A stretch of 64,000 bases of DNA, from assembly GCA_903879985.1 (NCBI GenBank), contig CAIRNR010000007.1, positions 585,925 to 649,924 on the forward strand, written 5' to 3'. The DNA is from an uncultured candidate division WWE3 bacterium (GTDB taxonomy: Bacteria > Patescibacteriota > WWE3 > UBA101185 > UBA10185). Below, in pieces: positions 1 through 64,000 of this stretch (position 1 is its first letter; each line of letters opens with the position of its first letter). Below the pieces are notes generated by a model. That model worked only from the letters and a program-made list of their open reading frames with translations. It was not told the DNA's origin and ran no database searches. Both the position numbers and the translations under genes were made by a program.

Positions 1-8
1 CTTTTAAA

Positions 9-38
9 TAAAAAAAAGACCCACCAAAAACGGTGAGT
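9..38 (-). terminator. Rho-independent terminator downstream of the giant ORF: 7-bp stem (ACUCACC/GGUGGGU with one G-U pair), 6-nt loop, U8 tail, read on the minus strand
   Basis: Plus-strand sequence aaaaaaaagacccaccaaaaacggtgagt, read as its reverse complement; it lies just 3' of the stop codon at 183. Confidence 0.6.
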
Positions 39-182
39 TTAAACCTAGCCTAAACCCTTGTGGTTACGGCCTTATTAACGTGGTTTACCTCGGCAAGATT
101 TTTACATTTTCCGTGGAACTCTTGAGCAAAAGAGTAGGGGAAAATCCTTGCTGTCTTTGGTTACCTGCGTAGTTTACTATAT

Positions 183-3100
183 TTATTCGACGTTTACAAT
201 CCACCAGTCGAATTTGACGTCTGTATCAACACTGTTGTCGACTGAGACTGTAAATGATGTGCCTTCGTTCTTTTGGCTTACTACAAGCATTTGACCATTT
301 GTTGTGCTTGTAGCTGTTACGAATACCTTAGAATCGGTTTTTATTAGTGAGCTGTTTATTGTTACGGCCTTGTCGCCTGTATTAATTTGAGCACTTCCAA
401 TTGAGTCATTACCGTTGGTATTGTGTTTAACCTTGTATTGCTCAGCAGCTACGACCTTTGCATTGATAGTTCCGTTTGGTTCAAGAACGATCTTTCCGTT
501 AAACATATCAACATTTCCAGCCATTTTACTTTGTAAGTAGAGTGTCTGGCTTTCGCATAGGGCTTTATTGGTGATATCGGTTGATTCACTGTAGCAGGAA
601 GCACCGAGTACGTTTATGGCGTTAGCTATGGTATCGATCTTGATAGAACCGGCCATTAAGTTGCCTGTGATCTTTACGTCAGCGAATGTTGCGTTGCCCA
701 TGACACTTAGATCACTTGTTACTCTTAATACATCGTTGCCATTTTCATCTTTTATGGTTGTCATACCAAGGGTTCCAATAGTGTCTTTAAAGTCAGCAAT
801 GGCCTTGGTAATAGTATCCAATATGGTATTGGAAGCTTTAGCTGAGCTACTTGATTGACTTGTTTCACTTGTTTCGGAGGATTGGCTAGATTCGTCAGTT
901 AATCCAAGTTCTCTGGCAAGTTCAGCATTGGCTGCATTTTGACTATCAACCTTAGCATTAAGTTCTTGCATGGCTTTTACTAAGTAAACTTGTAAGGCTG
1001 ATAGGTTGGTATCAAGGTATTCGGTACCTTTGATAGTGGTTTTACCAACCATATCTGGGAATACTTTTTGTAAATCCTGAGCAATAAAGCCTGTTATGGT
1101 TCTGGCTCTTGTTTTATCGTCATAACCAGATAGGGCATTGTAGTTAAAGGTTGATGGCTGTAATTGCATGATCTTATCAAGGTATCCACCACTTAAGTAG
1201 CTAATGTTTTCTTTTAATCTACTATCTGAGTAGTTTGTAAATGCGGTGAAACCGTTGGCTGCTGGTTGGCCGTTAACAGTTAATGTGTAGTTTGGATTTG
1301 TTGTACCGATTCCGACGTTTCCATTTAGGAGTGTTTCAACAATGCTGGTGTTACCTAGTATTACTTGGTTATCTTTGGTTGTAGATACGCCGTTACCTAT
1401 ACCGATTGAATTCATTGCGTCGACTTTCTGATTACCCATAAACCCGGCATAACCAATAAATATATTGTTTTCTCCTGTAGTTATTGCTGCGCCCGCGTTC
1501 ATTCCGATAGCGGTGTTATATGCACCATCTGTTAGTGAGTTAAGTGTACTTTCACCTATTGCTACGTTGCCACTGCTATTAACCATATTCTCTAAAGCGT
1601 TTATACCTAATGCGGTATTGTATGCGCCAGTGGTTGTTGAAAGCATCGCGTTTAGACCAATTGCTGTGTTGTTGTAACCGTTTGTAACAGCAGCAAGTGA
1701 GTATTTACCTAGGGCTAAGTTACTTTCACCTGTTGTTGTGTGAGAACCTGCATCTACACCAATGTACATATTGTTTTTGGCGGCAGTAGAGGAGCGGATT
1801 TCAAAGTTTAGGGCGCCTGTACTGTCGATAACACTTACAAGAGCGTTGTATTTTCTGCTAATGATGTGTTTGACAGAGATATTTGAAATAGTACCGTCGT
1901 AATCACTGGTTGGTGTGAATACCAATGGTTTAGTGTTATCGGTTACAGTTATATCTGCTATAAAATTGCTGTTGTAGGAATATGGACTGTCTGCTGAAGT
2001 GGTTCCACCCAAGGATAAACTCACATCGCCATTGGTTCTACCTGTTGTTGAGAATTTAACAATATATGATTCACCGTTTGTGAGTGGCAAATTGTTAAAT
2101 ACTGTAAATGTGCCTTCACCAGCTGTATGTGTGAAACCGTCGTTATAGTTTCCTGTCCAGTCGGAAGCCATTGTCCAGTTAGCAGAACTTGTGGATTCGC
2201 TGCCTAATGGCAATACTGAAATGCCCGAAATAGTTCCGTCGAAATCGGCTGTTGGAGTAAATGTTAATGGCTCGTCGTAGTCATATGAAGTTAGTATCAC
2301 GGAGTAGGAGTTGTCGGTTGAATAACTTCCTGATGGCGCATCTTGCATGTCTAATACCACAGAACCTGCAGTTTGATCTGCAATCGTAAAGGAGACCAAA
2401 TAAGATAGTCCTGAGTCAGTTGCAACTGTTCTGGATAATGTAAATGTACTACCTGCGGCATGTATGAATCCATCAGTAAAGTTTCCGGACCAATCTGATT
2501 CAGTTGACCATAATGTGTCATTAGTTAGGTTGGCACTTAATGTTTTTACTGAAATAGCTGAAATAGTACCGTCAAAGTCGTCGGTTGGTGTGAATATTAA
2601 AGGACCCTTATCTTCTGTAGCTTTGACGACGTAGCTAATTGAATCAGTTAGTGTCCCTGATGTTTGTCCACCCAAGCCAACGGTGAATGAACCTGCTGTG
2701 CGACCTGTGACTATGAAGGATACTAGGTATGATTCATCGATTGTTGTACCTACAGGTCTTGATATTGTATCTGTGCCATCACCAGCGGCATGTATAAATC
2801 CATCATTAAAGTTTCCATCCCAACTTGAACCAACTGTCCAAGCGTATTCATCCAAATTTTCACTTCCCACAATGCGGACATTAATAGCTGTTATTGTGCC
2901 GTTAAAGTCATCTGTTGGTGTGAATATTAGTGGGCCGTTTTTTACTGATGCTGTAAGTGTTGCAGTTCCGGTACCAGAGTATCCTGCAGCTGTTTCGCCC
3001 CCAAGCCCTATAGAATATGTTCCTGCTGTTGCACCTGCAACGGTTACATCAATTCTGTAGACATTTCCTACGTCTATCGACATTTCTTTTGATAGTGCAA

Positions 3101-6100
3101 ATGTTCCGGAAGAGTGGGCGAATCCTGTGTTGTAATTACCGGTCCAGCCAGATTGCATAACCCAACCGTTTTCATCTACTAAGTCGGCACCAACCAGCCT
3201 GACGGAAATATTTGAAATTGTTCCGTTAAAGTTTGTTGTTGGTGTGAATATCAATGGGGCATTGTCGGTATCTATTGTTGTATTAAATACTGTCGTGTCA
3301 GTGATTCCTGAAGTTACGTGGTCACCCAAGGTTACATTAACTGATCCAGCTGTTCTGTCTGTGACAGTGAATGAAACTCTGTAAGTATTGGTTGTGGCAA
3401 CCGTCATTGGTCTTGATAATGTGAATGTACCGCTGGAGTGGGCGAATCCTGTGTTGTAATTACCGGTCCAACCAGATTCTTTGGTCCAGCCGGTTGCATC
3501 GGTCATTTCGGCGCCAAGTATTGGAGCGTGTTCAAGGTCTTCGGTTGAGGCAAATGCGAGTTTGGTGGTTGGGTTTGTAGTACCAATTCCAACATTACCT
3601 TTTAAGAGTGTTGTGGAAATAGAATCGTTACCAAGTACAACTTGATTATCGGCAGTTGTAAATGTGTTATCGCCAATAGCTATTGAATTTTGAACATCCA
3701 ATTTTTGTAATGCATTTGTGGCTACATATGCACCGATAAATGTATTGCTTTCTCCTGAGGAAATGCCCTCGGCTGAATGAACACCAATACTTGTGTTTCG
3801 TGAGCCTTTATTATTTGATAAAGCATTTAAACCAATTCCTACATTCCAGCTGCCATCCGTATTTTGGTAAAGTGCTTGATTTCCAATAGCCGTGTTAGAA
3901 CCACCACTAACGTTGTAGAACAAAGCTTCTTTTCCAATAGCAACGTTGGAAAAACCACTTATATTATTGTTCAAAGCGAATGCACCAATGGCTACGTTTT
4001 GACCACCTGTGGTATTGCTTAGTAAGGAATATGTTCCAATAGCAACATTTTCCCAAGCTGTAGTGTTGTTGCTAAGTGCGCTTGTGCCAATAGCCGTATT
4101 TCTTTCACCTGTTAAATTACTCCAAAGAGCTCCATTACCCACAGCAACATTTGCTATACCAGTTGTGTTGGCTGCTAATGCTTCTTTACCAAATGCTACA
4201 TTATCATATCCGGTTGTATTTGCTGTTAATGCGTAGTCTCCGAATGCATTATTGTTTTCGCCCGTTGTGTTGTGATATAGCGCATTAAGTCCAAATGCGG
4301 AGTTGTAACTGGCGGTTGTGTTTGAAAACAATGCATAATCTCCAAATGCATTATTTAAGTTTCCTGTGGTATTAGAATTAAGTGCATATCCACCAACAGC
4401 GGTATTTTGTGAACCGACGGTGTTGCTGTAAAGAGCGCTCAAGCCTAATGCGGTATTTTGTTCTCCGCCTGTATTCATTATCAAAGCGTAGCTTCCAAAT
4501 GCGGAATTTCTATTTCCAGTTGTATTAGAACCTAGTGCGTGGTTTCCTACTGCTATATTGTTGTCGCCACCTGTATATGCTGCACCTGCGCCAACACCAA
4601 TGAAGGTATTATTCATAGCGGCTATGGTTGATCTAATTTCAAAGTTTACAGCATTTGTACTATCGGAAATGCTGAAGATAGCGGCATAAGTTCTGCTATC
4701 AATATGTTTAACTGAAATATTAGAAATTTTTCCATCAAAGTCGTTGGTTGGTGTGAAGATAAGTCTTCCATTATTTGATACGGTTGTGAGCTCAATGGAT
4801 CCTGTTTCTATATAACTAGATGATGTTGTTCCTCCTAAACCAATTGTAAATGAACCAGCTGTTCTTCCAGTTATTGTGAAAGATATTATGTATGCATTAG
4901 CTGCATTAATACTGTTCATATCTCTATATACGGTCATTGTTCCTTCACCTGCAGTGTGTGTAAATCCTGTTGCGTAAGTACCAGACCAATCGGAAGCTTC
5001 AACCCAACTACTAGAGTCGGTAAGTTCAGAGCCGACGGGTAGGGTAGAGATAGCTGAAATTGTTCCATCAAAGTCAGCTGTTGGAGTGATAATAAGTGGC
5101 CCTGTGGTTGTAGCTGTGTTTACATATGTATTTGTATCAGTGAAGCTACCTGATGTTGTTCCACCTAAACCAATCGTAAATGAACCTTGTGTGCGTCCTG
5201 ATACTGTAAATGTTGTCTTATATGAATTTCCGGCTGTAATATCCATGTTTCTGGATAATGTATATACCTCTGTGCCTGGAGTATGTGTGAAACCTGCATT
5301 GTAGTCACCTGTCCATGGTGTTTCGGCTGTCCAGTCGTTAGTGTCGACAAGCTCAGCACCCAAGTGTTTGATTGAAAACTTCATCAGGCCATTAAAGTCA
5401 GCGTCTGGGTGTATTTCAAATGGTCCGTCTTCCACTAAGGCTTCGAATGTAGCGGTTTGGCTATCGTGCCAGAACCAGAATGGGTTGCCTGCGAAAACTA
5501 TGCCAAAGCTTCCTGCAGTACGCCCGGTGATTGTTGCAGCTACCAAGTATTTGTCGTATTGAGTGACGGTCATAGGCATAGTCATGACGTTGGTGTTACC
5601 TGCGTGTACAAAACCCGTACTGTTATCACCAGACCATCCAGAGTCAGATGTCCAGTCATTTTCGTCGACCATGTCACTACCCTTAAGTCTTACAGATATG
5701 TTAGAGATAGTACCGTCAAAATCAGCCGTTGGTGTAATTTTAAGTAGAGCATCATTATTATATGGGTTTAGTACAATAGTTCCAGAACCTTCAACAGTAT
5801 TGATATAATCATCACCTAGGTCTACGGTAAAGGATCCGGCTGTTCTTCCTGTTACCGTATAGCTAACATAGTATTCTGTATCTGCAGCCGCGCTTGTTGG
5901 TTTGGTTAAGTCGGCTGTACTACCAGTAACATGTGTAAATCCACTGGCATAATTACCTGTCCAGTTCTGTTGTTGTGTCCAATCATTTCCAGGTAGGAAG
6001 CTCCTATTGCCTGTTTGTCTTACAGAAATCTTAACTGTTCCGTCGAAATCGTCAGTTGGTGTTAATATCAAAGGTCCATTAGTATCCAAATTATTAATAG

Positions 6101-9100
6101 TTATATAAGAGCTGGATGCGAATAGGTTTGAATCTCCGGCCAAGCTTACGTCAACCTGACCATGTGTTCTGCCTGTAATTGTAACGGCAACATTGTAATC
6201 GCTGCTTGAGTCTATGACCATTGGTCTTGATACTGTATTAGTTCCCTCACCGCTATAATGTGTAAATCCGTCGGCATAATTGCCATTCCATCCTGCTTCT
6301 ACTGTCCAGTTGTCTGCACCTGTAAGTTCTGCGCCGACTTGTGATAAAAAGTCCAAAAATATATACGCATCGGAATCTTGAGTAGGTGTAATAACGATGT
6401 TTTCATTGTTTTGCGTTGGGGTAAGTGTGATTAAGGGCCAGTGATTATCGTTATTTATATTTACGGACTGACCGCCCATGGAAACTGTAAATGATCCTGC
6501 TGAAATTGATAAGTTTTCTATCTGGAGCTGATATGTATCACCCGAGACAACACTTGTAGGTAGATATAAAGATGTGGTTGTTCCGGTGGTATGTGTAAAT
6601 CCGTCATTGTAATTTCCGGACCAACCTGCAACCTCGGACCAATCGTTTTCGTCAAGAAGCTCTGGGCCAAGTTCAATAACTGAAATATTAGATATAGTAC
6701 CGTCAAAGTCTCCTGTTGGAGCGATGATGACTGGTCCGTTGTCATAATATGCTGTGAAAATACCACTATTTGTACCTGTCCAGCCCATACCACCGGTACC
6801 ATTACCTGCTACTGAAACGTCAAACGATCCTGCTGTGCGGTCGGTGACTGTAGCGCTTAGCATATATGCTGTGCCGGTAACAGCACTTGTTGGTCTGGTT
6901 AAAGGTGCGTTATATTTCATACCTGCAATATGTGTAAATCCGGTATTAAAGTCTCCTGTCCAACCTGAGTCCATATTCCATGTAGCACCTGTTGTCATTT
7001 CATCGCCTAATTCTTTTACAGATATACCTTCTATTTTTCCGTTAAAATCATCCGTTGGTGTTATTACCAATGGACTATTATCTTCGGTAGTTGTTAAGTA
7101 CATGATATTTTCACCTGTTTGAGCTGCAGATGTTGCACCACTTAAAGTTACTGTGAATGAACCCGTTGTGGTTCCTGAAGCAACTACGTGTACGAAATAG
7201 TTGCCACCCGAGGCTAAAGTCATAGGTCTAGATAATGCTTTTGTTCCATGGACATGTGTCCAGCCGTTTGTCCAGTTACCTGTCCAACCAGAATCCTTAT
7301 TCCAGTTTGCACTGTTTGTGAGTTCGGATCCTGCACCAACAGCTTTTACGGATATGTTCGAGATTGTGCCATTAAAGTCGCTTGATGGCGTAATGATAAG
7401 TGGCTCATTGTCATTAGCTGGTGTAAATACGCCATAACTTGTTCCGGTCCAGCCCATACCTTCATATGTAGCTCCGCCTACGGAAACGTCGAATGAACCT
7501 GCTGTGCGACCTGTAACTGTAACTGTTGTTAAGTAAGCTGTACCTGCTGTTAATGTTAAAGGTCTACTTATGCTATCTGTAATTCCTGCAACGTGTGTAA
7601 ATCCTGTGGCGTAATTTCCGGTCCAACCTGATAATCCCCATGCTGATTGCTGCAATAGATTTGCGCCTAAACTAATTGCAGAGGTAGTGATTGTTCCGTC
7701 AAAGTCACCACTTGGTCTAAATATTATTGGGGCACTATCACTAGATGCTGTAAATACGTCAAAACCCGATGCTGTCCAGCCATCCGAGCCACGTAAAAGA
7801 CCTGTTACTTGACCGCTGTAGTCTGTATAAACAGTACCTTGTGTACGGTTAGTAACGTTAACTGTTACTAAGGCAGTATTACCAATAGCTTCATCAAGTC
7901 TTCTGGATAAATCGGTACCTTCACCTGGGTTGTGGGTAAAGCCGTCGTTAAAGTTTCCATTCCAAGCAGAGCCCAATACCCAGAACTGATCAGAGAGTAA
8001 TTGATTTCCAACTTTTCTTACGTATATGTAATATATTGTTCCATCAAAGTCACTGGTTGGGGTGATAATTAATGCTCCGCTGGTTGCAGTAACATTTAAG
8101 GATACGGCGTTATTGGCTGTTTGTTCGGTTGAATAAGCTGAATCTGCTAATTTAACTGTAAATGAACCTGCAGTTCTATTTCTAACATCGAAGATTACCA
8201 AATAATCTGAACCACTTGTAAGTGTCATAGAGTTGGATGTAAGAGCCACAGTATCTCCTGCAGTATGTGTGAATCCGTCGTTATAGTTACCTGTCCATCC
8301 AGTTTGTGACGACCAATTACTGCCATTGGTCAATTCAGGCCCCACACCAACTGTTTTAACGGAGATATTAGTAATTTTTCCGTTAAAATCATTAGTTGGT
8401 GTAAATACTAATGGGGCACTATTGTCGTTAGCATTTAAGTCAAATGAACCTGAATCGGTAAATTCGCCTGATGTTTTTCCACCAAGTGAAATAATAAATG
8501 AACCTGCTGTTCTATCTGTTACGGTAAAGGATACTCTGTAGTCGATTCTTTCATATACAGTAACAGGGCGAGATAGGGTAAAGGTACCCGCGTAGTGACT
8601 AAATCCTGTGTTGTAATCGCCGGTCCAGCCAGATTCTTTTGTCCAGTTATTAGCATCAACAAGTTCTGGCCCAAGTACTGGCGCGTGTTCAAGAGCTACT
8701 GTTGAGGCAAGTGATAATTTTGAAACCGGATTGGTTGTACCAATTCCGACATTTCCGTTTAATAATGTTTGTTCGATATCGGTGTTTCCGATTACTATTT
8801 GATTGTTTCTTGTAGTAAATGCGCCGCTACCTAAGGCCATAGAGTTATTTACGTCGTGAGCTTGGAGTGGGTTAGATCCTGTCCAGTTACCTACAAATGT
8901 ATTATTAGTTCCGCTTGTAACAAGAAGCGCGCCGGCTGAGCCTACAACAACGTTTCCAACACCATTTAAGCTTGCTGCGGCTCCGTTACCCATAGCTACG
9001 TTGTATGTTCCAGTTGTATTTGCCGATAAAGCGCCTGCACCTACAGTGGTATTGTAATATCCCGTTGTGTTTGCATAGGAAGCTTGATATCCCACGGCGA

Positions 9101-12100
9101 CATTTTCCCAACCACCTGAGTTGTTAACTAATGCAGAAGTACCTATGGCAGTATTTTTTCCTCCGGTATTGTTGTTTAAGGCGTATGACCCAACGGCCGT
9201 ATTGTAGTAGTTGACTGTGTTTGTAGATAATGCACCGAAACCTAAAGCTGTATTTTCCCAGCCAGTTGTGTTGACGGCAAGTGCAGAAGTTCCTAAGGCT
9301 GTATTTTTCCCGGAGGTTGTGTTGCTCATAAGTGCACCACTTCCTATTGCTGTATTAAATTCACCTGTATTTGCATTCAATGCTTTCCAACCTACCGCGG
9401 TGTTTTCAGTTGATGTTTGGTTAGTAGAAAGTGCCCCGTAACCAAGTGCTGTGTTGTGAACGGCAGTTGTGTTGTTCATAAGTGCCCAATTACCAATTGC
9501 GGTATTTTCTGCTGCTACATTATTTTGTAATGCACTTTCACCTAACGCTACGTTGTTCCAGCCTTCTAAGTTTGAAGATAGTGCATTTATACCAACGGCT
9601 GTATTGTGATTACCTGTAGTGTTATTAACCATTGAGCCATTACCAATGGCGATGTTAAGTTCACCTGTTGTATTTGCATTTAATGCCATATAGCCAATGG
9701 CTGTATTAAAAGATGCTGTAGTGTTTTGAAGCGTGCCATTACCAATTGCGACATTGCGGATTCCCTCAATGTTGTTGGCGAGGGTCATGTCACCAATTGC
9801 AACGTTTTCAGATCCCAATGTGTTGGAAGCAAGAGATCTATATCCAATAGCAGTATCATAGCTACCAAGTGTATTACTTTCCATTGAGCCATTACCAATG
9901 GCAGTATTTCTTCCGCCTCCTGTATTTTGTAGCATTGTATGTGCTCCTACTGCCACATTCTCAGCACCTGTTGTATTAGATCCAAGTGATAGCCACCCTA
10001 AAGCGGTATTCCAGCTACCAATTGTGTTGCTTCCCAAGGCGTTATTACCCACGGCGACGTTACGTACACCCTCAGTATTTAGGAATAATGCTGCCTGGCC
10101 TACGGCCACATTTGCAAAACCTGTTGAGTTAGTTGCAAGTGTTTGCTCACCAAGGGCGGTGTTCCAACCTCCCGTTGTGTTGCTGACCAATGCACGATTT
10201 CCTACTGCCACGTTTCTTTCTCCTGTTGAGTTAATAAATAGTGCGGCTTGACCAATAGCCACATTGTTAACTCCAGTTGTATTAGTTGCAAGAGACTCAC
10301 TTCCGATGGCGGTATTCCAGCTGCCTGTAGTGTTGCTTACCAATGCGCGATTTCCTACTGCAACATTTGCTTCTCCGGTTGTGTTACCTTGCAAGGTCTG
10401 GTTACCAATAGCCACGTTGATAACTCCTGTGGTGTTATTTGCAAGACTGTAATTTCCAATGGCAGTATTCCAGCTACCAATTGTGTTGCTTGATAATGCC
10501 TCTGCACCAATGGCGGTATTCAAGTCTCCTATTGTGTTGCTGCCTAGAGCATCATTACCAACAGCAACGTTTCGTGTTCCGGTTGTATTATATGCAAGAC
10601 TGTTACCTCCAATGGCGGTATTCCAGCTTCCTGTAGTGTTGCTTGATAATGCATTTGTACCGACAGCAGTACCAAGGTCTCCGATTGTGTTGTTTTGTAA
10701 AGCATTATGACCAATCGCAACGTTTTGTGTTCCAACTGTGTTGAGGGAAAGGGCATAGTTACCTACGGCTGTATTCCAGCTTCCTGTAGTGTTGCTTAGT
10801 AACGCATCCACACCAATGGCAGTACCATATTCTCCTATTGTATTGTTGGCTAGGGCATTTTGACCAACAGCAACGTTCTGAATTCCAACTGTGTTGAGGG
10901 CAAGAGCGCGGTGACCTACTGCAGTATTCCATGAAGCGGTCGTATTTGAAATTAGGGCATCCACACCAATGGCAGTATTATATTCGCCTGTTGTGTTTGC
11001 AAATAGGGCGCTACTTCCAACGGCAACGTTATATCCGCCGCCATTATCGTTTTGTAATGCATCTGAACCGATAGCAGTATTCCAGCTTGATTCTTGATTA
11101 CTTCTTAGGGCGTTTACTCCCAAGGCAGTGTTGTTGCTTCCTAATGTATTGGCGCGCATAGCTGATGAACCAATAGCTGTATTTAAAGAACCATAGTTAT
11201 TTTCATGCAAGGCATCATAACCAATAGCGGTGTTGTTGTTTCCTTCTTGATTTTGTCTTAAAGTTTCAGCTCCAAGTGCAGTATTGGCTATACCTGTGGT
11301 GTTAGAACGCATTGCACTTGTACCTACTGCTGTATTTAAAATACCGCTGTTGTTTTCGTGTAAGGCAGAAAAACCTATTGCAACATTATTGTAACCTTCT
11401 TGATTTTGTCGTAAGGCTTCAACACCTATTGCAACGTTATTGTTTCCAAGTGTGTTGCTATACATTGCACCATCTCCAATAGCAATGTTGTATGTGCCGT
11501 TATTTTCGTGCAACGCATATGTACCTATGGCGGTGTTATAACTACCTTCGGAGTTCATTCTCAGCGCTTCAGTTCCCAATGCAATATTTTCATGACCGTT
11601 AGTATTATTATGTAGTGCGGAATCGCCCATAGCCAAGTTTAGATAACCATCGCGGTTTTCATTTAAGGATGCATTGCCAATACCTATGTTATCGTATCCA
11701 GTTGTGTTGTTGTAAAGTGCATTAACTCCTGTAGCTATGTTGTAGGAGCCTGTTGTGTTGTTGAATAATGCTCTGGTTCCTGTAGCCGTATTGTCGATTC
11801 CCGTTGTGTTGTAGTAAAGTGCGCTGGTTCCTGTAGCGACATTTCCATTTCCGCTTGTGTTGTAATACAAAGCGGTTGTACCAAGTGCGGTATTTTCATT
11901 TCCTGTGGTGTTGCTAAATAATGCTCTTGTACCTACAGCTAAGTTATTATAGCCAGTTGTGTTGGAGTAAAGCGTACTAGTTCCGAGTGCTACGTTTTCA
12001 CTGCCTGATGTGTTGTAGCGCATAGAATTGTCACCAATCGCTATATTTTCTTTTCCCACTGTATTTTCGAATAATGCTAAATTTCCCATGGCTACGTTGT

Positions 12101-15100
12101 TATAGCCAGTTGTATTGTTGTAAAGGGTACTAGTACCGGTTGCGGTGTTGTCAGTTCCCGTGGTGTTGCTATATAAAGCACCATCTCCAGTTGCAGTATT
12201 ATAGCTACCTGTAGTGTTGCTAAACAATGCCATACCTCCGATGGCGATATTTTTGTGACCTGATTTATTTGAATATAGCGCTTGCATTCCAATAGCCACA
12301 TTACTAGTTCCAGTAGTGTTATATCTAAGAGCGGACAACCCAATGGCTGTATTTTGTTCACCGGTTGTATTATCTTGCAAAGCGTATGCACCAATTCCTG
12401 TGTTGTATCTTCCTGTGGTGTTAAAGTCTAAAGCGTTTGTACCAAGAGCTACATTTAATGCTCCAGTTGTGTTATGTGAGCCAGAATTTTTGCCCATAAA
12501 TATATTTTCTTGTGCCGCTAGTGTAGATCGTAATTCAAAAGCTACGGCACCTGTACTGTCAATAATAGTGACTAGGGGCCCGTAAGTTCCGGTAATTGGT
12601 TTAACTGAAATATTTGAAATAGTACCGTCGAAATCGGATGTTGGTGTAAATACTAATGGGCCGTCTTGTGTTTCTATTACTGTATTCAAAGTATTTGTGT
12701 TGTTAATACTGCTGGATGTTACCCCGCCTAGGGTTACTGTAAATGAACCAGCTGTGCGTCCGGTAACGGTAAAAGATGTTTTGTAATTTTGGCCCTGATC
12801 AACCGACATGGTTCTCGAAATGGTATTGGTATTGCCAACTTCGTGTGTAAAGCCATCATTGTAGTTTCCGGTCCAACCAGCATCTTCTGTCCAATCATTG
12901 GAGTCAGTTATTTCAGTGCTTAAAGGTACTAAATGTATGTCTCTTATAAGTCCATTAACATTGGCTGATGGTACGATTGTGATTGGGGCATTGTCTGTAT
13001 TGGCGGTTAACATGCGATAAGTACTGCCTTGAATACCTTCTGTTCGTTGATTTCCGAGTCCTAATGAAAAATCACCTAGTGATAAGTTGTTAACTATTGC
13101 ATCAATTCGGTAGGTTGTTCCGGATAGGGTAGCGGCGGGTCTACTTAAAGGTGCATTTCCCACAACTCTTTGGAATCCGTCATTGTAATTACCTGTCCAG
13201 CTTGGTGTAGCTACCCAGTTGGTGTCGTTTAGTAATTGTGGTCCGTAATCTTTAACTGATACGTTAGTAAATGTACCGTTAAAGTCGGATGTAGGTGTTA
13301 ATACCAATCTTCCATTATCAATGCCTGGTTGGAAGCTGGCAGTTTGGCTATCATGCCAGAAGTTAAAATCGTCGCCACCAAAATTCACGTCGAATGCGCC
13401 ATTTGTTCGGTTTGCAACGGTTATTGCTACACGGAATAGTTGTCCTGCAGTATAACTTGGTACGCCAAATGATAAGGCATCTGTGTTTCCTGTTACGTGT
13501 GTTAATCCATCATTGTAGTTGCCAGTCCATGTTGTTGTGTCTGCTGGTGTACTCCAGGTGGCATAGTTCAACATGTCGTTAGCACTTGTTTGTCTAACGG
13601 ATATTCCTGTTATGGTTCCGACAAAGGTATCATCAGAAGAAATATGCAATGGGGCATTATCTGCCTTTGCAGTCAATTCATTTACTTGGTTTGGATAACC
13701 TCCTCGTGGGTACACTATATCAGTTGAATCTCCTAATGTAGTTGGTAGTTGTATTTGGGAGCTTCCTGTAGCTGACATTGTTATTTCATATGTATTTCCT
13801 GAGGTTACGCCCAATGCTTCTGTAAGCATGTAATCTGTACTATCAAGTGTGTGAGTAAAGCCATCGGTGTAATTTCCTGACCATGATGATGTAGCGGTCC
13901 AGTTTGTATCATCCACAAGATTTGTGTCTACTATTTGACGAATACTCATGTGTTGTACAGAACCATCAAAGTCATTAGATGGCGTAAACACCAATGGAAT
14001 ATTATCTCCGTCTGCGGTAACCTCTTGCATAAGACTTCCCCAGCCTCCAGTTATGCTGCCACTTGTTTGTCCTCCAAAAGTTTCTGTAACGGATCCGTGT
14101 GTTTCGTTAAATACATCAAAGCGTAGTAGATAATCCGCACCGGAAGTTACGCTAGTATTACCTGTAAGGACATCGGTGCCTCCTTCGTATGTATGTTGGT
14201 AAATGTAATCACTTCCAAAAGCGGTATGCCATTCGGATCCCATAGTTACGCTGTCTATATATTGTGGATCTAGTACGCGTTTAACTGAAATGTCCGAAAT
14301 GGTTCCGTCAAAGTTTGCCGATGGAACTATTACAATATTTTGATTATCGCTACCCGAAGTTGCTATAAGGTCTGACCCGGTGGAACTTACGTTATATCCA
14401 CCTGTATCACCTATATAAATCCTAAAGTATCCTTGAGTTCTTCCAGTCACCGTATATTGTACTAAGTAGGTGCCATTTCCTGCGGGTAGAGTAATTGGTC
14501 TGGAAATCGATCTTACATTGGCTGTATGTGTGAATCCGTCTGTAAAGTTTCCACTCCAGCCTGTACCTAGTGTCCAGGAAGCGTCGGTGGCAAGTTGTGG
14601 GCCTTTAAGTTTAAGATTATATGCCCATACATCCCCATCAAAATCGGAAGTTGGAGTTATAACAAGAGGTGTGTTACTGACTGTTGCCGCGAATTCAAGT
14701 GTGCAGTTGGTGTTATTGCTGCAAGTATGGGTAACACCTCCAAGTGATACTGTATAGGAGCCACCTGTAGCGGTCCAAGAACCAACTTCTATGGAATAGG
14801 AGTTTCCTGAAACCACTGAGGTTGGGTTACTTAGTGTAATAGTATTTCCGGTGCTATGTATAAATCCACTATCACCATCATAGGTCCATCCATTGAATGT
14901 GGGAACGCCTGTCCAAGTAGAAAAATTAAGTAAGTTTGTACCAGCACCATTTAGCGTTAAGGAATACAGGTCTACATAACTTCCATCAAAGTCAGCAGTA
15001 GGTGTGATTACTAAAGGAAGATTATTGCCACTCGCGGTGAATGTTAAAATGCATTCGGTGTCATTTTCACATGTTTGTGTTTGATCACCGAGAGTAACTG

Positions 15101-18100
15101 TAAAAGAACCTGCAGTTACATCATAAGAATCAATATCCAAATCGTAATTGTTTCCTTGTACTACGGTTGTAGTCGCTTCTAATGTTTGTGTACTACCCAC
15201 ATTATGCGTGAACCCATCGTTATAATTTCCATCCCATGACCATCCTGCTGCTGGTGCAGTTCCGGCTGAAACAATAGACCAATTATCTGCGGATGTAAGC
15301 TCTGTTGTGCCTACATATTTAAAGGATAGGTAAGTGTGACCATCATAATCTGCAGTAGGTGTTAATACCAATGACATATTGTCGGCGCTTGCAGTAAAGG
15401 TGTAGTAGCCTTCTGTGGTAAATGTATGGCTTTCGCTACCCAATGAAACCGTTATGGATCCAGCTGATCTACTTTGAGGATTAATATAAAATTCGTAGCT
15501 ACTGCCAGCTGAAGTTGGCACAGTAAATGTTAATGGGTTTGTTAAACCAATTGTGTGCGTAAAGTAACTGTAAACACTTCCGGTCCAACCTGGTTGTTCG
15601 GTCCAACCCGTATCATCAATAAGGTCTGCGCCAATTGATTTTACGGAAATGTTTGAAATGGTCCCGTTAAAGTCGTTAGTTGGTTTAAATATTAGAGCAC
15701 CGTTATCTGCAGTGGCAGTCATTGTGAAATTATCGGAGCCTGTAAATCCTGTTGTAGTGTGTCCGCCCAATTCTACGTCGAAGGATCCTGATGTTCTTCC
15801 TGCAACTGTAAATGATACTTGGTATGACACACCAGATGAGACGGACATGGTTCTAGATAGTGTAGTGTTACCTGTTGTGTGAGCAAATCCTGTTGCGTAG
15901 TCTCCGGTCCAACCTGAACTTAATGTCCAGTTATTTTCGTTAACAAGTTCATCACCTAATACTGGGGTTGCACTTTCTATATCTGCTGTTGAAGCTAAAG
16001 TAAGTTTTGATGTTGGGTTTGTAGTTCCAATACCAACATTACCACTGGCGTTTACAAATAATCCGCCTGGGTTAGAACCGCCCTTAAGCCATGTTGTTCC
16101 GGCTACGTCTAAGTTGGCTGATGGAGTGGATGTGCCAATACCCAAAGAGCTTGTGTTTTTATCGTAGAATAAGTTTTTGCTTCCGGTTGTAGAGTAGGTA
16201 TCATTCCAGAACAAAACTTGTCCTGCAATACCTGATCCTGAAACAACACCTGAAATTCCGGTTACTGTGTCACATTTCCAAACAGAGTTTATGGCGTCCC
16301 AAATTAAGATTTGGCTTGCTGAACAACCGCCTAATAATTTAAGTCCGTCGGCTGTTAATTCCATACCAGAATTACTTGATGTTGTTGATGTTGTTCCGGA
16401 TGTAGCAAGTTTAACGTCAATGTTACTGGCGTTAACTGAAATACCAGAACCTGCGCCGATTGCCATTGAGAAAGATCCGTTTGAACCTCCGCCGATAAGT
16501 CCTGAACCGGCTGTTACGGCTGTAGTTGCGTAGTTGCCGATGTTATTTGAATCCATTAATGTTCCTGATCTACCTGATAACAAATTAAGTTCTGTGGCTG
16601 TAGCTACAACTTGTGCACCACCAATAAAGAAGTTTGTGAAGTTAGCTGAACCTGCAACGTCGAGTTGATAGGCTGGGGCAGTTGTACCGATTCCAAGTTT
16701 TGCTGTTGCGTTATTCCAGTAAAGATTGTTGGAACTTGTTATTGTGCTTAAGCCGTTCCAGAATGTTAATTGGCCATTAACACCTGATCCTGATACTGAG
16801 CCATCAACGCCTGCTACTGAAGTGCATCTCCAAAGTGAAGCACCAAGATCCCAAGCTAATACTTGATTATTACCGCAACCGCCTAAAAGTCTTAATCCAT
16901 CTGCGGCTACTTCTAAACCTGAATTACCTGATGTAGAAGCTGTTGCACCTGCGGTGATTGCGTCGATTGTTATATCGTCTGCACTGATTGTGATACCGGA
17001 ACCTGCACCAATGTTTAAGGTTACGGCTCCGTTTGAACCACCGCCGATAAGTCCATTACCTGCGATTACTGATGTTGTGGCGTACATACCAAGGTTGTTG
17101 GTGTCGATTAATGAACCTGAGCGGCCTGTTAATAAGTTGATTTCACTGGTTGATGCAGTAGCACCAGAGAGTTTGTTAAGTTCTGTTGCTGTTGCAATAA
17201 CTTGTGAACCGCCAATGAATAGGTTGGTTGAGTTGATAGAGCCGGCGACTTCAAATTGGTAGGCTGGGTTGGTAGTGCCAATGCCTAGTTTTCCGGTTGC
17301 GTTATTCCAGAAAAGACTGTTTGATCCTGTTACGGAGTTTAGGCCATCCCAGAATGTTAATTGTCCTGCAACGCCAGAACCAGACACGTTACCTGTGCCT
17401 GCGCCGATTCCTGTAACTGAGTTACATTTCCAAGCGGCGTTTACGTTATCCCATGAGAGTATTTGGTTATTACTACAGCCACCAATCATTCTGAGTCCGT
17501 TGGCGGTTAGTTCTAAGCCAGAGTTAGATGATGTTACTGCTGTGTTACCTGAATTAGTAATTGCGATATCAATGTTATCTGAGTTAACTGTAATGCCTGA
17601 ACCTGCGCCGATGTTCATTGTTAGCGATCCGTTTGAACCACCGCCAAGTAAACCACTTCCGGCTGTTACTGCGGTTGTTACGTAATTAGTTGCGTTGTTT
17701 GTATCGAGTAGGGTACCGGTACGGCCAGTAAGTAAGTTGATTTCGGTTGTTGAAGCGGTAGCGCCTGAAAGTTTGTTAAGTTCGTTGGCAGTTGCAATAA
17801 CCTGTGTGCCACCGATGAACAAGTTGGTTGAGTTGATACTGCCTGCTACGTCTAGTTGATATGCTGGAGCGGTTGTACCGATACCTAATTTTCCAGATGC
17901 GTTATTCCAGAATAAGTTGTTATTTCCGATTACAGAATTTACTCCATTCCAGAAAGTTAGTTGTCCTACGGCACCTGATCCTGAAACGACGCCACCGATT
18001 CCTGTAACTGTACTGCATTTCCAAGTAGCTGAAACGTTGTCCCAAGCTAATACTTGATTAGATGAGCAACCACCTAACATTCTTACGCCACCGGCTGTTA

Positions 18101-21100
18101 ACTCTAAACCGGAATTGCTTGATGTAGCTGTTGTAGCTCCGGTTGAGGAAAGATTGATCTCAATATTGTCGGCGTTTGCTGTGATTCCGGAACCTCCGAC
18201 TACATTAATTGATAAAGCACCGTTTGAACCACCGCCGATTACACCGTTACCTGCGGTAACTGCTGTTGTAACGTAGTTAGTTGCATTGTTTGAATCGAGT
18301 AGTGTACCTGTACGGCCTGTTAATAAATTAATTTCAGTAGTTGATGCTGTAGCGCCTGAAAGTTTATTTAATTCTGTAGCAGTTGCTAGTACTTGAGTGC
18401 CACCAATGAACAAGTTGGTTGAGTTGATAGATCCTGCTACATCTAATTGGTAAGCTGGAGCAGTTGTACCGATACCTAATTTACCTGTGGAGTTATTCCA
18501 GAATAGGTTACTTGAACCGATTACAGAGTTTAAACCATTCCAGAAAGTTAATTGACCGGAAACACCAGAGCCTGAGACGTTACCTGTGCCTGCACCAATT
18601 CCTGTGACTGAACTACATTTCCAAGCGGCGGCACTACTATCCCACGAAAGAACTTGATTAGAAGAGCATCCGCCGATTAATTTGACTCCACCAGATGTTA
18701 ATTCCATACCTGAGTTACTTGATGTTGTAGAAGTTGTTCCTGATGTAGCAAGAGCTAATTCAATGTTGTCGGCGTTAACTGTAATTCCGGAGCCACCAAC
18801 GACATTTAATGTTAATGAACCAACGGAACCACCACCTGTTAAACCATTTCCTGCAGCAACTCCTGTTGTTGCGTAGCTAGCGACGTTGTTTGTATCAAGT
18901 AAAGTCCCTGATCGACCTTTGGTTAAACTAAGTTCCGCGGCACTGGCAGTAACTGCTGATCCACCGATGAATAGGGTAGACATGTTAGCAGAACCGGCTA
19001 CTTCTAATTGATAACCTGGGTTTGTGGTTCCAATACCAACTTTTCCTTGTACTAATAATCCGTTGGCAATTCCATTTCCTTCTTCATATGCTGCTGCGGT
19101 ACCAATATTTAATCCACCGTTGTTGCTCCATTTTCCAACTGAGCTTCCGTTTACAAAGAATTCCATACCATAGTTATTTTCGACACCAGATAAACCGATA
19201 CCTGCTGAAATATCGGCAGAGTTTGTTATGGACAATATAGAAGTATCCATATTGCCTTTAGCAGTTAAGACGCTGCTTGGTGATGAAGTGCCAATACCTA
19301 ATTTACCAGTGGAGTTGTTCCAGAATAGATTGTTACTACCTGTTGTGGAGTTTAAACCATTCCAGAATGCAACTTGTCCGGCAACTCCAGAACCCGACAT
19401 AACACCTGAGATTCCTGTAACTGTACTGCATTTCCATGTTGATGAAACGTTATCCCAAGAAAGAACTTGGTTTACTGAACATCCACCTAACATTCTTAAG
19501 CCACCTGCGGTTATTTCTAAACCTGAGTTAGAAGATGCTGATGAGGTAGCACCTGTTGAAGAAAGTGCGATTTCGATGTTGTTGGCATTAGCTGTAATAC
19601 CAGAACCTCCGACTACGTTAATAGTTAATGAGCCGTTTGAACCACCGCCGATAAGACCATTTCCTGCGGTTACTGCTGTGGTTGTGTAATTGGCGACATT
19701 GTTTGAATCCATTAATGTGCCTGTGCGACCTGTTAACAAATTAATTTCAGTGGTTGATGCAGTAGCACCAGAAAGTTTGTTAAGTTCTGTAGCAGTTGCA
19801 ATAACTTGAGTGCCACCGATGAACAAGTTGGTTGAATTGATGCTGCCTGCAACGTCAAGTTGATATGTTGGAGCAGTTGTACCAATACCTAATTTTCCAG
19901 TGGCATTGTTCCAGAACAAACTGTTAGATCCGATTACTGTGTTTAAGCCATTCCAGAAAGTAAGTTGTCCAGCAACACCAGAACCTGAAACATTACCTGT
20001 GCCAGCGCCAATTCCGGTTACTGAATTACATTTCCATGTGGAGTTAACACTATCCCAAGAGAGAACTTGATTAGATGAGCATCCGCCTAATAATCTCAAA
20101 CCAGAAGCTGTTAATTCCATACCAGAATTACTTGATGTTACAGAAGTTGTTCCTGTTGAGGTTAAGTTGATTTCAATATTGTTTGCGTTGGCTGTAATTC
20201 CGGAACCTCCAACTACGTCAATTGTTAGCGCTCCGTTTGAACCACCGCCGATTAAGCCATTTCCTGCTGCTACTGCTGTAGTAACGTGATTTGATGCATT
20301 ATTTGTATCTAGTAATGTTCCTGTACGACCTGTTAATAAGTTAATTTCAGTGGTTGATGCTGTAGCGCCAGAAAGTTTGTTTAGCTCTGCTGCTGTAGCA
20401 ATAACTTGTGAACCGCCGATAAATAAGTTTGTTGAGTTAATAGAACCTGCGACATCGAGTTGATAGGCTGGAGCGGTGGTGCCGATTCCAAGTTTTCCGG
20501 TTGAGTTATTCCAGAAAAAGTTGTTACTTCCTGTTGTGGCATTTAAACCGTTCCAGAATGCAACTTGTCCTGCAACGCCGGAACCTGACACGACTCCGCC
20601 GATTCCTGTGACGGTACTGCATTTCCATGTTGATGAAACGTTATCCCAAGCTAATACTTGGTTTACCGAACAACCGCCAAGTAATCTCAAACCACCGGCT
20701 GTTAATTCCATACCTGAGTTAGAAGATGTAGCTGATGTAGTTCCGGTTGTGGAAAGAGCTAAGTCGATACCATCGGCGCTAACTGTAATTCCGGAACCGC
20801 CACCAATGTTTAATGTTACTGATCCGTTTGAGCCGCCGCCTAGTAAACCGTTACCTGCTGCAACTGCTGTTGTTGCATAAGAGTTGACGTTGTTTGTATC
20901 AAGCAAAGTTCCGGATCTGCCTTTGGTTAAACTTAATTCAGTTGCGTTAGCAGTTACTGCTGAACCGCCAATGAATAGGGTAGACATGTTAGCAGAACCG
21001 GCAACTTCTAATTGGTAACCTGGGTTTGTAGTTCCGATTCCAACATTTGAACCACTTTGGAATAGGGTAGAGTTTTTAATTGTGTAGCTGCCGTTAAACA

Positions 21101-24100
21101 TTGAAAGGTAGCCGGAGTTTCCAGAACCTCCAATGGCTCCTCCGCTGCCTGTACCTACACAGTTTCCTGACGAATCACAGACTTTGTAGCCGTCTTGATA
21201 AATTGTTGTAGCACCCATATCTCCGTTAACAGATAAGTTTCTTGATGGAGCTGTTGTACCGATGCCAAGTTTGTTTCCCGCGTTATCCCAGAATAAATTA
21301 CTGGATCCAATAACGTTGTTAAGTCCATTCCAGAATGTTAGTTGACCAGCAACACCAGAACCTGAAACGTTACCAGTGCCTGCACCAATTCCTGTAACTG
21401 CTGTGCATTTCCAAGCAGAATTTACACTATCCCAAGCTAATACTTGATTAGAAGAACAACCGCCGAGCATTCTTAAGCCACCTGCTGTTATTTCTAAACC
21501 TGAGTTAGAAGATGTTGATGAGGTAGTACCAGTTGAGGAAAGTGCGATTTCAATATTGTTTGCGTTAGCTGTGATACCGGAACCTCCAACTACGTCTATT
21601 GTTAATGATCCGTTTGAGCCACCGCCGATTAAGCCATTTCCGGCTGCTACTGCTGTAGTAACGTGACTTGATGCATTGTTAGTATCTAGTAAGGTTCCTG
21701 TGCGGCCTGTTAATAAGTTGATTTCAGTGGTTGATGCTGTAGCACCAGAAAGTTTGTTAAGTTCTGTTGCTGTAGCGATAACCTGTGAACCACCGATAAA
21801 TAAGTTTGTACTATTAATAGAACCTGCGACATCCATTTGGTAGGCTGGAGCAGTTGTACCGATACCTAATTTTCCTGTGGCGTTATTCCAGAATAAGTTA
21901 TTGTTTCCAATTACAGTATTTAAACCATTCCAAAATGTTAATTGACCAGATACGCCAGACCCCGAAACGTTACCAGTACCGGCACCAATACCTGTGACTG
22001 AATTACATTTCCATGTGGAGTTACCACTATCCCAAGATAAGACTTGGTTAGAAGAGCAACCGCCCAAAAGTTTAAGTCCGTTAGCGGTAAGTTCCATACC
22101 TGAATTACTTGATGTTGTAGCAGTTGTACCTGATGTGGCAAGTATAAGATCAATGTTATCGGCGTTAACTGAAATACCAGAACCTGCGCCGATGTTTAAT
22201 GTTACTGATCCGTTTGATCCGCCGCCCAGTAAGCCATTGCCTGCAGCAACTGCTGTTGTTGCGTAGTTTGCAATATTATTAGTATCAACTAAAGTTCCTG
22301 TTCGACCTGTTAATAAGTTGATTTCTGTTGTAGAAGCGGTAGCTCCTGAGAGTTTGTTTAATTCGTTAGCAGTTGCAATAACTTGTGTGCCACCAATGAA
22401 GATATTAGTTGCATTGATAGATCCTGCTACATCTACCTGATAACCTGGGTTGGTTGTACCGATACCAAGTTTACTTGCGGTGTTGTTCCAGAAGAGGTTA
22501 CTTGAACCGATAACAGAGTTTAAACCATTCCAGAAAGTTAGTTGTCCTGCAACGCCAGAGCCTGAAACGTTACCAGTACCGGCGCCAATGCCTGTGACTG
22601 AGTTACATTTCCATGCTGAGTTAACGCTATCCCATGAAAGTACTTGGTTAGAAGAGCATCCGCCTAACATTCTAAGTCCGCCTGCGGTTAGTTCTAAACC
22701 AGAATTAGAGGATGTACTTGTAGATGTACCGGTGGAAGATAATCTAATCTCAAGGTTATCTGCGTTGGCCGTAATACCAGAACCTCCGGCTACATTAATA
22801 GTTAATGATCCGTTTGAGCCACCGCCGATAAGTCCGTTACCTGCCGCCACTGCTGTGGTTGTGTAGTTAGCTGCGTTGTTTGTATCTAATAGAGTACCTG
22901 TTCTTCCGGTTAAGAGATTAATTTCTGTGGTAGAAGCAGTAGCTCCTGAGAGTTTATTTAATTCTGCGGAAGTTGCCAAAACTTGAGTTCCCGCCAAAAA
23001 CAGGTTGGTCATGTTTGCGGAACCTGAGACATCTAATTGGTAAGAAGGAGCAGTTGTACCGATACCAAGTTTTCCAGTTGCATTGTTCCAGAACAAGTTG
23101 TTTGATCCTATTACATTGTTAATGCCATTCCAGAAAGTTACTTGGCCTGCAACGCCAGAACCTGAAACATTACCTGTACCCGCGCCAATGCCGGTAACAG
23201 AGTTGCATTTCCATGTAGAGTTAACACTATCCCAAGATAAGACTTGGTTGGATGAACAACCTCCGATGAGTTTAACGCCACCTGATGTGATTTCCATACC
23301 TGAGTTAGATGATGTTGTAGAGGTTGTACCTGATGTGGCTAAAGCTAATTCAATGTTGTCGGCGTTAACGGTGATGCCAGAACCTGCACCAATGTTCATT
23401 GTTAGTGAACCATTTGAACCACCACCTGTTAAACCATTACCTGCTGATACTCCTGTTGTTGCGTAGGTTGCGACATTAGCTGTATCTAAAAGTGTTCCTG
23501 TGCGACCTGTTAGTAAGTTAATTTCTGTAGTAGAAGCAGTAGCACCTGAAAGTTTGTTAAGTTCTGTGGCAGTTGCTATAACTCTTGTGCCACCGATAAA
23601 CAGGTTTGTACTATTAATAGAGCCGGCTACATCTAATTGATATGCTGGAGCAGTTGTACCGATACCAAGTTTTCCAGTTGCATTGTTCCAGAACAAACTG
23701 TCAGAACCGATAACGTTGTTGATACCATTCCAAAAAGTTAATTGACCACTAACACCTGAACCTGAAACATTACCAGTTCCTGCACCGATACCTGTAACAG
23801 CTGTGCATTTCCATGTTGCGGTACTACTGTTCCATGCCAAAACTTGATTTGTTAAACAGCCACCAAGTAATCTAACACCACCGGCGGTAAGTTCCAAACC
23901 TGAGTTGGAGGATGTTGCGGAAGTTGTGCCAGAGGATGACAAATTAATTTCAATATTATCTGCGTTTGCCGTAATGCCTGAACCAGAGCCAATGTTAACG
24001 GTTAGCACTCCGTTAGTACCACCACCTGTTAAGCCATTACCTGCTGTTACTCCTGTGGTGGAGTAGGTAGCAACGTTTGCTGTATCAAGTAAGGTTCCAG

Positions 24101-26681
24101 TTCTTCCTGTTAATAAGTTAATTTCTGTCGTTGAAGCAGTAGCCCCGGAAAGTTTGTTAAGTTCTGTGGCAGTAGCTGCAACTCTTGTTCCGGAAATGAA
24201 CAAGTTTGTCATATTAGCAGAACCGGCTACGTCAAATTGATAACCTGGGTTTGTGGTACCAATACCTAATTTACCTGTGGCATTATTCCAGAATAAATTG
24301 TTTGAACCTATGACAGTGTTTAATCCATTCCAGAAAGTAAGTTGTCCGGATGCGCCAGAACCTGACACATTGCCAGTACCTGCACCTATGCCAGTTACTG
24401 AATTACATTTCCATGCACCTGCTACGCTGTCCCATGATAGTACTTGATTAGATGTACAACCGCCTAACAAGCGAACGCCATCTGCTGTTAATTCCATGCC
24501 AGATACGGATGATGTTACTGAAGTTGTGCCAGTTGTAGCCAACTTTAGATCAATTGTGTCGGCGCTTGCTGTTATTCCAGAACCGGCCCCAATATTAATA
24601 GTTAATGATCCGTTTGAGCCACCGCCAATTAAACCGTTACCTGCTGTTACTGCGGTTGTGGCATAGTTGCTAACGTTCGAATTGTCTAAAAGTGTGCCAG
24701 ATCTACCATGAGTTAAACTAAGTTCTGTTGCTGTTGCATTTACTTGAGATCCGCTTATATATAATAGAGTAGTGTTAGTTGCTCCGTTGACATCTAAAGC
24801 AAATAAAGATGTTGGCACTCCGATACCTAATCTTCCGTATGTACCATCCCAATATAATCCACTAGCGCCCTTTACTGTTGTTGATGTGTCAAACATTGTC
24901 AATTGTCCCGCTACACCAGATCCTGTGATTGAAGTTGTACCAACTCCTGCGACAACTGTGCATTTCCAAACTGCATTTGCGGCATCCCATGACAAAACTT
25001 GATTATCGCCGCATCCGCCAATGATACGAACTCCGTCGTTTGCAACTTCTAAACCTGAGTTACTGGATGTAGTTGCTGAAACTCCCATGGTTAGTGCATC
25101 AATTGTTAAACTGTCACCTAATGGCGTAATACCTGGACCCGCTCCGATGTCTATATTAATAGCTCCGTATGAACCACCGCCGATTAAACCAAGTCCTGCG
25201 GTAACGGATGTAATAGCATGTGAGCCAATATTATTTGTAGTAATAATTGTTCCAGTAGCACCGTCTAGTAAATTAATTTCAGAAGCATTAGCTGTGACTT
25301 CTGTGCCGGATATAAATAGAGTGGTGGTGTTGGTTGAACCTGCTACATCTAAATCGTACATAGGAGTATGTGTGTGCACACCAATCTTACCATTTGTTGT
25401 TATTATCATTCTTTCTGTGTTGTTAGTTTTTAAAACTAAGGATTGATTATCTGTTGTTCCTAAGAAATCTACATTTGAATCTGTGCCAACGTTACCTGTT
25501 GTAACCCAAGATAATTTGGACAACAAAGAAGTTCCTGTTACCCAACTTGGTGAACTACCTGTAGACATCAATAAAGCCCCTGGGGCTGTTGAGATTGGTA
25601 AGGTGGTTAATGTTCCGGATCCGTTGGCATAAATCATGTCACCGGCTGTGTATGAAGTTATTCCTGTGCCTCCGTATCCTTGTTCTATTGTTTGACCTTG
25701 CCATGTACCATTTGTAATTGTGCCAACTTGTGTGATTTGTGTTTGAGGTACTGTTTGAATCGATCCGCCTTGTACCATTAATATGTCAGAATTTGTGGCA
25801 GTCATTTTTCCAATGTTAACGCCACCTAGTTTAGATACTTTAGTATGGAGTAAATCTATTCCTGTAACATCTCCTGCTGTGTGTAATGAAGTTTCTAATG
25901 TGTTCTTAGTTACGGCGTCGATACTAAGTAAGTTTTGCATTGTTCCTGCACCATTGAATGTTAAGTTTCCTGTGGTAACGGTTGTTGTTAATACGCCACC
26001 ATTTAAAGTTGAAAGTCCTTCTACTGTTAATCCTTCAGCTACATTTACGGTTTTCTTAAAATAGGAAGGAACGTTTGTATTAAAGACATAGTTTGTCACT
26101 TTATCTTGCGCAGCTAATACGGCAGCCATTGCAAATTTTTGTTCGTTTGTTGCTTGTGCATTTGCAGCTAGTACAGCTTGTCTATTTTGTTTTACAGTTT
26201 CTATTAAACTACTTACAAGTTTTTGAGAATTTTTATTTGTGCCCGCAAGTAGCAAAGTTGTGATGATAAATGCTATTACTAAATACTTGCCATTTGTTTT
26301 AGTTAAGGAAAATTTGGAACCATTACTTAAGTTAACTTTTCTGTTTTCAGGTACTTCGTTAATAATAGGAGTAGTTTCTTTTTGGGTGGATACTGGAGTA
26401 CTGCAACCCTGTAGTAATCTTTGTCTGTACATCTCTTTTAAGTTATCTTTTTTACATTTCTTTTGTTCGTCAACTAATTTTTTTAATTCGTTGATTTGTT
26501 CAACCCTATAGGCGCGGTGATTGTTGTCTAATCTTTCTGATGTAATTTTACCCTCAGACTCAAGTCTTCTTAATGATGATGGGGAAATTCCAAGGATATT
26601 AGATGCATCTAATACTTTGACATAATTTTTCTGTGTAAGGACGTATTTGTTTGTATTATTATCTTGGGCAGAGGCTTTCAT
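183..26681 (-). CDS. Giant (8,832 aa) modular cell-surface protein with tail-fibre-like repeats, 18-residue beta-helix repeats, beta-sandwich repeat arrays and a C-terminal intramolecular-chaperone (peptidase S74-like) domain; N-terminal MerR/excisionase-type HTH and signal-anchor TM helix
   Basis: Single uninterrupted ORF in the six-frame track. Internal repeats are visible in the translation: 'LFWNNATGKLGIGTTAPAYQLDVAGS...' about every 200 aa, 'NTAIGxxALxxNTTGxx' 18-mers, '...TPT.DFDGTISNISVK' about every 100-120 aa, and 'YSDSRLKENISYL' near the C-terminus. A hydrophobic helix 'YLVIAFIITTLLLAGT' lies at about aa 135-150. Confidence 0.85.
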   Translation of the reverse strand: MKASAQDNNTNKYVLTQKNYVKVLDASNILGISPSSLRRLESEGKITSERLDNNHRAYRVEQINELKKLVDEQKKCKKDNLKEMYRQRLLQGCSTPVSTQKETTPIINEVPENRKVNLSNGSKFSLTKTNGKYLVIAFIITTLLLAGTNKNSQKLVSSLIETVKQNRQAVLAANAQATNEQKFAMAAVLAAQDKVTNYVFNTNVPSYFKKTVNVAEGLTVEGLSTLNGGVLTTTVTTGNLTFNGAGTMQNLLSIDAVTKNTLETSLHTAGDVTGIDLLHTKVSKLGGVNIGKMTATNSDILMVQGGSIQTVPQTQITQVGTITNGTWQGQTIEQGYGGTGITSYTAGDMIYANGSGTLTTLPISTAPGALLMSTGSSPSWVTGTSLLSKLSWVTTGNVGTDSNVDFLGTTDNQSLVLKTNNTERMIITTNGKIGVHTHTPMYDLDVAGSTNTTTLFISGTEVTANASEINLLDGATGTIITTNNIGSHAITSVTAGLGLIGGGSYGAINIDIGAGPGITPLGDSLTIDALTMGVSATTSSNSGLEVANDGVRIIGGCGDNQVLSWDAANAVWKCTVVAGVGTTSITGSGVAGQLTMFDTSTTVKGASGLYWDGTYGRLGIGVPTSLFALDVNGATNTTLLYISGSQVNATATELSLTHGRSGTLLDNSNVSNYATTAVTAGNGLIGGGSNGSLTINIGAGSGITASADTIDLKLATTGTTSVTSSVSGMELTADGVRLLGGCTSNQVLSWDSVAGAWKCNSVTGIGAGTGNVSGSGASGQLTFWNGLNTVIGSNNLFWNNATGKLGIGTTNPGYQFDVAGSANMTNLFISGTRVAATATELNKLSGATASTTEINLLTGRTGTLLDTANVATYSTTGVTAGNGLTGGGTNGVLTVNIGSGSGITANADNIEINLSSSGTTSATSSNSGLELTAGGVRLLGGCLTNQVLAWNSSTATWKCTAVTGIGAGTGNVSGSGVSGQLTFWNGINNVIGSDSLFWNNATGKLGIGTTAPAYQLDVAGSINSTNLFIGGTRVIATATELNKLSGATASTTEINLLTGRTGTLLDTANVATYATTGVSAGNGLTGGGSNGSLTMNIGAGSGITVNADNIELALATSGTTSTTSSNSGMEITSGGVKLIGGCSSNQVLSWDSVNSTWKCNSVTGIGAGTGNVSGSGVAGQVTFWNGINNVIGSNNLFWNNATGKLGIGTTAPSYQLDVSGSANMTNLFLAGTQVLATSAELNKLSGATASTTEINLLTGRTGTLLDTNNAANYTTTAVAAGNGLIGGGSNGSLTINVAGGSGITANADNLEIRLSSTGTSTSTSSNSGLELTAGGLRMLGGCSSNQVLSWDSVNSAWKCNSVTGIGAGTGNVSGSGVAGQLTFWNGLNSVIGSSNLFWNNTASKLGIGTTNPGYQVDVAGSINATNIFIGGTQVIATANELNKLSGATASTTEINLLTGRTGTLVDTNNIANYATTAVAAGNGLLGGGSNGSVTLNIGAGSGISVNADNIDLILATSGTTATTSSNSGMELTANGLKLLGGCSSNQVLSWDSGNSTWKCNSVTGIGAGTGNVSGSGVSGQLTFWNGLNTVIGNNNLFWNNATGKLGIGTTAPAYQMDVAGSINSTNLFIGGSQVIATATELNKLSGATASTTEINLLTGRTGTLLDTNNASSHVTTAVAAGNGLIGGGSNGSLTIDVVGGSGITANANNIEIALSSTGTTSSTSSNSGLEITAGGLRMLGGCSSNQVLAWDSVNSAWKCTAVTGIGAGTGNVSGSGVAGQLTFWNGLNNVIGSSNLFWDNAGNKLGIGTTAPSRNLSVNGDMGATTIYQDGYKVCDSSGNCVGTGSGGAIGGSGNSGYLSMFNGSYTIKNSTLFQSGSNVGIGTTNPGYQLEVAGSANMSTLFIGGSAVTANATELSLTKGRSGTLLDTNNVNSYATTAVAAGNGLLGGGSNGSVTLNIGGGSGITVSADGIDLALSTTGTTSATSSNSGMELTAGGLRLLGGCSVNQVLAWDNVSSTWKCSTVTGIGGVVSGSGVAGQVAFWNGLNATTGSNNFFWNNSTGKLGIGTTAPAYQLDVAGSINSTNLFIGGSQVIATAAELNKLSGATASTTEINLLTGRTGTLLDTNNASNHVTTAVAAGNGLIGGGSNGALTIDVVGGSGITANANNIEINLTSTGTTSVTSSNSGMELTASGLRLLGGCSSNQVLSWDSVNSTWKCNSVTGIGAGTGNVSGSGVAGQLTFWNGLNTVIGSNSLFWNNATGKLGIGTTAPTYQLDVAGSINSTNLFIGGTQVIATATELNKLSGATASTTEINLLTGRTGTLMDSNNVANYTTTAVTAGNGLIGGGSNGSLTINVVGGSGITANANNIEIALSSTGATSSASSNSGLEITAGGLRMLGGCSVNQVLSWDNVSSTWKCSTVTGISGVMSGSGVAGQVAFWNGLNSTTGSNNLFWNNSTGKLGIGTSSPSSVLTAKGNMDTSILSITNSADISAGIGLSGVENNYGMEFFVNGSSVGKWSNNGGLNIGTAAAYEEGNGIANGLLVQGKVGIGTTNPGYQLEVAGSANMSTLFIGGSAVTASAAELSLTKGRSGTLLDTNNVASYATTGVAAGNGLTGGGSVGSLTLNVVGGSGITVNADNIELALATSGTTSTTSSNSGMELTSGGVKLIGGCSSNQVLSWDSSAAAWKCSSVTGIGAGTGNVSGSGVSGQLTFWNGLNSVIGSSNLFWNNSTGKLGIGTTAPAYQLDVAGSINSTNLFIGGTQVLATATELNKLSGATASTTEINLLTGRTGTLLDSNNATNYVTTAVTAGNGVIGGGSNGALSINVVGGSGITANADNIEINLSSTGATTATSSNSGLELTAGGVRMLGGCSSNQVLAWDNVSATWKCSTVTGIGGVVSGSGAVGQLTFWNGVNSVIGNNNLFWNNASGKLGIGTTAPAYQLDVAGSINSTNLFIGGTQVIATANELNKLSGATASTTEINLLTGRTGTLLDTNNATNYVTTAVTAGSGLLGGGSNGSLTMNIGAGSGITVNSDNIDIAITNSGNTAVTSSNSGLELTANGLRMIGGCSNNQILSWDNVNAAWKCNSVTGIGAGTGNVSGSGVAGQLTFWDGLNSVTGSNSLFWNNATGKLGIGTTNPAYQFEVAGSINSTNLFIGGSQVIATATELNKLSGATASTSEINLLTGRSGSLIDTNNLGMYATTSVIAGNGLIGGGSNGAVTLNIGAGSGITISADDITIDAITAGATASTSGNSGLEVAADGLRLLGGCGNNQVLAWDLGASLWRCTSVAGVDGSVSGSGVNGQLTFWNGLSTITSSNNLYWNNATAKLGIGTTAPAYQLDVAGSANFTNFFIGGAQVVATATELNLLSGRSGTLMDSNNIGNYATTAVTAGSGLIGGGSNGSFSMAIGAGSGISVNASNIDVKLATSGTTSTTSSNSGMELTADGLKLLGGCSASQILIWDAINSVWKCDTVTGISGVVSGSGIAGQVLFWNDTYSTTGSKNLFYDKNTSSLGIGTSTPSANLDVAGTTWLKGGSNPGGLFVNASGNVGIGTTNPTSKLTLASTADIESATPVLGDELVNENNWTLSSGWTGDYATGFAHTTGNTTLSRTMSVSSGVSYQVSFTVAGRTSGSFDVELGGHTTTGFTGSDNFTMTATADNGALIFKPTNDFNGTISNISVKSIGADLIDDTGWTEQPGWTGSVYSYFTHTIGLTNPLTFTVPTSAGSSYEFYINPQSRSAGSITVSLGSESHTFTTEGYYTFTASADNMSLVLTPTADYDGHTYLSFKYVGTTELTSADNWSIVSAGTAPAAGWSWDGNYNDGFTHNVGSTQTLEATTTVVQGNNYDLDIDSYDVTAGSFTVTLGDQTQTCENDTECILTFTASGNNLPLVITPTADFDGSYVDLYSLTLNGAGTNLLNFSTWTGVPTFNGWTYDGDSGFIHSTGNTITLSNPTSVVSGNSYSIEVGSWTATGGSYTVSLGGVTHTCSNNTNCTLEFAATVSNTPLVITPTSDFDGDVWAYNLKLKGPQLATDASWTLGTGWSGNFTDGFTHTANVRSISRPITLPAGNGTYLVQYTVTGRTQGYFRIYIGDTGGYNVSSTGSDLIATSGSDNQNIVIVPSANFDGTISDISVKRVLDPQYIDSVTMGSEWHTAFGSDYIYQHTYEGGTDVLTGNTSVTSGADYLLRFDVFNETHGSVTETFGGQTSGSITGGWGSLMQEVTADGDNIPLVFTPSNDFDGSVQHMSIRQIVDTNLVDDTNWTATSSWSGNYTDGFTHTLDSTDYMLTEALGVTSGNTYEITMSATGSSQIQLPTTLGDSTDIVYPRGGYPNQVNELTAKADNAPLHISSDDTFVGTITGISVRQTSANDMLNYATWSTPADTTTWTGNYNDGLTHVTGNTDALSFGVPSYTAGQLFRVAITVANRTNGAFDVNFGGDDFNFWHDSQTASFQPGIDNGRLVLTPTSDFNGTFTNVSVKDYGPQLLNDTNWVATPSWTGNYNDGFQRVVGNAPLSRPAATLSGTTYRIDAIVNNLSLGDFSLGLGNQRTEGIQGSTYRMLTANTDNAPITIVPSANVNGLIRDIHLVPLSTEITDSNDWTEDAGWTGNYNDGFTHEVGNTNTISRTMSVDQGQNYKTSFTVTGRTAGSFTVTLGGVTSSSINNTNTLNTVIETQDGPLVFTPTSDFDGTISNISVKPITGTYGPLVTIIDSTGAVAFELRSTLAAQENIFMGKNSGSHNTTGALNVALGTNALDFNTTGRYNTGIGAYALQDNTTGEQNTAIGLSALRYNTTGTSNVAIGMQALYSNKSGHKNIAIGGMALFSNTTGSYNTATGDGALYSNTTGTDNTATGTSTLYNNTTGYNNVAMGNLALFENTVGKENIAIGDNSMRYNTSGSENVALGTSTLYSNTTGYNNLAVGTRALFSNTTGNENTALGTTALYYNTSGNGNVATGTSALYYNTTGIDNTATGTRALFNNTTGSYNIATGVNALYNNTTGYDNIGIGNASLNENRDGYLNLAMGDSALHNNTNGHENIALGTEALRMNSEGSYNTAIGTYALHENNGTYNIAIGDGAMYSNTLGNNNVAIGVEALRQNQEGYNNVAIGFSALHENNSGILNTAVGTSAMRSNTTGIANTALGAETLRQNQEGNNNTAIGYDALHENNYGSLNTAIGSSAMRANTLGSNNTALGVNALRSNQESSWNTAIGSDALQNDNGGGYNVAVGSSALFANTTGEYNTAIGVDALISNTTASWNTAVGHRALALNTVGIQNVAVGQNALANNTIGEYGTAIGVDALLSNTTGSWNTAVGNYALSLNTVGTQNVAIGHNALQNNTIGDLGTAVGTNALSSNTTGSWNTAIGGNSLAYNTTGTRNVAVGNDALGSNTIGDLNTAIGAEALSSNTIGSWNTAIGNYSLANNTTGVINVAIGNQTLQGNTTGEANVAVGNRALVSNTTGSWNTAIGSESLATNTTGVNNVAIGQAALFINSTGERNVAVGNRALVSNTTGGWNTALGEQTLATNSTGFANVAVGQAALFLNTEGVRNVAVGNNALGSNTIGSWNTALGWLSLGSNTTGAENVAVGAHTMLQNTGGGRNTAIGNGSMESNTLGSYDTAIGYRSLASNTLGSENVAIGDMTLANNIEGIRNVAIGNGTLQNTTASFNTAIGYMALNANTTGELNIAIGNGSMVNNTTGNHNTAVGINALSSNLEGWNNVALGESALQNNVAAENTAIGNWALMNNTTAVHNTALGYGALSTNQTSTENTAVGWKALNANTGEFNTAIGSGALMSNTTSGKNTALGTSALAVNTTGWENTALGFGALSTNTVNYYNTAVGSYALNNNTGGKNTAIGTSALVNNSGGWENVAVGYQASYANTTGYYNTTVGAGALSANTTGTYNVAMGNGAAASLNGVGNVVVGSAGALLVTSGTNNTFVGNWTGSNPLQAHDVNNSMALGSGAFTTRNNQIVIGNTDIEQTLLNGNVGIGTTNPVSKLSLASTVALEHAPVLGPELVDANNWTKESGWTGDYNTGFSHYAGTFTLSRPVTVYERIDYRVSFTVTDRTAGSFIISLGGKTSGEFTDSGSFDLNANDNSAPLVFTPTNDFNGKITNISVKTVGVGPELTNGSNWSSQTGWTGNYNDGFTHTAGDTVALTSNSMTLTSGSDYLVIFDVRNRTAGSFTVKLADSAYSTEQTANNAVSLNVTATSGALIITPTSDFDGTIYYIYVRKVGNQLLSDQFWVLGSAWNGNFNDGFTHNPGEGTDLSRRLDEAIGNTALVTVNVTNRTQGTVYTDYSGQVTGLLRGSDGWTASGFDVFTASSDSAPIIFRPSGDFDGTITTSAISLGANLLQQSAWGLSGWTGNYATGFTHVAGITDSISRPLTLTAGTAYLTTVTVTGRTAGSFDVSVGGATYEGMGWTGTSYGVFTPANDNEPLIITPSSDFNGTISNISVKAVGAGSELTNSANWNKDSGWTGNWTNGWTHVHGTKALSRPMTLASGGNYFVHVVASGTTTGSFTVTLSGATSAAQTGENIMYLTTTEDNSPLVITPTDDFNGKIEGISVKELGDEMTTGATWNMDSGWTGDFNTGFTHIAGMKYNAPLTRPTSAVTGTAYMLSATVTDRTAGSFDVSVAGNGTGGMGWTGTNSGIFTAYYDNGPVIIAPTGDFDGTISNISVIELGPELLDENDWSEVAGWSGNYNDGFTHTTGTTTSLYLPTSVVSGDTYQLQIENLSISAGSFTVSMGGQSVNINNDNHWPLITLTPTQNNENIVITPTQDSDAYIFLDFLSQVGAELTGADNWTVEAGWNGNYADGFTHYSGEGTNTVSRPMVIDSSSDYNVAVTITGRTHGQVDVSLAGDSNLFASSSYITINNLDTNGPLILTPTDDFDGTVKISVRQTGNRSFLPGNDWTQQQNWTGNYASGFTHVTGSTADLTKPTSAAADTEYYVSYTVTGRTAGSFTVDLGDDYINTVEGSGTIVLNPYNNDALLKITPTADFDGTISNISVRLKGSDMVDENDWTSDSGWSGDNSTGFVHAGNTNVMTMPMTVTQYDKYLVAATITGRTAGSFGIVFAGNPFWFWHDSQTATFEALVEDGPFEIHPDADFNGLMKFSIKHLGAELVDTNDWTAETPWTGDYNAGFTHTPGTEVYTLSRNMDITAGNSYKTTFTVSGRTQGSFTIGLGGTTSGSFTDTNTYVNTATTTGPLIITPTADFDGTISAISTLPVGSELTDSSSWVEASDWSGTYATGFTHTAGEGTMTVYRDMNSINAANAYIISFTITGRTAGSFTIGLGGTTSSSYIETGSIELTTVSNNGRLIFTPTNDFDGKISNISVKHIDSRTYAAIFSISDSTNAVNFEIRSTIAAMNNTFIGVGAGAAYTGGDNNIAVGNHALGSNTTGNRNSAFGSYALIMNTGGEQNTALGLSALYSNTVGSQNTAVGGYALNSNTTGNLNNAFGDYALFSNTTASYNSAFGLNALYHNTTGENNNAFGDYALTANTTGYDNVAFGKEALAANTTGIANVAVGNGALWSNLTGERNTAIGTSALSNNTTAWENVAIGTYSLLSNTTGGQNVAIGAFALNNNISGFSNVAIGKEALFYNVSGGSNTAIGNQALYQNTDGSWNVGIGLNALSNNKGSRNTSIGVHSAEGISSGESNTFIGAYVATNALQKLDVQNSIAIGDNTFTTADNQVVLGNDSISTTLLKGNVGIGTTNPTTKLAFASTEDLEHAPILGAEMTDATGWTKESGWTGNYNTGFAHSSGTFTLSRPMTVATTNTYRVSFTVTDRTAGSVNVTLGDHVTSGITDTTVFNTTIDTDNAPLIFTPTTNFNGTISNISVRLVGADLVDENGWVMQSGWTGNYNTGFAHSSGTFALSKEMSIDVGNVYRIDVTVAGATAGTYSIGLGGETAAGYSGTGTATLTASVKNGPLIFTPTDDFNGTITAINVRIVGSENLDEYAWTVGSSWDGNFNDGFIHAAGDGTDTISRPVGTTIDESYLVSFIVTGRTAGSFTVGLGGQTSGTLTDSISYVVKATEDKGPLIFTPTDDFDGTISAISVKTLSANLTNDTLWSTESDWSGNFTDGFIHAAGSTFTLSRTVATDSGLSYLVSFTIADQTAGSVVLDMQDAPSGSYSTDNSYSVILTSYDYDEPLTFTPTADFDGTISGISVLPLGSESTSSANWTMASDWTGNYNDGFTHTAGEGTFTVFNNLPLTNGESYIVKFSTTGRTNGDVSLSLGGTTSADSPYSYNSNFIADITVTDNTKPLVFTPTSDYDGTISNISVKHIISRKYNALVSVIDSTGALNFEIRSSTAAKNNMYIGVDAGSHTTTGESNLALGKYSLAAVTNGYNNTAIGLNAMLSTTTGAYNTALGINALENMVNSSGNVAIGESTLNSLTDGAYNTAIGMNAGAAITTGENNIFIGYAGFMGNQKVDAMNSIGIGNGVSTTKDNQVILGNTSIVETLLNGNVGIGTTNPNYTLTVNGQPAANGFTAFTNYSDSRLKENISYLSGGYLDKIMQLQPSTFNYNALSGYDDKTRARTITGFIAQDLQKVFPDMVGKTTIKGTEYLDTNLSALQVYLVKAMQELNAKVDSQNAANAELARELGLTDESSQSSETSETSQSSSSAKASNTILDTITKAIADFKDTIGTLGMTTIKDENGNDVLRVTSDLSVMGNATFADVKITGNLMAGSIKIDTIANAINVLGASCYSESTDITNKALCESQTLYLQSKMAGNVDMFNGKIVLEPNGTINAKVVAAEQYKVKHNTNGNDSIGSAQINTGDKAVTINSSLIKTDSKVFVTATSTTNGQMLVVSQKNEGTSFTVSVDNSVDTDVKFDWWIVNVE
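950..1260 (-). other. Intramolecular chaperone / auto-proteolytic domain (peptidase S74-like, as at the C-termini of phage tail fibres and endosialidases); Ser-Lys dyad motif S-D-S-R-L-K encoded at 1212..1229
   Basis: Translation '...FTNYSDSRLKENISYLSGGYLDKIMQLQPSTFNYNALSGYDDKTRARTITGFIAQDLQKVFPDMV...LSALQVYLVKAMQELNAKVD' matches the hallmark 'sDxRLKxnI' signature of this family. Confidence 0.6.
1280..1800 (-). repeat. Third short NxAxG 18-mer block ending in 'DNQVILGNTSIVETLLNGNVGIGTTNPNYTLTV' (module 3 junction)
   Basis: Translation 'FEIRSSTAAKNNMYIGVDAGSHTTTGESNLALGKYSLAAVTNGYNNTAIGLNAMLSTTTGAYNTALG...'. Confidence 0.55.
1800..3560 (-). repeat. Beta-sandwich-like domain array (module 3, about 6 copies)
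   Basis: Recurring 'GW.TESGWTGNYNTGFAHSSGTFTLSR...RTAGS..V.LGG...PL(I/V)FTPT.DFDGTIS.ISV' units. Confidence 0.5.
3600..4640 (-). repeat. Second, shorter 18-residue NxAxG beta-helix repeat block (module 2)
   Basis: 'AVNFEIRSTIAAMNNTFIGVGAGAAYTGGDNNIAVGNHALGSNTTGNRNSAFGSYALIMNTGGEQNTALG...' ending in '...DNQVVLGNDSISTTLLKGNVGIGTTNPTTKLAFAS'. Confidence 0.55.
4640..8700 (-). repeat. Beta-sandwich-like domain array (module 2, roughly 12-15 copies), preceded by a 'NQIVIGNTDIEQTLLNGNVGIGTTNPVSKLSLAS' junction
   Basis: Same '...TPT.DFDGTISNISVK' periodic motif; boundaries approximate. Confidence 0.5.
8870..12540 (-). repeat. Long block (about 1,200 aa) of 18-residue 'N(T/V)A(I/V)G.xAL.xNTTG.x' repeats; predicted parallel beta-helix/fibre shaft (module 1)
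   Basis: Strict 18-aa (54-nt) periodicity in the translation (e.g. 'YNTAIGAYALQDNTTGEQNTAIGLSALRYNTTGTSNVAIGMQALYSN...'). Mirrored by periodic 'ccaatagc.gtatt' in the DNA. Confidence 0.6.
12540..16020 (-). repeat. Beta-sandwich-like ~100-120-aa domain array (module 1), about 10 copies, each ending '...(I/V)TPT.DF(D/N)GTIS(N/D)ISVK'
   Basis: Recurring pattern 'W(T/S)...GW(T/S)GNY.DGF(T/A)H..G.T..LSR......G..Y...F.V.GRT.GSF.V.LGG...' in the translation; boundaries approximate. Confidence 0.55.
16100..25000 (-). repeat. About 15 tandem, highly similar ~600-nt (200-aa) coding repeats of the tail-fibre-like unit (...KLGIGTTAPAYQLDVAGSINSTNLFIGG...ELNKLSGATASTTEINLLTGRTGTLLD...GGCSSNQVLSWDS...WKC..VTGIGAGTGNVSGSG..GQLTFWNG)
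   Basis: The repeat period is visible at nucleotide level (e.g. '...gatgaacaagttggttgagttgata...' in 17814-17845 and '...aatgaacaagttggttgagttgatag...' in 18407-18438, about 590 nt apart). Near-identical plus-strand shadow ORFs recur (17269..17685, 20476..20880, 22450..22866, 23083..23466). Boundaries are approximate. Confidence 0.7.
26480..26630 (-). other. MerR/excisionase-type helix-turn-helix segment at the extreme N-terminus of the giant ORF (aa ~20-65), about 70 aa upstream of the signal-anchor helix
   Basis: Translation 'YVKVLDASNILGISPSSLRRLESEGKITSERLDNNHRAYRVEQINELKKL', resembling the MerR N-terminal HTH ('...RAYRVEQINEL' vs 'R.Y...di..L'). Confidence 0.45.
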
Positions 26682-26861
26682 GGCAGGAAATGTTACTAAT
26701 TGTTTTTACTACAACTTTTAATAACTTTTTAAAGTCTAAATTGAATTCAAATACTCGTCAAGGGTTTTTTCGCTTGATTGACAACTTTGGAAACCTTTTT
26801 GAGTACCTTTTTTGTTTAAGCTTTATATATAGGTTCAAAATATTTCTGATACTATGAAAAA

Positions 26862-26881
26862 TGTACAATACAATTTGTACA
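26862..26881. promoter_or_regulatory. Perfect 7-bp inverted repeat TGTACAA-N6-TTGTACA in the divergent promoter region between the giant gene and the ATP synthase operon; candidate operator
   Basis: Read directly: tgtacaa (26862-26868), tacaat, ttgtaca (26875-26881), in a 340-bp AT-rich intergenic region. Confidence 0.35.
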
Positions 26882-26955
26882 AATATAAATTTTGATATTT
26901 AAAGAAACATGCTTACGTAGTTTTGTATATTTATTTTTGGGAAATTTGTATATAA

Positions 26956-27807
<852 letters not shown>

Positions 27808-27816
27808 ATTTATTAT

Positions 27817-28605
27817 ATGGATCTTATTTTAAACCTGCCCAATAGTTCCTCACTGTTTCCAGAACAGTATTTTTACATTGTTTGTGCTGTCGTATTTATT
27901 CTAGGTTTGGCAACTGTACTTGGTGTGTTCAAATTGCGACAAAGTACGAAGAAGTCGGCGCGTTCTTATTCGGCCGCTGGTGACGCCTCTGAAAAATTAC
28001 CTGAAGATATTGAGGCGGAGGCTTACGCTAATGCCGTTAAAATTTTAGATGACGCACGTGTGCAGTCCTTAAAGATATTAACTTCTTCTCAGCTTAAAGC
28101 TCAAAAATCCTTAGAGGATGCTTCCAGTATTAGTAAAGATATTAAAGATTCCCTAAATAAGAAATTAGTGGACATATATACAAAGCAAGAGAGTTCTCTA
28201 CAAACGACCGGTGCGGAGATGTTAGCCACACTTAAGCAAGCTGTTGAATCTGAAAAAGAAGAAAATATAAAAATGTTGGATGAATCAACAGGGGAAATTA
28301 AAACAGCATTACTTAAAGAGGTTGATACATTTAAAGATTCCTTAAAAAATGAAACAGTTGCCACACAACGACAAATTGACGACAAGCTCGAAAAGGCTTA
28401 TGCAGAAGTAGCTGCTGAAATACATACATACAAGGCGGAAAAGGTAAAATTGATAAATGAAAGGATCTTCCAGATCTTATCAAACATTAGCACTCAAGTG
28501 ATTGGTGGAACACTTGTCCAAGAAGATCATGAAAGGTTTATATACGACACACTTAAAGATGAGTTACAGAGGGCTGGGTTTATGCTAGGGGAATCTGGCA
28601 AGTAA
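27817..28605 (+). CDS. atpF: F0F1 ATP synthase subunit b (single N-terminal TM helix plus long charged coiled coil)
   Basis: TM 'YFYIVCAVVFILGLATVLGVF' followed by about 220 aa rich in K/E/A/L; lies first in the b-delta-alpha-gamma-beta-epsilon order. Confidence 0.55.
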   Translation: MDLILNLPNSSSLFPEQYFYIVCAVVFILGLATVLGVFKLRQSTKKSARSYSAAGDASEKLPEDIEAEAYANAVKILDDARVQSLKILTSSQLKAQKSLEDASSISKDIKDSLNKKLVDIYTKQESSLQTTGAEMLATLKQAVESEKEENIKMLDESTGEIKTALLKEVDTFKDSLKNETVATQRQIDDKLEKAYAEVAAEIHTYKAEKVKLINERIFQILSNISTQVIGGTLVQEDHERFIYDTLKDELQRAGFMLGESGK

Positions 28606-28609
28606 TTGT

Positions 28610-29098
28610 ATGACAGAACCTGTGTATGACGAATTTAAATACGAATTACTTCGACAGACTTGCACAGTGAGTCAGTCGTTCGGTCTACTGTCACTTTTAG
28701 ATAAATTAAATGCGGCATCTTTTAAGACGACCGCAATTGACATAAATGCACTTGAGGAAGATTTTAAAACTTGTACGTGGTTTTCATTGGTTGCTGCCAG
28801 ACTAGGAACACATGTGTCAAATATATCTCAGGAAGTGGCTTCCATGTCGGAAGTTATTCTTAAGGCTCCCAAAATAACCCTGGAGATCCCTTTTGAACCT
28901 ACTGACTCGTTTAAGAAGAACATTTATTCGTTGCTTTTAGCTAATTCGTACAAGGGCTTCTTACTAGATATAAAAGTCGATGAAAGTGTCGTGTGTGGCG
29001 CGAAAGTCTTCGTAAACGGCCATTACATTGATGCAACACTCGCACCACGTGTAAGGAAATTTTTAGAGGAAACAAATGCACTTAACGGACTTATATAA
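28610..29098 (+). CDS. atpH: F1 ATP synthase subunit delta (OSCP-like)
   Basis: Position between b and alpha; C-terminal '...VVCGAKVFVNGHYIDATLAPRVRKFLEE' resembles the delta C-terminus 'G.ii..gd..iD.S...rL..l'. Confidence 0.5.
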   Translation: MTEPVYDEFKYELLRQTCTVSQSFGLLSLLDKLNAASFKTTAIDINALEEDFKTCTWFSLVAARLGTHVSNISQEVASMSEVILKAPKITLEIPFEPTDSFKKNIYSLLLANSYKGFLLDIKVDESVVCGAKVFVNGHYIDATLAPRVRKFLEETNALNGLI

Positions 29099-30573
29099 AA
29101 AGAAATTTGAAGAAAGCTTAGATAGAACCAAAGAAATTGGCTTTATTGAAAAGGTTTCACATCCTATTGTGTACGCAAACGGCTTACCCGGAGCAAAGAC
29201 CTGGGAAGTCGTGTACTTCAATTCAGGACATATGGGTTTTGTTACAGCTCTTACCGCGGACTACGCAGAAATTATGCTGTTTTCTAATGACACTTTACCC
29301 GTTGGCACTCAGGTAGCACGTACTGACGAGATACTGGAAGTGCCGGTAGGTGAGGGTTTATTAGGTCAAACAATCGACTCATTAGGCAGGGCTCTTACAG
29401 ATGGCGCTATTCTTCCTATATTTACAGAAAAACGTCGAATTGACGTTACACCACTGGGTTTAGATCACCGTGAAAAGGTTAAAGATCCTTTGGAAACAGG
29501 TGTACCTTTAGTCGACTTTTTAGTTCCTTTAGGAAAGGGTCAGCGTGAACTTATTATCGGCGACCGCAATATCGGCAAGACGACATTTGTCATGCAGACA
29601 ATGTTATCTCAAGCGCGAAAAGGTGTGATATGCATTTATGCCGCTATCGGCAAGAAGCGTCAAGCCATTCGTGAGGTACAAGATTTCATGACAAAGAATG
29701 GCGTTGGCGACAAGATAATTATAATCGGGTCTGGCTCGGCTGACCCAGTGGCGCACATATACGTCTGTCCTAGAACTGCTATGACTATCGCTGAGTACTT
29801 TAGGGATAAAGGTACAGACACTTTGGTGATATTAGATGACTTAACTACTCACGCAAAGTATTATCGTGAAATCTCACTTATATCCAAGAAGTTTCCTGGA
29901 CGTGATTCTTACCCCGGTGACATATTCTATGCTCACGCAAAATTACTTGAAAGAGCAGGTAACTACAAACTTAAAGATGGAAGGACAGCTTCTATCACGT
30001 GTTTACCTATCGCGGAGACTGTTGGCGGTGACATATCAGGCTATATACAGACCAATTTAATGTCAATAACGGACGGACATGTCTTTTTCGATTTAGATAT
30101 GTACAAGGTAGGTAAGAGACCTGCAATTAATCACTTCCTTTCCGTCACAAGAGTTGGCCGTCAAACACAATCAGGTGTTCGTTGGGGAGTAAGCAGAGAA
30201 TTAGCTAGTTTCTTGCTTTTACATAATAAAACAGAGCGCTTCATTCATTTTGGATCTGAGCTTAACGAAGGTATAAAGACCACTTTAACCATGGGTAAAA
30301 ACGTTGGCTACTTTTTAGATCAGTCAATGGAAGACATTTTAGATTTAAATGTGCAATTAGTAGCATTCACACTTATCTGGGTAGGGCACGTAAAAGAAGA
30401 CACCCCAGGTACTATTAGAAATTTTGTTAAATCAACTCAACGACTTTATACGAAAGATACTTCCTTTAGAAGCAAAATTGACTCACTTGTACAGTCCAGC
30501 AACGATTTTAATCAATTACTTAATAAGGTGGGTGCTGAAAGTACGTTATTATTAAATTCTATACATAATAGTA

Positions 30574-30590
<17 letters not shown>
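29076..30590 (+). CDS. atpA: F1 ATP synthase subunit alpha
   Basis: Walker A 'GDRNIGKTTFVMQT'; length 504 aa; conserved '...SITDGHVFFD...' region. Confidence 0.88.
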
Positions 30591-33096
<2,506 letters not shown>

Positions 33097-33100
<4 letters not shown>

Positions 33101-33720
33101 GCTTCGATATCAACAGGATAAGATTTACCCATTGTTGAAGATACGAAGATAGTCTTAATCCACATAGGATCGGTCTTTGCTGGCTTATTTTGTTTAAGAA
33201 TAGTCAATATTTCGTTGAAGTTCTCAACTAATTGATCTTCTGTAAAGTTAGTTTTACCAATTATAGTATGTACAACTGGTGCGTCTTTTTCGGTTCTAAC
33301 TTCAACTTTACCTTTTTTAATTTGTGCTACAGCCTTTTCAGCATCGTCAGAAACGGTACCGTTCTTTGGGTTTGGCATTAATCCAATAGGTCCCAAAATT
33401 TTAGCGACTTTAGCTATTTTTGACATAAATGCTGGTTCAGCAACTAATACATCAAAATCTATTCTTGGTTTAATTTTTCCATTTAAAATAAGATCTAAGT
33501 CACTTTCCTTTAATTCTAAATCGGCATTTGCAACTTTTTTACTGGAAAGTACAGCGACTCTTTTTGTTTTACCTGTGCCATTTGGTAAGATAGTTGTGAA
33601 TCTAATTGATTGATCATTTTTCTTAACATCTAATGCTAAGTTAATGTGCAATTCAACTGTTGAGCTGAATTTTTCTTTTGAATTTTTCTTAAGTTCTTTT
33701 ATTGCTTCGTTTATTGTCAT
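33097..33720 (-). CDS. rplA: 50S ribosomal protein L1
   Basis: Translation '...ILPNGTGKTKRVAVL...DVLVAEPAFMSKIAKVAKILGPIGLMPNPKNGTV...'. ORF 33097..33750; the probable start is 'MTINEAIKEL' at 33720, abutting the rplK stop. Its stop codon overlaps the atpC stop on the opposite strand. Confidence 0.85.
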
Positions 33721-33721
33721 A

Positions 33722-34162
33722 TTATCTTTCAACCTCAACGCCCATTGCACGTGCTGTACCTGCTACAATTTTAACGGCTTCGGCTAATTCTTTGGTATTT
33801 AAATCTGGCATCTTAATTTTAGCTATATCTTCAACTTGAGCTTTAGTTAATTTACCGACTTTATTCTTGTTAGGTACACCTGAACCTTTAGCAATTTTTA
33901 ATGCTTTTTTAATTAAGTGAGATGTAACTGGTGTTTTAGTTATAAAGGTGAATGTACGATCCTCGTAGGCTGTTAAAATTACTGGAATAACGTCATCGCC
34001 CATTGATTGGGTTTTAGCGTTGAATTCCTTACAGAAATCCATAATTGGCACTCCGTGTTGTCCTAATGCAGGACCAATTGGAGGAGCTGGGTTTGCTTTA
34101 CCTGCTGGTATTGCCAATTTAACGATAGCTTTTATTTTTTTACCTTTTTTTACTTCTGCCAT
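33722..34162 (-). CDS. rplK: 50S ribosomal protein L11
   Basis: '[37 protein letters not shown]'. Confidence 0.9.
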
Positions 34163-34172
34163 AATTTTTCCT

Positions 34173-34799
34173 TTATAGTTGGGTAACTTGAGTGAAGTCC
34201 AGTTCTAACGGAGTTTCACGTCCAAATACTGATACTAAAACCCTAACTTTTCCTTGTTCATCATTAACTTCATCTACTTTACCTAAAAAGTCTTTGAAAG
34301 GTCCGTCGTTAACTTTAACTGAATCACCAACGGCGAACTTAGCTTCGAACTTAGGAGCTTCCATTTTAGCAAACTTCATCAAAGTTCTCACTTCTGATTC
34401 TGCTAGTGGAGTAGGGGTACTTCCCATGCCTACAAATCCTGTTACTCCTGGTGTAGTTCGGACAATATACCATGAATCATCCTCCATGCGCATCTGTACC
34501 ATCATATAACCTGGAAATAGCTTTTCGTCCACGGCTCTTTTTTTACCTTCTGAAACCACAATCTTTTGTTGATGTGGTACGAATATTTTAAAAATTCTGT
34601 CTGTAAATCCACCGGCTTCAGCTCTTTGTTTTAAAGTAATAGCAACTTTGTTTTCGTGACCTGAGTATGTATGTACAACGTACCAGTGAGCTCTTGGGTC
34701 AATATCTGGGTTAACGACAATTACTTTATCGTCCATGACAATAGGTGTCTGGGTTTCTTCATTTGTATCTGTTTTTTTTGTTTCGTCCATATTATCCAT
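34173..34799 (-). CDS. nusG: Transcription termination/antitermination factor NusG (with about 35-aa acidic N-terminal extension)
   Basis: '[14 protein letters not shown]...' NGN domain and KOW '...[25 protein letters not shown]...'. Confidence 0.85.
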
Positions 34800-34806
34800 A
34801 CTTGTA

Positions 34807-34992
34807 TTATTTATTTAACAGCACTGTTAACAATTGTGCAAATACTAAGTCAAAGAGCATTACGAATAAGCCAACGCCTAAACTAACACCTATTACAAAG
34901 CCAGTCAAGCGGGTAGTTTCTTGCTTGGTAGGCCAGGTGACTTTTTTAAGTTCTGCGTATGCTTCTTGAAAAAAGTTCTTTATCGATTGCAC
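34807..34992 (-). CDS. secE: Preprotein translocase subunit SecE
   Basis: 61 aa, '...ELKKVTWPTKQETTRLTGFVIGVSLGVGLFVMLFDLVFAQLL', immediately upstream of nusG. Confidence 0.7.
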   Translation of the reverse strand: MQSIKNFFQEAYAELKKVTWPTKQETTRLTGFVIGVSLGVGLFVMLFDLVFAQLLTVLLNK

Positions 34993-35110
34993 GCTCCGAA
35001 TTTTATCATTTTACCTGCAAAATGACAACAAAAAGCCGGTATTTGAGTTGTTTATAATAGGAATAGGGTAGTAATTAGCAATAATTTGGCTAAATTGCTA
35101 TAATTCGCTC

Positions 35111-35719
35111 ATGCTTTTAAGCTTATTATCCCAAGATCCTCGCGAGTTTATACTTGTGGTGGTCGCCTTAATTCTATCTTTGTCCTTTCACGAATTCGCA
35201 CATGCTTTTGTTGCGGATCGCTTAGGAGATGGTACGCCAAGAGCTATGGGGCGTTATACACTCAATCCTTTGGCTCATTTGGATCCTGTTGGCTCTTTAT
35301 TTTTGCTTGTGGCCGGTTTTGGCTGGGGAAAGCCTGTTCCGATTAACCCTTTTAATTTTAAGAACCCGCTTAAACATCAAGCTTTTGTTGCATTAGCCGG
35401 ACCTATGTCCAATTTTATATTGGCTATTATTGTTGCACTTATTATCAAGTTTACTGGTGCTTCCGGTTTGATATTTACTTTCTTGTATTTAGTAGTCAAG
35501 TTTAATTTGTTTTTGGGATTTTTCAACTTAATTCCATTTGGTCCTTTAGATGGTTTTAAAATTATCCAAGGATTTTTACCCGGAGATTTAGCTGTGCAGT
35601 GGGCTCAAATGGAGAAGTATGGTTTTATTATTCTATTAGTTTTAGTAATTACAAACGCAACCGGTAACTTTTTAGCGCCCCTAGTGAATTCTTCGTTAAT
35701 CCTTTTAGGTTTACATTGA
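35111..35719 (+). CDS. Site-2 protease family (peptidase M50B) membrane metalloprotease
   Basis: HExxH 'SFHEFAHAFVADR', multiple TM helices, 'NLIPFGPLDG' motif; TATAAT at 35099-35104, just 6 nt before the ATG. Confidence 0.7.
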   Translation: MLLSLLSQDPREFILVVVALILSLSFHEFAHAFVADRLGDGTPRAMGRYTLNPLAHLDPVGSLFLLVAGFGWGKPVPINPFNFKNPLKHQAFVALAGPMSNFILAIIVALIIKFTGASGLIFTFLYLVVKFNLFLGFFNLIPFGPLDGFKIIQGFLPGDLAVQWAQMEKYGFIILLVLVITNATGNFLAPLVNSSLILLGLH

Positions 35720-35757
35720 TATAACAGCTCCTAATTTTTCAAAAACCACTTTTTTCG

Positions 35758-36040
35758 TTTGATACAATTTTAGAGTTATGCTAAATTAAGCATAGATATC
35801 AAACCGATATCGAAAGTCCTGGTGTGATCGTTTAAACTGAAGGATATTAATCTTCCTTGACGATTTACATCGGTGGGATTCCGTCGTGTTTATGCTCCGT
35901 GGAGCGTAAGCTAGGAAGCCCTTCTTCTATAAACAGGAGAGCTGCTTCAGCGGTCCGTCACATCGGGAAGAACTTATTTTATTACTAATAACATTTTATT
36001 TGAGTCCTCGCTGTATGCGGGGACTCTTCGTTTCTGTTTC
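35758..36040 (+). ncRNA. Candidate structured non-coding RNA or structured leader (identity unknown), ending in a strong terminator hairpin
   Basis: A 345-bp ORF-free gap in a compact genome. It contains GC-rich islands ('ggtgggattccgtcgtgtttatgctccgtggagcgtaagctaggaagccc', 'gctgcttcagcggtccgtcacatcgggaag') within AT-rich DNA. A possible -35/-10 (TTGATA-N17-TAAATT) lies at 35758..35786 and a terminator at 36002..36040. Confidence 0.3.
36002..36040 (+). terminator. Rho-independent terminator (GAGUCC...GGACUC stem plus U-rich tail) just upstream of the folD promoter
   Basis: gagtcctcgctgtatgcggggactc followed by ttcgtttctgtttcc. Confidence 0.55.
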
Positions 36041-36064
36041 CAATACATTAATATATAATGAATC

Positions 36065-36865
36065 ATGCAGATTTTTGACGGTCATCATCACGCACAGCTT
36101 TTAGACGAGAAAATAGCAGACTTTCTAAAAACTCATTCTATTGATAAATCTTTAGTTATTGTTCAAGTCGGAGACGATCTTTCTTCCACAAAATATGTAA
36201 ATCTTAAAAAAAAGTACTGCGAAAAGTTTGGAATACCTGTGGAAATATATAATATTAATAGTAGCAATTCTGATGAAGAAATTTATAAACAAGTTGAGGA
36301 CATTTTTAACTCGTCAACTATTGGTGGGGGAATAATACAACTACCATTACCTCGCGAATCATTGTACGGCCTGTTAAATTTGATACCCGTTAGCAAAGAT
36401 ATAGATGTGATTTCGAGTAAAGGAGTTGCACAGTTCTATGCAGGTGACCTTAGCAGGTTATCCCCGGTAGTCAGAGCTACGCAGTACTTCATGAAACAAT
36501 GTCATATAGATAGCAATATTGATGCAACATTGATTGGAGAAGGCGTGCTGGTTGGTAAACCCTTGTCATACTTTTTAGCAAAAACAGGTCATAAGGTGCA
36601 AATTATTCAAAATTACACCACCGGAACACCTCTTAGCTGTCACTTATTGGTTTTAAGTGCTGGCGTTCCAAATCTAGTGCACGGCGAGGATATAACCCCC
36701 CAAGCAAATGTAATAGACTTTGGTTCTTCCGTTGTTGACAGTAAAACAGTAGGGGATTTAGATCTTAATAGCAACCTAAACCACTTAAATTTTGTCTCAC
36801 CTTCACCGGGGGGCATGGGGCCATTGGTGATCAGATTCTTGGTTATGAATTTTTTGGGGCTTTAA
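36065..36865 (+). CDS. folD: Bifunctional methylenetetrahydrofolate dehydrogenase/cyclohydrolase
   Basis: 'GGGIIQLPLP', 'NLVHGEDITPQANVIDFG', '...SPSPGGMGPL'; TATAAT at 36054-36059, 5 nt before the ATG. Confidence 0.85.
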   Translation: MQIFDGHHHAQLLDEKIADFLKTHSIDKSLVIVQVGDDLSSTKYVNLKKKYCEKFGIPVEIYNINSSNSDEEIYKQVEDIFNSSTIGGGIIQLPLPRESLYGLLNLIPVSKDIDVISSKGVAQFYAGDLSRLSPVVRATQYFMKQCHIDSNIDATLIGEGVLVGKPLSYFLAKTGHKVQIIQNYTTGTPLSCHLLVLSAGVPNLVHGEDITPQANVIDFGSSVVDSKTVGDLDLNSNLNHLNFVSPSPGGMGPLVIRFLVMNFLGL

Positions 36866-36901
36866 GCAGAGCTTTTTTTAACGTAAACTTTATATAAGTA
36901 T

Positions 36902-37387
36902 ATGAAGATCCACTTTGTAAGTTACGGACATGTTTTTCGTAGTCGCTTGGCGGAAGCTTATATAAGATATTTGTTAAGAAAACAGCCTCAGTATCAAATC
37001 ACCTCCTCAGGTATTAAATATGACAAAAGTATTCATGGGCCAATAGCTTGGTATGCTATGAAGTTATTGGCAGACCAGCAATTAACAGGTTTCATGACGG
37101 ATATACCTGTTTTAACTACTAAGGCTTTGTTGGAAGAACAGGATGTAGTCATTTTTATGGATGATATTTCAAAGGAATTTTGTGAGCGCCACTTTGGCTA
37201 TAGAAGTCGTACAGCCGAAGTATGGCGAATTGACTACGTACCCGCAACACCCGAGGGTAGTGGCAAAAGCTGGGAGAAAGACGCTTATTTGATATATATT
37301 TCTGAGCAGATTTTTAAGGCAATTCAAAAGGATTGTCAGCATTTTGTTGATGAACTAAACCATGTCGAGGTTCCTTTTCAGGCTTAG
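36902..37387 (+). CDS. Low-molecular-weight protein-tyrosine-phosphatase / ArsC-like fold protein with a degenerate P-loop (catalytic Cys replaced by Ser)
   Basis: N-terminal 'KIHFVSYGHVFRSRLAEAY' vs canonical LMW-PTP 'V.FVCLGNICRSPMAEA'. Confidence 0.45.
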   Translation: MKIHFVSYGHVFRSRLAEAYIRYLLRKQPQYQITSSGIKYDKSIHGPIAWYAMKLLADQQLTGFMTDIPVLTTKALLEEQDVVIFMDDISKEFCERHFGYRSRTAEVWRIDYVPATPEGSGKSWEKDAYLIYISEQIFKAIQKDCQHFVDELNHVEVPFQA

Positions 37388-37516
37388 TTGTGGCTTAAAT
37401 GCCTTGTTTTTTCAACTTTACAATTTTAGGGCAGTCTGGTAGAATGAACCCTATAGTTTTCAAACCCCGAGATTTAGGGGATTTTATCCATAAAAAAAAT
37501 ATAAGGAGAGTTATCA

Positions 37517-37918
37517 ATGAAACGTCGTTTGCAGTTAATTGCAAGAAAGTATGCACTGCCTGTATTTGGTGCCTTAGCACTGGTTTTTGGCTTGGCGCTA
37601 AGTTTTACCCCGGTTGCAGCGCAGTCAAGTTCGGGTTGGGCAACACCTACGCCGACTCCGCTGCCATCTACGTGGATCCCCCGCTGTGAACATGCGTTGG
37701 ACCAGATCGTTGGTATCAACCAGGCTGAATTCTATTCAGGACAGGTAGCATATTGCGTGCAGACCCTGCAATATGCTTATTCGAATGGAGCCTCGCTGAA
37801 TGTGGCATCGTTGCAGGTTGTTCGGCATTGGGAATATCGGTTTCATTTTAACGATAGTTCCTATATAGCAGGATATGCAATGGCCGAACTGCTTCGCCCA
37901 TCGTACATTTACCGCTAA
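37517..37918 (+). CDS. Small secreted hypothetical protein (signal peptide; Pro/Thr linker); first gene of the GC-richer accessory island
   Basis: RBS 'ataaggagag' before the ATG; signal 'ALPVFGALALVFGLALSFTPVAAQ'; by eye this segment is noticeably GC-richer than the flanks. Confidence 0.5.
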   Translation: MKRRLQLIARKYALPVFGALALVFGLALSFTPVAAQSSSGWATPTPTPLPSTWIPRCEHALDQIVGINQAEFYSGQVAYCVQTLQYAYSNGASLNVASLQVVRHWEYRFHFNDSSYIAGYAMAELLRPSYIYR

Positions 37919-37937
37919 AAGCTTTTTCTCTACACGT

Positions 37938-37986
37938 CCGGAATCTGTTATCACCAAATGATCACAGGTTCCGGATATTTTTTGTT
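37938..37986 (+). terminator. Rho-independent terminator (16-bp imperfect stem ccggaatctgttatca/tgatcacaggttccgg plus T-run)
   Basis: Read directly after the stop of 37517..37918. Confidence 0.6.
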
Positions 37987-38050
37987 ATCCACAAATTAGC
38001 TATAAGCTGTTGATAACTTTAGCTATAAGTCTTGTGGGGGATTTATGTTG

Positions 38051-38272
38051 CTACTGCGCTAGTAAATCGCTTGGGGATACTTTTAAAGCATTCGCGATAT
38101 CCACAATTTTCTTAAATGAAGGGTTACCTTCACCTCGTTCTATTTTTCCCATATATGATCGTTCGATTTTGGCTTTGTATGCCAAATCTTCCTGCGATAA
38201 ACCATCACGTAATCGCAGTGATTTTATTTTCTTTCCGAGAGCTTCTTGAGCTTTATACAACTGTACTGTCAT
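38051..38272 (-). CDS. XRE-family (Cro/C1-type) helix-turn-helix transcriptional regulator
   Basis: 'LRLRDGLSQEDLAYKAKIERSYMGKIERGEGNPSFKKIVDIANALKVSPSDLL'. Confidence 0.65.
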   Translation of the reverse strand: MTVQLYKAQEALGKKIKSLRLRDGLSQEDLAYKAKIERSYMGKIERGEGNPSFKKIVDIANALKVSPSDLLAQ

Positions 38273-38331
38273 AACCAGTTAATCATGGTTATTCGTTGCT
38301 TTACAGTCCACGTGATATATTACTCACAGGT

Positions 38332-38838
38332 ATGTGTTTAATGTTGCAGCCTATTGTTAAATGGAGTTTTTATCCTTCTGTTTCTGTGGCTAAATTAAAT
38401 TCACTTATCGGCGAAGATCTATTACTTACTTCTGATTTACACCGACTTTCTGGCAGCGTGACCTTTGACTTTGCCAGAAAAATATCTTGGGTTTCGTGTG
38501 CGCAAGGTACTTATACAATTCTTCTAAATTCACCCTATTGCTTTTTAGTTCGGCATAAACTAGTAGATGCCACGGACGTGATTATTTATTTCAATGTCTA
38601 TCGCAGAATACTTAATAAAAAACATGTTTGCACAGGTTATTTGGTTGTGGAAAATTCCGGTAACTCTGAAAGGAGTAGGGAAGTATATGTTTTATTCGAT
38701 TTCGCTGAAGCTCGTTTAAAAGTTAAGCACTCTACGTCCACGAATGCTTCAGATGTTCTCGATGATTTTGGTAACGCTAGCAATACTCCAAACGTGATGT
38801 GTTACGAACATGAATTTTTCTCTTTCGAGGTGATATAA
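38332..38838 (+). CDS. Hypothetical protein (island; divergent from the XRE regulator)
   Basis: ORF 38296..38838; start placed at an internal Met because the annotated start lies 24 bp from the divergent gene. Confidence 0.35.
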   Translation: MCLMLQPIVKWSFYPSVSVAKLNSLIGEDLLLTSDLHRLSGSVTFDFARKISWVSCAQGTYTILLNSPYCFLVRHKLVDATDVIIYFNVYRRILNKKHVCTGYLVVENSGNSERSREVYVLFDFAEARLKVKHSTSTNASDVLDDFGNASNTPNVMCYEHEFFSFEVI

Positions 38839-38866
38839 TTTTTATAATCAAAAAGGAGACCGCTCA

Positions 38867-39115
38867 ATGAAACAGCCAAATTTTGTTGGAAACGAAAACT
38901 GGGCAATTATGTTTGCAATGCGTCGTGGATTTACTCCCGGCTGCGTGGTTACTTCACCTGAAAAATTACATTATGATGTACTTTCGGATGTGAACATGTC
39001 CAATGACCACTTATTTGTACACGTACGCCCTGCTGGAATGTGTGATGCTGTGCTTCGTGATGTGACGATTGATATGAACACCAATGTCGTTTCATGGGGC
39101 GTACAGGCGATATGA
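38867..39115 (+). CDS. Hypothetical small protein (82 aa)
   Basis: Strong RBS 'aaaaggagac' 7 nt upstream of the ATG. Confidence 0.45.
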   Translation: MKQPNFVGNENWAIMFAMRRGFTPGCVVTSPEKLHYDVLSDVNMSNDHLFVHVRPAGMCDAVLRDVTIDMNTNVVSWGVQAI

Positions 39116-39216
39116 GCTACAAAGCTTCTTTAATAAAGGCTTGATTTAATAAAACAAATCAGGCCTTTCGTTTCCCCGGCGATACTTTTTATCCAAAATA
39201 TAATACAATTTACGTA

Positions 39217-40422
39217 ATGCCCGAAGAAATTAAATCCTTATTTGACTTTAAGGATTCAAAACCCAAATCATTATATAAAGTCACGTTTGGTGGTTGGTAC
39301 CAAAGAACTACACTTCATTTATCGGAAGTGTACGAATATTTAAAAAATTCTGATTCCCGATTAAATTTAGACAAAGACAAACTGAAGGTTTTACATGCGG
39401 CTCTTGGACTTGGGGAAGTTACACGTGAGTTGGGTTATTTAGAATATGTAAAAGCACAAACAATAGACGGTATAGATATCAAATATTATGAGGATGGCTT
39501 ATTTGTTTTGGAAACCATGAATTCTGATGTTGTTGCTGCCAAGGAAAAACTGGAAAAGTTTTATGAAGCTAAGTTTAACCCGGCACTAAGTTACATTTTT
39601 TCTCTAGGTGCGCCTACACCAAAGATATTAGCAAATCTAAAAACTCAGCACCCAACGGTTGTTTCTTACACGCTAAAGGATAAGTCTAAATTTGAGACGC
39701 CAGAAAATATTTACAGCAAGGTTGTTTCACCTGACATTGATGTTTACAAATCAAACGATTTTATTTACATAGTTAAAAAAGATAAAAGCACCGTTTCACT
39801 TGACGAGGTTGTTGAAATGCAAATATTTTTTCGCGAGTTCAAGGACCAATTGGAGAAATATTTAAATATTCATCGTCGCGTTTGGGAAGATATCTCGGAA
39901 ATAAAAGATAGCGGAAGTATAAAAATAAAAGAAATAGATCCAATCAGAAAAAAACTTGATGCTTATCAAAAAACAATTAGTCTGATTTCAAATCGTATAA
40001 ACCAAATGGGTTCATATGTTCGCACGCGCCAGTCTATAGCTAAAAAAGCGGGGATTGATGAACATTTACAGAACATGTTTCAGTATCGATTTGAGGTTTT
40101 AATAGATACTTTGGATTATATAAAGGAAATTTGGAAAATGACGACAGACTATGTCAATTCTGCCATACAGGTTGTAGTCGAACTTCAGAACTCTGCAACT
40201 AACAAAAGTATTCAATCATTGACCTTAATTACATCTATGGGAGTAATTGCAGGGCTTGTAGCTTATTTATCTCGTGATACTTATCCAAAAATTACATTGG
40301 TGGGCGCAACATACTTGGGAGGACTGCTGTTTGTTGGTTGGTTACTTAATAAAGCCGTTGCCGTTTGGGTAGCAAATAGAAAACAGCGCTTGAAGTTTAC
40401 AAAAACAGATAGCGATATTTAG
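39217..40422 (+). CDS. CorA/MIT-superfamily-like membrane protein lacking the GMN signature (large cytoplasmic N-domain, long helix, two C-terminal TM helices)
   Basis: C-terminus 'NKSIQSLTLITSMGVIAGLVAYLSRDTYPKITLVGATYLGGLLFVGWLLNKAVAVWVANRKQRLKF' parallels CorA 'N.vMK.LT.iT.IF.P.TfIaGiYGMNF...KRK.WL', but 'YGMNF' is replaced by 'VAYLSRD'. Confidence 0.45.
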   Translation: MPEEIKSLFDFKDSKPKSLYKVTFGGWYQRTTLHLSEVYEYLKNSDSRLNLDKDKLKVLHAALGLGEVTRELGYLEYVKAQTIDGIDIKYYEDGLFVLETMNSDVVAAKEKLEKFYEAKFNPALSYIFSLGAPTPKILANLKTQHPTVVSYTLKDKSKFETPENIYSKVVSPDIDVYKSNDFIYIVKKDKSTVSLDEVVEMQIFFREFKDQLEKYLNIHRRVWEDISEIKDSGSIKIKEIDPIRKKLDAYQKTISLISNRINQMGSYVRTRQSIAKKAGIDEHLQNMFQYRFEVLIDTLDYIKEIWKMTTDYVNSAIQVVVELQNSATNKSIQSLTLITSMGVIAGLVAYLSRDTYPKITLVGATYLGGLLFVGWLLNKAVAVWVANRKQRLKFTKTDSDI

Positions 40423-40671
40423 CTAGTTTAGAAAACATAGGCCCCCTTTCAAGCCAAATTTGTTTGAGAGAGGGTCGTGAGAGAGATACACGCACAACTT
40501 AATATTTGTAATTCGAGGGCAAATTTTTAGCTCTTTGAGTTTTTTGTTTATGCACGGTAAGGCACCCGTGTTATTTCTGTTGTGCAAAGATGTTTGCAGA
40601 TTTTGGCTATTGCGCTTCACTTTTTTCATGTTTAGACTATAAGTAATTACTCTCTAGAAAAGGAGAACGCA

Positions 40672-40959
40672 ATGAATTTGTCTACTTCCCTTTATACGTA
40701 TGGTGTATGCATTAATCCCGTCGTGCGAGAAAGACTTCGTCGAAAAGAAATTAAAGAAGCTGTTCTTGATGTGTTGCGGGAAAACCTTTTACCTCCATTA
40801 ACCGTTCTGGGAATTATGCGCCGGCTTAAAGAAAAGCATATCTGCGCCTCTGTCCAGGACATCGAGCGTGCCATTCAGCAGTTAAAGCGCTCCGGTGAAA
40901 GTATTAGCATTATCGTTACAAGAACTGTTACAGTTAGCTTCCATGATTCCGGTGATTAA
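40672..40959 (+). CDS. Hypothetical small protein (95 aa; possibly a winged-helix fold)
   Basis: RBS 'aaaaggagaacgca' before the ATG; ORF in track. Confidence 0.4.
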   Translation: MNLSTSLYTYGVCINPVVRERLRRKEIKEAVLDVLRENLLPPLTVLGIMRRLKEKHICASVQDIERAIQQLKRSGESISIIVTRTVTVSFHDSGD

Positions 40960-41080
40960 AAACCAGGGGGATTTTAGGTGACAAGGCCCGATGTATACTA
41001 TGTATATTTCGGGTCTTTTTTTATTCCCTTTTTAGGGCGTATAATCCAGAAAATACATCAAGAAGTAGAAGGAGTAATCA

Positions 41081-41335
41081 ATGAAAGCAGAAGATATTAC
41101 TTTGAGAGTAGTGCGACTTGATCCGGGGGAGCTTAACCAAATTATGAGTACAAAAGGGTTTACGCTGCTCGCGTTGGCTGAAAAAACCGGAATTGCTGCG
41201 GTTACCTTAGCATGTTTGCTTGAAGGCAAAACGCCTCTTACACATTCTTGGGCGCTTAGTATTTGCACTGCTTTAGAAATTTCTTTTGTAGATACCTTCG
41301 GGGACCTGTTTGAGCAGCCAGCACATATCAACTGA
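41081..41335 (+). CDS. XRE-family HTH regulator (84 aa)
   Basis: 'NQIMSTKGFTLLALAEKTGIAAVTLACLLEGKTPLTHSWALSICTALEISFVDTF'; -10 'GCGTATAATCC' at about 41034..41044 and RBS 'gaaggag'. Confidence 0.55.
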   Translation: MKAEDITLRVVRLDPGELNQIMSTKGFTLLALAEKTGIAAVTLACLLEGKTPLTHSWALSICTALEISFVDTFGDLFEQPAHIN

Positions 41336-41378
41336 TAAAGAAATCAAAAAAATAAAAATGATAGAAAGGAAGGAAAAA

Positions 41379-41651
41379 ATGGAGAAGGTAGTGGGAGCCC
41401 GCGGCGAAATATTATATGCCTCATTCGGCAATGCCGCCTATCCGGTGCAAGTTACTTATATAGGCATGTCGGATGGTTTGCAGGTTACCGGAGCACGCAT
41501 ATACGCCGAAGGAAAACGTATTGGTATTTGGAACGCCAACCCTGATGCAAGTCACGCCCCCAAGCAACTTGCAAAATCTTTGGCTGCCTACATTACCCAA
41601 ATCTTGAACCACAAGAACTGGGAAGCTCACAGCTCGGTTTATCCAGATTAA
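41379..41651 (+). CDS. Hypothetical protein (about 90 aa)
   Basis: ORF 41310..41651; the likely start is the ATG at 41379, preceded by 'aaggaagg'. Confidence 0.35.
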   Translation: MEKVVGARGEILYASFGNAAYPVQVTYIGMSDGLQVTGARIYAEGKRIGIWNANPDASHAPKQLAKSLAAYITQILNHKNWEAHSSVYPD

Positions 41652-41671
41652 AATCAATGGATAAACTTAAA

Positions 41672-41710
41672 GGTCAACTTAACAAAAGTAAGTTGGCCTT
41701 TTCTTTTTTA
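41672..41710 (+). terminator. Rho-independent terminator (ggtcaactta/taagttggcc stem, T-rich tail)
   Basis: Read directly downstream of 41651. Confidence 0.55.
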
Positions 41711-41720
41711 TATCGTAAAT

Positions 41721-41762
41721 AAAAAAAGGTTAGCTTATCTGTTGTTTTAGATAGGCTAACCT
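41721..41762 (-). terminator. Terminator for the minus-strand two-gene operon (14-bp stem aggttagcttatct/agataggctaacct; A7 on plus = U7 on minus)
   Basis: Read directly. Confidence 0.55.
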
Positions 41763-41785
41763 TTATGGTCTTGCGACATTAGGCA

Positions 41786-42172
41786 TTATGCGGCCGGTAG
41801 AATGTACGGCAAGGTAAATAAGACTATATCGTAGGAGAAAAGCGAATTAATATCGCCTTCTGTGAACGTGATATATACCTTTGATCCATAACGGCTAAGG
41901 GGCATAAGTTCATAAATTCCCTTATGATAATTTTCTGCTCGGGCAAGTGCGTACCAGGTTGCATCTATAAAAGTAGGACCCTTTGTAAATACATATCCCC
42001 GAATGTCTACTTCCCATGCGCGCTTGGCGTAGTCCAGGTTATATTCGTTGCATATTCCTGTTGTGGGCCAGACACTTTTTGGTAAAAAGGGAAGCCACAT
42101 CTTAACGGTTCGGGCGCTTTTTATTTTCATTCCCTTCATTTCTTCAAGGTTTATGATCTGTGGTGCGGACAT
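41786..42172 (-). CDS. Hypothetical protein (128 aa), second gene of a two-gene operon
   Basis: ORF in track; 13 bp after the upstream gene. Confidence 0.4.
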   Translation of the reverse strand: MSAPQIINLEEMKGMKIKSARTVKMWLPFLPKSVWPTTGICNEYNLDYAKRAWEVDIRGYVFTKGPTFIDATWYALARAENYHKGIYELMPLSRYGSKVYITFTEGDINSLFSYDIVLFTLPYILPAA

Positions 42173-42185
42173 CTTTGTCTCTCCT

Positions 42186-42458
42186 CTACATTTCTATTTT
42201 TTTTAGTTCCTCGATAAGATCTTTTATGATTTGTGTAAGTTCATCGCGGGTTGCTTCGACAAAACCGGGGTTTTTGTAGATAATCAAAGCTCTGGCGGCG
42301 AGTGCTTCAACTGTTGGATAGGTTTTTGGTATTACTCCCAGATTTTTGGCCGTTTCCATATGTTCCCTCACAAGTTCTTTACTGAAAGGGAAGTATATCG
42401 GTTCAACAAAAAGCAGGTCGTTTTCGAGCTGTGTAATAAGCTCTAAAAATGTATACAT
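42186..42458 (-). CDS. Hypothetical protein (90 aa), first gene of a two-gene operon divergent from an XRE regulator
   Basis: RBS 'aaaaggagac' and -10 'CATATAAT' upstream on the minus strand. Confidence 0.45.
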   Translation of the reverse strand: MYTFLELITQLENDLLFVEPIYFPFSKELVREHMETAKNLGVIPKTYPTVEALAARALIIYKNPGFVEATRDELTQIIKDLIEELKKIEM

Positions 42459-42562
42459 GTGCTTGTCTCCTTTTCTTTTTTGTCTAATTAAGCGCGATTA
42501 TATGCTAGGTGATTAGCTAACGCAATTTAACAGGGGTATAATCCACGAAATTAATCAAGTCT

Positions 42563-42832
42563 ATGTTAAAGGAGAGAACAGTTATGAAACTTGTTAAGCA
42601 GCCGGTAATTGTAACGTTGGTTTTTCTGGAAAATGAGGAAGAGTTGATGGATTTGGCACGAAAGGAAGGTTGTGAAACACCCGAAAATTTTGCTCGCGAG
42701 GCCAACATACCAATTTCACAAATGTACGGAATATTAAAAGGGGAGATTGGTATAACAAAGGATATGGCGATTCAATTTGCGAATGGCATGGGTGTATCGC
42801 TACGAAAATTATTTGGCAATGTTTTTGATTAA
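42563..42832 (+). CDS. XRE-family HTH regulator (89 aa)
   Basis: 'ENFAREANIPISQMYGILKGEIGITKDMAIQFANGMGVSLRKLF'; -10 'GGGTATAATCC', RBS 'aaaggagag'. Confidence 0.6.
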   Translation: MLKERTVMKLVKQPVIVTLVFLENEEELMDLARKEGCETPENFAREANIPISQMYGILKGEIGITKDMAIQFANGMGVSLRKLFGNVFD

Positions 42833-42847
42833 TATGCTTAAAAAGAA

Positions 42848-42893
42848 AGACCCTCGAAATGTTTTGTTACATTTGAGGGTCCTTTGTATTTAT
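42848..42893. terminator. Bidirectional rho-independent terminator (13-bp stem gaccctcgaaatgt/acatttgagggtc flanked by an A-run and a T-run)
   Basis: Read directly between the convergent genes 42563..42832(+) and 42896..43294(-). Confidence 0.65.
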
Positions 42894-42895
42894 TA

Positions 42896-43219
42896 TTACT
42901 CTGATTGTAGCCCGGCAATTATTTTGATAAGTGTCGGACCCTGCACTTTTCGAATCTCGTGGGCTATCATGCCGAATATCATATTGCGTGGCGGATTTTT
43001 CAAAGCTTCAAGTTCATTGATTCTTATATTTCCATCCTCGATCCATACTGCAACCCACGGCTTACTTTTTGGAAATAATTTATCCAGGTGGTGCGGAACG
43101 ATAAGCAAGTGGGCAGGTTCTTTTTTATTGTCTACAATTTTATGTCCCGCTTGGGTTAATATTTCCTGCAATACCTTTTTGTGTTCCGGGAATGCTCTAA
43201 AGCCAACTAATGCTATTTT
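42896..43219 (-). CDS. Hypothetical protein (about 108 aa)
   Basis: ORF 42896..43294; start trimmed to 'MKIALVGF...' to avoid a 60-nt overlap with the upstream ORF. Confidence 0.35.
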   Translation of the reverse strand, partial: KIALVGFRAFPEHKKVLQEILTQAGHKIVDNKKEPAHLLIVPHHLDKLFPKSKPWVAVWIEDGNIRINELEALKNPPRNMIFGMIAHEIRKVQGPTLIKIIAGLQSE

Positions 43220-43233
43220 CATGCTTTCCTTCC

Positions 43234-43569
43234 TTATAAGTGGACCCAATATATTGCATGTTGCGAGGCATACTTTGTTGCACAACCGTACCATTTTTCT
43301 ACAGGTTCTTGTGCAACAATTTCACTTGCTTTTGCCCGTATTTCCTGGGAAGTTTTTGTAATTAATCCCGCCTGACGAAGCTCGCCGACCTTATCTGAAA
43401 AGATTATGTCTATGCGCATCCGGTCAGCAGGATCCTTTGTTGTGTCGATTGCTTTTCGGTACCGTACCATGAATTCTCGATCTAATTCGTAAACAATAGC
43501 TTCCAGTATTGTCATCATCACCATCGTGACTTTTTGCTCCGTAGACATGCTATCAAGTGTCGTACTCAT
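43234..43569 (-). CDS. Hypothetical protein (111 aa)
   Basis: Strong RBS 'aaaaggaggaagttaaa' upstream on the minus strand. Confidence 0.45.
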   Translation of the reverse strand: MSTTLDSMSTEQKVTMVMMTILEAIVYELDREFMVRYRKAIDTTKDPADRMRIDIIFSDKVGELRQAGLITKTSQEIRAKASEIVAQEPVEKWYGCATKYASQHAIYWVHL

Positions 43570-43651
43570 TTTAACTTCCTCCTTTTACATAGGTATTTAT
43601 TGAATGGGATTATATATGATTTATGAAGAGTTTACAAACTATAGGATTGAT

Positions 43652-43725
43652 TGGCAGGGACGGAGTGAATCGAACACTCATTGGCGGTTTTGGAGACCGC
43701 AATCCTACCATTGAATGACGTCCCT
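43652..43725 (-). tRNA. tRNA-Trp (anticodon CCA), 3' CCA encoded
   Basis: Reverse complement AGGGACGUCAUUCAAUGGUAGGAUUGCGGUCUCCAAAACCGCCAAUGAGUGUUCGAUUCACUCCGUCCCUGCCA folds as a cloverleaf; anticodon loop CUCCAAA. Confidence 0.85.
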
Positions 43726-43736
43726 AAAAAATTTAC

Positions 43737-43812
43737 TGGAGCCCACTCGCGGAATCGGACCGCGGACCACTTCCTTACCATGGAAGTGCTCTACCAACTG
43801 AGCTAAGTGGGC
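43737..43812 (-). tRNA. tRNA-Thr (anticodon GGU), CCA encoded
   Basis: Reverse complement GCCCACUUAGCUCAGUUGGUAGAGCACUUCCAUGGUAAGGAAGUGGUCCGCGGUCCGAUUCCGCGAGUGGGCUCCA; anticodon loop AUGGUAA. Confidence 0.8.
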
Positions 43813-43836
43813 ATCTCCGTTAGGAACAATTTTGCA

Positions 43837-43922
43837 TGGTGCCGGGAGAGGGATTTGGACCCCCGAAGGCGTACGCCAGCTGATTTACAGTCAGCTCCAT
43901 TTGACCACTTTGGTATCCCGGC
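43837..43922 (-). tRNA. tRNA-Tyr (anticodon GUA) with long variable arm, CCA encoded
   Basis: Reverse complement GCCGGGAUACCAAAGUGGUCAAAUGGAGCUGACUGUAAAUCAGCUGGCGUACGCCUUCGGGGGUCCAAAUCCCUCUCCCGGCACCA. Confidence 0.8.
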
Positions 43923-43950
43923 AAAATATTTCTAAACACTAAAGCTTTTC

Positions 43951-44025
43951 TGGAGCCAAAGGTGGGAATCGGACCCACAACCTGCTGTTTACAAAACAGC
44001 TGCTCTACCATTGAGCTACTTTGGC
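43951..44025 (-). tRNA. tRNA-Thr (anticodon UGU), CCA encoded
   Basis: Reverse complement GCCAAAGUAGCUCAAUGGUAGAGCAGCUGUUUUGUAAACAGCAGGUUGUGGGUCCGAUUCCCACCUUUGGCUCCA; anticodon loop UUUGUAA. Confidence 0.8.
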
Positions 44026-44266
44026 GCGAACGTAGTGAGCGACAAAGCGCGACGAAGTCGCAACTTTGGCGAATCAGAGGAAGACGTAGTCTTCACTTTG
44101 GCTTGGCGGATTTACTCTACCATACTAACAAAAAGTACAAAATAGTTAATAGATTCTATCAACTTAGTCGGCCGCCCGCAATCCAGCAAAAAACACATAC
44201 ATAGTAATTTGGTATAATACACGAGTTCTAAAAAATCTTTTAGGAGAGGTAATTAGGAGAGGTAAA

Positions 44267-44524
44267 ATGTCAGTAGCAAAGAAGCCGCAATGTAATCCGG
44301 ATTCCGGAGATGATTCTAAAAGGGTCAAAGTTGTGAAGCATCCAGGTCGCTCCGACGGAAAGTTTGATCAACCAAACGCAATGTTTTATCGAGGTCCTGC
44401 AATTCCGGAGCCGGTACATGACGCTAAAATAGGAAGTCCTTGCCGAACTTGTCTCGAAGGCATTATTTCATCGGCAAACTGTGGAAAGCTAAAGAAGTGT
44501 CCTAAAAACATATTCACTAGCTAG
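44267..44524 (+). CDS. Hypothetical small basic Cys-containing protein (85 aa)
   Basis: Tandemly duplicated RBS-containing 12-mer 'taggagaggtaa' x2 upstream; terminator follows. Confidence 0.4.
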   Translation: MSVAKKPQCNPDSGDDSKRVKVVKHPGRSDGKFDQPNAMFYRGPAIPEPVHDAKIGSPCRTCLEGIISSANCGKLKKCPKNIFTS

Positions 44525-44544
44525 ATAGGTCCCTGTTCGTCACC

Positions 44545-44580
44545 GCCGGAAGATACAAAAATATTTTCCGGCTTTTTTTT
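44545..44580 (+). terminator. Rho-independent terminator (gccggaa...ttccggc plus T8)
   Basis: Read directly. Confidence 0.55.
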
Positions 44581-44629
44581 GCTATGCAATTGACACTAAC
44601 CCCTATTCCATGCTTTAATTGCGTCTGCT

Positions 44630-44875
44630 ATGTCAAGAATATGCGATATCTGTGAAAAAACTTATCAAACCGGTAATTTAGTCCCAAGAGGGATTGGTAA
44701 TCGTGTTACAAAACGTACCAGTACTCACAATATGGCTAATTTGAGAAGTAAGAAGTTTGAGATTAACGGTCGTAAAATAAGAGTCACACTTTGCTCTTCT
44801 TGCTTAAAAAGAATCAAAAAAGATACCCGAGATGCTGTAAAAGTTGAGACAGTAGAGACCGAAGCTAAAGCTTAA
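44630..44875 (+). CDS. rpmB: 50S ribosomal protein L28
   Basis: 'MSRICDICEKTYQTGNLVPRGIGNRVTKRTSTHNMANLRSKKF..' matches the L28 pattern MSR.C...GK....GN.VS.....T.R...PNL; -35 TTGACA at 44591-44596. Confidence 0.55.
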   Translation: MSRICDICEKTYQTGNLVPRGIGNRVTKRTSTHNMANLRSKKFEINGRKIRVTLCSSCLKRIKKDTRDAVKVETVETEAKA

Positions 44876-44886
44876 TTTTAATTTAG

Positions 44887-45828
44887 TTATTTTTCCACGT
44901 AACCGTTTTCGAATTCTTTCCAATCCATTTTTGTTTTGCCTTCTACCTGTAATTTTTTTATATCGATTTTTCCTTCAATTAAGTCAGTTTCATAGATCTT
45001 TACTTTAAGATTTTTATCTACGTGGCTTTTAAGCTTAATTTTTTGTGGCAAATTACCGTTATTTTCTAATTCCTTAATGTATGTCCATGAAATTGGCCAT
45101 GGATTAAAGGCTCGTACCTGTTTCTCAATAACTTCGTTGTTATCTTTCCAGTTTATTTGAGCGTCTTCTTTGTATATAAAAGTATGTGTTGGGTGATTCT
45201 TGGAATATGTATAAGTAGCCATTTCTTCATCCTGAGGTAGGGGACTAAGTTTACCGGAAATGTAATCTTCTAAAATTTTTGGCAGTTTATCGGCGGCAAC
45301 TTTAAAAAGAGTTTCGTAAAGTTCGCCTGAAGTTTCTTTGTATGTAACTTTGTACCCAATTTGATATAAAATAGCTCCTGCATCCATTCTTCTATTTACC
45401 AGTTGGAACGTAATTCCCGTGTTTTCGTCGCCGTTTAGCACTGCAAATTGAACTGGACTTGCTCCACGATACTTGGGTAAAAGTGAAAAATGAATGTTTA
45501 TTAAGTTTTTGCTTTCAAAATGTTCTATTAGCTTTTCGGGAATAATAAATGCAAAATCAGCAACGATACCGTATTCAATCTTCTGTGTTTTTAGATCTTT
45601 CATGACCTGTTCGAGATCACTTTCTTTTAGGGAATTTACTTCTACATATCTAATATTGTTTTCCTTAGCCCATTTTTTAACGCCTGTTTCTTTACTTTCC
45701 TGATCGCGTCCAACTTTAACGTCTCGTTTGGTTACGCATAGTGCTAAATTAAAAGAATCTTTAAGTGATTCCAGTAAGGGGATTGATCTATCTGATGTGC
45801 CAAAGAATGCCACTCTTACATTGTTCAT
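44887..45828 (-). CDS. fmt: Methionyl-tRNA formyltransferase
   Basis: 'INIHFSLLPKYRGASPVQFAVLNGDENTGITF'; 4-nt overlap with def. Confidence 0.85.
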   Translation of the reverse strand: MNNVRVAFFGTSDRSIPLLESLKDSFNLALCVTKRDVKVGRDQESKETGVKKWAKENNIRYVEVNSLKESDLEQVMKDLKTQKIEYGIVADFAFIIPEKLIEHFESKNLINIHFSLLPKYRGASPVQFAVLNGDENTGITFQLVNRRMDAGAILYQIGYKVTYKETSGELYETLFKVAADKLPKILEDYISGKLSPLPQDEEMATYTYSKNHPTHTFIYKEDAQINWKDNNEVIEKQVRAFNPWPISWTYIKELENNGNLPQKIKLKSHVDKNLKVKIYETDLIEGKIDIKKLQVEGKTKMDWKEFENGYVEK

Positions 45829-46358
45829 ACAGTAGCTCCAAAAAGTCGATCTAAATCGGCTTCAGTTAAAACCTTACCTATAACGCGGTCGGTAAATAAA
45901 ACGCCGTCTAAATGATCAATTTCATGTTGAATGACGCGAGCAAAAAATCCGTGTGCTTTAAATTTTATGGTATCCCCACTTAAATCCTGTGCAATTACTT
46001 TTATTTTTTGATACCTTTCAACTTCTCCATATGCGTTTGGAACACTTAAACAACCTTCCCAATCAATGTCTGTTTCTTTTGACTCGCTAACGATTTTTGG
46101 GTTAATTAGAATGAAGTCTTCCTTTATGGTTCTGCGGCTGTTTGTTGGATCTTCAAAGAAGTTACGGACAACACAAATACGCTTGGCCACGCCTATTTGA
46201 TTTGCGGCCAAACCGGCACCTTCTGGCTTTGAAGCCACATCTAAGGTATCGACCAAATCTTTGGCTATTTGCTTGATTTCATCATTTATTTCCCGTATTT
46301 TTTCACCCTTTTGACTAAGAATGTCCTCGGGTATTGTATGTATTCTTCTAACTACCAT
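45825..46358 (-). CDS. def: Peptide deformylase
   Basis: Motifs 'GAGLAANQIGV', 'EGCLSVP', 'QHEIDHLDG'. Confidence 0.9.
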   Translation of the reverse strand: MVVRRIHTIPEDILSQKGEKIREINDEIKQIAKDLVDTLDVASKPEGAGLAANQIGVAKRICVVRNFFEDPTNSRRTIKEDFILINPKIVSESKETDIDWEGCLSVPNAYGEVERYQKIKVIAQDLSGDTIKFKAHGFFARVIQHEIDHLDGVLFTDRVIGKVLTEADLDRLFGATV

Positions 46359-46434
46359 GCTGCTATTTTAACATTTTAGTTTGCCGGCGCGTATACTATA
46401 AGAAAAATCGGCTAATGTAGTAGGAGGAGGATAT

Positions 46435-46725
46435 ATGTGTCATAAATGCTTAATATGCGAGGATATCGTAAGTAATACCGTGCTTGCGGATGGCGCTGGT
46501 GGTTTTTTGCTCACCATTGTTTTCAAAAACAACCATATATTGAACAACCGTTCCGTTGTGTCATATATTGTCAGCCAGCTTGTACCCGATAATGTTTCAG
46601 GAGGAACTTCAAACCCAGAAATTATCCCTGATGGAGATGTTCCTTATATTCAAGTTCATTATGCTACAGAGCGTTATGCGAATGCAGCATTAAGTCGTGT
46701 TTGTGATTTGGTAGCTGAAGAATGA
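46435..46725 (+). CDS. Hypothetical protein (96 aa; N-terminal CxxCxxC)
   Basis: Very strong RBS 'taggaggaggatat' before the ATG; terminator at 46745..46783. Confidence 0.4.
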   Translation: MCHKCLICEDIVSNTVLADGAGGFLLTIVFKNNHILNNRSVVSYIVSQLVPDNVSGGTSNPEIIPDGDVPYIQVHYATERYANAALSRVCDLVAEE

Positions 46726-46744
46726 AATATAACTTCAGCACGCA

Positions 46745-46783
46745 GAGGTCGAAGCTTTATAAAAAACTTTGGCCTCTTTTTTT
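46745..46783 (+). terminator. Rho-independent terminator (10-bp stem with two G-U pairs plus T7)
   Basis: gaggtcgaag ctttataaaaaa ctttggcctc ttttttt. Confidence 0.5.
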
Positions 46784-46860
46784 ATGCTATACTCAATGCC
46801 ATAAGCTATCTCGTGTGTTTGTTTGTTTCAAGAAAACATCCGTGATACCATGCCCAGATC

Positions 46861-49134
46861 ATGAAACTAGTAATAGTAGAGTCACCAACAAAAGCAAAAA
46901 CACTCTCTAAAATCCTTTCCAAGGACTATGTAATAAGAGCATCCATGGGTCATATTCGCGATCTTCCAAAAAGTGGTTTAGGGGTTGATGTAGATAATAA
47001 TTACGAACCCTTATACGAAGTTCCCATAAAAGCAAAAAAAACTTTAGCCGAATTAAAAAAAGAAGCTAAAGATAGTGACGAAATAATACTGGCAACAGAC
47101 CCTGACCGAGAAGGGGAAGCTATCGCTTGGCATTTACAACAGTTATTAACTCCAAAAGTTGCAAAATCTAAAAGTAAAGCAAAAAGTAAAAAAGCTGCTA
47201 AAGACGAAGATGTGGTCGATGAAGATACAGTTACTTCCGCACCGGCTGGACAAAAATTTGGTCGAGTATTTTTTCACGAATTAACTCCAGAAGCTATTCA
47301 GGAAGCTTTTAAAAATGTTGGCGATGTAAATATGGATTTAGTAAACGCGCAGCAAGCACGACGTGTTTTGGACCGTTTAGTGGGCTATAAATTGTCTCCA
47401 CTCCTTTGGAAAAAAGTTATGTTTGGTTTATCCGCAGGTCGTGTTCAATCGGTAGCTGTTAGACTTGTTGTTGAACGTGAGCGCGAGAGAAAAGCATTTA
47501 ATGCCGATGAGTACTGGTCTATTACTGCAGACTTTGCAGATTTAAAATCTACAAAAAAAGTTACAGCAGAATTAACAGAAAAAAATGATAAGAAACTTGA
47601 AATTAAAGACGGTGTTACTGCAAAAGAAATTGAAGCCGATCTTACAGGTGATTCTTTTGCTGTTTCTGCAGTAAAAAAGACGGAAAGAAAAAAGAATCCT
47701 TATCCACCATTTAAAACTTCAACATTGCAACAAACTATGTCAAACGTTTTCGGCTTTCAAGCCAAGAAAACAATGAAGGCCGCACAAGGTCTATTTGAAA
47801 AAGGTTACATTACTTACCACCGAACTGACTCGTTAAATTTGTCGCCGCAGTTTATTGATGCCGCCCGCGTTTATATTAAAAAAGAATTTGGATCTGAGTA
47901 CGTACCTGCTGAACCTAACCTTTACAAAACTAAATCTCAAAATGCTCAAGAGGCGCATGAAGCTATTCGTATAACAGATTTGAATCGAAAACCAACAGAT
48001 AATATAGGGTTAACTGGAGAAGAGTTGAAAGCTTACTCAATGATTTGGTTAAGATCTATTGAGTGCCAAGTTAATCCAGCAGTATATGATCAGACCTCTG
48101 TAGCTATAAGTTCTAAAAAAGGTTATTTATTCAAAGCTTCTGGTTCGATTGTAAAGTTTGATGGTTGGTTAGCCGTTGGTAAGTCCATAAGTTTGTCGGA
48201 TGAGGATGAAGAGACTTCAAATCGTTTGCCTGACTTATCTGAGGACGAAAAACTAGATTTACGTGAACTTAAGCCTGAGCAACATTTCACACAACCTCCT
48301 GCGCGTTACAGTGATGCCACTTTAATTAAAAAACTAGAAGAATTGGGAATTGGCCGACCTTCTACATATGCCCCAACAATATCTACTATTCAAGCTCGAG
48401 GTTATGTTGAAAAAGAGGGTCGTTACTTTAAACCCAGGGACGTTGCCTACGTTGTTAATGATCTTTTGGTAGATAATTTTGCAGAAGTTGTTGATTACGG
48501 GTTTACAGCTAAAATGGAAGATTCACTGGATGACATTGCTGAAGGAAAAATAGAATGGGTGCCTGTTATTCGCGAATTTTACGAACCCTTTGAAAAGCAT
48601 TTAATCGAAAAAGATAAATTGCTAAAGAAACACGATGTTATAAATCTTGGCGAAACCGACGAAAAGTGCCCTGATTGTGGCCGACAATTAATATATAAGC
48701 TTGGAAAGTACGGAAAATTTTTGAGTTGTTCCGGATATCCTGATTGCGCTTACGCGAGACCTTTGGTTGATACGATTACTAGTTTAGCCGGTGACGAAAA
48801 TGATGGTAGTGAAGCCGCGCAAGATTACGGTAAATGCGAAGTTTGTGGCACCGGAACTTATACTTTAAAACAAGGTCGTTTTGGAAAGTTTTTAGCTTGC
48901 AGTAATTATCCAAAATGTAAAACCACAAAACCGTTTTTACAGAAGATTGGCATGGTTTGTCCTAAATGTGGTGAGGGCGAAGTAATAGTTAAAAAAGCTA
49001 AGTTCAAAATATTTTATGGCTGTAGTCGTTACCCAGATTGCGATTACAGCAGTTGGAAAAACCCCAAAGCAGCTGATGGCGAAGATGCTGGAGATACTAC
49101 ACCAAATGATCCAGTAAAAGTTTCCGAAGAATAA
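46861..49134 (+). CDS. topA: DNA topoisomerase I with three C-terminal C4 zinc-ribbon repeats
   Basis: 'MKLVIVESPTKAKTL...ASMGHIRDLP', '...YITYHRTDS..' active-site Tyr region; 'CPDCGRQLIYKLGKYGKFLSCSGYPDC' repeats. Confidence 0.9.
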   Translation: MKLVIVESPTKAKTLSKILSKDYVIRASMGHIRDLPKSGLGVDVDNNYEPLYEVPIKAKKTLAELKKEAKDSDEIILATDPDREGEAIAWHLQQLLTPKVAKSKSKAKSKKAAKDEDVVDEDTVTSAPAGQKFGRVFFHELTPEAIQEAFKNVGDVNMDLVNAQQARRVLDRLVGYKLSPLLWKKVMFGLSAGRVQSVAVRLVVERERERKAFNADEYWSITADFADLKSTKKVTAELTEKNDKKLEIKDGVTAKEIEADLTGDSFAVSAVKKTERKKNPYPPFKTSTLQQTMSNVFGFQAKKTMKAAQGLFEKGYITYHRTDSLNLSPQFIDAARVYIKKEFGSEYVPAEPNLYKTKSQNAQEAHEAIRITDLNRKPTDNIGLTGEELKAYSMIWLRSIECQVNPAVYDQTSVAISSKKGYLFKASGSIVKFDGWLAVGKSISLSDEDEETSNRLPDLSEDEKLDLRELKPEQHFTQPPARYSDATLIKKLEELGIGRPSTYAPTISTIQARGYVEKEGRYFKPRDVAYVVNDLLVDNFAEVVDYGFTAKMEDSLDDIAEGKIEWVPVIREFYEPFEKHLIEKDKLLKKHDVINLGETDEKCPDCGRQLIYKLGKYGKFLSCSGYPDCAYARPLVDTITSLAGDENDGSEAAQDYGKCEVCGTGTYTLKQGRFGKFLACSNYPKCKTTKPFLQKIGMVCPKCGEGEVIVKKAKFKIFYGCSRYPDCDYSSWKNPKAADGEDAGDTTPNDPVKVSEE

Positions 49135-49200
49135 AAATTCCTTTACAGATTTTGGCTCATAGTATTGTGTTAAATTTACCCCGATGTTATAATCCCGAAC

Positions 49201-49320
49201 ATGAGTAGTCCTAGATTTACAGAAAATTTGAATAAATGGTCTTACCGCGCTATTAAATGTGCTGTTGACGGTATGGCATTAATAATCAAAGGGCTTGCTT
49301 TAAAAATTCGTATCTAATCT
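49201..49320 (+). CDS. Possible leaderless 39-aa small ORF (MSSPRFTENLNKWSYRAIKCAVDGMALIIKGLALKIRI)
   Basis: -10 'GTTATAATCC' ends 7 nt before the ATG; terminator hairpin 49346..49370 follows; not in the ORF track (<60 aa). Confidence 0.2.
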
Positions 49321-49525
49321 ACAAAATTTTACTTTTATACTAGGCAAGCCTCCGAAAAGGGGCTTTTTTTAATCCTGTTTTTCCAAAACTAAGTTCGTTT
49401 CAGAGGTTTTCTCGGCATAAAAGCTTAAACGGCTTTTGCATTCTGCGGTGTCTAGGGAATGCGCTATGTGCCGTGTACTTTGAAAACCTATTAACAGCTA
49501 GTTATGTGAAAAAAGGAGAGAAAAA

Positions 49526-50782
49526 ATGAACGCAATGATTGGCGGTAATGACTTTGCTTCTAGCAATGTAGCGATAAAAAGACTGACAAATGTCTATTTG
49601 TGGGTAAAGATTCTTGAATCTGCCGCAATGGGTTGGCATTTTTCAACGTACGTACTGTTTTTACTGGAAAGGGGATTAACACCTGCGCAAACAACTCAGG
49701 TAAATATGGCTTATATGATGGGAAGTTTTGTGTTTGACCTGCCAACCGGCGCTATGGGTGATGTACTTGGACACGTCCCGGTGTATTTAAGCGGAATGCT
49801 TATTTTAGCCGTCGGTTTTTTCACTTACGGTTTGGGTACAACCTACATGTGGTTTTTTGTTTGCGAGGCGTTGTCTGCAGTAGGAAGCGCTCTTATGTCA
49901 AACGCATTAGAGTCATTGCTAACTAACGAAGTTGGAATTGAAATATCAAAGGAAGTTCAAGCTCGAGAGGGGATTTACACCAAATTTGCCACGATTCCAA
50001 CAGCTTTGTGTGGTTCGTTTGTTGGCGCTGCGTTTGGTTTGCAATACCCCTGGTTTTTCTCTGGAATCACAATGTTTGTTGGATTTGTGTTGGGAGCGGT
50101 GACGTTAAAGAAATACCACGATGCGCGTAAGTCAGCTGTCACAGCTCTCAACAACGTGTTTCCTGAGTTTATTTTGTCGCTCAAAACAGGAACAATGCTG
50201 GTTTTCAGTAAGAAGCCGTTGGTGTACGCGATGTTTATATCACTCACACTTTCTGCTGCCACTCAAGCTGTGAACATGTATTGGGCGCCGATATTTAAAG
50301 CTCAAGCCGGTTCTACTTGGTGGATGGGATTTTTGTGGGTAGGCATTGCGTTAGTTAGCGCTTTTGGTTCATGGATATCCAAGAAACTTAAAGGAACCCT
50401 TAAGGTTATTGGATTAATTCTGCTTTCAATAGCGGTACCGTTATTCTTAACCAACGTATTTCCGCAGCTTATTTGGATTACCTGTGCTCTTTTTTTACTT
50501 CACGAAGTAGGACGTGGAGCAATGCCAGCGGTAATGTTTGGCTATACAAATAATTTTATCTCGAAAGACGTTAGGAATACGGCCAATTCAGCTATGGGTA
50601 GTTTGGATATGTTTGCTAAGTGGTTTGGACTTTGGGTGGCAGGTGTTTTGACCGGCTACTTTTCCTTGCTGCAGATTTGGCAAATATGTGGATTGGTACT
50701 GTTGGTGGTTGGTTTGTTCACTGTGGCTTTGGAATTGCGTGCCCGTGCTCTGGTCGTGTCCCGTGAATACATCGAATCGTAG
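49526..50782 (+). CDS. MFS-family transporter (12 predicted TM helices)
   Basis: Hydrophobic profile; strong RBS 'aaaaaggagagaaaaa'; appears GC-richer than the flanks. Confidence 0.65.
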   Translation: MNAMIGGNDFASSNVAIKRLTNVYLWVKILESAAMGWHFSTYVLFLLERGLTPAQTTQVNMAYMMGSFVFDLPTGAMGDVLGHVPVYLSGMLILAVGFFTYGLGTTYMWFFVCEALSAVGSALMSNALESLLTNEVGIEISKEVQAREGIYTKFATIPTALCGSFVGAAFGLQYPWFFSGITMFVGFVLGAVTLKKYHDARKSAVTALNNVFPEFILSLKTGTMLVFSKKPLVYAMFISLTLSAATQAVNMYWAPIFKAQAGSTWWMGFLWVGIALVSAFGSWISKKLKGTLKVIGLILLSIAVPLFLTNVFPQLIWITCALFLLHEVGRGAMPAVMFGYTNNFISKDVRNTANSAMGSLDMFAKWFGLWVAGVLTGYFSLLQIWQICGLVLLVVGLFTVALELRARALVVSREYIES

Positions 50783-50842
50783 CTGTTATGTGGTTAGCCC
50801 GTTACTTTTGTATAGAAATATATAAGGGTAGCGGGCTTTTTC

Positions 50843-52165
50843 TTAAAATTTTAAGCAAAGTTTTTTAACCTTGATTCTAATTTCTTTTATTGCTTTATCT
50901 TTTTGTGCAGCGTCCTTAAAAGCTTTGCGTGCTTGCTTAGCAGCATCCTTGTTCGAACTGCTTATATTTTGAGGTATCAATTCAATTGCAATATTAATGC
51001 ACTCGTTAAAGTAACCTGCTATAACTTTCATTTCCTTTTCTTTCATTCCTCGTGAAGTGATAGCGGGTGTTCCCAACCTTATACCAGAAGGATAAAATGC
51101 CGAGCCGGTTTCACCAGGCACTGTATTTCGATTGACTACTATTCCTGCATATTCCAACGCCCATGCTGCGCACCATCCGTCGATTTTCTTATTTCGTAAG
51201 TCAATTAAAATCAAATGATTTTCACTCCCACCGCTGACCATTTCGAAACCATAACCTTTTAAGGCTAAAGCAAGTGCTTGCGAGTTTTTAACAATTTGTT
51301 CTGCATACTTTTTAAACTTAGTTGTTGCTGCGGTTTTTAAACAAATTGCTATTGCTGCTGTTGTATTGTTGTGGGGGCCGCCTTGTAATCCTGGGATAAT
51401 TGCTTTGTTAATTTTTTCACCCAGTTCCGGATCTTTTTTTAAACCTTTTTCTGTAACCAAGATTATTGCGCCGCGTGGTCCGCGTAAAGTTTTATGCGTG
51501 GTTGCGGTAACAACATGTGCGTAAGGAACAGGGGAGGGATGTACACCACCGGCAACAAGTCCTGCGATATGTGAAATGTCTGCCAAATGCCATGCTCCAA
51601 CTTTATCTGCAATCTGTCCAAACTTTTTGAAGTTAATTATTTTAGGGAAAGCCGTAAAGCCCGATACAATAATCTTAGGCTTGTACTTAAGCGCTAGTTC
51701 TTCAAGCTTGATAAAATCTATACTGCCGTTTTTTTCCACTGTGTATTGCACGGATTTAAAATATCTTCCTGAAAAAGTAACCTTTGGATGTCCGTGAGTT
51801 AAATGGCCTCCGGATGAAAGTTCCATGCCCATTATTACATCACCTGGCTCCAGTAATGCAAAATATACAGCGGTGTTAGCGGGAGAACCGGAGTAGGGTT
51901 GTACGTTTGCAAAAGGAACATCAAACAAAGTTTTGGCGCGCTCAATAGCTAAACGTTCTATGTCGTCGGAAAACTCTTGGCCTTGATAATATCTTTTACC
52001 TGGATAACCTTCTGAGTATTTATTTACTAATACCGTGCCTAAAGCTTCACGTACCTCAGGTGTTGCTATATTTTCAGAGGGAATCATTTGTAGAGTTTCG
52101 CGCTGGCGTTTTTCTTCGAGTTTTATGAGTTTATAAATTTCAGGATCTGTGGACTTTAATTTCAT
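50843..52165 (-). CDS. glyA: Serine hydroxymethyltransferase
   Basis: 'SGGHLTHGHPKVTFSG', 'VTATTHKTLRGPRGA', PLP-Lys region. Confidence 0.9.
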   Translation of the reverse strand: MKLKSTDPEIYKLIKLEEKRQRETLQMIPSENIATPEVREALGTVLVNKYSEGYPGKRYYQGQEFSDDIERLAIERAKTLFDVPFANVQPYSGSPANTAVYFALLEPGDVIMGMELSSGGHLTHGHPKVTFSGRYFKSVQYTVEKNGSIDFIKLEELALKYKPKIIVSGFTAFPKIINFKKFGQIADKVGAWHLADISHIAGLVAGGVHPSPVPYAHVVTATTHKTLRGPRGAIILVTEKGLKKDPELGEKINKAIIPGLQGGPHNNTTAAIAICLKTAATTKFKKYAEQIVKNSQALALALKGYGFEMVSGGSENHLILIDLRNKKIDGWCAAWALEYAGIVVNRNTVPGETGSAFYPSGIRLGTPAITSRGMKEKEMKVIAGYFNECINIAIELIPQNISSSNKDAAKQARKAFKDAAQKDKAIKEIRIKVKKLCLKF

Positions 52166-52192
52166 AAAGTAACTTATACTCTTTTTATTACA

Positions 52193-53836
52193 CTATTTCA
52201 TCGCGTTTAGTCTTTGTTCTTTACGAACTTCGGCCGATAATCTTTCTAAGCCAGGATCCTGCATATTAACAAACTTCATTCCGCGCGCGAGTGTTGGGTG
52301 AACACTTTCAATTAGTTTGTATATTTCCTGTGCAATCAAACGATAACTTGGGTGACCTTGAGGTGAGCTTCTTAATTCGCATAGGTGATAGGCTTCGCGG
52401 AGATTCATTTTTAAACGCCATCTTAGTAAATGTCCGTGACCAGTTAAATACTGTGCTTGAAATGGAAAATCTGTTTTCATCATTTGGTACAAATTGTCAG
52501 CAAGGTCCATGGGACTACTATATTGTTTTTCGAATCCTGCCTCAATAATTTCTGCAGGTACTAAATATCCCAATTCTGTTGTAAAAAGTTGCTTATAACT
52601 GCTCAAAACTCTGTGACGCATAAGATCTTTATAGGCCCCCATATCCGACAGGATCTCAAATGAGTAATATATCTCTTCAAAGGACTTGGGTGGACGGTTC
52701 CAGCGGGCTTTTCTTAAACCAATAATATTGTCTATAATTTCACCTTTTTGTTTGGGCGACATGCTATAAGATTTCTGTAGCAGACTTTCGTAGGGTAAAT
52801 TAGTAGCTTGAAACAGCGTTGATGCAATTATTTTACTTTCCCCATCCTTGTCATATTCTGTCATATGCACGTACCTATTGTTTAATTTTGTAGGTTTGTC
52901 ATATCTAAACTCCTCGCCTAATTTCCAAGAACTTTTTTCCAGCTCTGTGTAGTAGTCTAAATTTTGAATACCGCTTTCAGTTTCGAGACGTTCCACAAAG
53001 TTACCTATAAAACTTTGGCTTTCCGCATGTATTTCCTTTGCGATTTCTTTAACTTCCGTTAATGGGGTGGCGTACATTTTGGTTAATAAGTATTCAACAG
53101 CACGGCCGTTAGCTAAAAATCCCATATTTGTTAATGTAGCGGCTGGTAATAAGCCTCTTAAAGTATCGCAAGCTTTTGCCCGAATTGATGTGGCGTACGC
53201 CGTATCAGACACGTCTTCAGGTTTAGGAAATTTATTTCTGAAGTATTCTGACATTGGTTCTAATAATGTTGAGTATGTTTCGAACATTAAATCAAGTGTT
53301 GTTATATATGCTGCACCATACTTTGAAGCTATAACTTCGGGGTCGCGATAGTATTGATATTTTCCATCCACTTTATCGTCAAAGCGAACATATCGTGTAG
53401 ATTTTTCCAAAGGTGAAATTCCAATTCGGCGGTCTTCTATAGATTTTGTTGCTAACACGCTGATATTTTCAACGGCAATGTGAATACCCGATAATTCCGC
53501 TATAGAGTCGTCTCCGTACATTGCCAGCCATTTGCTGTAAAATTTCTTGGCTTTTTCAGTGTTTAACGCACTTTGAGATTGATCGAAACTTTGTAGATTT
53601 TCCATGTATTTTGATATATCGAACTCTTCATTGTTAACGTATTCCTTTATGAATAAATCTCGTAAGGGTAGGGAAGATCTTGAATAACGTGACAGCAATG
53701 CACCTTTTAACACTTCGGGCATATTTTTAAGGACAAAAACGTTTTTGTTTGTATTTGAGAAGAAGTTTTTTAAAATGTTTTCCTGCTCGATGGCAATCAC
53801 TTTGGAAAATTCTATTACTTTTAAATTTGGAATCAA
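52193..53836 (-). CDS. thyX: Flavin-dependent thymidylate synthase ThyX-like, long (547 aa, probably duplicated-domain) form
   Basis: 'DLMRHRVLSSYKQ' (RHR-x7-8-S-like) and 'CELRSSPQGHPSYRLIAQEIYKLI' resemble ThyX signatures; context with folD, glyA and dcd; TTG/alternative start. Confidence 0.5.
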   Translation of the reverse strand: MIPNLKVIEFSKVIAIEQENILKNFFSNTNKNVFVLKNMPEVLKGALLSRYSRSSLPLRDLFIKEYVNNEEFDISKYMENLQSFDQSQSALNTEKAKKFYSKWLAMYGDDSIAELSGIHIAVENISVLATKSIEDRRIGISPLEKSTRYVRFDDKVDGKYQYYRDPEVIASKYGAAYITTLDLMFETYSTLLEPMSEYFRNKFPKPEDVSDTAYATSIRAKACDTLRGLLPAATLTNMGFLANGRAVEYLLTKMYATPLTEVKEIAKEIHAESQSFIGNFVERLETESGIQNLDYYTELEKSSWKLGEEFRYDKPTKLNNRYVHMTEYDKDGESKIIASTLFQATNLPYESLLQKSYSMSPKQKGEIIDNIIGLRKARWNRPPKSFEEIYYSFEILSDMGAYKDLMRHRVLSSYKQLFTTELGYLVPAEIIEAGFEKQYSSPMDLADNLYQMMKTDFPFQAQYLTGHGHLLRWRLKMNLREAYHLCELRSSPQGHPSYRLIAQEIYKLIESVHPTLARGMKFVNMQDPGLERLSAEVRKEQRLNAMK

Positions 53837-53874
53837 GCAGTGTAAATTGCTTAATTACGTATTATAATTTTCAT

Positions 53875-54294
53875 ATGAATATTTTTAAAAATCACAAACT
53901 ACTTTTTTACGTTTCAACCTTTGTATTTACCTTTATGTTTTTAATGGCATTTTTTGATTTTGATAATGTTAGTGCAGATACTTTATTTAGTGGCACAAAG
54001 AGTGTTAAGAGTGCAAACTGTGTAGTTCAGGGCTGTCATGGGGCCAATATAGCCTGCGGTCAACCCTCTGGTTTTATGTGCACAATGGATTATAAATTAG
54101 GCGATGGTTGTAGAACTTTAGCAAATTGCGCAACAGTTAAAGTTTCTGGAGCAGTTGCAGGCAAATGTGTTTTGCTGAATAAAGTTGTAATTGATAAATG
54201 TGCTTTTTGTGTACAAAGTAACTGCTATAACAAAGGTGGTTTAGGTGCGGAATCCTGTGAACAACTTTGCATTAAAGCTGCTTTAGGCAAGTAA
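53875..54294 (+). CDS. Secreted cysteine-rich small protein (about 139 aa precursor; 14 Cys in the mature ~100 aa)
   Basis: Signal/TM 'LLFYVSTFVFTFMFLMAFF', then 'CVVQGCHGANIACGQPSGFMCTMDYKLGDGCRTLANCATVKVSGAVAGKCVLLNKVVIDKCAFCVQSNCYNKGGLGAESCEQLC'. TATAAT at 53863-53868, 6 nt before the ATG. Confidence 0.5.
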   Translation: MNIFKNHKLLFYVSTFVFTFMFLMAFFDFDNVSADTLFSGTKSVKSANCVVQGCHGANIACGQPSGFMCTMDYKLGDGCRTLANCATVKVSGAVAGKCVLLNKVVIDKCAFCVQSNCYNKGGLGAESCEQLCIKAALGK

Positions 54295-54309
54295 TCAACT
54301 TTTCAGGAA

Positions 54310-54726
54310 TTATTTTACGAGTAATATTGCGCCTAGTGTCATTAATGCTGCGCCTATTGCTCCCACCCAACTAATTTTTTCCTTTAAAAATATTGCAGCT
54401 AAAACTATTGTTATTACCAAACTTAACTTATCTATTGGCGCTACTTTTGACGCCTCACCAATTTGCAAGGCCTTAAAGTAAAATAGCCATGATAGACCTG
54501 TTGTGATTCCGGATAGTATTAAAAAGAGTAGTGTGTACTTTGATGTTGTTGCAAGTTCACTGGCGGATTTTTGATAAAACACAATTGACCATGCAAAAAT
54601 AAGTATGACAATTGTACGCACAGCGGTGGCTAAATTGGAATTAATGCCAGAAACGCCAATTTTTGCTAAAATGGCCGTTATCGCAGCGAATATTGCGGAG
54701 AGTAGCGCACAGATAAACCAAGACAT
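54310..54726 (-). CDS. EamA/DMT-superfamily small membrane transporter (4 TM)
   Basis: Hydrophobic 138 aa with an EamA-like '...GEASKVAPIDKLSLVITIVLAAIFLKE' segment. Confidence 0.55.
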   Translation of the reverse strand: MSWFICALLSAIFAAITAILAKIGVSGINSNLATAVRTIVILIFAWSIVFYQKSASELATTSKYTLLFLILSGITTGLSWLFYFKALQIGEASKVAPIDKLSLVITIVLAAIFLKEKISWVGAIGAALMTLGAILLVK

Positions 54727-54771
54727 ATCAATATTGTATGACTTGGATCTAAAAAGTAAAAGGAGGAGTAT

Positions 54772-55170
54772 ATGGGAACGAAAGGTAGAAAACCTCGAGC
54801 AGAACGAGGTGTGTCGAACGTTAGGTTGTACAGATACGCCATATCACCATCTTGTGACGAGGGTTGCATAGGTTTTGTGTTGGTCTTGCCTGGTCGTGGC
54901 CTGGTTTTACAAATAGGCAAAAAAGAATATATCGACCTGGGATTTGAGAAGATAGCTCAATTTACGAAGACTACCGGGGCATGGGAGGTTGACCTGATTA
55001 AAGATAAGGATAAGGTAGTCAGTTCTGGCTATAAAAGTGGACGGATCACCTTTACGGTAAATGATATGCGCTACTGTTGCAACGCTATCACGCTTAGAGA
55101 ACGTATTCAAAGGACGTTTCCTGAGTATGTTCAGCATCTTCCGCAAACGCTATCCAGCTTAACAGCTTGA
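54772..55170 (+). CDS. Hypothetical protein (132 aa), strong-SD, GC-richer small gene
   Basis: RBS 'aaaaggaggagtat' before the ATG; bidirectional terminator 55192..55225 follows. Confidence 0.4.
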   Translation: MGTKGRKPRAERGVSNVRLYRYAISPSCDEGCIGFVLVLPGRGLVLQIGKKEYIDLGFEKIAQFTKTTGAWEVDLIKDKDKVVSSGYKSGRITFTVNDMRYCCNAITLRERIQRTFPEYVQHLPQTLSSLTA

Positions 55171-55240
55171 AAAAAGAAACGTAGTAAACAAAAAGCCGAG
55201 ACCAAAAACCCCGGCTTTTATTTTTAAATGTAATAGGGGA

Positions 55241-55777
55241 TTAAAACTTATTCTTCCACATCATCGATTCCACAGGTTTTGTTCTTCTTTCAACATATTT
55301 TGCACCGGGCTTTGAGTTATATTTCACTTTTACATCACCCTCAACAGTATGATAAATGATTTGGCCAATTGGCATTCCGGGATAAACTTTTACGGGCTGA
55401 ACCACGGACAATTCTAATGTCCATGTATTGCAATATCCCACGTCACCCTTGCCTGCTGTCGCGTGTATATTCACACCAAGACGGCCGGTGCTGGATTTTC
55501 CTTCGCAAAATGGAACATGCTTGTGGGTTTCGGTGTACTCTTCTGTAACGCCCAAATAAAGCGTTCCAGGCTGTAATACAAATCCTTCATCTGTTAGTTC
55601 AATATATTCAATTTCATTATGTTTTTTGGCATCGAGTTCGTGGTCTTTATATGTAGCTAGCCATTTGCCCAAGTGAATATCGTAAGAGTTTGAACCAAGG
55701 TTTTTAATATCGAAAGGTTCTATTAAAATAGTTCCTGCTTTTATTTCTTCTAAAATTTGTGTGTCTGAAAGTATCAT
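55241..55777 (-). CDS. dcd: dCTP deaminase (dUTPase fold)
   Basis: 'MILSDTQILEEIKAGTILIEPFD', '...GKSSTGRLGVNIHATAGKGDVGY..'. Confidence 0.8.
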   Translation of the reverse strand: MILSDTQILEEIKAGTILIEPFDIKNLGSNSYDIHLGKWLATYKDHELDAKKHNEIEYIELTDEGFVLQPGTLYLGVTEEYTETHKHVPFCEGKSSTGRLGVNIHATAGKGDVGYCNTWTLELSVVQPVKVYPGMPIGQIIYHTVEGDVKVKYNSKPGAKYVERRTKPVESMMWKNKF

Positions 55778-56025
55778 GCAAGGATTTTACCAGCTTTATG
55801 TTGTTACTTCTACGGACGAAAACCCCGATGTTACCAATATATTGTCATTATCCTCAAGTTATGCTAATCTTCTGCTTGACCTGAATCTCTCTCCCAATTT
55901 ATTGGGCTCAGGTGCAAAACAATAGTAATTTTGTTTTTAAAGAAAAAGAGGGAAACAACCGATCTTTTTGCACGACTACATTTATATAGTTGCTGCTATC
56001 ATCGCTTATTTCCCTATAAAATTAA

Positions 56026-56967
56026 ATGGCTAAGTACAAAGTACCTACAATTCAAGAAATGCTTGATGCCGGAGTTCATTTCGGTCACCAAGTTCGTAGA
56101 TGGCACCCTAAAATGGAGCCTTATATTTATATTGCCGCTAAGGATATTCACATAATCGACCTTGAACAGTCCGAAAAGATGTTAGGTAAAGCTTGTGAAT
56201 TCTTGTTTGAAGCTGCTAAAGAAGGTAAAAAAGTAGTATTCGTCGGTACTAAAAAACAGTCCCGAGATATTATCGAATTAGAAGCTAAAAGATGCGGTGC
56301 AATGTATGTTAAGGAACGATGGGTTGGCGGAACTATTACCAACTTTCCTTTCATAAAAAAGAACTTAGATAAACTTATTAAGTACATGAAAGATCGTGAA
56401 GAAGGTAATTTCGTTAAATACACCAAAAAAGAGCGTTTATTAATTGATCGTTCAATTGACAAAATGAATTCATCTTACGGTGGAATCATTAGTATGCGTG
56501 CCACACCAGACGTATTATTTGTAATCGATCCAAAACGTGAAAAGACTGCAATTCGTGAAGCTAAAAACTCACACATCCCGGTTGTAGCAATTGTTGATAC
56601 AAATGCTGATCCAACAACAGTAAACTATCCTATTCCAGGAAACGATGACGCAATTAAATCAATCGCTTTATTAGTTAAAGCTGTCGCCGATGCTATTGAA
56701 GAAGGCTACAAAGAATTTGGAAAAATTAAAGAAGCCGCTTTAGCAGCAAAAGAACCAGCTAAAGTTGTTGAAAAAATTGCAGCCGCTCCAGCCGTTATTA
56801 CCGGAACTGAAAGCCCAGTTGTAACTGAAGTTGTTAACAAAAAAGATGAAAAGATATTAGAAGAAGTTGCAGTTAAAGACGCTGTTGTTGCAGCCGATAA
56901 AGTTGCACCTGCAAAAACAGAAACTGCTGATAAAAAGAAACCAGCAGCTAAAGCTAAAAAGGCTTAA
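56026..56967 (+). CDS. rpsB: 30S ribosomal protein S2 with a ~70-aa Lys/Ala/Val-rich C-terminal extension
   Basis: 'MAKYKVPTIQEMLDAGVHFGHQVRRWHPKM'; tail '...KKKPAAKAKKA'. Confidence 0.9.
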   Translation: MAKYKVPTIQEMLDAGVHFGHQVRRWHPKMEPYIYIAAKDIHIIDLEQSEKMLGKACEFLFEAAKEGKKVVFVGTKKQSRDIIELEAKRCGAMYVKERWVGGTITNFPFIKKNLDKLIKYMKDREEGNFVKYTKKERLLIDRSIDKMNSSYGGIISMRATPDVLFVIDPKREKTAIREAKNSHIPVVAIVDTNADPTTVNYPIPGNDDAIKSIALLVKAVADAIEEGYKEFGKIKEAALAAKEPAKVVEKIAAAPAVITGTESPVVTEVVNKKDEKILEEVAVKDAVVAADKVAPAKTETADKKKPAAKAKKA

Positions 56968-56981
56968 CTTTATTAATTTTA

Positions 56982-57455
56982 ATGGGAGACATTATGGCAA
57001 TAAACGTAAATGACATTAAAAATTTAAGAGAAGAAACAGGCGCAGGCGTAATTGAAGTTAAAGCAGCTTTGGATGCAGTCGGTGGAGACTATGAAAAAGC
57101 AAAAGCAGAATTACTGCAAAAAGTTGGTGCAAAAGCAGCTAAAAAGTCTGATCGTGTTACAAAAGATGGATTAATTCATTCTTACATCCACGCAGGTGGA
57201 AAAGTTGGCGCATTGGTATATGTTGCCTGCGAAACTGACTTTGTTGCTAAAACCGAAGCTTTTCAAAAACTTTGTTCAGAAATTGCGTTGCAAGTAAGTG
57301 CCGGAGATTATGCAAACGTCGAAGAACTAGCTAACGATGACTATATTAGGGAACCTGGTAAAAAGATTCAGGATTTAATTAATGAAGTCATTGCTAAAGT
57401 TGGTGAAAAGATTGAAATTCGTAAGTTTGTTAAGATCAAAGTAGGCGAGGACTAA
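56982..57455 (+). CDS. tsf: Elongation factor Ts (unusually short, 157 aa)
   Basis: 'MAINVNDIKNLREETGAGVIEVKAALDA' UBA-like N-terminus; follows rpsB. Confidence 0.8.
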   Translation: MGDIMAINVNDIKNLREETGAGVIEVKAALDAVGGDYEKAKAELLQKVGAKAAKKSDRVTKDGLIHSYIHAGGKVGALVYVACETDFVAKTEAFQKLCSEIALQVSAGDYANVEELANDDYIREPGKKIQDLINEVIAKVGEKIEIRKFVKIKVGED

Positions 57456-57572
57456 TCTACTTTACTAGTACATAAAGAGAAAACGCCAGTTGTTGCTGCT
57501 GCATACAATTGGCGTTTTTTTGTGGTCTAAAACTCTCCCACAACACAAAAAAATTTGATATTATCTCCTCAT

Positions 57573-58121
57573 ATGAATAACACAGAACTAAAAGCAAAAT
57601 TAACTAAATCAGTAGACTTTTTAAAAGGTGAATTAAGTCAGATTCGTACAGGTCGTGCATCACCCGCGTTAGTGGAAGAAATTTCCGTTGAAGCATATGG
57701 AACTAAAATGACAGTTCGTGAACTTGGATCTATTAGCCTTCTAGACACTCAAAACCTGGTTGTTGTTCCTTGGGACAAAGGATTGCTAAAAGCCATTTCC
57801 AACGGAATTCGTGAAAGTGCTTTGAATTTAAACCCAGTTGATGACTCTGATAGAATTCGAGTTCCTGTTCCAGCACTAACTGAAGATCGCCGAAAAGAAC
57901 TTGCTAAACTTGTTTCTGCAAAAGTTGAAGAGAGCAAAACCGTTATTCGTGGTATTCGTCAGGATGCGATGAAGGATATTGAGGCTTCTTTTACTAACAA
58001 AGAAATAGGCGAGGACGATAAATTTAGACAAAAAGAAGAAACTGAAAAAATCGTCAAATCCTTTGTTGAAGAAACAGAGTTGATAGGTGAGGAAAAACGC
58101 GACGAGTTAATGACAATTTAA
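57573..58121 (+). CDS. frr: Ribosome recycling factor
   Basis: ORF 57555..58121; likely start at MNNTELKAK. '...EDRRKELAKLVSAKVEESKTVIRGIRQDAMKD..'. Confidence 0.85.
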   Translation: MNNTELKAKLTKSVDFLKGELSQIRTGRASPALVEEISVEAYGTKMTVRELGSISLLDTQNLVVVPWDKGLLKAISNGIRESALNLNPVDDSDRIRVPVPALTEDRRKELAKLVSAKVEESKTVIRGIRQDAMKDIEASFTNKEIGEDDKFRQKEETEKIVKSFVEETELIGEEKRDELMTI

Positions 58122-58144
58122 TTTAAATGGTGTAACTTAGCCTA

Positions 58145-59302
58145 ATGACTTTAGTACTCTTTTTAATCACTTTATCCATATTGGTAATGGTACATGAGTT
58201 TGGTCACTTTATCGTTGCAAGAAAAAACGGTATTAGAGTTGAAGAATTTGGTTTAGGACTTCCTCCAAGAATTTTCGGTAGAAAATTTGGTGATACTTTG
58301 TACTCTTTAAACCTACTTCCCTTTGGTGGCTTTGTTAAATTAACCGGTGAAGATGTTACAGAGGGTGTGTCAACCGAAGAATCGGAATTTAAAAAAGACC
58401 CAGTTATTGATCCAAATAGTTTTGCAGCAAAAACGCCTTTACAAAGATTCGCAGTTTTAATAGCCGGTGTATTTATGAACTTTGTTTTGGCCGTGGTTTT
58501 ATTTTACGTTTATCTTTTTTCCACAGGTTTCAAAACAGATTACATGCCTTTGTTCTTTGATTACAATTTTAAATTTGGTTCTCAAAATATTGTTGGCACC
58601 GTAGTGTCTAACGTTGCTAAAGATTCCCCAGCCGAAAAAGCTGGCATGCAACTTGGAGAAGCGCTAGTAGCTATCAATGGAGTTAGCGTGAAAGACATAA
58701 ACGATGTTCGTGCAGCTAACTTAAAAGGTGCCGGATCTGAAATGACTTACACTATGTTGGATTTACAAGATCCTACTAAAAATATTACCCGTGATGTAAA
58801 AGCGACTCCGACATTAGATAGCAACGGAAGCGCAATTATTGGTGTTTACTTGAGTAAAGCAGTATCAGTAAGTTACGCCAGCCCAATAGATAAATTGTTT
58901 TCCGGCTTCATGCAGTCTTATAACGTTTTATCCTATTCTATGAATGGTATGAAGAACCTAATAGGTGTTTCAGTTGCTACACATGATATACAACCAGTAT
59001 CCGAAGGTGTTTCTGGTCCGGTTGGCATTTATAATATTGTTGGCGGGATTCTAAAGTACAGTGGAAGTAGAGTAGTGCTGAATATGATTAACTATGTAGC
59101 TTTAATGTCTTTGAGTTTAGCATTTATGAATATATTGCCATTCCCGGCATTAGATGGTGGTCGCGTAGTGTTTGTTGTGTTTGAAGGTGTTACAAAGAAG
59201 AAGATCAACCCAAATATTGAAGCGCGTGTTCACCAAATAGGTATGTTGTTTTTGTTAGCATTAGTCGCTGTTATAAGCCTTAAAGATCTGTTTTTGAAGT
59301 AA
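58145..59302 (+). CDS. rseP: RIP zinc metalloprotease RseP-family (M50 with inserted PDZ)
   Basis: 'LVMVHEFGHFIVAR' HExxH; PDZ-like middle segment; C-terminal 'NILPFPALDGGRVVF'. Confidence 0.75.
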   Translation: MTLVLFLITLSILVMVHEFGHFIVARKNGIRVEEFGLGLPPRIFGRKFGDTLYSLNLLPFGGFVKLTGEDVTEGVSTEESEFKKDPVIDPNSFAAKTPLQRFAVLIAGVFMNFVLAVVLFYVYLFSTGFKTDYMPLFFDYNFKFGSQNIVGTVVSNVAKDSPAEKAGMQLGEALVAINGVSVKDINDVRAANLKGAGSEMTYTMLDLQDPTKNITRDVKATPTLDSNGSAIIGVYLSKAVSVSYASPIDKLFSGFMQSYNVLSYSMNGMKNLIGVSVATHDIQPVSEGVSGPVGIYNIVGGILKYSGSRVVLNMINYVALMSLSLAFMNILPFPALDGGRVVFVVFEGVTKKKINPNIEARVHQIGMLFLLALVAVISLKDLFLK

Positions 59303-59543
59303 TATCCTGGTACATCAATAATTTTCCCGAACCATTTTATTACCCGTTATAGTAATATATTCTGGGTTCTGAAAACTTGGAGATTCCCTTGAAATGTGCC
59401 TATACTTAATTGTACTTTCAGAATTGGGATTTCTTTGGTAGAATACCCACTGCAAAGTACCCTAATTAACAATAAGTTTGGAGGTGCGATTTTCGCAGTC
59501 GTTAGCATATATTGCTAACAATTAAATACTGCAACTGATAAAA

Positions 59544-59735
59544 ATGACAAAAATTAAAGTAAGAAATGGCGAAAGCCTTGAACAAGCATTGAGACGTTTT
59601 AATCGGGAAGTTCAAAGAGCCGGTATCTTAGATGAGGTTAAAGATAGATCTCATTACAGAAAACCAAGTGAACTTAAGAGACAAAAATCTAAAGAACTTG
59701 AAAGAAAAATTAAGTTCGAAAGGATTAAAGGTTGA
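59544..59735 (+). CDS. rpsU: 30S ribosomal protein S21
   Basis: 'MTKIKVRNGESLEQALRRFNREVQRAGIL...RSHYRKPSELKRQKSK'. Confidence 0.85.
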   Translation: MTKIKVRNGESLEQALRRFNREVQRAGILDEVKDRSHYRKPSELKRQKSKELERKIKFERIKG

Positions 59736-60070
59736 TTTTAGACGATTTAAAATCAAAGCTTGTTGAATATTATAAAGCCGGAGACACACTACACGTTAGT
59801 GTGTTGAGGTATTTCTTTTCCGTAGTTCAAAATAGGGAAATTGAGTTGCGCCCACAAAATATCAAGTTAACCGATGAAGAAGTGTTTAAAGTATTGCGAA
59901 AACAAATCAAGAATAGAAAAGAAGCTATAGAATTATACGAAAAAGCCAATCGCGCCGATATGTTGGAAAAAGAAAAAGCCGAACTTGTTATATATGAAGA
60001 AATAGCTAAATATTTCCCATTTGAATTAAACCTTAATCCTCCTGTTCAATTTCAAAAAAATGGAAAATAA
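59732..60070 (+). CDS. yqeY: GatB/YqeY-domain protein
   Basis: Follows rpsU with an ATGA overlap (conserved rpsU-yqeY pairing); helical 112 aa. Confidence 0.55.
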   Translation: MILDDLKSKLVEYYKAGDTLHVSVLRYFFSVVQNREIELRPQNIKLTDEEVFKVLRKQIKNRKEAIELYEKANRADMLEKEKAELVIYEEIAKYFPFELNLNPPVQFQKNGK

Positions 60071-60368
60071 ATCACCTTTAGACAACAAAAAGATCTTTAT
60101 ATCGATAACTATCACCGACGATAAAGAAATTCAGAGTCTAAACAAGGATTATCGCCAAAAAGATTACGCTACCGACGTTTTATCCTTTAACATAAATGAA
60201 ACTTCTGAAGATGGCACATTTTACTTAGGAGATGTTGTTGTTAATAAAGAACAAGCGGCACGACAAGCAGGGGAGTTCGGTAACACTATAGAAGAAGAAA
60301 TTTCAGAACTTACAGCTCACGGAATCATGCACTTGCTAGGTATTCACCACGACGGTGATGACCATTAA
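60060..60368 (+). CDS. ybeY: rRNA maturation endoribonuclease YbeY (short, 102 aa)
   Basis: Zn-binding 'HGIMHLLGIHHD'. Confidence 0.7.
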   Translation: MENKSPLDNKKIFISITITDDKEIQSLNKDYRQKDYATDVLSFNINETSEDGTFYLGDVVVNKEQAARQAGEFGNTIEEEISELTAHGIMHLLGIHHDGDDH

Positions 60369-60423
60369 GCTCTACTGGTAGCTTAGGCTGGTCGCAACTC
60401 GGCGTAGGCGTTATACTAAACCT

Positions 60424-60948
60424 ATGAAACTTATCGTTGGTCTTGGAAATCCCACACAAAAATACGAAAAAACCCGCCATAACGTCGGCTTTATATTAAT
60501 TAATGACTTTCATGAAGCACGTGGCTTGCATTGGGAACCAGCGCCTAAGTTTGACGCCGAAATATGTGTTAGTGAAAACTTTATCTTACTTAAGCCTCAA
60601 ACATTTATGAATAACTCCGGTAAGGCAGTGTCCAAGGCCCTTAATTATTACAAAATTAAGCCCTCAGACCTTTTAGTAGTCCACGATGATGTTGACTTAC
60701 CTCAAGGGACAATACGTAAGCAAATCGGTTCAGGAGCCGCAGGACATCATGGTGTAGAAGATATTATTAATGAAATAGGTACTAAAGATTTTTGGAGATT
60801 GCGTGTTGGGGTAGGGAGACCTGAAAATAATAATATTCCTGTTGATGTGTATGTACTAGATAACTTTGCTGATTCTGAGTTGGTTGAGTTACGTAAAGAT
60901 GTGGGCGTATTAAAGATGATAGAGGATTTCGTTAACGCGGCTGTTTAG
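60424..60948 (+). CDS. pth: Peptidyl-tRNA hydrolase
   Basis: 'MKLIVGLGNPTQKYEKTRHNVGF', '...HDDVDLPQG..'. Confidence 0.85.
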   Translation: MKLIVGLGNPTQKYEKTRHNVGFILINDFHEARGLHWEPAPKFDAEICVSENFILLKPQTFMNNSGKAVSKALNYYKIKPSDLLVVHDDVDLPQGTIRKQIGSGAAGHHGVEDIINEIGTKDFWRLRVGVGRPENNNIPVDVYVLDNFADSELVELRKDVGVLKMIEDFVNAAV

Positions 60949-60951
60949 GAA

Positions 60952-60984
60952 AAAAGGGCGGAGTTTTTGTATCAGCGCCCTTTT
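60952..60984. terminator. Bidirectional terminator (aaagggcg ... cgcccttt)
   Basis: Read directly between pth(+) and the minus-strand small ORF. Confidence 0.5.
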
Positions 60985-60990
60985 GCATTG

Positions 60991-61164
60991 CTATTCTTTC
61001 TTATAACTCTCTCGCAGAACATTCTGGATGCGACGTGGTAATTCTGCGAATGTTAGTGCAATATCCACGGCTTCCATGATATTTGCATTTGCCAGAAGTA
61101 TTTCTCTGGTGTCGTTCGTTCCGCAATCCCAGCATTCTTGTACCGATCTCTTTTGTCCAGCCAT
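60991..61164 (-). CDS. Hypothetical 58-aa protein (MAGQKRSVQECWDCGTNDTRE...); the longer 83-aa ORF is possible
   Basis: Strong RBS 'aaaaggagatggatc' before the internal ATG at 61164 (minus); ORF 60991..61242 in track. Confidence 0.35.
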   Translation of the reverse strand: MAGQKRSVQECWDCGTNDTREILLANANIMEAVDIALTFAELPRRIQNVLRESYKKE

Positions 61165-61262
61165 GATCCATCTCCTTTTTTGACTGTTCTGATGAGGATA
61201 TTTAACGCAACCTAAATTGGTTGTATCAAACTGTTTCTGCATTATACTAAAAAAAGTAACTT

Positions 61263-62942
61263 ATGTTCTATACTAAATACCGCCCTCAAAAATTTAGTGA
61301 AATCACCAGACCAAACGAAGCTGCGGATATGCTGGCGACACAGGTAAAAACCGGCAAAACCGTTCACGCTTATTTGTTGGTAGGGCCACGTGGAACTGGT
61401 AAAACAACTACGGCTCGTGTGCTGGCGAAGGCACTAAACTGCACAAACGTTACAAAAGATGGAGATCCTTGCGATGAGTGTGAAAACTGCATTGCTATTC
61501 AAAACGGATCTTTCGTAGACCTTATTGAGATAGATGCCGCCAGTAACAGAGGTATAGATGATATTCGCGAACTCAAGAGTAGAGTAAAACTTGCTCCTAC
61601 TGCAGGCAAAACAAAGGTTTATATCATTGATGAAGTTCACATGCTAACTTCTGAAGCTTTTAATGCTTTGTTAAAAACCTTGGAAGAACCACCTGCTAAT
61701 GTAGTGTTTATTCTTTGTACTACCGAGTTCCATAAAGTTCCGGATACAATAAAATCACGTTGCCAGGTATTTAGAATAAAGCGTGCAACAATTACCCAAA
61801 TAGTTGAAAAACTTAAAAAAATAGTTAAAAGTGAAAAGCTTAAAATCTCTGATGAAGATTTAGCTAAGATTGCCAGCGCATCCGTTGGTGGTTTTAGAGA
61901 CGCGGAAACCTTATTGCAACAGATAGCTGAAGGCGGCGTTTCCGCTGATACATTTTTAAGTTCGAGTTCCAAGGAAAGCTTAATTGAGTTCACCGATAAC
62001 TTACTTTCCAAGGATGCCAAATCAGCACTACATTTGCTTGACGCTATTTTTGAAGAAGGTGTGGATTTAACAGTCTGGAGTTCCGAACTGCTAAAGTATT
62101 TGCGAGAACTAATGTTTATTAAGTCAGGTGTAGAGCTTGATGTTGTAGGGGCGACCCCTGAGTTAAGTAAAAAAATAACTGAACAAGCTAAGCTTGTGGA
62201 TGTTCGCTGGTTACTTAGTGCTTTAACCAAGTTAATTGACGCACAAAAAAATATTAAAGGCTCGTTTATTCCTCAACTTCCTTTAGAAATGTTTGTTGTA
62301 GAACTTTGTACAGGGGATAGGGTAGAGACTAAATCTGCACCAACAAATCCTTTACCAAATAAACCAAAAGAAGTTAAAAAGCCAGTTAGTGATGATAAAG
62401 CTGACTCTGATGACGACGAACTTGCCTCTGATCAATCCATTCCTTTGGCTGCCAAAAAGGTTTTAAAAGTAATTTCAAAACAAGAAGAGCTCGATGATGA
62501 CGACGAAGCGGATTCTGTAGCTGAAGAACCTGCAACAGGGGTCTCAAATGAAGCAGAAGAAAATATAATTCCTCTTGAACAAATCGAAGAAAAATGGAAA
62601 GAACTAGTGGGTAAGAGTAAAGAACTTAATAATTCCATTGCTGCTTTGCTAAAACAGGCCAAACTAAAAGCCGTTGAAGGAAAATCATTAGTTATGGAAG
62701 TTTTTTTTCCTTTCCACAAAGAACGTTTAGAAGCGCCAAACAATCGCAAACTTATTGAGAGCTTATTAAAAGAAATGTTTGGTTTAGATATAAAAATTAA
62801 ATGTGTATTAAACGAGGAACGTCCGAAAAATTTAAGAAAAGGTGAAACGGGTAACTTAACCGACTATAACATCGCTCCGGCTAGCGTTAATTTAGACAAG
62901 GATTCATTAATGTTAGCATTTGATGGCGGTTTACCCTTATAA
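61263..62942 (+). CDS. dnaX: DNA polymerase III subunit gamma/tau
   Basis: 'GPRGTGKTT', 'IIDEVHMLT', 'CTTE' clamp-loader motifs; acidic low-complexity C-terminal half. Confidence 0.85.
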   Translation: MFYTKYRPQKFSEITRPNEAADMLATQVKTGKTVHAYLLVGPRGTGKTTTARVLAKALNCTNVTKDGDPCDECENCIAIQNGSFVDLIEIDAASNRGIDDIRELKSRVKLAPTAGKTKVYIIDEVHMLTSEAFNALLKTLEEPPANVVFILCTTEFHKVPDTIKSRCQVFRIKRATITQIVEKLKKIVKSEKLKISDEDLAKIASASVGGFRDAETLLQQIAEGGVSADTFLSSSSKESLIEFTDNLLSKDAKSALHLLDAIFEEGVDLTVWSSELLKYLRELMFIKSGVELDVVGATPELSKKITEQAKLVDVRWLLSALTKLIDAQKNIKGSFIPQLPLEMFVVELCTGDRVETKSAPTNPLPNKPKEVKKPVSDDKADSDDDELASDQSIPLAAKKVLKVISKQEELDDDDEADSVAEEPATGVSNEAEENIIPLEQIEEKWKELVGKSKELNNSIAALLKQAKLKAVEGKSLVMEVFFPFHKERLEAPNNRKLIESLLKEMFGLDIKIKCVLNEERPKNLRKGETGNLTDYNIAPASVNLDKDSLMLAFDGGLPL

Positions 62943-62949
62943 TACTCAA

Positions 62950-63600
62950 ATGCGTTTACCAACACCTATATCAAAGTTAATAGATTCATTTCAACGACTT
63001 CCGGGAATTGGTCCAAAGTCGGCGCAGCGCCTTACTTTTTATCTTTTACATTTTCCTGAAGAAGAGCTGCAAAAGTTTAGTGAATCACTCCTTAACTTAA
63101 AGAAGGGGACTAAGCTATGTAAAATTTGCAAAAATGTTACTGAGTTTGAAGTTTGTTCTGTGTGCGATGATCCAAATCGTAACAAAAGCATAATAGCAGT
63201 TGTTTCCGGACCTTTAGATGCATTCGCCTTGGATAAAACCGGTTTCAAAGGTGTTTATCATGTTTTGCATGGCATCATCGATCCTTTAAATAATGTTGGT
63301 CCTGAAGAATTATTTATAAAAGATTTGATCGAGCGTATCGGGAACGAACTTCATAATGTGTCATTCGACAATTTAAATGAACCTAAAAAAATAGAATTAA
63401 TTTTAGCAACAAATACCAGCATGGAAGGTGAGTCGACGGCGATGTACCTTTCAAAGCTGATACGCGAAAAAGGTTACGATCAATCGCAGGTAAAAATTAC
63501 TCGTATTGCTCGCGGACTCCCTGTGGGAGGCGATATAGAATATGCGGACGATATCACTCTAAGCCGTGCCTTAGAGGGTCGGTCCGAAGTAACTCGCTAA
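62950..63600 (+). CDS. recR: Recombination protein RecR
   Basis: 'LPGIGPKSAQRLTFYLL' HhH, 'CKICKNVTEFEVCSVCDD' C4 zinc finger, Toprim; ORF from 62920. No ybaB is present between dnaX and recR. Confidence 0.85.
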   Translation: MRLPTPISKLIDSFQRLPGIGPKSAQRLTFYLLHFPEEELQKFSESLLNLKKGTKLCKICKNVTEFEVCSVCDDPNRNKSIIAVVSGPLDAFALDKTGFKGVYHVLHGIIDPLNNVGPEELFIKDLIERIGNELHNVSFDNLNEPKKIELILATNTSMEGESTAMYLSKLIREKGYDQSQVKITRIARGLPVGGDIEYADDITLSRALEGRSEVTR

Positions 63601-63664
63601 GTTTGTACCCATTTTTTAAAGATTTTACTGCGATCTCTTGCAAGCATGTGTTATTATTTTCGTA

Positions 63665-64000
63665 ATGAAACTATATAACTCATTAACAAGAGAAGTCGAA
63701 GAATTCAAACCGCTTAATCCGGAAGTTGTGACTATGTATTGCTGTGGTCCAACCGTTTACTTGGATGCACATATAGGAAACTTTAGGACATATACCACAT
63801 CAGACCTTGTATACCGTGTTCTTAAATTTAACAACCATACAATAAGATACATTATGAACTTAACCGATGTTGGCCATTTAACTGGCGACAACTCTGGTGA
63901 TGCCGATACTGGTGAAGATCGTATGGAAAAATCCAGTAAAAAAGAAGGCAAAACGGCTGCAGAAATAGCAAAATATTACACCGATCTATTTATGAAGGAC
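63665..64000 (+). CDS. cysS: Cysteinyl-tRNA synthetase (5' partial; continues beyond the window)
   Basis: 'MYCCGPTVYLDAHIGNFRTY' (HIGH motif region). Confidence 0.8.
   Translation, partial: MKLYNSLTREVEEFKPLNPEVVTMYCCGPTVYLDAHIGNFRTYTTSDLVYRVLKFNNHTIRYIMNLTDVGHLTGDNSGDADTGEDRMEKSSKKEGKTAAEIAKYYTDLFMKD

What the first reader, a model, noticed from the sequence alone, without database searches (positions are those of the whole stretch)
38051..40422. XRE regulator divergent from a three-gene operon ending in a GMN-less CorA-like membrane protein
The XRE gene (38051..38272, minus strand) faces ORFs of 169, 82 and 401 aa. The imperfect inverted repeat AACCAGTTAATCATGGTT (AACCA-N8-TGGTT) lies in the 60-bp divergent region. 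The 401-aa protein has CorA topology and the 'LT.IT...IAG' helix-1 signature, but it lacks the YGMNF ion-selectivity loop. This suggests a repurposed pore or effector rather than a Mg2+ channel, i.e. the kind of membrane-disrupting effector used by abortive-infection systems.
Basis: partly seen in the sequence, partly recalled or inferred. Interest (0 to 1): 0.55.

Follow-up and report, generated by a model that had tools for sequence, protein, structure and literature searches.

The report
GMN-less CorA-like membrane channel gene
The 401-residue protein is a real but very divergent relative of the CorA magnesium channel that has lost the GMN motif and belongs to a conserved family of ultra-small (CPR) bacteria and DPANN archaea; the neighbouring XRE regulator and two small genes are species-specific orphans, not conserved partners in a defence operon.

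Summary
The sequence features exist as described: an XRE/HTH gene (38051..38272, minus), ORFs of 165-180, 82 and 401 aa, and an inverted repeat (really ATAACCA-N8-TGGTTAT, only about 7% chance level).

The AlphaFold2 model (pLDDT 84.8) finds CorA structures as top Foldseek hits. Distant family members carry canonical FFGMN exactly where the window protein has A349-Y350-L351. Those members pass Pfam CorA and align to the window clade at hhalign probability 100%, E 4.6e-70. The window protein belongs to a monophyletic GMN-less clade found in many CPR lineages and in DPANN archaea.

The operon and abortive-infection reading is not supported:
- None of 84 related loci carries the XRE or either small ORF.
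- There is no conserved neighbour and no defence-family hit.
- Both small ORFs are orphans with only self-hits in 5.8 billion proteins.
- A strong hairpin (z -3.8) separates them from the 401-aa gene.

Most likely this is a stand-alone CorA-type pore with an altered selectivity loop, gated by a highly conserved cytoplasmic domain. Its substrate is unknown. It is a new variant of a known kind and of moderate interest.

The parts
38051..38272 (-). XRE-family HTH regulator, 73 aa. It is generic and not linked to the CorA-like gene in other genomes.
   Evidence: HTH_3 E 1.4e-12. The best PADLOC model is the R-M 'control protein', 58 bits. It is at most 47% identical to phage HTH proteins. No homologue lies near any of 84 relatives of the 401-aa gene.
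38271..38292 (.). Inverted repeat ATAACCA-N8-TGGTTAT overlapping the XRE start codon. It is a possible autoregulatory operator, but statistically weak.
Evidence: 7-bp arms are reached by 7.3% of shuffles and 6.4% of 90-nt window tiles. There is no second copy nearby.
38341..38838 (+). Orphan ORF of 165 aa (alternative starts ATG 38332 = 168 aa, TTG 38296 = 180 aa). Function unknown.
   Evidence: Only a self-hit in 5.8e9 proteins, seen on 23 contigs of the same species. No Pfam, NCBIfam, PADLOC or PHROG hit. Codon-usage score -0.025, with its own frame the best of six. The single-sequence AF2 model was unusable, pLDDT 43.6.
38867..39115 (+). Orphan ORF of 82 aa with an AAAGGAG ribosome-binding site 7 nt upstream. 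Function unknown.
   Evidence: Only a self-hit, on 28 contigs. No family hits. Codon-usage score 0.020, with its own frame best.
39135..39168 (+). 13-bp-stem hairpin in the 101-nt gap between the 82-aa ORF and the 401-aa gene. It is a likely transcript boundary, though the U-tract is weak.
   Evidence: MFE -19 kcal/mol against shuffles at -10.3 +/- 2.3, z -3.84, 0 of 200 shuffles as stable. The strict terminator scan did not call it because the T-run is short.
39217..40422 (+). Gene for a 401-aa GMN-less CorA-superfamily membrane protein. Cytoplasmic alpha/beta domain 17-194, helical bundle 195-330, TM1 331-351, loop 352-360, TM2 361-386, basic tail 387-394.
   Evidence: AF2 pLDDT 84.8, pTM 0.77. 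Foldseek top hits are CorA. 1043 homologues. hhalign to the GMN-type subfamily: prob 100%, E 4.6e-70. GMN-type members pass Pfam CorA.
40261..40269 (+). Codons A349-Y350-L351, the position homologous to CorA G312-M313-N314 (clade consensus G-Y-L).
   Evidence: Alignment A2 places FFGMN of 21 distant family members in these columns. The chained profile alignment to T. maritima CorA agrees, as does hhalign. Clade conservation is G 76%, Y 76%, L 76%, followed by S352 79%, P357 98%, T360 98%.
40552..40581 (+). Terminator-like hairpin plus T-rich tail about 130 nt downstream of the 401-aa stop codon.
   Evidence: Consensus scan, stem GCACGG..CCGTGT followed by TATTTCTGTT. This is a pattern match only.

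Best explanation
The region holds two unrelated things.

(1) 39217..40422 is a stand-alone gene, probably with its own transcription unit. It encodes a divergent CorA-superfamily membrane protein. Its architecture matches CorA: a cytoplasmic alpha/beta domain, a helical bundle, a long stalk helix continuing into pore helix TM1, a short outer loop, an outer helix TM2 and a basic C-terminal tail. It belongs to a compact family restricted, as far as sampled, to CPR/Patescibacteria and DPANN-type archaea. That family has three loop types: canonical FFGMN, a roughly 31-residue GMN-less loop, and the window's monophyletic short-loop clade, in which GMN is replaced by (G/A)-Y-L-S...P..T.

Inferred mechanism: it assembles like CorA into a (presumably pentameric) pore lined by the conserved face of TM1. 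The gating apparatus, meaning the extremely conserved cytoplasmic domain and stalk, is retained from the GMN-bearing ancestor. The external selectivity loop has been exchanged, so the conducted species is probably no longer hydrated Mg2+ selected by the Asn ring. It is a constitutive chromosomal transport or homeostasis gene, not a triggered suicide effector.

(2) The XRE gene and the divergent 165-aa and 82-aa ORFs are species-specific orphan genes in an ORFan/HTH-rich stretch. XRE may autoregulate through the weak inverted repeat over its start codon.

Shown: homology, fold, loss of GMN, clade structure, and absence of conserved partners. Inferred: oligomeric state, conduction, altered selectivity, transcription units.
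For: Fold:
- AF2 model pLDDT 84.8.
- The Foldseek PDB top ~35 hits are all CorA, CmaX or MRS2, with probabilities mostly 0.95-1.0 and E from 5e-4.

Homology chain:
- The clade-A profile finds only 287 representatives at 50% identity in 1.84e9 proteins. These include GMN-type proteins at E 1e-42 to 1e-64 over the full length.
- Alignment A2 puts their FFGMN(I/V)AFPWE in the columns of A349-Y350-L351.
- All 5 GMN-type members tested hit Pfam CorA PF01544, three above the gathering score (38.0, 32.8 and 27.6 bits).
- Pairwise tblastn of P0185 against the window gives E 5e-40. The GMN-type HMM scores 269 bits against p401 and 17.8 bits against the T. maritima CorA TM1-GMN-TM2 region.
- hhalign of clade A against the GMN type: probability 100%, E 4.6e-70, 384 columns.
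- The GMN-type profile against PDB returns T. maritima CorA as its top six hits.

Still a pore rather than decay:
- TM1 is as conserved as the soluble helices (0.75), with an i/i+3/i+4/i+7 stripe (I332, S334, L335, I338, T339, G342, V343, G346).
- TM2 is at 0.48, as expected for inner and outer helices. The replacement loop is itself conserved (P357 and T360 at 98%). A basic tail follows TM2.
- The GMN-less clade is monophyletic: 33 of 91 representatives.

Stand-alone gene:
- 0 of 84 loci have XRE, orf165 or orf82, and there is no recurrent neighbour.
- A hairpin lies in the upstream gap.
- TATAAT lies 10 nt before the ATG and there is no Shine-Dalgarno sequence (read from the sequence).
- The small ORFs are orphans.
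Against: - No direct Pfam, NCBIfam or PDB sequence hit for the window protein itself. hhalign against single CorA sequences found nothing.
- Foldseek TM-scores are low (0.26-0.32; 0.40-0.42 against cytoplasmic-domain-only CorA structures) and E-values are marginal.
- The Asn of GMN is regarded as essential for CorA conduction (established knowledge), so a GMN-less protein may not conduct at all.
- In this family the most conserved part is the cytoplasmic domain, the reverse of canonical CorA. This could point to a non-transport role.
- At least 118 of 185,579 species genomes carry it (limited by the search pattern). Such a sparse spread at 45-64% identity across phyla and domains looks like a horizontally spread accessory gene.
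- In this window it sits among ORFans and HTH genes, a context where defence genes also live.
- Oligomeric state and transport were not testable here.
Confidence: 0.6

Rival explanations
1. XRE controls a three-gene operon (165-aa, 82-aa and 401-aa genes), and the GMN-less CorA-like protein is a membrane-disrupting effector of an abortive-infection or defence system. This would be analogous to the SAM-AMP-activated CorA effector of type III-B CRISPR systems.
For: - A CorA-family membrane effector in defence is a real precedent (PMC12255297, read).
- The protein is CorA-like and lacks GMN.
- It lies in an ORFan/HTH-rich stretch next to an XRE gene whose best PADLOC model is an R-M control protein.
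- The family has a patchy distribution with high identity across distant lineages.
- All three ORFs are on the same strand.
Against: - 0 of 84 loci with a relative carry XRE, orf165 or orf82, and no conserved neighbour of any kind exists.
- Neighbours in the contexts inspected are housekeeping genes.
- There are no PADLOC or PHROG hits for the three proteins.
- No cas, NrN or SAM-AMP lyase genes lie within 10 kb.
- orf165 and orf82 exist only in this species.
- A hairpin and a 101-nt gap precede the 401-aa gene.
- No relatives occur in viral contigs.
- The GMN-less clade keeps every cytoplasmic motif of its GMN-bearing sisters. That argues for continuity of function rather than repurposing.
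Confidence: 0.07
2. The protein keeps the CorA scaffold but no longer conducts ions. The very conserved cytoplasmic domain would be the functional part (ligand or metal sensor, or binding platform for a conserved partner), with the two TM helices serving as a membrane anchor.
For: - Across all three loop types, the near-invariant residues are all cytoplasmic or in the stalk: G25, W27, H34, L35, E37, E92, D93, G94, G131, A132, L216, H219, R220, W223, R260, Q263, M264, Y301, M308, T309. None is in the membrane.
- The outer loop varies from 9 to about 31 residues between subfamilies.
- The Asn of GMN is lost.
Against: - Within the window's clade, TM1 is strongly conserved with helical periodicity typical of a packed or pore-lining face, and the replacement loop has invariant P357 and T360.
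- Sister proteins retain a canonical GMN and pass Pfam CorA.
- A mere anchor would not need two TM helices plus a conserved basic tail.
Confidence: 0.2
3. The protein is still an ordinary Mg2+/Co2+ CorA channel despite losing GMN. It would be the organism's housekeeping Mg2+ uptake route, with another motif substituting for GMN.
For: - Full CorA architecture, a conserved TM1 and a basic tail.
- GMN-bearing sisters in the same family.
- No canonical CorA in the 64-kb window.
- The closest relative lies next to a TM-only MgtE gene in one genome.
Against: - GMN is the defining and functionally essential motif of Mg2+-conducting CorA/Mrs2/Alr1 proteins (established knowledge). Here it is A-Y-L, with no Asn or acidic ring in the 9-residue loop consensus.
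- The family is too sparse (at least 118 species genomes) to be the general Mg2+ route of CPR bacteria.
- Only 64 kb of the genome was inspected, so other Mg2+ transporters cannot be excluded.
Confidence: 0.13

Closest known systems
CorA / MIT superfamily Mg2+/Co2+ channels (Pfam PF01544; T. maritima CorA, PDB 2iub, 4i0u, 3jcf; M. jannaschii 4ev6)
   Same: - Same domain order and topology: cytoplasmic alpha/beta domain, helical bundle, long stalk helix continuous with TM1, short external loop, TM2 and a basic C-terminal tail.
- Top structural matches.
- Homologous through GMN-bearing intermediates.
- The IAG before the motif aligns.
   Different: - No GMN: A349-Y350-L351, clade consensus G-Y-L.
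- No direct Pfam hit.
- The cytoplasmic domain, not the TM1-GMN region, is the most conserved part, with family-specific motifs GGWYQRTTLHLSE, YYEDGLY, FSLGAPTPK, FFREFKDQLEKYLNIHR and NRINQMGSY.
- The family is restricted to CPR and DPANN-type genomes.
GMN-type members of the same family (e.g. P0218, P0185, P0174; archaeal-looking contexts)
   Same: Full-length homologues (25-27% identity; E 1e-30 to 5e-40 pairwise; hhalign 100%). They share all the cytoplasmic signature residues.
   Different: - They carry FFGMN(I/V)AFPWEERW and pass or approach the Pfam CorA threshold.
- They form a separate clade.
- Both contexts seen lie next to an MJ0043_C-domain gene.
CRISPR type III-B associated CorA effector (Bacteroides fragilis; SAM-AMP activated; PMC12255297)
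   Same: A CorA-family membrane protein used for something other than routine Mg2+ uptake.
   Different: - That effector is encoded next to cmr/cas10 genes and an NrN phosphodiesterase or SAM-AMP lyase.
- None of these is near the window gene or in the relatives' loci whose gene tables were read.
ZntB / CmaX (CorA-superfamily Zn2+ and related transporters; PDB 7nh9)
   Same: They show that the CorA scaffold supports other selectivities. CmaX appears among the Foldseek hits (rank 32).
   Different: They keep a GxN-type motif (established knowledge). They showed no sequence similarity to the window protein in the PDB searches.

Membership tests
CorA / MIT superfamily (PF01544) | Architecture: N-terminal cytoplasmic alpha/beta domain, long stalk helix continuous with TM1, and two C-terminal TM helices with N-in/C-in topology | tested here: met
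   AF2 secondary-structure map: strands and helices 20-190, helices 195-232 and 237-278, helix 292-351, helix 361-386. Foldseek top hits are CorA. The basic tail after TM2 supports a cytoplasmic C-terminus.
CorA / MIT superfamily (PF01544) | Detectable sequence homology to CorA family models | tested here: met
   The direct Pfam scan is negative. The transitive link is strong: hhalign to GMN-type sisters gives prob 100%, E 4.6e-70, and those sisters hit PF01544 at up to 38 bits, E 1.6e-9, above the gathering score of 27. They also hit T. maritima CorA in PDB.
CorA / MIT superfamily (PF01544) | GMN (GxN) signature at the external end of TM1 | tested here: not met
   The window has A349-Y350-L351 and the clade consensus is G-Y-L. 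0 of 42 close relatives have GMN, while 21 of 91 family representatives have it in the same columns.
CorA / MIT superfamily (PF01544) | Homopentameric funnel with a TM1-lined pore | not testable with these tools
   Only a monomer could be predicted. The periodic TM1 conservation is compatible with a pore but is not proof.
CorA / MIT superfamily (PF01544) | Mg2+/Co2+/Ni2+ transport | not testable with these tools
   This needs complementation or flux assays.
CRISPR type III-associated CorA effector | Encoded adjacent to type III cas (cas10/cmr) genes | tested here: not met
   The gene table 10 kb either side lists ATP synthase, ribosomal proteins, SecE, NusG, FolD, LMWPc, ORFans, L28, Fmt, Def, TopA and MFS, with no cas genes. 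The same holds for the relatives' loci inspected.
CRISPR type III-associated CorA effector | Partner NrN phosphodiesterase or SAM-AMP lyase next to the CorA gene | tested here: not met
   No such Pfam family appears in the neighbourhood tables. The requirement is taken from PMC12255297.
Known anti-phage defence / abortive-infection systems (PADLOC-DB) | Match of the effector or partner proteins to a defence-system model, and a conserved multi-gene module | tested here: not met
   No PADLOC hit for the 401-, 82- or 180-aa proteins. 0 of 84 loci retain the putative partners. No neighbour family recurs in more than 15 of 84 loci.
XRE / Cro-C1 HTH regulators (PF01381) | HTH_3 domain | tested here: met
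   PF01381 47.9 bits, E 1.4e-12, covering residues 16-70.
R-M controller (C) proteins | Located with a restriction-modification pair, with a C-box operator upstream | tested here: not met
   The best PADLOC model is 'control protein', but no R-M genes are present in the neighbourhood. The only inverted repeat is statistically weak.

The most novel reading that the evidence does not exclude
The window protein may represent an uncharacterised branch of the CorA superfamily, specific to ultra-small episymbiotic prokaryotes and exchanged between CPR bacteria and DPANN archaea. In this branch the supposedly universal GMN filter has been replaced twice, by a short G-Y-L-S..P..T loop and by a loop of about 31 residues, while an unusually conserved cytoplasmic sensor domain is kept. 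On this reading it is a ligand-gated pore with a new selectivity (another cation or a small metabolite) tied to the host-dependent lifestyle. The natural GMN, short-loop and long-loop series would be a ready-made system for asking what the GMN loop does.
Probability: 0.25. Interest if true: 0.65.

Novelty: new variant of a known kind. Interest (0 to 1): 0.4.

Why it matters
GMN is treated as the defining, essential signature of CorA/Mrs2/Alr1 channels.

This family offers a natural experiment on how the CorA scaffold changes selectivity or function. It has no Pfam or NCBIfam model and is annotated only as 'hypothetical protein'. It contains a canonical GMN clade and two GMN-less clades that share one extremely conserved cytoplasmic domain.

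It also adds a conserved membrane protein to the short list of genes shared specifically by CPR bacteria and DPANN archaea, whose transport capacities are poorly understood.

For the scan itself, the useful outcome is negative. The XRE, orphan and CorA-like arrangement is a species-specific juxtaposition, not a new defence system.

Tried and rejected
- Direct family searches of the 401-aa protein (Pfam, NCBIfam, PADLOC, PHROGs) gave nothing significant.
- phmmer and the clade profile against PDB sequences gave only chance hits.
- hhalign of the clade alignment against single T. maritima and E. coli CorA sequences gave probability below 1%.
- Single-sequence AF2 of the 165-aa orphan gave pLDDT 43.6 and was unusable. 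No fold search was attempted.
- Strain comparison for dN/dS of the orphan ORFs failed because the same-species contigs are 99.97-100% identical.
- A search for att-like direct repeats of the adjacent tRNA genes, to delimit an integrated element, found none of 10 nt or more (tRNA-Trp) or 12 nt or more (all four tRNAs).
- A search for relatives in IMG/VR viral contigs found none.
- Literature searches for GMN-less CorA or a CorA-like CPR/DPANN protein found no description of this family.
- Considered and rejected: that the 401-aa ORF is a decayed CorA pseudogene. It is full length, with 1043 homologues at 50-64% identity and a conserved replacement loop.
- Considered and rejected: that NQMGSY (residues 262-267) is a displaced GMN. 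It lies in a cytoplasmic helix, not at the end of TM1.
Full report
**What is in the sequence**

The window is a low-GC (about 37%) genome of the CPR/Patescibacteria type. rplK, nusG and secE lie at 33.7-35.0 kb and four tRNAs at 43.65-44.03 kb.

- A 73-aa ORF at 38051..38272 (minus).
- An ORF at 38296..38838. It is 180 aa from TTG, 168 aa from ATG 38332 and 165 aa from ATG 38341. Public gene callers chose the last start.
- An 82-aa ORF at 38867..39115 with a good AAAGGAG site.
- A 401-aa ORF at 39217..40422.

The 73-aa protein is a standard XRE/HTH_3 protein (E 1.4e-12). Its best defence-database match is the generic R-M 'control protein' model.

The quoted inverted repeat is at 38273..38290. 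With 5-bp arms it is at chance level: 57% of shuffles and 50% of window tiles have one. Its true extent is ATAACCA-N8-TGGTTAT (38271..38292), overlapping the XRE start codon. Arms of 7 bp occur in about 7% of shuffles and 6% of tiles. It is a possible operator, not a demonstrated one.

**The 401-aa protein is a CorA-superfamily member**

Direct searches give nothing. These were Pfam, NCBIfam, PADLOC, PHROGs, PDB sequences, and hhalign against single CorA sequences. Three independent lines nevertheless establish the relationship.

*Fold.*
- An AlphaFold2 model built on 42 homologues has pLDDT 84.8 and pTM 0.77.
- It shows an alpha/beta domain (20-190), two long helices (195-232, 237-278), a 60-residue helix (292-351) running into the membrane, a 9-residue loop and a second TM helix (361-386).
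- Foldseek against PDB returns CorA from T. maritima, M. jannaschii, C. jejuni and E. coli, then CmaX and MRS2, as essentially all of the top 35 hits. Probabilities are mostly 0.95-1.0 and E-values start at 5e-4.
- TM-scores are low: 0.26-0.32, or 0.40-0.42 when normalised to cytoplasmic-domain-only CorA structures.

*Bridging sequences.*
- A profile of the close homologues, searched against 1.84 billion representatives, finds only 287 proteins.
- When 90 of these are aligned with the window protein, 21 carry a canonical FFGMN(I/V)AFPWE. It sits exactly in the columns of the window's A349-Y350-L351.

*Those bridging proteins are recognisable CorA.*
- All five tested hit Pfam PF01544. Three score above the gathering threshold: 38.0, 32.8 and 27.6 bits against 27.
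- Their profile finds T. maritima CorA as its top six PDB hits, at a marginal E of 0.011.
- They align to the window clade at hhalign probability 100%, E 4.6e-70, over 384 columns.
- Pairwise, P0185 matches the window at E 5e-40.

Chaining the profile alignments gives these equivalences:
- Window I344-A345-G346 corresponds to CorA I307-A308-G309.
- Window A349-Y350-L351 corresponds to G312-M313-N314.
- Window I332 corresponds to the L294 gate position.

The 'LT' part of the signature is a spacing coincidence.

**The loss of GMN is old and clade-wide**

A neighbour-joining tree built only on cytoplasmic columns separates three groups:
- A pure GMN-less short-loop clade (33 of 91 representatives, including the window).
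- A GMN clade (21 representatives).
- Paraphyletic long-loop GMN-less groups (27 representatives, loop of about 31 residues).

Within the window's clade:
- TM1 is as conserved as the soluble helices (mean top-residue fraction 0.75). It has a periodic stripe at I332, S334, L335, I338, T339, G342, V343 and G346.
- TM2 is much less conserved (0.48).
- The replacement loop has near-invariant P357 and T360.
- A basic tail (N-K/R-K-x-K/R-L-K-F) follows TM2.

This is the pattern expected of an inner pore helix, an outer helix and a CorA-like basic sphincter. It argues against a decaying gene.

The residues conserved across all three loop types are all cytoplasmic or in the stalk: G25, W27, H34, L35, E37, E92-D93-G94, G131-A132, L216, H219, R220, W223, R260, Q263, M264, Y301, M308, T309. 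So the family's common functional core is the cytoplasmic domain, which in CorA is the gating and sensing part.

**Distribution**

Homologues number 1043 clusters at 90% identity. All are unannotated or 'hypothetical', and they come from Parcubacteria/Patescibacteria sources.

A scan of one genome per species found at least 118 genomes. This is limited by the search pattern. The hits include:
- Yanofsky-, Colwell-, Nomura-, Zambryskii-, Collier-, Shapiro-, Woese-, Roizman-, Dojka- and Berkelbacteria.
- Pace-, Woese- and Nanoarchaeota at 45-48% identity.

Two archaeal loci were checked and are truly archaeal. One has L10P/P0 with the archaeal insert and the other has an archaeal CCA-adding enzyme.

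Sparse occurrence combined with 45-64% identity across phyla and domains implies horizontal spread under strong constraint (inference). No relatives were found in IMG/VR viral contigs.

**The operon and defence reading fails**

- In 84 loci encoding relatives, tblastn finds no homologue of XRE73, the 165/180-aa ORF, the 82-aa ORF or any other small ORF of the window's 37.5-43.6 kb stretch.
- Clustering all neighbouring ORFs within 4 kb gives no family present in more than 15 loci. The recurrent ones are lineage-level synteny, such as ABC-F ATPase and an RF-like GGQ protein.
- The closest relative (64% identity) sits between a TM-only MgtE gene and rsmB. Others sit next to PBP1A or ABC transporters.
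- The 165-aa and 82-aa ORFs have only self-hits in 5.8 billion proteins. They look coding by codon usage: their own frame is the best of six, with scores like secE and L28. They are therefore probably real but species-specific orphans.
- The 101-nt gap before the 401-aa gene contains a 13-bp-stem hairpin (dG -19 kcal/mol, z -3.84, 0 of 200 shuffles).
- A TATAAT lies 10 nt upstream of an ATG that lacks a Shine-Dalgarno sequence. This suggests a separate, possibly leaderless, transcript (inference).
- No PADLOC or PHROG model matches the three proteins.
- No cas, NrN or lyase genes are within 10 kb. These genes define the known CorA defence effector (PMC12255297).

**Most likely mechanism**

Shown:
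- The gene encodes a full-length CorA-superfamily protein of a GMN-less clade.
- It has a conserved TM1 and loop and a conserved CorA-type cytoplasmic domain.
- It is inherited and transferred as a single gene.

Inferred:
- It forms a CorA-like oligomeric pore.
- Gating is controlled by the conserved cytoplasmic domain.
- The external mouth, (G/A)-Y-L-S-x4-P-x2-T, no longer provides the Asn ring that captures hydrated Mg2+. The permeant species or the mode of regulation therefore differs.

I put about 0.9 on CorA-superfamily membership, about 0.8 on independence from the XRE/orphan genes, and about 0.5 on it being a conducting channel. The combined statement gets 0.6.

Rivals:
- A non-conducting scaffold or sensor (0.2).
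- An ordinary Mg2+ channel despite losing GMN (0.13).
- The XRE-controlled abortive-infection effector (0.07).

**Novelty and verdict**

No paper describing this family was found, and no curated model covers it. It is a new variant of a known kind, not a new kind of system.

The finding as submitted is half right. The structural insight is correct, but the systems-level interpretation is not supported. Interest is moderate at 0.4. The natural series of GMN, short-loop and long-loop proteins, and the CPR-DPANN sharing, are worth a specialist's look. The function remains open, and nothing points to a new defence mechanism.

Noticed in passing
L077:5992-7155, L081:5989-7167, L065, L070, L080 (loci): Close relatives of the 401-aa protein (45-48% identity) are encoded in genuinely archaeal contigs. 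L077 has archaeal L10P/P0 and L081 has an archaeal CCA-adding enzyme. This implies inter-domain exchange between CPR bacteria and DPANN archaea.
   Followed up: partly
L077:4830-5948; L081:7197-8489; L080:4563-5855: A RuBisCO large-subunit gene lies directly next to the CorA-like gene in three archaeal loci. It is upstream in L077 and downstream in L080 and L081. The RuBisCOs of L077 and L081 are only 40% identical. It is unclear whether this is chance or a functional link.
   Followed up: partly
L089:1421-2704 and L092:1870-3246: Both GMN-type family members whose context could be read (P0185, P0165) lie next to a 427-458-aa protein with an MJ0043_C domain (42% identical to each other). This is a possible conserved partner of the GMN-type subfamily.
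   Followed up: partly
L001:5318-5887 (minus), next to L001:6001-7173: The closest relative of the window protein (P0002, 64% identity) is divergently adjacent to a 189-aa TM-domain-only MgtE gene. This was seen in one genome only.
   Followed up: partly
window 37517..43569: This roughly 6-kb stretch contains almost only ORFans and small HTH proteins: a 133-aa ORF, XRE, the 165-aa and 82-aa ORFs, and then ORFs of 95, 84 (HTH_26), 113, 128, 90, 89 (weak HTH_3), 132 and 111 aa. The CorA-like gene sits in the middle. The stretch lies between housekeeping genes (folD, LMWPc) and a cluster of four tRNAs, and its GC content is slightly higher (0.39-0.43). It looks like a flexible island, but no integrase and no att-like repeat of the tRNAs was found.
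   Followed up: partly
Alignment A2, e.g. P0169, P0190, P0195, P0208: A third subfamily replaces GMN by a loop of about 31 residues (consensus ..LG-x-G........G...G..SF) between TM1 and TM2. One member (P0169) is in a bacterial cell-wall gene neighbourhood (MraY, FtsW, Mur ligases).
   Followed up: partly
window 43652..44025 (minus) and 33722..34992 (minus): tRNA-Thr(tgt), tRNA-Tyr, tRNA-Thr(ggt) and tRNA-Trp, and the secE-nusG-rplK-rplA genes, are all on the minus strand. About 8.6 kb of mostly plus-strand genes separates them. In many bacteria such tRNAs directly precede secE-nusG (own knowledge), so the intervening block may be an insertion.
   Followed up: no
window 41081..41335 and 41310..41651: The 84-aa HTH_26 ORF and the following 113-aa ORF overlap by 26 nt. 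Gene callers in sister strains call the second ORF at different lengths (97 or 90 aa), and the next gene is 117 or 128 aa. This indicates differing gene calls, or possibly small strain differences, downstream of the CorA-like gene.
   Followed up: no
window 40423..40629 (minus): A 68-aa ORF on the opposite strand starts immediately after the stop codon of the 401-aa gene. It overlaps the terminator-like hairpin at 40552..40571 and is probably spurious.
   Followed up: no
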